27,342 nucleotides of DNA. It comes from Bermanella sp. Lineage in GTDB: Bacteria; Pseudomonadota; Gammaproteobacteria; Pseudomonadales; Oceanobacteraceae. Location: positions 1 to 27,342 of the forward strand of contig JAWUXY010000031.1 in NCBI GenBank assembly GCA_034111105.1. Reading direction: 5' to 3'. The first letter of the stretch is position 1; each line of letters opens with the position of its first letter. A model generated the notes under the pieces. The model did not search any database and was not told the origin of the DNA. It worked only from the letters and a program-made list of their open reading frames with translations. Positions 1-27,342 of this stretch are shown here, piece after piece. The position numbers and the translations under genes are program-made.

Positions 1-83
1 AGAATACCGTCTTTTCCAGTGAGGTCTTGACCTTCACGTAGGGCTTTAAGGGCGGCTTCCATATCGAATGTTGGTTTGGTCAT
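1..83 (-). mobile_element. 5' end (first ~27 codons) of an IS256/mutator-family transposase gene running off the left edge
   Basis: Reverse-strand ATG at 83-81 translates to MTKPTFDMEAALKALREGQDLTGKDGI. By eye this matches the conserved N-terminal ...ALKxLxxGxxLTGKDG(I/V)L... motif of IS256-family transposases. It is absent from the ORF track because the window edge cuts it. IS terminus and inverted repeat could not be identified. Confidence 0.5.
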
Positions 84-114
84 ATGTCATCTCTTTTTTA
101 GTGATTTTAAAGAA

Positions 115-312
115 ATGACACAGAATTTTGAACACTACCAACTTGATGTTTACGAATTAAATGAAATTGTCGGTATAGCACTTAAAGATGGTGTGGTAGA
201 TGATAATGAAAAACGTGTATTGGCCAGTATCATTGCAAGGTTAAATGCAGAAGAATTAGTCGGCGAGCTTGCAGACAAAGTGGCCGAATTAAGAGCCGAG
301 CACGGTTTTTAA
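115..312 (+). CDS. Small hypothetical protein (65 aa from the internal ATG), weakly TerB-like
   Basis: ORF track 76..312 begins at a TTG; the ATG at 115 gives MTQNFEHYQ.... The motif DGVVDDNEKRVLASII resembles the DGxxxxxEr.vL repeat of TerB-type domains (weak). A hairpin follows at 343-364. Confidence 0.4.
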   Translation: MTQNFEHYQLDVYELNEIVGIALKDGVVDDNEKRVLASIIARLNAEELVGELADKVAELRAEHGF

Positions 313-340
313 TCCTATTGTTTATCGAATAGTGGTTACA

Positions 341-364
341 AAAAAGCCAGCATTAGCTGGCTTT
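341..364. terminator. Hairpin between convergent genes, likely the terminator of yceF (minus) and possibly bidirectional
   Basis: Stem aaagccagc (343-351), loop atta, stem gctggcttt (356-364). The A-run 341-345 gives a T-run on the minus strand; only TTT follows on the plus strand. Confidence 0.5.
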
Positions 365-390
365 AAATTGAGTAGGGGTCAGTTGTGAGG

Positions 391-969
391 TTAAATCACA
401 TGTACTCCAAACTCATCCAACATTTTAATCAACTGAATTAAGGGTAAACCAATCAAAGTATTGGGATCATTACCTTCTAAGCGTTCAAACAAGCTAATAC
501 CTAAGCCCTCTGACTTAAAGCTGCCTGCGCAGTTGTAAGGCTCTTCTTTTTTTAGATAGTTTTCGATCTGCCCATCGGTTAATTCTTTAAAATAGACATA
601 GAAGGGCTCAACAGTCTCTTTGTATTGATTTGTGCCGGCATTGAATACACATAAACTCGTATAAAAAGTCACCGTGCGGCCGCTGGCATTTTTTAGTTGC
701 TCTATGGCACCTTCATGATTACCGGGCTTACCAATAATATGGCCATCTAAGGTGGCACATTGGTCACTGGCAATAATAATAGACTGTGGATGGCGCTGTG
801 CTATGGCTTGTGCTTTTGCTTTTGCTAAGCGGGCAACCATGTCTTTGGGTTGTTCATCTTTTAACGGGGTTTCGTCGATGTCAGGACTGTCACAATCGAA
901 GCTTAAATCCAGCTTTTCTAAGAGGGCTTTACGGTAAGGTGAGCTTGAGCCTAAAACTAAACGGGCCAT
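391..969 (-). CDS. yceF: Maf-like nucleoside triphosphate pyrophosphatase, YceF subfamily
   Basis: MARLVLGSSSPYRKALLEKLDLSFDCDSPDIDETP closely resembles the YceF/Maf N-terminus. I chose the internal ATG at 969 because the longer ORF (to 1035) would run through the sodB terminator hairpin. Confidence 0.85.
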   Translation of the reverse strand: MARLVLGSSSPYRKALLEKLDLSFDCDSPDIDETPLKDEQPKDMVARLAKAKAQAIAQRHPQSIIIASDQCATLDGHIIGKPGNHEGAIEQLKNASGRTVTFYTSLCVFNAGTNQYKETVEPFYVYFKELTDGQIENYLKKEEPYNCAGSFKSEGLGISLFERLEGNDPNTLIGLPLIQLIKMLDEFGVHVI

Positions 970-1017
970 AGGAATCTGCCAAAAATGAAATTTGGCTAAG
1001 TGTACGGGATTTTGAGC

Positions 1018-1044
1018 AAAAAAAAACAGGCCCAAAGGCCTGTT
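1018..1044 (-). terminator. Rho-independent terminator of sodB
   Basis: Stem aacaggcc (1025-1032), loop caaa, stem ggcctgtt (1037-1044). The A-run 1018-1026 reads as a T-run on the minus strand, immediately downstream of the sodB stop. Confidence 0.7.
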
Positions 1045-1068
1045 CTTCTTTTTAGACTGGGGTCTAAA

Positions 1069-1653
1069 TTACTTAGCCAAGTTTTCGTTCGCGAAGTCCC
1101 AGTTTACTAGCGCCCAGAAGCCTTTTAGGTAATCAGGACGTACATTGCGGTAATCAATGTAGTAAGCATGTTCCCAAAGGTCAACGGTCATAAGTGGCGT
1201 TAGGCCAGCTTCAGTGATTGGAGTTGCTGCATTAGACGTGTTTACGATGTCTAAAGAGCCGTCTGCTTTTTTAACTAACCAAGTCCAGCTAGAGCCGAAG
1301 TTGTTTACAGCAGAATCATTGAATTTAGCTTGGAATTCTTCAAAAGAACCAAATGCTGCGTTGATTGCATCTGCAATCGCGCCAGTAGGTGCGCCGCCGC
1401 CGTTAGGGCTTAGGCTGTTCCAGTAAAAAGTGTGGTTCCAGATTTGAGCAGCGTTGTTGAAAATGCCGCCAGAAGACGTTTTAACGATTTCTTCTAGAGA
1501 CTTGCTAGCAAGCTCAGTACCTTCAACTAGGCCATTTAGCTTAGTTACGTAGGTGTTGTGGTGTTTACCGTGGTGAAAATCAAGGGTCTCAGCGGAAATA
1601 TGTGGCTCTAAAGCATCTTTTGCATAAGGTAGTGCTGGTAGTTCGAACGCCAT
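1069..1653 (-). CDS. sodB: Fe-type superoxide dismutase
   Basis: Full-length 194 aa. [36 protein letters not shown] and [18 protein letters not shown] are canonical Fe/Mn-SOD motifs of the SodB type. Confidence 0.97.
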
Positions 1654-1887
1654 GTTGGGCTCCCGTTATTATGGTTGGACTCTCATCATCAATACTTACG
1701 AGGTGTTATTCGTAAGTACCTAAAAATAGGTGAGTGAATAATAGCACTAGAACCACAGGCTTTCTATTGATCTGCTGGACTAATGAATTGCTCATTGTGA
1801 ACAAATTAACCAAAACAGTGACACTGACTTGCCAAATATCAACTAACTGCCACAATAGCCAAAATTCAAGATAATTTTATAGCCCTT

Positions 1888-2622
1888 ATGAATAAAGACA
1901 AAGAACCAGAACAGTTAGCATCCATAGCAATGAGCCGCGAAGAAATTGCGAGTCGTCAGCGTTCGACGGGTAAATTTAAAGCCCCCGCGTCCAGCGGTGG
2001 ATCGTCCGGTGCCTCAAAAGTCTTATGGGCATTATCGGTCTTTTCCCTGATTTTTTGTGTGGGTTTATTGGTCGAACTTTATAACGTAAAAAAACAGTCT
2101 GAATTACAATTACAGGCACTCACGATTTTACAAGATAAATTAACATCGACGGATGAGCAGGCAAACTTATCTGTGGATGCAGTGAAAATTTTACTTAGAG
2201 AGCAAGACCATGAAATAAGAAAATTATGGGACCTTGCCAATAAGCGTAACAAAGTTGATATCAGTAAAAATACAGGTCGTCTTACAGCGCAAAGTAAACT
2301 GATAACCAAGCAAAGCAGTAAAATGGATGCCCTTAATAAAAACGTAGCTCAACTAGAAAAAAATACAGCCAAACAAATTCAAACGGGTTTAAAACCGATC
2401 AGCGCAGAAATGGAACAAACAAAAACCAATGTCTTATTACTTGAGACAAAATTGGATTCAGGTTTATCAGGCTTACCAAAAAACATTAGCAAAACACTTG
2501 ATGAGCACGGTAAGGGCATCAAAGCAATGGATGCGACACGCTTGCAATTGATGCGTCGAATACAAGCACTTGAAAAAGAAATAAAATCACTTCAAACCCC
2601 CGCACCTGCTGCTCAGCCTTAA
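1888..2622 (+). CDS. Membrane-anchored coiled-coil protein, unknown function
   Basis: 244-aa ORF. It has a Ser/Gly-rich N-terminus, one hydrophobic helix (VLWALSVFSLIFCVGLLVELY), then a long heptad-like K/Q/E/L-rich region. A terminator follows. Confidence 0.6.
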   Translation: MNKDKEPEQLASIAMSREEIASRQRSTGKFKAPASSGGSSGASKVLWALSVFSLIFCVGLLVELYNVKKQSELQLQALTILQDKLTSTDEQANLSVDAVKILLREQDHEIRKLWDLANKRNKVDISKNTGRLTAQSKLITKQSSKMDALNKNVAQLEKNTAKQIQTGLKPISAEMEQTKTNVLLLETKLDSGLSGLPKNISKTLDEHGKGIKAMDATRLQLMRRIQALEKEIKSLQTPAPAAQP

Positions 2623-2638
2623 TTGAGCAGTATGAAAT

Positions 2639-2662
2639 AAAGCCCTAATAGGGCTTTTTTTG
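2639..2662 (+). terminator. Rho-independent terminator
   Basis: agccc (2641-2645), loop taata, gggct (2651-2655), followed by a T7 run. Confidence 0.7.
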
Positions 2663-2670
2663 GATTTAAT

Positions 2671-3570
2671 ATGCATATGTCTTTCGAAGATCAGTTAGCT
2701 CTGCCCTGTTATAGCGATTTTGATGAATTCTCACGTGTGGTTTTATCCTATGATAAAACCAAGAGTCTTGAGGCGGTATTAATGCTCGGATTACGTTGCT
2801 CTAATTTGTCTCAGGCATTTGCGTTAGCTTATCGTTGTGCTTTGCAATCTTTGTTGCCGCAATTAAATCAAAGCCAGTGGGCCGCTATGTGTGTCACCGA
2901 AAGCCAAGGTAATCATCCTAGAAATATCCAGGCTCATATTAATCAAGATGGCAGTGTCACTGGCGAAAAGAGTTTTGTCACCATGGCAGGCTTGGCCGAG
3001 CAGTTGTTAGTGATCGCTAAAGCACAGGGTGAGCAAAAAGATGATTTGCGCCCAGTATTAAAAGCCGTGTTAGTCGATTATCAGCAAGCAGGGGTAAGTG
3101 TTGCGCAAATGCCCGCCATGAAAATGTTGTCTGATATACCCCATGGCATATTAACGCTGAACAACGCTGCGTGCGATATTTTAACGGGTGATGGCTATTC
3201 GGATTACAGCAAACTTTTTAGAGTATTAGAAGATGCCCATATTTTAATGGCAGCCAGTAGTTTTATCTTAAATCAAGCGTATCGAGCAGGGCAGGTTGAT
3301 GTGGTGGCAAAAGCTTTGGCCATGGTTGGTTTACTTAATGGAATACCACTGGTATCAAATCCTTGGGTGCACTTGCAGCTTGCGCAGGGATTTGATCAGT
3401 TTTTACAGTTATGTGAGATGTTTGAGCAAGAACTCCCTAAATATAATGGGGCTGTTTCTGATGCGTGGTTTGTGGATAAAAAATTATTTTCGATTGCATC
3501 AGGTGCGCGAAAAATGCGCACAGAAAAGGCATTACACTGGGTAGCTGCTAAGTCTAGGGGCGAGGTGTAG
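2671..3570 (+). CDS. Hypothetical protein with degenerate acyl-CoA-dehydrogenase-like middle region
   Basis: 299-aa ORF. CVTESQGNHP...GSVTGEKSFVTMAGLAEQLLVIAK loosely resembles the ACAD middle-domain signature and the following G-x-K-x-F-I-T strand, but key signature residues differ. The functional call is weak. Confidence 0.5.
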   Translation: MHMSFEDQLALPCYSDFDEFSRVVLSYDKTKSLEAVLMLGLRCSNLSQAFALAYRCALQSLLPQLNQSQWAAMCVTESQGNHPRNIQAHINQDGSVTGEKSFVTMAGLAEQLLVIAKAQGEQKDDLRPVLKAVLVDYQQAGVSVAQMPAMKMLSDIPHGILTLNNAACDILTGDGYSDYSKLFRVLEDAHILMAASSFILNQAYRAGQVDVVAKALAMVGLLNGIPLVSNPWVHLQLAQGFDQFLQLCEMFEQELPKYNGAVSDAWFVDKKLFSIASGARKMRTEKALHWVAAKSRGEV

Positions 3571-3994
3571 AGACTAAACCGCCTTGGTTTATGACGCCAT
3601 TTGTATAATGGCTACCGTAGCTTGACTCATAATAGGTATTAACAGGAATATTATTTTGCACTTGTATGGTGGGGGCTCGGCGCTCTTCTAGCGTATTTTG
3701 ATTCTCTTTTAACGACAGAATCTCTTCTTCACGGGCATCGGGAATAAGTGCAGTCGTTTCTCCCTGCATATCTAAACGGGTTTCATCCAGCTCATTCAAG
3801 TCTAAGCGGTTTAGCTCAATGCTTTGTGCCGTGGTGCGCTTATAGCGATAAGTGCTGCTGTAGTCATAATGATGTGGGCGTTCTTTTGCTTGATTAACGG
3901 CATCAATTAAATCATTGGCATAATAATTATCCATAGGTTCAACGCCATTGCTGTTTATACTGATGAATATTAAAATAAATAATAACGTCTTCAT
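3554..3994 (-). CDS. Secreted hypothetical protein, paralog A of a tandem pair
   Basis: Signal peptide MKTLLFILIFISINSNG. Shares the YY(A/G)NDI...AK...Y.Y(K/N)RTT(A/S)QS module and the C-terminal STPRP with the neighbouring gene. Confidence 0.6.
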   Translation of the reverse strand: MKTLLFILIFISINSNGVEPMDNYYANDLIDAVNQAKERPHHYDYSSTYRYKRTTAQSIELNRLDLNELDETRLDMQGETTALIPDAREEEILSLKENQNTLEERRAPTIQVQNNIPVNTYYESSYGSHYTNGVINQGGLVSTPRP

Positions 3995-4032
3995 AAATAT
4001 CTATTCTTATTGTTTGGTTAGATGCTAAACAG

Positions 4033-4560
4033 CTACGGCCTTGGTGTGCTGGTAATTGTACCATTAGTGGTTAAGTTATTCGTTCTTACTGTATCGCCAC
4101 GAGGAAATTCGTGAAAAATTTCAGCTGTGAACTTTGCATTACTCTCTGGGATAGCTGGTGGGGCTTGTCGCGTTATTTGTGTTTTTTGATTCGGTTTTGT
4201 TTGCTCTAAATTCTTTTGCAAAGTTTGCGCTTGCGCGTCACCTGGAATATTGTCAGGCGTGCTGACTTTACCCGCGGCAGTAGGTTGCAGTGCGCCCTCT
4301 AGGCGTTCTTGTTCAAGTGCTTGGCTGCCAAGCTTAGGCAAATCAAATGACTGCGATGTAGTGCGGTTGTACCAATAACGATTGGCATAATTAACGTTCC
4401 GATCGTTTTGCTTTGCCTCTAAAATAGCGGCGTTAATGTCATTGCCATAATAATCTTCTCCCATACGAATGCTGTCTTCAGCCAAAGCAAAGGGAAGTAA
4501 TAAGCATATTGGGAAGAACAACACCAATATCTTGCCACTTTTGATTAAAATTCGTTCCAT
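4033..4560 (-). CDS. Secreted hypothetical protein, paralog B of a tandem pair
   Basis: The ORF track starts at a GTG (4581); the ATG at 4560 gives MERILIKSGKILVLFFPICLLLPFALAEDS, a signal peptide. Same conserved N-terminal module and C-terminal TSTPRP as paralog A. Confidence 0.6.
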   Translation of the reverse strand: MERILIKSGKILVLFFPICLLLPFALAEDSIRMGEDYYGNDINAAILEAKQNDRNVNYANRYWYNRTTSQSFDLPKLGSQALEQERLEGALQPTAAGKVSTPDNIPGDAQAQTLQKNLEQTKPNQKTQITRQAPPAIPESNAKFTAEIFHEFPRGDTVRTNNLTTNGTITSTPRP

Positions 4561-4672
4561 GATGTGAAATTCCAGTCGCACTTATTTTGTTATTTTTTGT
4601 AATTATGTCATCATACCGGAATATTTAAAGCGTGTTACCTCTTCGCTAGTAAGAGGCGCATAGAGTCTAAAA

Positions 4673-5368
4673 ATGATAAAAATAATAACGACCATTTTTG
4701 CAACACTCGTACTAATTTCTACGTCTGGCTGCTTACACATATACCAATCCATCGGACATAACTTTGGGGCTTATATCGCCACGGTTTCTGGTAAGGAGTA
4801 TTCCCAAGTGGGCAATCGCTGGGACTATGAAAACAAAGCCTTGTTGTATGTTTATCGTCCTAATAGCGAATGGGCTGCCGACGAAATTGAAGCGCCAAGC
4901 TTTTATTTAGAAGACGAGCGTGTCTTTAATATTCGCGCCAATGGTTACACTTGGTTTGAACTTGAACCGGGTGAATATGAAGTGGTCATGCGTCGTCCGT
5001 TAATGGGCTTAGAAGGGATTGCAACAGACAGCTTCGAATTTGACCTTAAGCGAATTGCTCAAATGAACTTAGCGGTTGAAGCCGATAAAGTATATTTTTT
5101 GCGTTACAGCGAAATTGACCCGCCACAACCCGAGCATCAAACCATAAAAGAAGACATCCCTTTAGGCGATGGCCCGCTCATGCTGGTATCAACAGAATTA
5201 GCCCATACCGAATTAGCGGTGACTCGTATGTTGCCAGAAGGAGGGCGTTTCATTAAATCGAAAGGCCCACTTAGTGAAGATGAGCTTGAAGAAGTGTTCG
5301 ATAGCCGTGTTATTGATTTAAGTAACGAAGAGCCAGAAGACACAAATACAATGAAATGGTGGTGGTAA
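4673..5368 (+). CDS. Lipoprotein, possibly DUF2846-like
   Basis: Lipobox LISTSGC after a hydrophobic leader. ALLYVYRPNS...NGYTWFELEPGEYEVVMR resembles the DUF2846 pattern (weak). Acidic C-terminal tail ending KWWW. Confidence 0.6.
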   Translation: MIKIITTIFATLVLISTSGCLHIYQSIGHNFGAYIATVSGKEYSQVGNRWDYENKALLYVYRPNSEWAADEIEAPSFYLEDERVFNIRANGYTWFELEPGEYEVVMRRPLMGLEGIATDSFEFDLKRIAQMNLAVEADKVYFLRYSEIDPPQPEHQTIKEDIPLGDGPLMLVSTELAHTELAVTRMLPEGGRFIKSKGPLSEDELEEVFDSRVIDLSNEEPEDTNTMKWWW

Positions 5369-5453
5369 TCGCTTCTGCGGTTACGTCATTTTAAGCCACC
5401 ATGCTACAATATCCCCACAACTATTATTAAATTGATTATTGAGAGACCCTGCC

Positions 5454-6968
5454 ATGACTGTGATCAAGCAAGAAGATCTGATCCAGAGTGTTGCTGATGC
5501 CCTTCAGTATATTTCGTACTATCACCCACTCGACTTCATTAAAGCAATGGAAGAAGCCTACGAGAAAGAAGAGAGCCAAGGCGCGAAAGATGCCATTGCT
5601 CAAATTCTAATCAACTCCCGTATGTGCGCCATGGGCCACCGCCCAATCTGTCAAGATACCGGTATTGTGACCGTATTTTTGACCATTGGCATGGATGTAA
5701 GATTTGAAGATGCCACCATGGATGTAGAAGCCATGGCCAATGAAGGCGTGCGCCGTGCTTACTTGCTGCCGGATAATATTTTACGTGCATCTGTATTAGC
5801 GGACCCTGATGGCAAACGCGAAAATACCAAAGACAACACACCAGCAGTTATTCATACCAAGTTAGTACAAGGTAATACGGTTGATGTACATGTGGCAGCC
5901 AAAGGCGGCGGCTCTGAAGCTAAGTCAAAATTTGCCATGTTGAATCCATCTGACTCAGTGGTTGATTGGGTATTAGAACAAATTCCTAAAATGGGTGCCG
6001 GTTGGTGTCCACCAGGTATGCTTGGCATCGGCATTGGCGGTACGGCTGAAAAAGCCATGATGATCGCCAAAGAAGCACTGCTTGAGCCAATCAATATCAA
6101 AGAGTTGCAAGCTCGTGGTGCGCAAAACCGTTCTGAAGAATTGCGCTTAGAATTATATGAAAAAGTAAATAAGCTCGGTATTGGCGCACAAGGTCTTGGC
6201 GGTTTAACCACTGTTTTAGATGTAAAGGTTGCTGACTACCCAACGCATGCTGCAAATAAGCCCGTGGCGATCATTCCAAACTGTGCAGCAACGCGTCATG
6301 CACATTTTGAACTAGATGGCTCAGGCCCGGCTCAATTAGAGGCGCCAAAACTAGAAGACTGGCCTGAAATCACGTGGGAAGTAGGCGAAAGCGTACGTCG
6401 TGTTAACTTAAACACCATTACCCGTGAAGAAATGAAAGAATGGAAGCCAGGCGAAACGATTTTATTGAATGGTAAAATGTTAACTGGGCGTGATGCGGCT
6501 CATAAACGCATGGTCGATATGATCGAAAAAGGCGAAGAGTTGCCAGTTGATCTTAAAAACCGTTTTATCTATTACGTAGGCCCAGTTGACCCTGTTCGTG
6601 ATGAAGTGGTGGGACCAGCTGGCCCAACGACTGCAACACGCATGGATAAGTTTACTCGTACGGTATTAGAAAAAACGGGCTTAATGGGCATGATTGGTAA
6701 AGCTGAGCGTGGCCAAATTGCGATCGATGCCATTAAAGACAATCAAGCGTCTTATTTAATGGCCGTTGGTGGTGCCGCCTACTTGGTATCACAAGCCATT
6801 AAAAACGCCGAAGTGGTTGGTTTTGCAGACCTAGGTATGGAAGCCATTTACGAATTTGACGTAGTGGATATGCCCGTAACGGTTGCCGTTGATGTGAACG
6901 GTACGTCTGTTCATAAAACAGGGCCGCAAGAGTGGTATGCAAAAATTAATGCGAAAGAAGTGAGCTAA
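5454..6968 (+). CDS. fumA: Class I (Fe-S dependent) fumarate hydratase, single-chain alpha/beta type
   Basis: About 504 aa from the ATG at 5454 (the track starts at an upstream TTG). It carries the CQDTGIV Fe-S hydro-lyase motif, GGGSEAKSKF, and the C-terminal beta-domain LLNGKMLTGRDAAHKR...GPTTATRMD. Confidence 0.93.
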   Translation: MTVIKQEDLIQSVADALQYISYYHPLDFIKAMEEAYEKEESQGAKDAIAQILINSRMCAMGHRPICQDTGIVTVFLTIGMDVRFEDATMDVEAMANEGVRRAYLLPDNILRASVLADPDGKRENTKDNTPAVIHTKLVQGNTVDVHVAAKGGGSEAKSKFAMLNPSDSVVDWVLEQIPKMGAGWCPPGMLGIGIGGTAEKAMMIAKEALLEPINIKELQARGAQNRSEELRLELYEKVNKLGIGAQGLGGLTTVLDVKVADYPTHAANKPVAIIPNCAATRHAHFELDGSGPAQLEAPKLEDWPEITWEVGESVRRVNLNTITREEMKEWKPGETILLNGKMLTGRDAAHKRMVDMIEKGEELPVDLKNRFIYYVGPVDPVRDEVVGPAGPTTATRMDKFTRTVLEKTGLMGMIGKAERGQIAIDAIKDNQASYLMAVGGAAYLVSQAIKNAEVVGFADLGMEAIYEFDVVDMPVTVAVDVNGTSVHKTGPQEWYAKINAKEVS

Positions 6969-6990
6969 ACTTTACTGACATCGTATCAAG

Positions 6991-7014
6991 AAAGGGGCTT
7001 ACGCCCCTTTTTTA
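6991..7014 (+). terminator. Rho-independent terminator of the fumarate hydratase gene
   Basis: aaaggggc (6991-6998), loop ttac, gccccttt (7003-7010), followed by a T-run. Confidence 0.75.
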
Positions 7015-7043
7015 TTGGGCATTTAAAATCCAAGGAGCAAAAG

Positions 7044-7379
7044 ATGTTAGCGCAAGAAAGTTGTGAAGCGTGTCGTGCGGATGCGCCAAACGTGACGGAT
7101 ATTGAATTAACCGATTTTATGCCGGCCATACCTGAATGGCTTAATATAAATGAAGAAAGCGTTGCGAAGTTGCGCCGTAGCTTTGCTTTTAAAAGCTACA
7201 AGCAAGCGCTTAGTTTTACCAATGATCTGGCTTATTTAGCCGAGCAAGAAGATCATCATCCCGATATTTTATTACAATGGGGGAAAGTAACCGTTACATG
7301 GTGGACGCATAAAATTAATGGGTTACACAAAAACGATTTTATCATGGCTGCCAGAACAGACGCATTATACAAACATTAA
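7044..7379 (+). CDS. phhB: Pterin-4-alpha-carbinolamine dehydratase
   Basis: 111 aa. [42 protein letters not shown] is the PCD/DCoH family signature. Confidence 0.93.
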
Positions 7380-7714
7380 CGGCTGAGTCTTAATGTATCG
7401 ACTTTAAGTACTCGACCTTCACAGTCGCTTGTGATTACGGTGAGTGACAGACCACTTTTAAGTGCTTCAAGCGCCATTAAAAAGCGTCTTTGCGCGACCG
7501 TGTCATACTCACTGTATACGCGATAAACATTAGATGGCTTACCGCCACAGTTGTGTATCTTATTAGCCGAATGAATATCAAACGGCGCTTCTTCATCATC
7601 GACTCTTTGTTCTAAGCCGCTCACTGACAAGCCTTCTACTGCACGTTCATTTCCCCGAGCATTGGTCATAAAAGCGCAGACGCAGAGAATAATCATTAGT
7701 CGATGTAAAAACAT
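7376..7714 (-). CDS. Small secreted hypothetical protein
   Basis: 112-aa ORF with signal peptide [21 protein letters not shown] and two Cys in the mature part. Divergent from the five-gene operon; 4-nt convergent overlap with phhB. Confidence 0.5.
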
Positions 7715-7852
7715 TGTTGTCCTAATTTCAAGTCATCTTATCCTTATCTAAGTATCGACGTAAAAGCTGAAAACTAAAGGATTTTAACAACTAAACATAG
7801 CGTGTACTCATGCTTGAGCTATGCTTTGTAATTGAGTGTATGGCGAAAATGG

Positions 7853-8965
7853 ATGATGCCAAGGATGAAGCAGGACAACGGACTTTACTCGAATAAATAT
7901 GTAATTTTATCGGCGCTATTCTTTATATTATGCGCCATATTTTCGTCGTATGCCTTTTCTGAAACCCGAGTAGTGACATCAGATGTTCCCGGTTTTGGAT
8001 TGCCCCCTACCATGTATGCTGGCTTTTCTCGTCTATTAGATGACGAAAGTATCCTTGTACCCGAAGAGTTATTAGATGTTGATAAAAACATCAAACGTAT
8101 CGCATTTTATTTTAATGGCGATCGCCTGCATCGAAAAATCCCAAAACAAGTTCACTTAATGATTGAGAATAAATTGCTTGGCAAGTTCATGGGGTTAGGC
8201 CGATTTGAAGTGATCGATTGCATTGAGTGTCGTACTACCCGCGTTAATTTCGAAGACTCTCGTATGCTGATTAGCCAGAGTGCGCAAAGTAATCAGGACT
8301 TGCGTGATTTATCTAAAGATGTGCGAGCGGATGCTTTTTTGTTATGGAGCGCCAGTGTGCATGAAGACAAATTCACTATTAATTTACGATTAGTCAGCGC
8401 AAAAAGTAATGAATTAGTGTGGTTAAAAGAATATGCGAAAAAAACCACACGAGAACAAGAAGAGCTTGAATTTGAAAGTATTGAAATGGAAATGGTCGTC
8501 AGCTCATGGGGATTGGCCGCAGAGCGTGATGGCGTTGGAGCTGTCGAAGATGCCACGCTCAGTGGCGTGACCGCTTTTGGAATTCGACGCCGAGAATACA
8601 CCACTTTAAATAAGGATGTAGAATACAGTTTGGGCGTTGAATATTTTAGGAACTTCTCAAGCAGTGATGAATTTGATGTCAGTGGTTTTAATTTAGAAGG
8701 GCGAATATTTGTTAATATTTCTGCGTTAAAAGATTGGGTTAATACCAAAGCCTACGTAGGAATCGGCCAAGCCTTTTTCAGCGGCAGTCACGGTTTGATG
8801 ATGAAATTCGGTTTAGAGTTTCCATTTGTGACTAATGGCTTTATGGCGATTGGAGCCGTGTACTTGGTTAAAGAAGATGTTGAATGGGATAGTAATGCCG
8901 ATTATGAAGACAGCTCTGAATTTGGTGGTGCTGGTTTGGACTTAACCCTCGGCTATCGGTTCTAA
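7853..8965 (+). CDS. Signal-peptide protein with an outer-membrane beta-barrel-like C-terminal half (operon gene 1)
   Basis: The track starts at TTG 7832; in-frame ATGs occur at 7853, 7856 and 7865, so the start is uncertain. Leader VILSALFFILCAIFSSYAFS|ETR. The C-terminal ~150 aa show alternating hydrophobic/polar strands and end in ...LDLTLGYRF, the terminal aromatic typical of OMPs. The N-terminal half contains DAFLLWSASVHEDKFTINLRLVSAKSNELVW, reminiscent of TolB-N/LpoB/CsgG/FlgO-type folds (weak). Confidence 0.7.
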   Translation: MMPRMKQDNGLYSNKYVILSALFFILCAIFSSYAFSETRVVTSDVPGFGLPPTMYAGFSRLLDDESILVPEELLDVDKNIKRIAFYFNGDRLHRKIPKQVHLMIENKLLGKFMGLGRFEVIDCIECRTTRVNFEDSRMLISQSAQSNQDLRDLSKDVRADAFLLWSASVHEDKFTINLRLVSAKSNELVWLKEYAKKTTREQEELEFESIEMEMVVSSWGLAAERDGVGAVEDATLSGVTAFGIRRREYTTLNKDVEYSLGVEYFRNFSSSDEFDVSGFNLEGRIFVNISALKDWVNTKAYVGIGQAFFSGSHGLMMKFGLEFPFVTNGFMAIGAVYLVKEDVEWDSNADYEDSSEFGGAGLDLTLGYRF

Positions 8966-8975
8966 GGAATAAAAT

Positions 8976-9605
8976 ATGAAAACCATTTTATTACTCCTGT
9001 TTATAATGGTCGCTTGTTTAAGTGGCTGCTCGATTGAACAGCTGGCCATGGAAAAGGATCCATTTATGGAACAAAAACCAGCAGAAGATATCGATCCTTT
9101 AAATTCAGAGAGTGCGGAATACGCAAAAAACAATCATGGCGTTGTGAATATACACCGCCATGGCCCAGGTTATGACGTCATGATGATGCTGAACGCAGGC
9201 GAAAGCGATATTATCTTCAGCATGGATTTACCTGTAGGTGGCGCAACCTATATGCCAGAAATTTCAGAGCAAATGAAAGCACATCGAAAAAAAGGGAAGG
9301 GTTCTAATAACGCTGAAGAAGAGAATGATTTTTTTAATGAAAAAGCCTTATCACTTTTCTCTGATGCGACAAAACATATGCTCAGTGCACAGGCTTTGTT
9401 TTATCGTAAATCGTATTGGAAAGCACTCGAGCAAACGAACAAAGCAATGTCTCTAGTGCCGGCGTCTGCACAGGCTTATGCTTTGAAAGGCAGTATTTAT
9501 TACAAAATGGGCCGTAAAAAAGAAGCCAAAGTATCATGGCAGCAAGCATTGCAATTAGACCCTTCTTTAACGGAAGTTAAAGAGAGTTTAAAGCTCGTTA
9601 AGTAG
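8976..9605 (+). CDS. TPR-repeat lipoprotein (operon gene 2)
   Basis: AAGGA Shine-Dalgarno 10 nt after the gene 1 stop. Lipobox MVACLSGC. The C-terminus AQALFYRKSYWKALEQTNKAMSLVPASAQAYALKGSIYYKMGRKKEAKVSWQQALQLDP reads as about two TPR units. Confidence 0.75.
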   Translation: MKTILLLLFIMVACLSGCSIEQLAMEKDPFMEQKPAEDIDPLNSESAEYAKNNHGVVNIHRHGPGYDVMMMLNAGESDIIFSMDLPVGGATYMPEISEQMKAHRKKGKGSNNAEEENDFFNEKALSLFSDATKHMLSAQALFYRKSYWKALEQTNKAMSLVPASAQAYALKGSIYYKMGRKKEAKVSWQQALQLDPSLTEVKESLKLVK

Positions 9606-9614
9606 GGAATATCT

Positions 9615-11555
9615 ATGCTGAAAAAATATGGATTATTATGGGTAGTGTTAGCCAGTTTATCGTTAATAGCGCAGGCCGCGACGAACACGCCTGTTGAAGT
9701 ACAAACAAAAACCGATGACTTAGAAGAGCTACAGCTTAAATCACAACTAGAAGATAGTCTGGCTCGTGATATTCAGTCTTATCTTGGCCATAATCGATTT
9801 ATTGTCAACGTGAAAGTAAACCTTGAAAAAATTCGCCAAGTTATTAAAACAAAATCAAAACAATCAACACCATTATCTAAAACATACCAACCTACTTTTT
9901 TGCCAAAGCTCACGTTTCCTAATGCAGTTGAAGATGATACTTATGAGGTAGAAAGCTTACCCGGGTTGCCCTTTGTTGATATTCCGGGCGATAAAGAAAA
10001 AGACGCTGAACTGAAGTTTATGCGAGAACAGGTTGAACGTTTACAGCAAGAACAGCGTCAACCACGTTGGCAGGATAGAGAAAACGAAGATGCAAGCGGT
10101 AATGGTGGCTCAGAAGAAACCGTAGGGGTATTTAATCGTATTGCTAAACTAATGGTTACATTAGCGGTTGAAGAAAATGTGAGTGCAGAGCAAGAAGCTT
10201 TTTTAAGAAATTTAGTTTACCAAAAAGCGTCGCTTAATGACTTACGGGGTGATGAGCTTAAAATTATTAGAACACAGTTTTCCAGTATCCCTATAACGGA
10301 AAAAGAAAAGGAACAAATTGCGTCGCCGTTTTCTGATGAGTCAGCGCCGGCACAAAATTGGATGGATGAAAATTTCAATGCGCTATTGTTAGGGTTGTTA
10401 AGTTTATTAGCATTACTGCTAATTAGTTTGATTGTGTTATCAATGCGTAAAAAATCACAACCAAGCGAAGCACAAAATATGTCATCCAGTGACATATCAC
10501 ATACACCTAATGTGTTAGCCACTCCTGAAGCGGAAGGCCCAGACAGTAAGCTCATCATGCAAAAAACTCGGCAAGATATTATATCGCTCGGTTTAGGTCA
10601 GCCTCAGCATGTTCAAGGCACAATGGACCAATTATTGAGCCAAGAAGAAAAAATACCCATGGCGGCGTCTATTTATAAAGTATTGGGTCGCAGCTTGTTT
10701 CGCTCTATTTTTCCTAATATTGAGCAATTTCAGTTGCAAAGTATCATGGCTCACTTAGCCGATCAGCCGCCGGATGACGATCAGCAATTTCAAGACACTC
10801 AAGATTTTTATCAATTATTGCAAAAATCCGTGCAAGAAACAGCAGAAGTAAAATCGCACCCTTTTGAATTTTTAGGCAAATTAAATGACAGCCAAGTTTT
10901 GTATTTGATGCAACATGAAGATGCTCGCATTCAAGCTTTGGTGATTAGTCAACTGCAAGCGCAGCAAGCCGCGCGAGTACTCAATCGCATTAATGAAAAA
11001 CGCCAAGCCCAAGTCATTGCAGAGTTAGGCCAGTTTGAAACATTCCCGTTGGATACCTTTAAAGATGTCGCCGATCGTTTAGCTAAATCTGCATTAAACG
11101 TCCCTAGCTTTGAAAACGTTAATGCTGATGGTTTGCATATGTTAATGAACATGTTGGATAACATGAATTCAACCGAAGAGAACAAAGTATTAAAACGCTT
11201 AAAGCAAGATAAGCCGGATACGTTTTATAAGCTGCGCCAACAATATTTTACCTTTGCAGATGTTGTTAAAACCCCAAGACAAATTCTTAGTAACGCACTG
11301 CGTGAAGTGGAGCGCAGTTTCATTGGCCGTGCGATTTGTGGTACTCCTGATGATTTTAAAATTCATGTGTTGTCATCATTGACGCCCAAGTTGAAAGCCT
11401 TAGCAAAAGAGGACTTAAAGCGTTATGAAGGGCGCATTGGTGCCAAAGATGTGGAATCTGCTCGTAAAGCGATTGTGCATAAGTTGCGTGAGTATATTCA
11501 TACGGGCAAATTCTCTATGGACGAACTGCAAGTCAAAAAGCAGGCTGAGTCATGA
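9615..11555 (+). CDS. FliF-like/FliG-like fusion membrane protein (operon gene 3)
   Basis: 646 aa. N-terminal signal or anchor LLWVVLASLSLIAQA. Periplasmic segments LEDSLARDIQSYLGHNRFIVNVKVNL and IAKLMVTLAVEENVSAEQEAFLRNLVYQKASLNDLRGDELKIIRTQF resemble FliF/YscJ ring-building motifs (compare FliF IKRLSVAVVV...RGDTLNVV..F). TM helix LLLGLLSLLALLLISLIVLSM. The cytoplasmic ~355 aa resemble FliG N/M/C, e.g. VLYLMQHEDARIQALVISQLQAQQAARVLNRINEKRQAQVIAEL and YFTFADVVKTPRQILSNALREVERSFIGRAICGTPDDFKIHVLSSLTPKLKALAKEDLKRYEGRIGAKDVESARKAIVHKLRE. Coding is near certain; the domain assignment is by eye. Confidence 0.75.
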   Translation: MLKKYGLLWVVLASLSLIAQAATNTPVEVQTKTDDLEELQLKSQLEDSLARDIQSYLGHNRFIVNVKVNLEKIRQVIKTKSKQSTPLSKTYQPTFLPKLTFPNAVEDDTYEVESLPGLPFVDIPGDKEKDAELKFMREQVERLQQEQRQPRWQDRENEDASGNGGSEETVGVFNRIAKLMVTLAVEENVSAEQEAFLRNLVYQKASLNDLRGDELKIIRTQFSSIPITEKEKEQIASPFSDESAPAQNWMDENFNALLLGLLSLLALLLISLIVLSMRKKSQPSEAQNMSSSDISHTPNVLATPEAEGPDSKLIMQKTRQDIISLGLGQPQHVQGTMDQLLSQEEKIPMAASIYKVLGRSLFRSIFPNIEQFQLQSIMAHLADQPPDDDQQFQDTQDFYQLLQKSVQETAEVKSHPFEFLGKLNDSQVLYLMQHEDARIQALVISQLQAQQAARVLNRINEKRQAQVIAELGQFETFPLDTFKDVADRLAKSALNVPSFENVNADGLHMLMNMLDNMNSTEENKVLKRLKQDKPDTFYKLRQQYFTFADVVKTPRQILSNALREVERSFIGRAICGTPDDFKIHVLSSLTPKLKALAKEDLKRYEGRIGAKDVESARKAIVHKLREYIHTGKFSMDELQVKKQAES

Positions 11556-12349
11556 TTAGTTTTAGTACGCTCATTGGTATCACAGCAGGTATTGGCTTAT
11601 TTGTTTTGGCCATTGCCAGTAGTACAGATAACTACATGATGTTTTTAAATCTTGCCAGCGCCATGATGGTGATCGGCAGTACGTTTGCAGCATCGCTCAT
11701 TAGCTTTAGTTTTTTAGAAGTGATGCACGCTGTGAAAGCCATGTTTCAAACGCTTGCGGCTGGGCATACGACACAAGTGCATTTACGCGACCTAGTAAAG
11801 CGCTTTGTGGAATTTAGCCGCATTTATCGTGATGGTGGTATTTCTGCCTTAGAAGATAGTTTAAGCAATAAAGAAAAAAATGATGATTTCTTGTCGTTAG
11901 GGCTAGAGCTAATGGGCTCGGGTTACAAGCAAAGTGATATCCGTGTGATTATGGGGGATGCCATGGACAGCCATTGGCAGCGCCAAAGTCTAGAAGGTAA
12001 AATCCTTAATACCATGGGCATTTATGCACCCGGCTTTGGCATGGTGGGCACCATTGTTGGTTTGATTATCATGCTGGATAACATGGGCGATGATATGGCC
12101 AATCTAGGCAAAGGGTTAGCGTTGGCGTTAATTACGACGCTTTATGGAGTGTTACTCGCTAATCTTTTGTTTAAACCCACTGCGGCGCAAGTGACAGAGA
12201 AACAAGAGCAAGAGTATTTCCGTAATCAATTAATAACCGATGGTTTTGTATTACTGGCTGAAAAAAAGGACGCACTTGTAATGCAAGATCGCCTTAATGC
12301 GTATGTGAAACCCAACAAACGCTTCACCATAGTCGAAACCAATGAGTGA
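11552..12349 (+). CDS. MotA/PomA-type stator channel subunit (MotA/TolQ/ExbB family; operon gene 4)
   Basis: ATGA start/stop overlap with gene 3. Four hydrophobic helices with a ~100-aa loop between TM2 and TM3. YAPGFGMVGTIVGLIIML...GLALALITTLYGVLLANLLFKP is the MotA/PomA core with both conserved prolines. The loop YRDGGISALED parallels PomA ARREGLLSLED. Confidence 0.9.
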   Translation: MISFSTLIGITAGIGLFVLAIASSTDNYMMFLNLASAMMVIGSTFAASLISFSFLEVMHAVKAMFQTLAAGHTTQVHLRDLVKRFVEFSRIYRDGGISALEDSLSNKEKNDDFLSLGLELMGSGYKQSDIRVIMGDAMDSHWQRQSLEGKILNTMGIYAPGFGMVGTIVGLIIMLDNMGDDMANLGKGLALALITTLYGVLLANLLFKPTAAQVTEKQEQEYFRNQLITDGFVLLAEKKDALVMQDRLNAYVKPNKRFTIVETNE

Positions 12350-13022
12350 CAAGACTTACAAGCGAGGCTTAAGGCGTCGCCGTGCTACGTTTGATGCTGA
12401 CGGTGAAGGTTGGTTAGTAACCTATGCCGATGCCATTACATTGCTACTGGCGTTTTTTGTGATGATTCTTTCGGTATCGGATCTCAATCAAGGCAAGATC
12501 GAAGCCTTAAAAGAAGGCTTAGCGAGCATTATCTCAGGCAAGCAAGCTCAAACCCCGTTTAACGATATTAAAGACGCGCTGGATGACATTGTTAAGCAGC
12601 ACGGCATGCAAGACTATGTGGCGGTTGATATCGATATGAAGGGGGTTCGGGTTGAATTCTCTAATTTCTCTTTATATCAGTCAGGCAGTGCCGCAATTAA
12701 ACCCGAAGCCTTGCCCATGCTGGCTGAGGTCACAAGAGTTATTAAAGACACCAGTTCATCGACGCACCTCATCGAAATAGAAGGACACACAGACGATGTG
12801 CCCATACATACCGAGCGCTTCCCTTCGAACTGGGAACTCAGCGCTTCGCGCGCCAGTAATGTGGTCAAATACCTTTTGGGCAAGGGCGTTGATAAAGAGC
12901 GATTGAAGGCGTCAGGTTACGCCGACTCTCGCCCTAAGGCTGTACTTGAGCCGGGGCAGGCTTTTACTGAAGACGACAGGGCGGCCAACAGGCGAGTCGT
13001 TATTTATGTAAAGCGTTACTAA
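12342..13022 (+). CDS. MotB/OmpA-type stator anchor subunit (operon gene 5)
   Basis: 8-nt overlap with gene 4. GWLVTYADAITLLLAFFVMIL is the MotB TM with the conserved Asp. The C-terminal OmpA-like peptidoglycan-binding domain includes IEGHTDDVP, NWELSASRASNVVKYL and NRRVVIYV. Confidence 0.9.
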   Translation: MSDKTYKRGLRRRRATFDADGEGWLVTYADAITLLLAFFVMILSVSDLNQGKIEALKEGLASIISGKQAQTPFNDIKDALDDIVKQHGMQDYVAVDIDMKGVRVEFSNFSLYQSGSAAIKPEALPMLAEVTRVIKDTSSSTHLIEIEGHTDDVPIHTERFPSNWELSASRASNVVKYLLGKGVDKERLKASGYADSRPKAVLEPGQAFTEDDRAANRRVVIYVKRY

Positions 13023-13050
13023 CATCTATAAAACCCGTAACTCCTATTTC

Positions 13051-13084
13051 AGGCCCTATGTGAAAGCATAGGGCTGTTTTTTTG
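13051..13084 (+). terminator. Rho-independent terminator of the five-gene operon
   Basis: gccctatg (13053-13060), loop tgaaag, catagggc (13067-13074), then a T7 run (13077-13083). Confidence 0.75.
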
Positions 13085-13310
13085 ATGGGTAGTTTTTGCT
13101 TGGTCTGCCATAGGAATTCTTTTGTATTTTGCTCCATTATTTGAGCGATCAACAGATTACTTAATGACCGATTTATTGCTTTTAGTTGTGCAGTTATAAG
13201 TAAAAAGTACTCGGTTACTAGGTGATGGGTTTATAGCAGGTGCCTAAAGTGGCGAATGATGACTATCTCGCCTGAAAAATAGACTATTCTGAATATTATG
13301 AAAAAGATGA

Positions 13311-15077
<1,767 letters not shown>

Positions 15078-15102
15078 ATTTTTACGATTAACCGTTATTT
15101 GA

Positions 15103-16419
<1,317 letters not shown>

Positions 16420-16451
16420 ACGCTACTTGCGTTGTTGAAATGCAGTTAAAA

Positions 16452-16499
16452 ACTTAGGTAGGTTGTTTCAAATGCAAGCGTCGACCTAAGTGTTTTTTT
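16452..16499 (+). terminator. Probable eno terminator (long-loop hairpin plus T-run)
   Basis: acttaggt (16452-16459) pairs with acctaagt (16484-16491) around a 24-nt partly self-complementary loop. T7 run at 16493-16499. Confidence 0.55.
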
Positions 16500-16553
16500 A
16501 CTCTGTTTCAACTGCCTACGTGATGCACAAAGTGTATCGTGAGTAGTGAACAT

Positions 16554-16579
16554 AAAAGGGAAACTTAGGTTTCCCTTTT
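16554..16579. terminator. Second strong hairpin in the eno-ftsB spacer (back-up terminator or structured RNA element)
   Basis: aaaagggaaac (16554-16564), loop ttag, gtttccctttt (16569-16579). The flanking atgcacaaag (16523-16532) can pair with cttttgtgcat (16575-16585) as an alternative outer stem. Confidence 0.35.
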
Positions 16580-16656
16580 GTGCATTTAGAATGATGTAAT
16601 GCACTATTGTATGAGGGTGCCTTGCGCCCGATCTATAATCGGATAACGATAATAAT

Positions 16657-16968
16657 ATGGCCTTTTCTGATTCATTTAAACAACACGCCTGGAAACCGTT
16701 TGCGTTAGTCATTTTTATTTGGCTGCAATATCAATTGTGGTTTGATGATACCGGTGTGTTCGCTAACTATGCTTTAAAAGATCAGATCGAAAACCAAGAA
16801 GAATTAAATCGTGCCAGCAAAGCACGTAACCAAGTATTAGAAGAAGAAATTTGGGCCATTAAATCAGGTATGGATACGATCGAAGCAAAAGCCCGTAAAG
16901 AGTTGGGTATGGTTAAAAAAGATGAAACCTTTTTTATCATAGTCGATCCGGAAAACAAACATGAGTGA
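16657..16968 (+). CDS. ftsB: Cell division protein FtsB
   Basis: 103 aa. IWLQYQLWFDDTGV...KARNQVLEEEIWAIKSGMDTIEAKARKELGMVKKDETFF parallels E. coli FtsB (VWLQYSLWFGKNG...KARNDQL...ERARNELSMVKPGETFY). Confidence 0.9.
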   Translation: MAFSDSFKQHAWKPFALVIFIWLQYQLWFDDTGVFANYALKDQIENQEELNRASKARNQVLEEEIWAIKSGMDTIEAKARKELGMVKKDETFFIIVDPENKHE

Positions 16969-17656
16969 TAAACTTTACGCTGTTGTTCCCGCCGCTGGGA
17001 TTGGTTCACGCATGCAAGCGGATCGTCCTAAGCAATATTTATCCCTTCTGAATAAAACCATTTTAGAGCATACGCTTAATCAGTTATTAGGGTTTTCTGC
17101 GTTTAAAAAAATAGTTTTGCCCATTGCCGAGCATGATGAATATTTTGCCAAGCTTGATATTGCGCGCCACCCAAAAGTGGGTACGTGTCTAGGCGGTGCT
17201 GAACGTTTTGAATCGGTATTAAGCGGTCTTAAACACTTATTAGAAACAGGCGCAAGCGAAGATGATTGGGTGATGGTGCATGATGTTGCACGTCCTTGTA
17301 TAACCCAACAAGACTTGCAGTCATTGTTTGACCAACGTAATCAACACGGTGCGATTCTAGGCATGCAAGTGCGCGACACAATGAAACGTTGTGATGACAA
17401 GGGACATATTGTAAAAACCGTTAGCCGTGAATATTTATGGCATGCATTAACCCCACAAATGGCGCCCATTGGTTTATTAAAAGCATGCATCGAAACCTGT
17501 ATAACGAATCAACATAACATTACCGATGAAGCCAGCGCGTTAGAATATTGTGGCCATCAACCGATTATGGTGGCAGGCCACCCCAGTAACATTAAAGTGA
17601 CGCGCCCTGATGATTTAATGATGGCGCAGGTATTCTTACAGGAAATTCAATTATGA
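16961..17656 (+). CDS. ispD: 2-C-methyl-D-erythritol 4-phosphate cytidylyltransferase
   Basis: [12 protein letters not shown] nucleotide-binding motif, [10 protein letters not shown], and conserved position after ftsB (8-nt overlap). Confidence 0.95.

Positions 17657-27342: not shown

Follow-up and report, generated by a model that had tools for sequence, protein, structure and literature searches.

Five tightly packed genes (g1 to g5) in Bermanella sp. look, from their sequences, like the bare engine of the bacterial flagellum without its filament, rod, and export genes. They lie in a contig of 27,342 nt, the whole of which is referred to as the window. We regard it as on balance probable that this cassette encodes a rotary machine, self-contained and driven by ions, that does not switch and is made from flagellar parts: a rotor (g3), a stator (g4 and g5), and an outer-membrane scaffold (g1 and g2). 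A stand-alone rotor-stator pair had been proposed in a preliminary description of this DNA, and the proposal is supported by the domain matches, the lack of flagellar embedding, and the co-conservation described below; rotation is inferred. A literature search found no description of a five-gene rotor-stator cassette.

Gene organization and genomic context

All five genes are on the + strand (7832-13022; Table 1). The spacing between g1 and g2 is 10 nt and that between g2 and g3 is 9 nt, while g3/g4 and g4/g5 overlap by 4 (ATGA) and 8 nt, respectively, exactly as in the preliminary description. The set ends, 30 nt past the stop codon of g5, with an intrinsic-terminator-like hairpin that has 5 G-C pairs among the 10 bp of its stem (13052-13075) and is followed by GTTTTTTT. 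The total of terminator-like sites in the region was not enriched (5 versus 5.3 expected from shuffles); this hairpin was the strongest of the 5, in agreement with the strong terminator noted earlier. A sigma-70-like promoter was sought in the intergenic + strand at 7715-7831, and none was found. The gene packing suggests that g1 to g5 may be co-transcribed.

Table 1. Positions of the cassette genes, g3 domains, and terminator in the window.
Feature	Position	Strand	Description
g1 outer-membrane protein	7832-8965	+	signal sequence, periplasmic domain, C-terminal barrel
g2 lipoprotein	8976-9605	+	lipobox LSGC, TPR repeats
g3 rotor-like fusion protein	9615-11555	+	646 aa
g3 periplasmic domain	9693-10280	+	residues 27-222, FliF RBM3 and beta-collar-like
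g3 single TM helix	10380-10445	+	residues 256-277, hydrophobic stretch
g3 cytoplasmic FliG module	10539-11516	+	N-like 309-410, FliG_M 426-496, FliG_C 528-634
g4 MotA/PomA/MotP-type stator A subunit	11552-12349	+	4 TM helices
g5 MotB/PomB-type stator B subunit	12342-13022	+	TM helix with Asp30, plug, OmpA-type peptidoglycan-binding domain
Intrinsic-terminator-like hairpin and T-run	13052-13084	+	ends the gene set

The flanks consist of housekeeping genes: fumarase and phhB upstream, and pyrG, eno, ispD, ispF, and surE downstream. The cassette is likewise stable, syntenic, and flanked by housekeeping genes in 35 Oceanospirillales loci. The setting is not always of this kind because a divergent version adjoins a TraG-type conjugation gene (P-loop), together with large Ig-domain lipoproteins; the housekeeping setting initially described therefore applies to the window and the 35 loci, but not to the divergent version.

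No FliM, FliN, export gate, rod, hook, filament, LP-ring, or che genes were found at the locus, and a search for flagellar genes within ~10 kb in the flanks of the loci checked found none. Embedding in flagellar clusters was absent in every locus examined. The host lineage is flagellated: in Oleispira, the complete flagellar regulon occupies a single 75-kb region of its own (PMC3759055), outside which the cassette adjoins gspD, maf, sodB, fumarase, and phhB. Because of this regulon, the earlier statement that there are no other flagellar genes holds for the locus, but not for the genome.

Distribution and conservation

The five-gene set recurs in ~70 independent contigs, which is more than chance would give. 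It is present in marine gammaproteobacteria and in Fibrobacterota, the latter, putatively non-flagellated hosts being assigned from two NCBI names of metagenome-assembled genomes and one neighboring Fib_succ_major domain. Complete sets of g1 to g5 were present in 45 loci. Among the loci long enough to show all five genes, L080 was the sole exception, having no adjacent g1; the other incomplete sets were cut by contig ends. The gene order was g3-g1-g2-g4-g5 in four Fibrobacterota loci, and g3-g2-g1-g4-g5, with a second stator pair, in one locus from a high-GC lineage.

Where dS was estimable, it was near saturation, and g2 to g5 had dN/dS values of 0.02-0.08; each of the five comparisons of g1 gave a saturated dS, which leaves only its low dN (0.02-0.08). 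These values indicate strong purifying selection on the cassette genes. The five genes are kept together across phyla, as would be expected from the co-conservation on which the preliminary description depended.

The rotor-like fusion protein

The topology proposed earlier for g3 was borne out: a single TM helix separates a periplasmic domain from a large cytoplasmic one. An N-terminal signal peptide is predicted, and the TM stretch sits within a predicted helix (residues 246-280); in nearly all of ~150 family representatives, one hydrophobic helix was found at residues ~160-310. The family consists of 163 clusters (50% identity) at E<1e-30, almost all with 560-720 aa and one TM helix.

The periplasmic fold comprises two ~20-residue strands on either side of a low-confidence insertion, the pLDDT of the model being <50 at residues 79-125 and 149-166 of this part. 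An LPGLP motif (residues 115-119) is inside the insertion and an RGD motif (211-213) is close to the membrane, and both are conserved in 66-69 of the 69 family members. In Foldseek searches, this part resembled the FliF S-ring/RBM3 structures 8z5v, 8z4g, and 6sd1 (E ~1e-3, probability 1.0), with SpoIIIAG as a weaker match. The entire Pfam profile YscJ_FliF_C aligned with residues 55-222 (E 6e-3). The FliF relationship put forward previously held for the family, in which the FliF profile matched 11 of 30 members (best E 5e-9), and for the RBM3 fold, but not by profile for the protein in the window, which scored 17.5 bits, below the cut-off of 23.8.

The FliG matches predicted for the cytoplasmic part were found and were significant: FliG_M (E 1.5e-12) and FliG_C (E 1.8e-17) by profile search, and FliG-MC from T. 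maritima by phmmer (E 7e-22). When the g3 model was compared with the 328-aa FliG from Salmonella (8umx_B), 315 columns were aligned (E 9e-10, Foldseek); 1lkv and 3hjl were further matches. Two of the three classic charges of the torque helix (residues 590-609) are kept: 68 of the 69 members have a basic residue at K592 (FliG R281) and 63 have an acidic one at position 600 (FliG D289), while the equivalent of D288 is acidic in just 26. The FliM-binding motif EHPQR is reduced to E-[DE]-x-R in the family.

According to these matches and the model, g3 naturally joins three parts: a FliF-type ring-building domain in the periplasm (RBM3/collar), a TM helix, and all of FliG (N-M-C). [quoted passage not shown] Chlamydiaceae likewise have a naturally fused protein, with a FliF-like periplasmic ring part and a FliG-like cytoplasmic part, at a locus that lacks a flagellum: it has ~330 aa, with RBM2, one further RBM, and only the middle domain of FliG, and the paper gives no MotAB partner and proposes that it acts together with the injectisome (Bergeron 2016, PMC4768692). 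In contrast, g3 has an RBM3/collar-like periplasmic part and all of FliG, torque helix included, and its dedicated stator is encoded alongside.

The stator subunits

The MotA/PomA-like character of g4 was clear from the MotA_ExbB match (E 1e-21) and from full-length alignments with MotA from C. sporogenes (3e-36) and PomA from Vibrio (2e-29), whereas the ExbB and TolQ profiles gave only 5e-3. Among NCBIfam models, MotP (7e-48), MotA (3e-41), and PomA (2e-39) matched g4 and MotD (5e-53) matched g5, each under its cut-off; all the equivalog cut-offs of the flagellar families are missed by the cassette. The rotor-facing charges of g4 are conserved (R93 in 51/61 and E101 in 55/61), as are both prolines (P160 and P209, 61/61) and three threonines (T167 and T196 in 61/61, T195 in 57/61). 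The MotB-like nature of g5, with its OmpA-type domain, was also confirmed: MotB_plug, 2e-14; OmpA, 1e-16; MotB and PomB in the PDB, 2e-25 to 4e-20. The catalytic Asp (D30) is kept in 58 of 59 family members. On this evidence, g4 and g5 are assigned as a plug-bearing, peptidoglycan-anchored stator of the flagellar MotA5B2 type, and they have in common with the flagellar motor core the two charged interface residues (R and E) and the proline pair of MotA/PomA, as well as the Asp, plug, and OmpA domain of MotB. A survey from 2025 regarded this stator type as flagella-specific (PMC12505986).

The outer-membrane components

The start of g1 was called at a TTG codon (7832); alignments with homologues, all named solely 'hypothetical protein', place the true start more likely at ATG (7865). 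The signal sequence and OMP-like terminus (GYRF) of g1 were both recovered, the terminal Phe being invariant across 14 homologues, and an AF2 model (pLDDT 78) contained a C-terminal 8-stranded beta-barrel (residues ~217-377) similar to NspA, OmpA, Ail, and OmpX (Foldseek, E 4e-6 to 3e-5). The earlier assignment as an outer-membrane barrel was, therefore, correct but incomplete, since a periplasmic alpha/beta domain (residues ~60-205) similar to FlgO, LpoB, and the N-terminal domain of TolB is also present. In the model, this domain resembled LpoB-C (4e-5), TolB, and PelC by Foldseek; the Pfam FlgO profile scored 18.6 bits on g1 and 25.7 bits on its L081 homologue, under and over the cut-off of 22.6, respectively.

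As described initially, g2 has a lipobox (with Ser at +2) and TPR units (C-terminal residues 130-205; TPR_1, 3e-10; TPR_2, 1e-8; TPR_11, 2e-8), and a conserved middle domain is found at residues 48-88. Wherever a locus reaches far enough to cover g2, the gene sits beside the other four.

Repeat proteins such as MotX, PflA, and PflB keep stator units in position. The FlgO-family domain of g1 and the TPR of g2 recall the periplasmic scaffolds of high-torque polar motors (in Vibrio, FlgO/FlgP/FlgT of the H-ring and MotX/MotY of the T-ring; in Campylobacter, PflA/PflB), although the anchor of g1 is its C-terminal beta-barrel and not a lipid, and no homologues of FlgP, FlgT, MotX, or MotY were detected. 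In Vibrio, the FlgO-like domain builds the outer-membrane-attached H-ring. FlgO from V. cholerae forms a C58 (58-fold) outer-membrane-anchored ring (bioRxiv 10.64898/2025.12.02.691832).

Alternative explanations

The absence of an axle through the peptidoglycan, which leaves the path of torque to the outer membrane unclear, counts against the rotary reading, as do the sub-threshold FliF score of the protein in the window, the low-confidence stretches in its periplasmic model, the retention of only two torque-helix charges, the negative promoter search, and an assignment to non-flagellated hosts drawn from metagenome-assembled genomes. Instead, the complex might tether the envelope or transduce force without rotating: energized by g4 and g5, and with no need of a ring, g3 would exert a pull on g1 and g2 or send them a signal, similar to TolQR-TolA-Pal or ExbBD-TonB and serving, for example, outer-membrane integrity, lipid homeostasis, or vesicle formation. 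We consider this possible but rather unlikely. It would fit predicted locations that cover the whole envelope, the absence of rod and bearing genes, the likeness of the N-terminal domain of g1 to LpoB, TolB-N, and PelC, and the fact that, to our knowledge, all other non-flagellar 5:2 motors work as force transducers. Tol-Pal, ExbBD-TonB, AglRQS-Glt, GldLM, and Zorya are, like the cassette, ion-driven MotAB-family motors passing inner-membrane energy to envelope partners, and those of Agl-Glt include TPR lipoproteins and outer-membrane barrels. However, their A subunits are of the TolQ/ExbB/GldL/ZorA type without a FliG partner, whereas the stator of the cassette is flagellar-type with a plug (ExbB/TolQ, 5e-3; ZorA, 7e-4 on g4), and its partner, a full FliG, has a conserved torque helix whose charges complement those of the stator. 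With a FliF ring-building domain joined to it, this FliG is arranged as in a rotor, unlike the extended arms of the TolA or TonB type.

It is improbable that the cassette serves the ordinary polar flagellum of the host as an additional stator set plus helpers. The host genera are flagellated, the stator is flagellar-type, and g1 and g2 resemble FlgO and the TPR scaffold proteins of polar motors, respectively; furthermore, the Oleispira genome paper mentions 'two stator systems MotAB and PomAB', of which 'MotAB' is not necessarily g4/g5 (PMC3759055). Nevertheless, an existing MS/C ring could not take up a membrane-anchored FliG that is fused to a FliF-like ring domain, the cassette never adjoins flagellar genes and is outside the single flagellar region of Oleispira, and the same set occurs in metagenome-assembled genomes of Fibrobacteraceae/Fibrobacterota, a further difference from the flagellar motor core. 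A Zorya-like anti-phage or mobile-element function on a MotAB-type motor is very unlikely: the TraG-type P-loop gene and Ig-domain lipoproteins beside the divergent copy would suit it, as would the ZorB match of g5 (1.5e-18), but the latter is expected of any MotB, ZorA matched only the channel core of g4, which has no long ZorA tail, ZorC and ZorD are absent, g1, g2, and g3 gave no PADLOC match, and the locus is syntenic among housekeeping genes in Oceanospirillales. It is scarcely credible that the cassette is a decaying, functionless remnant of a lost second flagellar system, in spite of its solely flagellar-type parts and degenerate FliM-binding motif, given the low dN/dS values (where dS, near saturation, was estimable), the intact reading frames, the conserved catalytic and interface residues, and the retention of all five genes across phyla.

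Possible mechanism

In the rotary machine that we favor, g3 would oligomerize into an inner-membrane ring with its FliG_C crown facing the cytoplasm; engineered FliF-FliG fusions assemble into rings (PMC10941966, PMC11481574). Ion flow via Asp30 of g5 through g4/g5 would turn the g4 pentamer; since g4 keeps the three Thr residues lining the PomA ion site, Na+ is a candidate for the ion. The pentamer would push the torque helix of g3 via two conserved charge pairs, g4 R93 with g3 D/E600 and g4 E101 with g3 K592, and the g3 ring would therefore rotate. In the flagellar motor, the pairs are MotA R90-FliG D289 and MotA E98-FliG R281, according to PMC7564593. Chemotactic switching of the rotor is not expected, since the FliM-binding motif is lost and there is no FliM/FliN/CheY partner. 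The putative scaffold of g1 and g2 may place and activate stator units, or take up the motion of the ring. Because the invariant LPGLP and RGD motifs are both in the periplasmic part of g3, we favor an output in which the machine would act on the envelope and not within the cytoplasm.

Organization of the locus

The five same-strand ORFs that the preliminary description had taken for one closely packed set closed by a terminator, encoding a barrel protein (g1), a TPR lipoprotein (g2), a rotor-like fusion (g3), and stator subunits A and B (g4 and g5), were recovered as proposed: gaps of 10 and 9 nt follow g1 and g2, the start of g4 overlaps g3 by 4 nt (ATGA), and that of g5 overlaps g4 by 8 nt. 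The + strand before g1 gave no sigma-70-like site, and the genes form a putative single operon as judged from their packing. The housekeeping setting was also confirmed: maf, sodB, the gene for a DUF2846 protein, fumarase, and phhB lie on the 5' side of the cassette, and pyrG, eno, ispD, ispF, surE, an M23/LysM peptidase, and an rpoS-like sigma factor on the 3' side. The nearest relatives of the window proteins were from Bermanella and allied Oceanospirillales.

Coordinates of the cassette genes and the hairpin that follows them
Feature	Coordinates	Strand	Description
g1	7832-8965	+	ORF
g2	8976-9605	+	ORF
g3	9615-11555	+	ORF
g4	11552-12349	+	ORF
g5	12342-13022	+	ORF
Terminator-like hairpin	13052-13084		10-bp G+C-rich stem, then seven T; 30 nt past the g5 stop

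Directly upstream of g1 and divergent from it, the - strand carries an ORF of 112 amino acid residues (7376-7714) with a signal-peptide-like N-terminus and without a Pfam family. It was kept in 34 loci of the Oceanospirillales type, only together with synteny of the whole neighborhood, and was missing in Thalassolituus, Fibrobacterota, and other variants; as a sixth part of the cassette it was rejected, and it is probably merely syntenic. Four genes at 1888-4581 (244, 299, 146, and 182 amino acid residues), with no or marginal Pfam matches (Acyl-CoA_dh_M on one), showed conserved synteny with the region of the cassette in 24 loci of Oceanospirillales. In the listed pyrG ORF (13323-15077), the start precedes the CTP-synthase domain by 39 codons. 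A likelier start is the ATG at 13440 ([11 protein letters not shown]...), with which the product matches the profile from residue 6, and about 350 nt of non-coding DNA would therefore lie past the cassette terminator. Near the window end, the - strand encodes an SbtA-type Na+-dependent bicarbonate transporter (25090-26034; Sbt_1, E 8e-109).

Stator pair g4/g5

g4 contains four TM helices, matched MotA_ExbB (PF01618) at 1e-21, and was aligned over its full length (residues 4-258) with solved stator A subunits: C. sporogenes MotA at 3e-36 and Vibrio PomA at 2e-29; PDB entries 8ucs and 6ysf matched at 3e-36. In NCBIfam, MotP (7e-48), MotA, and PomA led with values of about 1e-48 to 1e-39, and ExbB and TolQ reached only 4.9e-3 and 6.5e-3, respectively. 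In g5, MotB_plug (2e-14) and an OmpA-type peptidoglycan-binding domain (1e-16) were found, and MotB and PomB of solved structure (PDB) matched at 2e-25 to 4e-20. The NCBIfam equivalog cut-offs were missed by both proteins: 162.9 versus 394 bits for MotP, 141.2 versus 340 for MotA, and 135.6 versus 341 for PomA in g4, and 180.2 versus 283 for MotD in g5.

Stator residues were counted in about 60 non-identical family members from every locus type (numbering of the window proteins, unless another protein is named). The TM aspartate D30 of g5, corresponding to MotB D32 and PomB D24, was kept in 58/59 members, and the conserved stator prolines P160 and P209 of g4 (MotA P173 and P222) in 61/61. R93 and E101 of g4, which align with the rotor-facing PomA R88 and E96 (MotA R90 and E98), were retained in 51/61 and 55/61 members, respectively. 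The MotA/MotB-type stator suggested earlier is thus borne out by the full-length MotA/PomA alignment, plug, OmpA domain, and TM aspartate. Three threonines of g4, aligned to PomA T158, T185, and T186, which line the Na+ site of PomA, were almost invariant, and provide a lead, at the level of sequence, that the stator may be coupled to Na+.

Rotor-like protein g3

The preliminary description had regarded g3 as FliF/FliG-like and proposed profile searches. Pfam matches to FliG_M (1.5e-12) and FliG_C (1.8e-17) were significant, and residues 415-632 aligned with T. maritima FliG-MC at 7e-22. YscJ_FliF_C (RBM3/collar) remained below the cut-off in the window protein (17.5 versus 23.8 bits), the match at residues 55-222 covering the entire profile. 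FliG_N was also below the cut-off (19.6 versus 25 bits) and fell on the wrong stretch, and the fliG equivalog cut-off (TIGR00207) was missed: 79.4 versus 226.7 bits. In a sample of the wider family (n=30), FliG_M and FliG_C were found in all 30 members, FliG_N in 18 (E<0.01), and YscJ_FliF_C in 11 (best 5e-9). Neither g3 nor this sample matched PF01514 (YscJ_FliF, RBM1-RBM2).

The periplasmic part of g3 amounts to only about 200 residues; the N-terminus resembles a signal peptide that ends in AQA and, rather than the two flanking TM helices of FliF, g3 has a single internal one. The AlphaFold model (a monomer, from a 14-sequence alignment; mean pLDDT 72) begins with a signal-like helix, continues with a periplasmic alpha/beta domain in which two strands of about 20 residues flank a low-confidence insertion, and, past a TM helix (256-277), ends in an all-helical cytoplasmic part. 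In Foldseek, the cytoplasmic part matched full-length Salmonella FliG (328 aa) over 315 columns (E 9e-10), and the periplasmic part matched FliF RBM3/S-ring structures (E ~1e-3, probability 1.0), with SpoIIIAG weaker. From the Pfam matches, the FliG-MC alignment, the fold matches, and the 30-member sample taken together, g3 is predicted to be a natural FliF(RBM3)-TM-FliG(N-M-C) fusion. Two periplasmic motifs were essentially invariant across phyla: LPGLP is part of the insertion, which forms the tip of the collar-like hairpin, and RGD immediately precedes the membrane. The database annotation for g3 is 'flagellar motor switch protein FliG'.

Predicted rotor-stator interface

The EHPQR motif is the contact of FliG with FliM. 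It aligns to E-D-A-R in g3 (family consensus E-[DE]-x-R), with H, P, and Q lost, a change that fits the absence of FliM and FliN, neither of which was found at the locus. The position of K592, corresponding to E. coli FliG R281, was basic in 68/69 members, and position 600 (FliG D289) was acidic in 63/69; position 599 (FliG D288) was acidic in only 26/69. For the flagellar motor, PMC7564593 pairs MotA R90 with FliG D289, and MotA E98 with FliG R281. By these pairings and the retained residues, therefore, both charge pairs are kept on both partners.

Outer-envelope proteins g1 and g2

g2 has a lipobox whose +2 residue is Ser; its middle domain is conserved, and TPRs lie toward its C-terminus. 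In E. coli, Ser at +2 directs a lipoprotein to the outer membrane, and by this rule g2 should be destined for it.

The sole name found for any g1 homologue was 'hypothetical protein'. In the g1 model (pLDDT 78), the C-terminal half folds into a barrel of eight strands, with NspA, OmpA, Ail, and OmpX as its fold matches (E ~1e-5); for the N-terminal domain, the fold matches were LpoB-C, TolB-N, and PelC. The Pfam FlgO profile (PF17680) was matched by g1 of the window in part only and below the cut-off (18.6 versus 22.6 bits), and the divergent g1 homologue of a high-GC locus (L081) exceeded it (25.7 bits); 3/13 g1 members matched FlgO, and others CsgG or LpoB. FlgO of V. cholerae is an outer-membrane lipoprotein that forms a 58-fold ring of the H-ring (bioRxiv 10.64898/2025.12.02.691832). 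Although the domain is similar, FlgO is lipid-anchored through an N-terminal Cys, whereas g1 has no lipobox and its anchor is the C-terminal 8-stranded barrel. A CxxC motif (C-I-E-C; residues 130-133, window 8219-8230) in the periplasmic domain of g1 was invariant in all gammaproteobacterial homologues and replaced in Fibrobacterota. g1 was the most conserved of the five proteins, with 97% identity where synonymous sites were saturated.

Distribution and conservation

In all, 87 loci were gathered by scanning genomes and metagenomes and by looking up single homologues, and their ORFs were searched with the five window proteins. The complete order g1-g2-g3-g4-g5 was present in 45 loci, and nearly all incomplete sets were cut by a contig end. 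With the g3 protein alone as query, the matches of the genome scan were limited to close relatives of the Bermanella type plus a canonical FliG, and when a profile was built from distant members, only 17 proteins were retrieved; a profile search of 1.8 billion representatives gave 163 clusters at E<1e-30, almost all of which span 560-720 aa, start with a signal-like segment, and have a single TM helix. No flagellar genes were found in any Pfam-annotated flank examined (up to 10 kb), and the neighborhood survey proposed beforehand had the outcome that the five genes co-occur away from flagellar loci, with 45 complete sets.

In the Oceanospirillales chromosomal type (35 loci), which includes Thalassolituus hydrocarboniclasticus and contigs with an Oleispira antarctica protein, the cassette always follows fumarase and phhB, and the downstream flank varies. 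A divergent gamma-type copy has the same five genes, with g1 about 35% identical. At two loci of this copy (L012, 9060-19389; L013, 5272-15588), there is an additional upstream gene of 259-282 aa, and two lipoproteins are encoded downstream; the larger (~1045 aa) bears a Big_13 Ig-like domain, and the smaller has ~392 aa. At L012, a TraG-type P-loop gene and the gene for a very large Big_9 protein are close to the copy. The extra genes may encode cargo or partners at the surface; alternatively, the module may be mobile.

The order in the Fibrobacterota type is g3-g1-g2-g4-g5, and g1 homology, although weak, reaches significance (E 1e-7 to 3e-9). Two of its proteins were assigned by NCBI to Fibrobacteraceae and Fibrobacteres metagenome-assembled genomes, and a gene with a Fib_succ_major domain was located near one such cassette; all occurrences seen in Fibrobacterota are from metagenome-assembled genomes. 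In the L081 locus (7722-14784), the genes run g3-g2-g1-g4-g5; another MotB-MotA pair, in inverted order, comes next, giving one rotor gene with two stator sets. At another locus (L080), g2-g5 were present without an adjacent g1. The proteins of two loci (L085, 6174-8729; L086, 5521-8211; 850-900 aa) were rejected as family members: only their C-terminal FliG M-C part matched, no stator is adjacent, and the remaining cassette genes are absent. They seem to represent another architecture of FliG domains caught by the same search pattern.

In comparison with five relatives (75-97% amino-acid identity), synonymous sites were saturated or nearly so, and dN/dS was 0.02-0.08 wherever dS was estimable; no ratio was obtained for g1, in which dS was saturated in every comparison.

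Discussion

[quoted passage not shown] The feature is real and strongly conserved, and the overall reading of the preliminary description, a stand-alone envelope-spanning motor, was supported. What the analysis shows comprises the homologies, the retention of interface and catalytic residues, that of the five genes as a set, and their location apart from flagellar loci. In the non-flagellar 5:2 systems known, the subunits are of the TolQ/ExbB/GldL/ZorA type, and FliG is not used. A 2025 survey treats the stator type of the cassette as specific to flagella, and defines flagellar stators by such features (PMC12505986). In the literature searched, the only natural FliF-FliG fusion described is that of Chlamydia, which carries only the FliG middle domain and for which that paper describes no stator partner (PMC4768692); unlike g3, it is much smaller and without a complete FliG. 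The failure to recognize a described system at the outset accords with our finding no description of the cassette in the full text searched, a scope that excluded most subscription journals, so that a report may have been missed.

Several other assignments were considered. A relation to Tol-Pal or Ton would call for a TolQ/ExbB-type A subunit, which g4 is not, and no TolA- or TonB-like gene was found in the cassette. A Zorya-like defense function was rejected: g4 matched ZorA at 7e-4, with 72 residues aligned to a profile of 590 positions, the long tail of ZorA is lacking, and PADLOC gave no match to ZorC/ZorD or other effectors. That the cassette is the relic of a lost flagellum was judged very unlikely in view of the dN/dS values of 0.02-0.08.

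In Oleispira, the cassette lies apart from the flagellar genes. For Oleispira antarctica, the genome paper puts 'the whole array' of genes for the flagellum and chemotaxis in one 75-kb region and assigns 'two stator systems MotAB and PomAB' to the single polar flagellum (PMC3759055). In Oleispira-type contigs, the cassette is outside the flagellar region, beside gspD, maf, sodB, fumarase, and phhB, and therefore coexists with a complete flagellum in such hosts. One of the two stators counted may be g4/g5, and the count, if it includes them, is probably a misreading.

In the mechanism that we propose, g3 would form an inner-membrane ring, like FliF RBM3 and the engineered FliF-FliG fusions, which form rings (PMC10941966, PMC11481574); the ring of FliF has about 33-35 subunits. 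Peptidoglycan-anchored g4/g5 units would turn this ring through the torque-helix charges, and rotation would run without chemotactic switching; g1 and g2 would be an outer-membrane-anchored scaffold, or the receiver of the motion. Because the invariant non-FliG motifs of the family are periplasmic, we lean toward an envelope-directed task as the output. The weak points of a rotary mechanism are that there is no axle through the peptidoglycan and that model confidence in the periplasmic insertion of g3 is low. The cassette is best read as a flagellar-type rotor-stator engine without a flagellum, with a fair chance of being a new class; for the fuller claim, an undescribed class of envelope machine in which a flagellar rotor-stator pair serves as a flagellum-independent rotary engine from Oceanospirillales to Fibrobacterota, we put the chances at about even. 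In that case, it could be a surviving relative of a rotor-stator module predating the flagellar export and axial parts, or a reduced derivative re-used, for example, in moving outer-membrane or surface components.

Flagellar-type stators and FliG are, to our knowledge, currently held to occur in flagella alone. If true, the conserved non-flagellar pairing would make the rotor-stator couple a portable engine, against this view, and would offer a five-protein system for torque studies without roughly 30 other flagellar proteins. It also bears on the origin of the flagellum, the question being whether the rotor-stator pair is older than the export apparatus and filament or a reduction of them, and the FliG label of g3 in databases is a possible annotation error. 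Re-use of a reduced derivative is of special interest for Fibrobacter-type bacteria, which attack cellulose directionally without known motility genes; none were noted in the genome paper of Fibrobacter succinogenes (PMC3079729). The cassette would imply an unexplained energy-consuming envelope device in the oil-degrading marine genera Oleispira, Thalassolituus, and Bermanella, and in Fibrobacterota.

Follow-up and report, generated by a model that had tools for sequence, protein, structure and literature searches.

A predicted natural fusion of a shortened FliF to a complete FliG, encoded with its own MotAB-type stator, as a candidate ion-driven ring rotor

The third gene of a tight five-gene operon in Bermanella sp. 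(positions 9615–11555, forward strand, ATG start) encodes a 646-residue protein in which, as sequence comparison and a predicted structure support, a shortened FliF is naturally fused in frame, end to end, to a complete FliG. Positions refer to the window, that is, the whole 27,342-nt stretch of contig JAWUXY010000031.1 that was analysed. The operon encodes, in order, an outer-membrane protein, a TPR lipoprotein, the fusion protein, MotA and MotB. We propose, with a probability of roughly 0.6, that the fusion protein works with a dedicated PomA/MotP-like stator of the MotA5B2 type, the barrel/LpoB-like outer-membrane protein and the TPR lipoprotein as a switchless, rod-less, ion-driven ring rotor. 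Public databases annotate the fusion protein as 'flagellar motor switch protein FliG', and our literature search found no paper describing a natural fusion of a short FliF and a complete FliG with its own stator. An earlier sequence-only reading had suggested that a FliF-like part is joined through a single TM helix to a complete FliG-like part; profiles, predicted structure and comparative genomics agree with this suggestion, and the profile-level resemblance to FliF and FliG is far above chance.

A scripted position check found the open reading frame, the quoted strings and the TM helix where that reading had put them. The string LEDSLARDIQSYLGHNRFIVNVKVNL occupies residues 45–70 (nt 9747–9824), IAKLMVTL...IIRTQF residues 176–222 (nt 10140–10280, given earlier as 10140–10285), EEKIPMAASIYKVLGRSLFRSIF residues 344–366, HEDARIQ...AELG residues 434–472, and YFTFADVVKTPRQILSNALREVE residues 544–566. 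Between the two periplasmic segments, residues 120–170 are rich in E, Q, D and R, in line with the acidic/Gln-rich linker described before. The TM helix, estimated at about nt 10375–10445, corresponds to hydrophobic residues 252–280 (Kyte-Doolittle peak 3.08), the only strong hydrophobic stretch besides the N-terminal leader, and the part following it, estimated at about 355 residues and thus about FliG-sized, counts 368. The AF2 monomer model (pTM 0.31, with 120 residues below pLDDT 50, the insertion included) shows the order alpha-beta-[insertion]-beta-alpha-beta, then the TM helix and a helical FliG.

The N-terminal half begins with a hydrophobic leader (residues 1–21, nt 9615–9677, forward strand). 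Since the leader ends in an AQA/A site and varies between relatives (its length and sequence differ across 36 homologues, with small residues at –1 and –3), we read it as a probable Sec signal peptide that would be cleaved, rather than as an equivalent of FliF TM1. It is followed by a periplasmic FliF RBM3-like domain (residues 27–222, nt 9693–10280, forward strand), delineated by AF2, Foldseek, Pfam and hhalign. In the AF2 secondary structure this domain is split: alpha1-beta1 (residues 35–79) and beta2-alpha2-beta3 (residues 166–220) flank an insertion (residues 80–165), arranged as in the FliF RBM3/beta-collar and in SpoIIIAG. The two segments previously read as RBM-like are parts of one and the same split RBM3-like domain rather than separate motifs, and this domain wholly accounts for a periplasmic part of only about 230 residues.

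Structure and profile comparisons converge on FliF for this domain. Foldseek retrieves the FliF RBM3/collar/S-ring entries 6sd1, 6scn, 8z4g and 7d84 (E 2e-3 to 8e-3, probability 1.00, TM(target) 0.45–0.50), and SpoIIIAG weakly (5wc3, E=0.65). The Pfam profile YscJ_FliF_C (PF08345) aligns over almost its whole length with residues 55–222 (E=0.0059), scoring 17.5 bits and so falling below the Pfam cut-off of 23.8, and it matches 28 of the 36 family members (best 8.2e-10). When a profile of the N-terminal half was searched against the PDB, FliF was the sole match with an E-value below 0.3 (E=4.7e-4); the whole-family profile reached FliF 6scn at 5.1e-5, and hhalign aligned the N-terminal half to E. 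coli FliF 373–486 with E=1.3e-5. By comparison, RBM1 and RBM2 (SctJ-like, Pfam YscJ_FliF), which surround the export gate in FliF, gave no Pfam match in any of the 36 members.

Within the insertion lies an LPGLP motif (residues 115–119, nt 9957–9971, forward strand), which is invariant in all 36 close homologues and largely kept in the 26 distant ones (L in 25, P in 25 and G in 24). A hallmark of the family, it falls within a segment that has no order in the AF2 model and is a candidate partner-binding site. On the C-terminal side of the domain, the single TM helix (residues 255–278, nt 10377–10448, forward strand), assigned by hydropathy, an AF2 helix spanning 247–278 and the FliF alignment, is the predicted equivalent of FliF TM2. 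A FliF-type cytoplasmic tail then follows at residues 311–342 (nt 10545–10640, forward strand; ...TRQDIISLGLGQPQHVQGTMDQLL), which aligns to the end of the stand-alone short FliF described below and matches the FliG-binding peptide region of FliF. For comparison, the tail reads ...SDNDPRVVALVIRQWINNDHE up to the stop in E. coli FliF and ...VGNPETATNILNNWMSSE... before the stop in the split-form FliF. The pattern P-x-x-V/A-x-x-I/M-x-x-W/L is common to the fusion and E. coli FliF, with Trp replaced by Leu in fused forms. The alignments place the fusion junction at about residue 341/342.

The strongest and decisive support for reading the protein as two genes fused comes from an unfused counterpart in Marinimicrobia. 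At three loci (L050, L052 and L053), a short FliF-like protein and FliG are encoded by adjacent, overlapping genes beside motA-motB. The short FliF (382–386 residues) contains PF08345, LPGFP as the counterpart of LPGLP, RGD, a TM helix and a tail ending ...TRQAIITLSVGNPETATNILNNWMSSE..., and it aligns end to end with the N-terminal half of the fusion protein (hhalign probability 97.8%, E=1.3e-12). The stand-alone FliG (310 residues; P0180), for which Pfam FliG_N, FliG_M and FliG_C are on record, shares 29% identity with fusion residues 350–638 (E=2e-42) and aligns with E. coli FliG residues 4–321 at E=2e-21.

The FliG-like half begins with N-domain-like helices (residues 343–410, nt 10641–10844, forward strand; SQEEKIPMAASIYKVLGRSLFRSIF...), identified by alignment to P0180. 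Here the family profile against the PDB gives little direct signal (3.8 bits), and the evidence for a FliG_N domain in the fusion is indirect: P0180, which carries FliG_N, can be aligned to E. coli FliG starting at residue 4 of the latter and to the fusion starting at its own residue 13, and Foldseek aligns the fusion model over 315–321 columns of full-length FliG (3hjl, 8umx_B and 9n49_G, E 1e-9), which suggests that this domain is present. The middle domain (residues 418–496, nt 10866–11102, forward strand; Pfam FliG_M 1.5e-12) and the C-terminal domain (residues 528–634, nt 11196–11516, forward strand; Pfam FliG_C 1.8e-17) are recognized directly. FliG_M and FliG_C each occur in all 36 family members (up to 1.3e-15 and 4e-19, respectively), the family profile matches FliG 3hjl at 3.2e-21 and 1lkv at 4.6e-20 in the PDB, and hhalign aligns the C part with E. 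coli FliG 118–321. Furthermore, Foldseek superposes the modelled C domain on 1qc7 with an rmsd of 1.7–1.8 Å and a TM(target) of 0.77–0.87.

Residue mapping to FliG separates what this half retains from what it has changed. The FliM-binding EHPQR motif of the middle domain is not kept: opposite E-H-P-Q...R160, the fusion has E435-D-A-R438...E470, in which R438 and E470 are invariant among the close family. YFTF (residues 544–547) is the equivalent of MFxF. The torque-helix equivalent (residues 589–604, nt 11379–11426, forward strand) was located by hhalign column mapping, in which K592 corresponds to E. coli R281, E599 to D288 and D600 to D289. Thus, three of the five classical charged residues of FliG (K264, R281, D288, D289 and R297) are kept, while K264 is replaced by Cys575 and R297 by Gly609. 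K592 is present in 36/36 members, an acidic residue at D600 in 36/36 and at E599 (E or D) in 19/36; the acidic residues of the torque helix are poorly conserved among distant family members. The FliG equivalog TIGR00207 scores 79.4 bits against a cut-off of 226.7, covering model positions 103–325 only.

Gene 4 (nt 11552–12349, forward strand) encodes a 265-residue MotA/PomA-type A subunit, recognized by PDB and NCBIfam matches, and its start overlaps the fusion stop codon (ATGA). Its best PDB relatives are flagellar stators (C. sporogenes MotA 8ucs, 2.6e-36; PomA 8bri, 1.8e-29). NCBIfam models for MotP, MotA and PomA match at 7e-48 to 2e-39, below their equivalog cut-offs (162.9 versus 394 bits), and the protein therefore represents a distinct stator subfamily. 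In the alignment, R93/E101 equal PomA R88/E96, the prolines of TM3 and TM4 are kept as P160 and P209, and the equivalent of PomA D114 is Ser. T167, T195 and T196 equal PomA T158, T185 and T186, the three threonines that constitute a Na+-type signature (PMC10374538); the ion is probably Na+. Gene 5 (nt 12342–13022, forward strand), overlapping motA by 8 nt, encodes a 226-residue MotB (MotB_plug 2.2e-14, OmpA 1.1e-16; NCBIfam MotD/MotS/MotB) with a channel Asp, D30, in TYADAIT, a plug and an OmpA-like peptidoglycan-binding domain. A hairpin resembling an intrinsic terminator lies 30 nt past motB (nt 13052–13085, forward strand; 10-bp stem with 5 GC pairs, then the T-run GTTTTTTTGA) and probably marks the end of the operon.

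The two upstream genes encode the non-flagellar partners. Gene 1 (nt 7832–8965, forward strand) encodes a 377-residue outer-membrane protein. Its signal peptide is followed by a periplasmic LpoB/TolB-N-like domain, weakly FlgO-like, in which a CxxC is invariant, and the C-terminal part is an 8-strand OmpA/OmpX-like barrel with Phe as the last residue. Its AF2 model has a pLDDT of 80, and Foldseek matches the barrels of NspA, OmpA, Ail and OmpX (E 2e-6 to 1e-4), the LpoB C-domain (6.7e-5) and TolB (1.1e-4), while the Pfam FlgO match is weak (E=0.0017). The protein is named only 'hypothetical protein' in the sources, and its gene is syntenic with the fusion gene at every complete locus. Gene 2 (nt 8976–9605, forward strand), conserved beside the fusion gene in related loci, encodes a 209-residue TPR lipoprotein (TPR_1 3.2e-10, TPR_2 1.1e-8) with the N-terminus MKTILLLLFIMVACLSGCSIEQ and an LSG/C lipobox (Cys18, Ser at +2).

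The operon behaves as a unit. Across 41 species, each complete locus keeps all five genes in synteny. MotAB is found again next to more distant relatives, and the module stays together as a self-contained unit in different phyla, Marinimicrobia and SAR324 included; one distant family member (L047) has no adjacent motAB. At E≤1e-30, 155 representatives of 50%-identity clusters are matched. Selection is purifying: pN is 0.10 overall and falls to 0.03 for the FliG part (range 0.03–0.14), against a saturated pS of about 0.7. No flagellar export, rod, FliM or FliN gene occurs within ±6–10 kb at any locus, no other flagellar gene lies in the 27-kb window, where the operon sits amid housekeeping genes (fumarase and phhB on one side, pyrG and eno on the other), and no sigma-28 or sigma-54 consensus was found upstream of the operon in 42 loci.

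Comparison with the flagellar rotor-stator core (FliF MS-ring, FliG and MotAB/PomAB) shows what is shared: the RBM3-like domain, TM2, the FliG-binding tail, FliG N/M/C, an MFxF-type YFTF, K592/E599/D600 facing a MotA with the R/E pair, a MotB with channel Asp, plug and peptidoglycan-binding domain, and the Na+-type threonines of PomA. Other features differ. Here FliF and FliG are one polypeptide without RBM1/RBM2, which probably has one TM helix where FliF has two; the LPGLP insertion and a helix stand where FliF has the beta-collar tip; the EHPQR site for FliM is missing; FliM/FliN, export apparatus, rod, hook and filament genes are not found near the fusion gene; the partners are an OmpA-like barrel/LpoB-like protein and a TPR lipoprotein; and scores are far under the equivalog cut-offs (FliG 79 versus 227 bits, MotA 163 versus 394 bits).

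Covalent FliF–FliG arrangements have precedents. Engineered cases, namely Salmonella fliF-fliG fusion mutants and a Vibrio fusion (PDB 8z4d/8z4g; PMC10941966), join FliF to FliG in the same order and form rings, and the architecture is thereby shown to be physically workable; these are laboratory constructs with full-length FliF (945 residues in 8z4d) inside a complete flagellum, whereas the present protein is natural, has 646 residues and lacks both RBM1/2 and a flagellar context. The Chlamydiaceae fusion, like ours, is natural, combines a shortened FliF with FliG-like sequence and sits at a locus without the full flagellar set, but by its description it made the opposite selection: it has about 330 residues, an RBM2-like and one further RBM, no SpoIIIAG-like RBM3 and a FliG-M-like cytosolic region only, and was proposed as an injectisome partner (Bergeron 2016, PMC4768692), whereas the present protein, at 646 residues, combines a lone RBM3 with a complete FliG and is encoded beside a MotAB of its own. 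The sporulation ring protein SpoIIIAG likewise has just one RBM, which bears a beta insertion and from which a large ring is built; it has neither a FliG module nor a stator, and FliF RBM3 is a much better match to the fusion. Zorya was considered and rejected, as PADLOC returned a generic ZorB match (1.5e-18) and a marginal ZorA match (6.8e-4), no ZorC or ZorD, and nothing for the other three proteins; the tail-less 265-residue MotA also differs from ZorA with its long tail.

From these features, the rotor we propose would work as follows. The RBM3-like domains would oligomerise into a periplasmic ring just over the inner membrane, which is plausible because isolated Salmonella RBM3 of FliF builds rings in vitro (PMC8786727). 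Each subunit would thereby contribute a single TM helix and a FliG module to a ring beneath. Stators anchored to peptidoglycan through MotB would pass ions, probably Na+, by way of MotB D30 and MotA T167/T195/T196, and MotA R93/E101 would push K592, E599 and D600 of the FliG torque helix and thereby turn the ring. The FliF ring of flagella has about 33/34 subunits. The rotor would be unidirectional and CheY-independent because it has no FliM/FliN site and no switch, and its output would be drawn from the periplasmic face of the ring because RBM1/2, export gate and rod are absent. The conserved LPGLP insertion may touch the TPR lipoprotein and the outer-membrane protein, and the cellular task could lie in maintaining the envelope, in moving a surface component or elsewhere.

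A broader proposal, which we put forward tentatively and at somewhat less than even odds, is that short FliF, FliG and MotAB, fused or split, make up with outer-membrane/TPR partners a free-standing switchless, export-less rotary motor that occurs widely among marine Gammaproteobacteria, SAR324 and Marinimicrobia, where it serves a flagellum-independent envelope task. Such a motor would have arisen by exaptation of the flagellar rotor-stator or, less likely, would descend from a lineage that predates the type III export apparatus of the rotor.

The same partners could serve a non-rotating transducer of the Tol-Pal/Ton type, in which the FliG-like module would serve only to dock and activate the MotAB channel; ion flow would power conformational work, which the membrane protein would relay to the TPR lipoprotein and the outer-membrane protein, and no ring would be required. 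Tol-Pal, ExbBD-TonB and Zorya all encode an ion-driven A5B2-type unit with periplasmic and outer-membrane partners, and the Tol-Pal likeness extends to OmpA-like peptidoglycan binding, a TPR protein that echoes CpoB and a TolB-N/LpoB-like fold that echoes TolB. Two loci (L042 and L044) add a protein with Sel1 and SPOR (septal peptidoglycan-binding) domains, and no axial or export structure that a rotor could turn is present. We nevertheless consider this reading unlikely. In place of an extended arm like that of TolA/TonB, the periplasmic domain is a homologue of the ring-building RBM3; the stator belongs to the flagellar PomA/MotP type and scores only marginally as TolQ/ExbB (0.005–0.0065); the residues of the rotor-stator interface are retained on both sides; and none of the three systems has a FliG or an RBM ring.

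Still less probable is a role within an ordinary polar flagellum, to which the operon would supply an accessory or alternative part: an additional rotor/stator set, a reservoir or brake for stators, or an external scaffold of the FlgO/FlgP/PflAB kind. Genus descriptions record polar flagella for the host genera, and an interplay with the ordinary flagellum is therefore possible. Every part is of flagellar type, the fusion is labelled FliG in databases, the outer-membrane protein has its weak FlgO match, and other flagellar motors have TPR scaffolds (PflA/PflB). Against this stand the housekeeping neighbours, the missing flagellar promoter consensus and EHPQR motif, a fusion protein that is unable to house an export gate because it lacks RBM1/2, the operon's own stator, and the self-contained occurrence of the module across phyla.

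If the operon were the functionless, decaying remnant of a secondary flagellar system since lost, one would expect few flagellar gene families (only 4 of about 40 are present) and a truncated FliF part, but this reading is highly improbable and already contradicted by the conservation data: the open reading frames are intact with overlapping start and stop codons, pN is low against saturated pS, the module spans 41 species and 155 clusters, and two non-flagellar partner genes are co-conserved. The earlier reading had named an MgtE-N-type or similarly generic helical repeat as the alternative to FliG for the cytoplasmic part. This idea, in favour of which there is a weak Pfam MgtE_N match (E=0.0075 in the fusion protein, family best 4.5e-6), is rejected by FliG_C and FliG_M in every member, the 1qc7 superposition, the MFxF and torque-helix equivalents, and the alignment of P0180 with E. 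coli FliG, and we give it almost no weight.

If the proposed ring forms and turns, it would be the smallest natural flagellar-type rotor-stator, consisting of one rotor polypeptide and two stator proteins, and a tractable system for torque generation and 1:1 FliF:FliG coupling, free of the other ~40 flagellar gene families. The module points to an envelope function tied to its outer-membrane and TPR partners. The case shows that a self-contained FliF/FliG/MotAB module can survive in the absence of type III export, rod and switch, which speaks directly to the old problem of how flagellar evolution brought rotation and secretion together, and the fused and split forms side by side offer a built-in evolutionary comparison. 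Finally, because such proteins are labelled 'flagellar motor switch protein FliG', metagenome-assembled genomes may carry false motility calls and inflated flagellar gene counts.

The 646-codon open reading frame that a sequence-only reading had placed at 9615–11555 on the plus strand is present in the window. A scripted search located its first periplasmic motif at residues 45–70 (nt 9747–9824), the second at residues 176–222 (nt 10140–10280) and the three FliG-like strings at residues 344–366, 434–472 and 544–566. The linker between the two periplasmic motifs, described as acidic and Gln-rich, is abundant in E, Q, D and R, and residues 252–280 (nt ~10377–10448), taken for a TM helix, form the only strongly hydrophobic stretch besides the N-terminal leader. 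With the strings and the hydrophobic stretch all located where they had been reported, the sequence observation was accurate. The FliG half is recognized by Pfam through FliG_C (E=1.8e-17, residues 528–634) and FliG_M (1.5e-12, residues 426–496), and both domains recur in 36/36 aligned family members. The NCBIfam FliG equivalog aligns with residues 407–632, but its score of 79 bits falls short of the 227-bit cut-off. Searched against the PDB, the family profile retrieves the FliG structures 3hjl (3.2e-21) and 1lkv (4.6e-20), together with Salmonella FliF (5.1e-5). Residues 428–633 align with E. coli FliG 118–321 in hhalign (4.5e-5), and full-length FliG structures align with the AlphaFold2 model over 315–321 columns in Foldseek (E ~1e-9). 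The 186 homologues, mainly from Bermanella, Oceaniserpentilla, Thalassolituus and Oleispira, are labelled ‘FliG’, ‘FliG C-terminal domain-containing’ or ‘hypothetical’ in their sources.

In the FliF half, the YscJ_FliF_C match of the fusion is weak (E=0.0059, residues 55–222, profile positions 3–147 of 147), and the same family (PF08345) is matched in 28 of the 36 aligned members, at best with 8.2e-10. A profile of the N-terminal half finds FliF in the PDB at E=4.7e-4, the sole match with an E-value below 0.3, and places IKKLTITLVV...EQ..F.RNL...LNDLRGD.L.IV...FS, the next Trp and the TM helix opposite FliF 356–535; residues 175–292 of the fusion align with E. coli FliF 373–486 (hhalign, E=1.3e-5). 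In the AlphaFold2 model (pLDDT 73), a strand (27–31), a helix (35–57) and long strands (62–79) are followed by an insertion, in which low-confidence segments (81–124 and 149–165) lie on both sides of a helix (127–148), and then by long strands (166–186), a helix (191–204) and a strand (214–220). The TM helix (247–278) follows this periplasmic part, and after a disordered linker the model is all-helical (311–645). The predicted alpha-beta, insertion, beta-alpha-beta order is that of a single ring-building motif split in two, the same arrangement as in FliF RBM3 with its beta-collar and in SpoIIIAG. The proposal of a FliF-like ring-building part thus stands as RBM3-like homology, with one split motif in place of two separate ones. 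Foldseek matches the model to FliF RBM3/collar/S-ring structures (6sd1, 6scn, 8z4g and 7d84; E 2e-3 to 8e-3, probability 1.00, TM(target) 0.45–0.50) and more weakly to SpoIIIAG and PrgK. The fusion has no RBM1/RBM2 (SctJ-like) domain.

Our search of 1.84 billion cluster representatives yielded 155 that score E<=1e-30; most are 550–730 aa, with alignments that run from the second half of the RBM as far as the C-terminus, indicating that the fusion architecture is widespread. A stand-alone 310-aa match, P0180, represents a 29-member cluster with one member named Candidatus Marinimicrobia bacterium, and carries FliG_N, FliG_M and FliG_C on record (Pfam). P0180 is encoded at locus L050, and P0402, a near-identical member of its cluster, at L052 and L053, all on contigs attributed to Candidatus Marinimicrobia; the unfused system is placed at L050 1147–3227, at L052 3167–10933 and on L053. 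At all three loci, the order is three TPR/YfiO-like genes, motA, motB, a short FliF gene (382–386 aa, PF08345) and the 310-aa FliG gene, whose start overlaps the 3' end of the short FliF gene. P0180 aligns with residues 350–638 of the window protein (29% identity, E=2e-42) and with E. coli FliG residues 4–321 (E=2e-21), while the short FliF aligns end to end with the N-terminal half of the fusion (hhalign, probability 97.8%, E=1.3e-12). The short FliF carries TRQAIITLSVGNPETATNILNNWMSSE at its C-terminal end, where the window protein has TRQDIISLGLGQPQHVQGTMDQLL and the E. coli FliF tail ends in SDNDPRVVALVIRQWINNDHE; P0180 begins with MAEEMKLSGLEKAAILFKVLG, E. coli FliG with MSNLTGTDKSVILLMTIG, and the window protein past the junction reads SQEEKIPMAASIYKVLG. 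Judged by these junction sequences and alignments, the window protein is a complete short FliF joined to a complete FliG at about residues 341/342, in agreement with the earlier proposal that one polypeptide combines FliF-like ring-building motifs with a complete FliG-like module. As the Marinimicrobia version demonstrates, both fused and split forms exist in nature. In fused proteins, the FliF-tail Trp (within RQW in E. coli and NNW in the split form) is replaced by Leu or some other residue, the site in the fusion being MDQL (residues 335–338, window 10617–10628); its loss may reflect a binding peptide relaxed once FliF and FliG are covalently joined. Only MotAB, FliF, FliG and TPR proteins are common to the window and Marinimicrobia clusters, and the 329-aa product of the first Marinimicrobia gene has no detectable relation to the outer-membrane protein of the window (hhalign probability 0.1%).

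The fusion gene is third in a tight plus-strand operon. It is preceded by genes for a 377-aa protein (7832–8965) and a 209-aa TPR lipoprotein (8976–9605), and followed by motA (11552–12349), whose ATG overlaps the fusion stop, motB (12342–13022), which overlaps motA, and a strong terminator-like hairpin (13052–13085). The 377-aa protein has no Pfam family, is ‘hypothetical’ in all sources and gives only a weak FlgO match; its AlphaFold2 model (pLDDT 80) predicts a periplasmic LpoB/TolB-N-like domain and an 8-strand OmpA/OmpX-like barrel, supported by Foldseek as an outer-membrane barrel. A CxxC motif in the LpoB-like domain (C130 and C133, ‘CIEC’; window 8219–8230, residues 130–133) is invariant in 31 homologues and could be a disulfide or metal site.

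The five genes keep one order in every complete Oceanospirillales-type locus among the 41 species found by tblastn. At the two most distant gammaproteobacterial loci, L042 and L044 (MAGs, one unclassified and one Ectothiorhodospiraceae), motAB precedes the other genes instead of following them (motA-motB-OMP-TPR-fusion), and a ~525-aa Sel1-repeat and SPOR-domain protein heads the cluster (L042 1056–2636; L044 968–2539). SPOR domains bind septal peptidoglycan, which may hint at what the module does. Fused members that are still more distant also adjoin motAB and TPR genes, except at L047 (9001–12709), where a 771-aa family member has no adjacent motAB and is followed by a KAP-family NTPase. Extra neighbours at the distant loci gave no informative Pfam matches, and a protein search with a profile of the distant members returned only 5 proteins. 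Locus L016 (JBLHVV010000051.1) is labelled a Crocinitomicaceae (Bacteroidota) MAG despite five genes 61–78% identical to those of the window, which suggests binning contamination.

Residue equivalences were obtained by column mapping to E. coli FliG, in agreement with the search of the family profile against the PDB, and conservation was scored among 36 close homologues. K592 (E. coli R281) is basic and D600 (D289) acidic in 36/36, E599 (D288) is acidic in 19/36, and Y544-F-T-F corresponds to M245-F-x-F. E. coli K264, a stator-interacting charge, is replaced by Cys575 (window 11337–11339), invariant in 36/36 close homologues and variable in distant ones; the R297 position is Gly, and the FliM-binding EHPQ...R is replaced by E435-D-A-R438...E470. 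In MotA, the counterparts of PomA R88 and E96 are R93 and E101, those of PomA T158, T185 and T186 are T167, T195 and T196 (window 12050–12052 and 12134–12139), and the equivalent of PomA D114 is not kept. According to a published report (PMC10374538), every Na+-driven stator conserves these three threonines, and H+ stators have Ala at two of the positions; the signature would fit a marine host. MotB has the channel Asp (D30), the plug and an OmpA-like domain.

Compared with known systems, the window protein differs from canonical FliF, which has RBM1/2 and a flagellar context, and from canonical FliG, which has the EHPQR motif and reaches the equivalog score. The chlamydial FliF–FliG fusion (~330 aa; RBM2, one further RBM and a FliG-M-like region only; PMC4768692), compared by its published description, makes a different selection of domains; it is the only natural fusion we found in the literature, the others being engineered constructs. 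We found no published description of the module, although most subscription journals were beyond reach and an earlier description is possible; nor does a module of this kind feature in a recent survey of MotAB evolution (PMC12505986). The reading as Zorya or another defence system was rejected, as PADLOC gives only generic ZorB and marginal ZorA matches. The parts belong to known superfamilies and make up a flagellar-type rotor–stator set stripped of everything else and given other partners.

Building on what is established for the module (its homology and order of domains, the conserved residues at the interface, its linkage in an operon and its conservation), we infer, with a probability of roughly 0.6, an ion-driven ring rotor with its own stator. 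The RBM3-like domains would oligomerise into a ring, as isolated Salmonella RBM3 (PMC8786727) and engineered FliF–FliG fusions (PMC10941966; PDB 8z4d) do, and would thereby set a circle of FliG modules beneath the membrane, to be turned by peptidoglycan-anchored, probably Na+-driven MotA5B2 units. Because FliM site and switch proteins are missing, rotation would be unidirectional and CheY-independent; with no RBM1/2, gate or rod, the output would have to be taken in the periplasm, where the invariant LPGLP insertion may link it to the TPR lipoprotein and to the outer-membrane protein. A non-rotating, Tol-Pal-like transducer is an unlikely second reading; scores for a TolQ/ExbB-type stator are marginal. 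Somewhat less probable still is a flagellum-associated accessory. No export, rod, hook, FliM or FliN genes lie near the module at any locus examined, and membership in a flagellar regulon is not supported, sigma-28 and sigma-54 consensus sequences being absent upstream of the operon in 42 loci (a weak negative); generic sigma-70 sites are no more numerous than in shuffled sequence, likewise a weak negative. A decaying relic or pseudogene is highly improbable, as conservation and pN/pS rule against it: the fusion gene is under strong purifying selection, with a pN of 0.10 across its length, 0.14 for the periplasmic portion and 0.03 for the FliG portion, whereas pS is saturated at ~0.7. A helical-repeat domain other than FliG is scarcely credible, the FliG_C and FliG_M matches being much stronger than the weak Pfam match to MgtE_N, on which ground an MgtE-N-only cytoplasmic part was rejected.

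The operon lies among housekeeping genes, with maf, sodB, fumarase and phhB upstream and pyrG, eno, ftsB, ispDF, truD, surE, pcm, nlpD and rpoS downstream. A 112-aa ORF without a Pfam family (7376–7714, minus strand) separates phhB from the operon, and in the related loci L002 and L003 a gene call of 115 aa occupies the matching place. The pyrG ORF as listed (13323–15077, plus strand) starts ~42 codons upstream of CTP synthase models, which begin at residues 43–45, and translation probably begins close to nt 13449. After rpoS (22683–23690) and a DUF3127 gene (23976–24362), a plus-strand ORF at 24527–24964 carries a RebB ‘killing trait’ (R-body) domain (PF11747, E=1.3e-24).

Follow-up and report, generated by a model that had tools for sequence, protein, structure and literature searches.

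A Bermanella operon pairing a FliF-FliG fusion with its own MotAB-type stator: a candidate flagellar rotor-stator contact in a nonflagellar setting

The window, by which we mean the whole 27,342-nucleotide stretch of Bermanella sp. DNA analyzed here (contig JAWUXY010000031.1), contains a five-gene operon, referred to below as the cassette, that occupies positions 7832-13022. Its last three genes are packed so tightly that their coding regions overlap, in the ATGA manner at the gene 3/4 junction and by 8 nt at the gene 4/5 junction. The cassette and the features that border it are as follows.

7376-7714, minus strand: divergent ORF of 112 aa with a signal-peptide-like N terminus
7832-8965, plus strand: gene 1, outer-membrane barrel protein (AF2, mean pLDDT 80; Foldseek; Pfam)
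8976-9605, plus strand: gene 2, lipoprotein (lipobox LSGC) with C-terminal TPR repeats (Pfam TPR_1, E = 3e-10; N-terminal sequence)
9615-11555, plus strand: gene 3, 646 aa, natural fusion of signal peptide, FliF RBM3/S-ring-like periplasmic domain, single transmembrane helix, and FliG
11552-12349, plus strand: gene 4, MotA/PomA-type stator A subunit with four transmembrane helices (Pfam MotA_ExbB, E = 1e-21, 77 bits)
12342-13022, plus strand: gene 5, MotB/PomB-type stator B subunit (Pfam MotB_plug, E = 2e-14, 53 bits; OmpA, E = 1e-16, 61 bits)
13052-13085, plus strand: hairpin and T-run resembling an intrinsic terminator, at the end of the operon before pyrG

The 27-kb window holds no export gate, rod, hook, filament, FliM, or FliN genes, its remaining genes being housekeeping genes, and we found no published description of the five-gene cassette in the literature.

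Gene 1, which probably starts at an ATG a few codons 3' of the TTG, was modeled by AF2 as a periplasmic FlgO/LpoB/PelC-like α/β domain (residues ~89-204) followed by a C-terminal 8-stranded barrel (residues ~214-376). Foldseek matched the barrel to NspA, OmpX, Ail, and the transmembrane domain of OmpA and matched the N-terminal part to LpoB (4q6l, TMt 0.62), PelC, and the TolB N-domain. When Pfam was run on 65 members of the gene 1 family, 42 matched FlgO, 15 FlgT_M, 6 LpoB, and 5 CsgG; for gene 1 itself the matches are weak and all lie under the curated cut-off. Gene 1 was present in every locus that we collected, and homologues of gene 2 were found in all of them, including those with rearranged gene orders. 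The divergent 112-aa ORF, a possible accessory component, is a conserved neighbor of the cassette, adjoining it in at least 22 of 39 genome loci.

Gene 3 naturally joins a FliF S-ring module to FliG through a single membrane helix, all in one chain, and has the following parts.

9690-10280, plus strand: ring-building motif, residues 26-222 (AF2, Foldseek, Pfam, hhalign)
10368-10454, plus strand: transmembrane helix, residues 252-280 (hydropathy scan; AF2 helix 245-278; aligned to FliF TM2)
10539-10838, plus strand: five-helix cytoplasmic domain, residues 309-408 (Foldseek alignment length)
10890-11102, plus strand: FliG middle domain (Pfam FliG_M, E = 1.5e-12, 48 bits, cut-off 25)
11196-11516, plus strand: FliG C-terminal (torque) domain (Pfam FliG_C, E = 1.8e-17, 64 bits, cut-off 23.3)
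11382-11441, plus strand: torque-helix segment TPKLKALAKEDLKRYEGRIG, residues 590-609, in frame

The AF2 secondary structure of the ring-building motif is α-β-[insertion]-β-α-β with two long strands, the insertion being long and disordered and carrying a near-invariant LPGL(P) motif, and an invariant RGD of the family aligns to the RGD of E. coli FliF. Foldseek placed the periplasmic domain with FliF S-ring/RBM3 structures (8z5v, 8z4g, and 6sd3; E = 6e-4 to 5e-3, TMt ~0.46), hhalign matched the family profile to residues 373-473 of E. coli FliF (E = 8e-5), and Pfam YscJ_FliF_C matched 27 of 36 family members (best E = 1.6e-9), the gene 3 of the window scoring 17.5 bits, under the cut-off of 23.8. 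It is this similarity of fold that suggests that gene 3 could form rings. Only ~220 residues follow the signal-peptide-like N terminus on the periplasmic side, and RBM1, RBM2 (SctJ-like), and the N-terminal TM1 are missing, there being no Pfam YscJ_FliF match.

Flagellar FliG is a separate soluble protein that binds the tail at the C terminus of FliF through its N-domain. The FliG part of gene 3 is not a separate soluble protein, as it lies behind the transmembrane helix in the same ORF. Foldseek alignments of gene 3 with full-length FliG cover ~315 of 321-331 residues, and in the model residues 309-408 may possibly be the equivalent of the FliG N-domain, an assignment that we keep tentative because it finds no support at the sequence level. 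The torque domain matched 1qc7 and 8ucs_H with TM scores of 0.82-0.87, the match to the MotAB-bound FliGc of 8UCS having a TM score of 0.82 and an rmsd of 1.9 Å. The FliM-binding EHPQR motif is absent from gene 3, which has E-[DE]-x-R...E instead; the columns at E125, H126, P127, Q128, and R160 hold E, D/E, a variable residue, R, and E, and they do so likewise in 118 wider representatives. Gene 3 falls below the FliG equivalog cut-offs (79.4 versus 226.7 bits for NCBIfam TIGR00207 and 29.6 versus 550 for NF004260), and its full-length AF2 model has a pTM of 0.31 with low-confidence linkers.

Charged residues on FliG and on the cytoplasmic loop of MotA mediate stator-rotor torque generation in flagellar motors. 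The first-pass annotation had aligned the torque-helix segment by eye with that of E. coli FliG, seeing a basic residue at the R281 position and an acidic pair at D288/D289. Four independent methods returned the same register: a phmmer comparison with solved FliG structures aligned TPK to SKR and KEDL to KDEL (T. maritima FliG, E = 7e-22), MAFFT against E. coli FliG and hhalign of the family profile against the same protein gave the same alignment, and so did Foldseek. K592 thus corresponds to R281, E599 to D288, and D600 to D289. Residue C575 stands at the K264 position and G609 at the R297 position, so that the copy in the window has three of the five classical FliG charges.

To follow these positions through the family, we used 87 paired loci, with 89 unique sequences of gene 3 and 81 of gene 4. 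Position 592 is K or R in 85 of the 89 gene 3 sequences (96% basic) and position 600 is D or E in 79 (89% acidic), whereas position 599 is variable, with D or E in only 29 (33%). Cys is almost invariant at the K264 position, and the R297 position is Gly, Ala, or Ser and hence nonbasic; the family therefore keeps only the 281 and 289 positions among the five torque charges. By conservation, K592 is among the top 19% of FliG_C columns, and K602 and E605 are near-invariant residues specific to the family. Among 118 representatives of the deeper family, the R281 position is basic in 104, and an acidic residue at 288 or 289 is left in only 69, the pair being lost in ~40%.

The corresponding part of the stator is a short stretch of gene 4.

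11828-11857, plus strand: cytoplasmic-loop segment RDGGISALED, residues 93-102 of gene 4 (phmmer, MAFFT)

Gene 4, 265 aa long, matched MotA/PomA structures in the PDB by phmmer with E values of 2.6e-36 to 1.8e-29, and phmmer together with MAFFT alignment against E. coli MotA confirmed that its R93-x7-E101 spacing is that of MotA R90/E98 and PomA R88/E96, residue for residue. Both this segment and that of gene 3 translate in frame at the positions first assigned to them, except that the tyrosine originally quoted with the loop (Y92) lies 3 nt upstream of 11828-11857. Next to the pair, D102 corresponds to PomA E97. The position of PomA K89 is occupied by D94 (D, Q, or S in the family) and is thus charge-reversed or neutral, and the position of PomA D114, a residue reported to be indispensable in Vibrio, is occupied by S123 (S, A, or T in the family) and is nonacidic. 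Among the 81 unique sequences, position 93 is R or K in 74 (91%) and position 101 is E or D in 77 (95%), both columns being in the top 22% of the cytoplasmic loop; in deeper relatives the basic residue is shifted or absent.

Gene 5 has a plug, a transmembrane helix, and an OmpA-like peptidoglycan-binding domain, and its Asp30 (codon 12429-12431) is the equivalent of E. coli MotB D32, in a column that is D in 44 of 44 sequences. The equivalents of MotA P173 and P222 in gene 4, P160 and P209, are invariant in the same number (44/44). The Thr triad used as the criterion for sodium-type stators (10.1101/2022.11.25.517900), T158/T185/T186 in PomA, is represented by T167/T195/T196, of which T167 and T196 are invariant in 44/44. 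Judged by these residues, genes 4 and 5 probably encode a sodium-driven 5:2 stator of the PomAB/MotPS type. Gene 4 scores below the NCBIfam stator equivalog cut-offs (MotP, 162.9 versus 394 bits; MotA, 141.2 versus 340; PomA, 135.6 versus 341), and the MotD equivalog cut-off was also missed (180 versus 283 bits).

In flagella, the primary pairs are MotA R90-FliG D289 and MotA E98-FliG R281 (PMC7564593, PMC12505986), and in the solved MotAB-FliGc complex adjacent MotA subunits grip the torque helix by charged residues at its two ends (PMC11302681). Proper alignments place the residues of both pairs at equivalent positions in the cassette, and orthologues keep them, at 96% and 89% on the rotor side and 91% and 95% on the stator side; on this evidence of alignment, the charges reflect homology and not a chance motif. 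The proposal that both sides of the interface are conserved thus stands for the two primary pairs but not for the remainder, since D288 is variable, K264 has become Cys, and R297 and PomA K89/D114 are lost.

The first-pass annotation had further argued from the retained charges that the gene 4/5 stator engages gene 3. The primary pairs are indeed kept, but this is insufficient by itself, because charge retention cannot tell gene 3 from the cell's ordinary FliG as the partner of genes 4 and 5, and descent or a structural role could also explain why R93 and E101 are retained. A naive Spearman coefficient of -0.70 between the charges of the two proteins gave the appearance of compensation, but this was gone when each lineage contributed a single data point (n = 12; rho -0.12 to -0.30, without significance). 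A stronger argument is provided by the coding overlaps and by gene linkage. Genes 1 to 5 occur in one order in 39 of 39 genome loci and in 31 of 31 metagenome loci of sufficient length, and all five are kept in nine more distant loci (counting L047 and L044 as one contig), three of which have the order gene3-gene1-gene2-motA-motB and one motA-motB-gene1-gene2-gene3. The linkage is therefore without exception in ~90 loci and three gene orders, and on these grounds engagement of gene 3 by the gene 4/5 stator is well supported.

The cassette occurs in Oceanospirillales, and one of the loci is in a Fibrobacteria metagenome-assembled genome (MAG). The flanks of orthologous loci also lack flagellar apparatus genes, except that fliR/flhB adjoin one distant locus (L050), so that a flagellar link is possible at some loci. 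Another neighborhood contains Wza/Wzc/Wzy polysaccharide export genes. Oleispira antarctica has a complete, separate flagellar gene cluster elsewhere in its genome (PMC3759055), and its orthologues of genes 1 and 3, OLEAN_C05040 and C05060, are listed in a shotgun-proteomics table (PMC7318663 supplement).

We propose, with a probability of roughly 0.6, that the two segments are the halves of a flagellar-type rotor-stator contact within a self-contained five-gene operon that is not a flagellum. The combination of a FliF-FliG rotor with its own stator and outer-membrane proteins, without other flagellar parts, may therefore be an undescribed rotary machine. In such a machine, ion flow would turn the MotA-like pentamer, and R93 and E101 of neighboring subunits would grip the torque helix of gene 3 at D600 (together with E599 in this clade) and K592, so that gene 3 subunits arranged in a ring would be driven with no FliM/FliN switch involved; through its periplasmic collar, gene 3 would then hand the motion on to genes 2 and 1, which lie at the outer membrane. 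FliF-FliG fusions made by engineering are reported to assemble rings (PMC6079021, PMC10941966, PMC11481574). Nothing in the cassette encodes a rod or an export gate, and no output protein is obvious in it. Going further, we suggest tentatively, at somewhat less than even odds, that it encodes an unrecognized filament-less rotary nanomachine of Oceanospirillales and at least one Fibrobacteria MAG, in which a minimal FliF-FliG ring would be driven by its own sodium-type stator and linked to an outer-membrane complex; this would be either a redeployment of motor parts for a nonmotility envelope task or a surviving relative of a pre-flagellar rotor-stator core.

The same proteins can be read as a force transducer, in which the stator docks on the FliG-like domain of gene 3 without rotating a ring and, in the manner of ExbBD-TonB or TolQR-TolA, remodels or pulls the gene 2/gene 1 complex via the periplasmic part of gene 3. 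An envelope-spanning architecture with an outer-membrane barrel and a TPR lipoprotein would suit this role, as would the absence of rod, bearing, and filament genes, the polysaccharide export genes beside one locus, and the long disordered insertion of gene 3, whose conserved LPGL(P) is a possible TPR ligand. We nevertheless consider it unlikely: the periplasmic domain belongs specifically to the S-ring RBM3 class, whose members make rings of 33 to 35 subunits in solved flagellar structures, rotary coupling is the sole known role of the FliG torque domain, and a TonB- or TolA-like extended periplasmic linker is absent.

Still less probable, in our view, is that genes 4 and 5 are a second stator of an ordinary flagellum, with R93 and E101 contacting the true FliG and gene 3 serving as a regulator, decoy, or stator store. 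Two stator systems, MotAB and PomAB, have been proposed for the single flagellum of O. antarctica (PMC3759055), genes 4 and 5 have the plug, OmpA domain, and torque-interface residues of a flagellar-type stator, and the fliR/flhB neighbors of L050 point the same way. However, across ~90 loci and three orders these stator genes always accompany the fusion together with the barrel protein and TPR lipoprotein, the torque helix of gene 3 is itself kept under selection, no NCBIfam flagellar stator equivalog cut-off is reached, and the charge reversal at D94 sits poorly with a shared flagellar rotor. A reading of the cluster as what is left of a second flagellar system in decay, its charges kept just by recent descent, would fit flagellar homologues without the rest of the apparatus but is close to refuted by ORFs that are all intact in ~90 loci, by key residues kept while identity drops to 20-35%, by five genes that stay together across three orders, including the Fibrobacteria MAG locus, and by the detection of the proteins in O. 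antarctica.

To our knowledge, FliG-MotA torque generation is known from flagella only, and all other MotAB-family motors (Ton, Tol, Gld, Agl, and Zor) work with partners other than FliG. The cassette would thus be the first candidate for nonflagellar use of the FliG-MotA interface. As a naturally minimal one-polypeptide rotor without a switch or export gate, gene 3 would lend itself to structural and biophysical work, and the cassette offers a natural experiment on which charges of the torque helix are indispensable, given that only the equivalents of R281 and D289 and of MotA R90/E98 persist. It also provides a comparator for hypotheses on the origin of the flagellar motor core and counsels caution before any given MotAB pair is read as a second flagellar stator, a reading made for O. 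antarctica, where the gene pair meant is not necessarily genes 4/5.

The cassette resembles the flagellar FliF/FliG and MotAB/PomAB pair (E. coli, Salmonella, and Vibrio; 8UCS) in its FliG_M and FliG_C folds, its torque helix, its S-ring-type RBM3, its 5:2-type stator with channel Asp, plug, and OmpA-like anchor, and its equivalents of MotA R90/E98 and FliG R281/D289. Unlike that pair, it has its FliF and FliG parts in one chain, lacks RBM1/RBM2 and EHPQR, has lost the K264 and R297 equivalents and has a variable D288 equivalent, and includes a dedicated outer-membrane barrel and TPR lipoprotein, and its neighborhood holds no FliM/N, export gate, rod, hook, or filament genes; O. antarctica carries it in addition to a complete flagellar cluster located elsewhere.

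The FliF-FliG fusion of Chlamydiaceae (Bergeron 2016, PMC4768692) is likewise one natural chain that joins a shortened FliF periplasmic region to a cytoplasmic region derived from FliG in a nonflagellar context, and it has been proposed to work with the injectisome. It differs in its length of ~330 aa, its two transmembrane helices, and its RBM2 plus one further RBM, and in having only a homologue of the FliG middle domain, without a torque domain or linked MotAB (PMC4768692). The engineered Salmonella/Vibrio FliF-FliG fusions (PDB 8z4d/8z4g) have an S-ring that the periplasmic domain of gene 3 matches and indicate that covalent linkage is compatible with a ring, but they are laboratory constructs of full-length proteins in which RBM1-3 and FliG_N are retained.

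Like ExbBD-TonB, TolQR-TolA, GldLM, AglRQS-Glt, and ZorAB, the cassette combines an ion-driven unit of the MotAB family with a dedicated envelope-spanning partner, and it shares outer-membrane and TPR lipoprotein accessories with Glt, the match of gene 2 to GltE being weak and far under the cut-off. Those nonflagellar 5:2 motors belong to a generic Exb/Tol-like branch without FliG coupling (for the branch split, see PMC12505986), whereas the stator of the cassette, which has a plug and an OmpA domain, falls in the flagellar branch and is partnered by a FliG torque domain. Finally, the weak Pfam matches of the periplasmic domain of gene 1 recall the Vibrio H-ring proteins FlgO and FlgT, from which gene 1 differs in its additional 8-stranded barrel, and its periplasmic fold is one common to LpoB, PelC, CsgG, and the TolB N-domain.

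The cassette, which we class as a non-flagellar assembly built from flagellar rotor-stator parts, is a five-gene operon whose members are tightly packed, with 9 to 10 nt separating genes 1 and 2 and genes 2 and 3, an ATGA overlap joining genes 3 and 4, and an overlap of 8 nt joining genes 4 and 5.

Features of the cassette in the window
7832-8965, + strand: gene 1, ORF
8976-9605, + strand: gene 2, ORF
9615-11555, + strand: gene 3, ORF
11552-12349, + strand: gene 4, ORF
12342-13022, + strand: gene 5, ORF
13052-13075: strong terminator-like hairpin, 3' of gene 5

The rest of the window is housekeeping, with maf, sodB, fumarase, and pcd upstream of the cassette and pyrG, eno, ftsB, ispDF, truD, surE, pcm, nlpD, and rpoS downstream. 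The pyrG ORF as mechanically listed (13323-15077) begins ~40 codons upstream of the conserved terminus; the true start probably lies at the ATG at 13446, which would leave space behind gene 5 for the terminator and for a promoter. Downstream of rpoS, the ORF at 24527-24964 encodes a RebB (“killing trait,” R-body) domain (E = 1e-24) and follows a DUF3127 ORF (23976-24362).

Relatives of gene 3 were first seen in Bermanella, Oceaniserpentilla, Oleispira, Thalassolituus, and allies, and we gathered 39 loci from species genomes and 61 from metagenomes, together with nine more distant loci found via relatives of gene 1 or gene 3 (the handles L047 and L044 denote a single contig). Genes 1 to 5 stood in one order in all 39 genome loci and in all 31 metagenome loci long enough for the full set. 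HMMER, run exhaustively against 1.84 billion representatives, yielded 55 clusters at E ≤ 1e-30, and about 119 of the best 150 matches were proteins of 500 to 780 aa that aligned from the RBM through FliG_C. All of the contexts examined for these wider relatives contained the same five homologues in other gene orders: motA-motB-gene1-gene2-gene3 in L049, and gene3-gene1-gene2-motA-motB in L050, L051, and L052 (the last a Fibrobacteria MAG). This obligatory co-occurrence persists through rearrangement and points strongly to a functional module; as evidence that gene 3 is the working partner of the stator, it outweighs the charges alone.

The flanks gave no clue to function: they varied by lineage (pyrG-eno, alkaline phosphatase, EPS export genes, fliR/flhB plus a GGDEF regulator, or an ~1045-aa protein matched only by Glucodextran_B, and weakly), and no common output gene was found among the neighbors of the distant loci. 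L049 adjoins Wza/Wzc/Wzy-type polysaccharide export genes (9614-16130), L050 lies beside fliR/flhB and a response-regulator diguanylate cyclase (157-2019 and 8192-9700), and the ~1045-aa protein and a lipoprotein of no assigned role lie downstream in L042, L044, and L047. A pterin-4a-carbinolamine dehydratase gene (7044-7379 in the window) is a short way upstream of the cassette in about two-thirds of the 39 genome loci and is also found two genes upstream in L051 (6083-6430), where the gene order differs; its recurrence is probably a coincidence. Between this gene and gene 1 lies a divergent 112-aa ORF (7376-7714, - strand) with a signal-peptide-like N terminus. At least 22 of the 39 genome loci, drawn from both clades (Bermanella and Oleispira/Thalassolituus), keep this ORF in that position, and it could be a sixth component of the cassette.

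From its model and from profile comparisons, gene 3 is a natural FliF(RBM3)-TM-FliG fusion that is missing RBM1/2. The AF2 model (mean pLDDT 75, pTM 0.31) starts with a signal-peptide-like helix, followed by a periplasmic unit of topology alpha-beta-(insertion)-beta-alpha-beta that includes two long strands; next come a transmembrane helix (residues 245 to 278) and an all-helical cytoplasmic region (residues 309 to 644). Foldseek matched the cytoplasmic region to full-length FliG (~315 columns, E = 1e-9) and the periplasmic unit to the FliF S-ring/RBM3 (8z5v, 8z4g, 6sd3, and 8zdt; E = 6e-4 to 5e-3, TMt ~0.46), with a weak likeness to SpoIIIAG as well. Pfam YscJ_FliF_C was matched by 27 of 36 family members (best E = 1.6e-9), and hhalign aligned residues 175 to 282 with E. 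coli FliF 373 to 473, RGD motif and TM2 included (E = 8e-5). The FliM-binding EHPQR motif is replaced throughout the gene 3 family, which argues against a FliM/FliN switch. Matches to Pfam FliG_N (22 of 36 members, residues 441 to 532) overlap the middle domain and were discounted as internal ARM-repeat similarity. Inside the disordered, poorly conserved periplasmic insertion, the motif LPGL(P) (residues 115 to 119; window 9957-9971) is invariant or near-invariant and is a candidate peptide ligand of the gene 2 TPR lipoprotein.

The first-pass annotation had aligned by eye the gene 3 segment at nt 11382-11441 (residues 590 to 609, TPKLKALAKEDLKRYEGRIG) with the E. coli FliG torque helix and had noted in the gene 4 loop at nt 11828-11857 (residues 93 to 102, RDGGISALED; the Tyr quoted with it lies one codon upstream) the charge spacing of MotA R90/E98 and PomA R88/E96, and we found this alignment to be correct. 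Pfam assigned FliG_M (E = 1.5e-12) and FliG_C (E = 1.8e-17) to gene 3, MotA_ExbB to gene 4, and MotB_plug and OmpA to gene 5. For gene 3, the same register was returned by phmmer against solved structures (T. maritima FliG, E = 7e-22, where TPK and KEDL pair with SKR and KDEL, respectively), by MAFFT with FliG from E. coli MG1655, by hhalign of a 105-sequence family profile against E. coli FliG, and by Foldseek superposition of the C-terminal domain on FliGc of T. maritima and of the MotAB-FliGc complex 8UCS (TM 0.82 to 0.87, rmsd 1.8 to 1.9 Å). K592 is thus equivalent to E. coli FliG R281, E599 to D288, D600 to D289, C575 to K264, and G609 to R297. For gene 4, phmmer (targets PomA 8bri and MotA 8ucs and 6ysf) and MAFFT with E. 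coli MotA agreed that R93 is equivalent to MotA R90 and PomA R88 and that E101 is equivalent to MotA E98 and PomA E96, with D94 at PomA K89 and D102 at PomA E97. A chance motif was ruled out, as the R-x7-E and K...ED patterns sit inside full-length homologous alignments. In flagellar motors, the MotA-FliG charge pairs are R90-D289 and E98-R281 (PMC12505986 and PMC7564593), and in the MotAB-FliGc structure adjacent MotA subunits hold the torque helix by charged residues at either end (PMC11302681).

Residues at interface positions in unique sequences of gene 3 (n = 89) and gene 4 (n = 81)
Gene 3 position 592 (FliG R281): K in 78, R in 7
Gene 3 position 600 (FliG D289): E in 52, D in 27
Gene 3 position 599 (FliG D288): acidic in only 29 of 89; otherwise A, S, or N
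Gene 3 position 575 (FliG K264): Cys in 73 of 89
Gene 3 position 609 (FliG R297): A, S, or G
Gene 3 position 602 (family specific): K or R in 80 of 89
Gene 3 position 605 (family specific): E in 79 of 89
Gene 4 position 93 (MotA R90): R in 69, K in 5, H in 3
Gene 4 position 101 (MotA E98): E in 73, D in 4
Gene 4 position 94 (PomA K89): Q, D, or S
Gene 4 position 123 (PomA D114): S, A, or T

The core of the interface is conserved, and its periphery is not. The proposal that both sides of the rotor-stator interface are conserved therefore stands for the core pairs (592/600 and 93/101) but fails for the rest (599, 575, 609, 94, and 123). R93, E101, and K592 are within the best-conserved fifth of their domains. 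In Vibrio, PomA K89 and D114 are reported to be interface residues, and D114 to be indispensable (10.1101/2022.11.25.517900). On the MotA side, the nine distant loci show a recognizable but shifted pattern of a basic residue followed by an acidic residue 8 positions on, and the acidic pair on the FliG side is frequently missing from them; of 118 representatives of the wider gene 3 family, 104 have a basic residue at the R281 position and 69 have an acidic residue at position 288 or 289. Cys575 (window 11337-11339) is near-invariant in the close family, the position being hydrophobic in the wider family; it stands in place of a classical torque-region charge, a substitution specific to this family.

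The Bermanella clade has extra basic residues on the torque helix (K/R598, R603, and R607) and extra acidic residues on the stator loop (D94 and D102), whereas both partners carry neutral residues in the Oleispira/Thalassolituus clade. The net charges of the gene 3 helix and the gene 4 loop were anticorrelated (naive Spearman -0.70), mostly as a result of this single divergence between clades: when each of 12 lineages was counted a single time, rho fell to -0.12 to -0.30 and was not significant. We dropped charge compensation as proof of contact, and covariation at this interface is suggestive only.

Genes 4 and 5 retain the equivalents of P173 and P222, the plug, and the OmpA domain, and the channel Asp of gene 5 (D30, equivalent to MotB D32) was found in 44 of 44 members; no NCBIfam flagellar equivalog cutoff was reached by either gene. 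Gene 4 T167, T195, and T196 correspond to PomA T158, T185, and T186, a triad said to mark all sodium-driven stators (10.1101/2022.11.25.517900), and T167 and T196 are invariant (44/44), which suggests that the cassette stator is driven by sodium-motive force. Gene 2 encodes a lipoprotein with TPRs. Gene 1 gave no Pfam family above the cutoff, and its model (pLDDT 80) has a periplasmic LpoB/PelC/TolB-N-like domain followed by an 8-stranded outer-membrane barrel. Subthreshold matches of the periplasmic domain to FlgO (42 of 65 members) and FlgT_M (15 of 65) were kept as a fold-level resemblance only, the fold being common to LpoB, PelC, and TolB-N. This domain carries a CxxC motif (CIEC, C130/C133; window 8219-8230) that is invariant over 65 homologues and could be a disulfide or metal site.

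Pentamers of the MotA family turn about the B dimer and exert force on the torque helix of FliG (PMC11302681 and PMC12704724), and FliF-FliG fusions assemble rings (PMC6079021, PMC10941966, and PMC11481574). On this model, genes 4 and 5 would grip K592 and D600 and turn a ring of gene 3 subunits without switching, and the periplasmic collar of gene 3, with its conserved LPGL(P) insertion, would make contact with the gene 2 lipoprotein and the gene 1 barrel protein. The earlier claim that genes 4 and 5 engage gene 3 was partly supported: the conserved core pairs and the five-gene linkage make engagement likely, although only part of the interface is kept. It is unlikely that the cassette is instead a non-rotating, Tol/Ton-type force transducer for which FliG is merely a dock. 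That genes 4 and 5 instead supply the flagellum with an auxiliary stator, gene 3 being an accessory, agrees with what the O. antarctica genome paper concluded, namely two flagellar stator systems, MotAB and PomAB (PMC3759055), but is at odds with the invariable linkage of the five genes, and we regard it as quite improbable. O. antarctica has a complete flagellar cluster elsewhere in its genome (PMC3759055), and one of its two stator systems may be the cassette stator (OLEAN_C05040-C05080), which would make the two-system inference doubtful. The O. antarctica orthologues of gene 1 (OLEAN_C05040) and gene 3 (OLEAN_C05060, named “FliG-like protein”) are both in a shotgun-proteome table, which we used for presence only and not for abundances. 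That the cassette is a relic is essentially excluded.

The locus merits follow-up more for what the cassette is than for its charges. We found no published description of it in the literature, coverage of which was incomplete and so is not proof of absence; a recent survey of MotAB evolution counts the flagellar-type branch as flagellar and leaves such a cassette unmentioned (PMC12505986). The closest natural analogue is the FliF-FliG fusion of the Chlamydiaceae, which differs in having RBM2 and one RBM, only the FliG middle domain, and no stator (PMC4768692).
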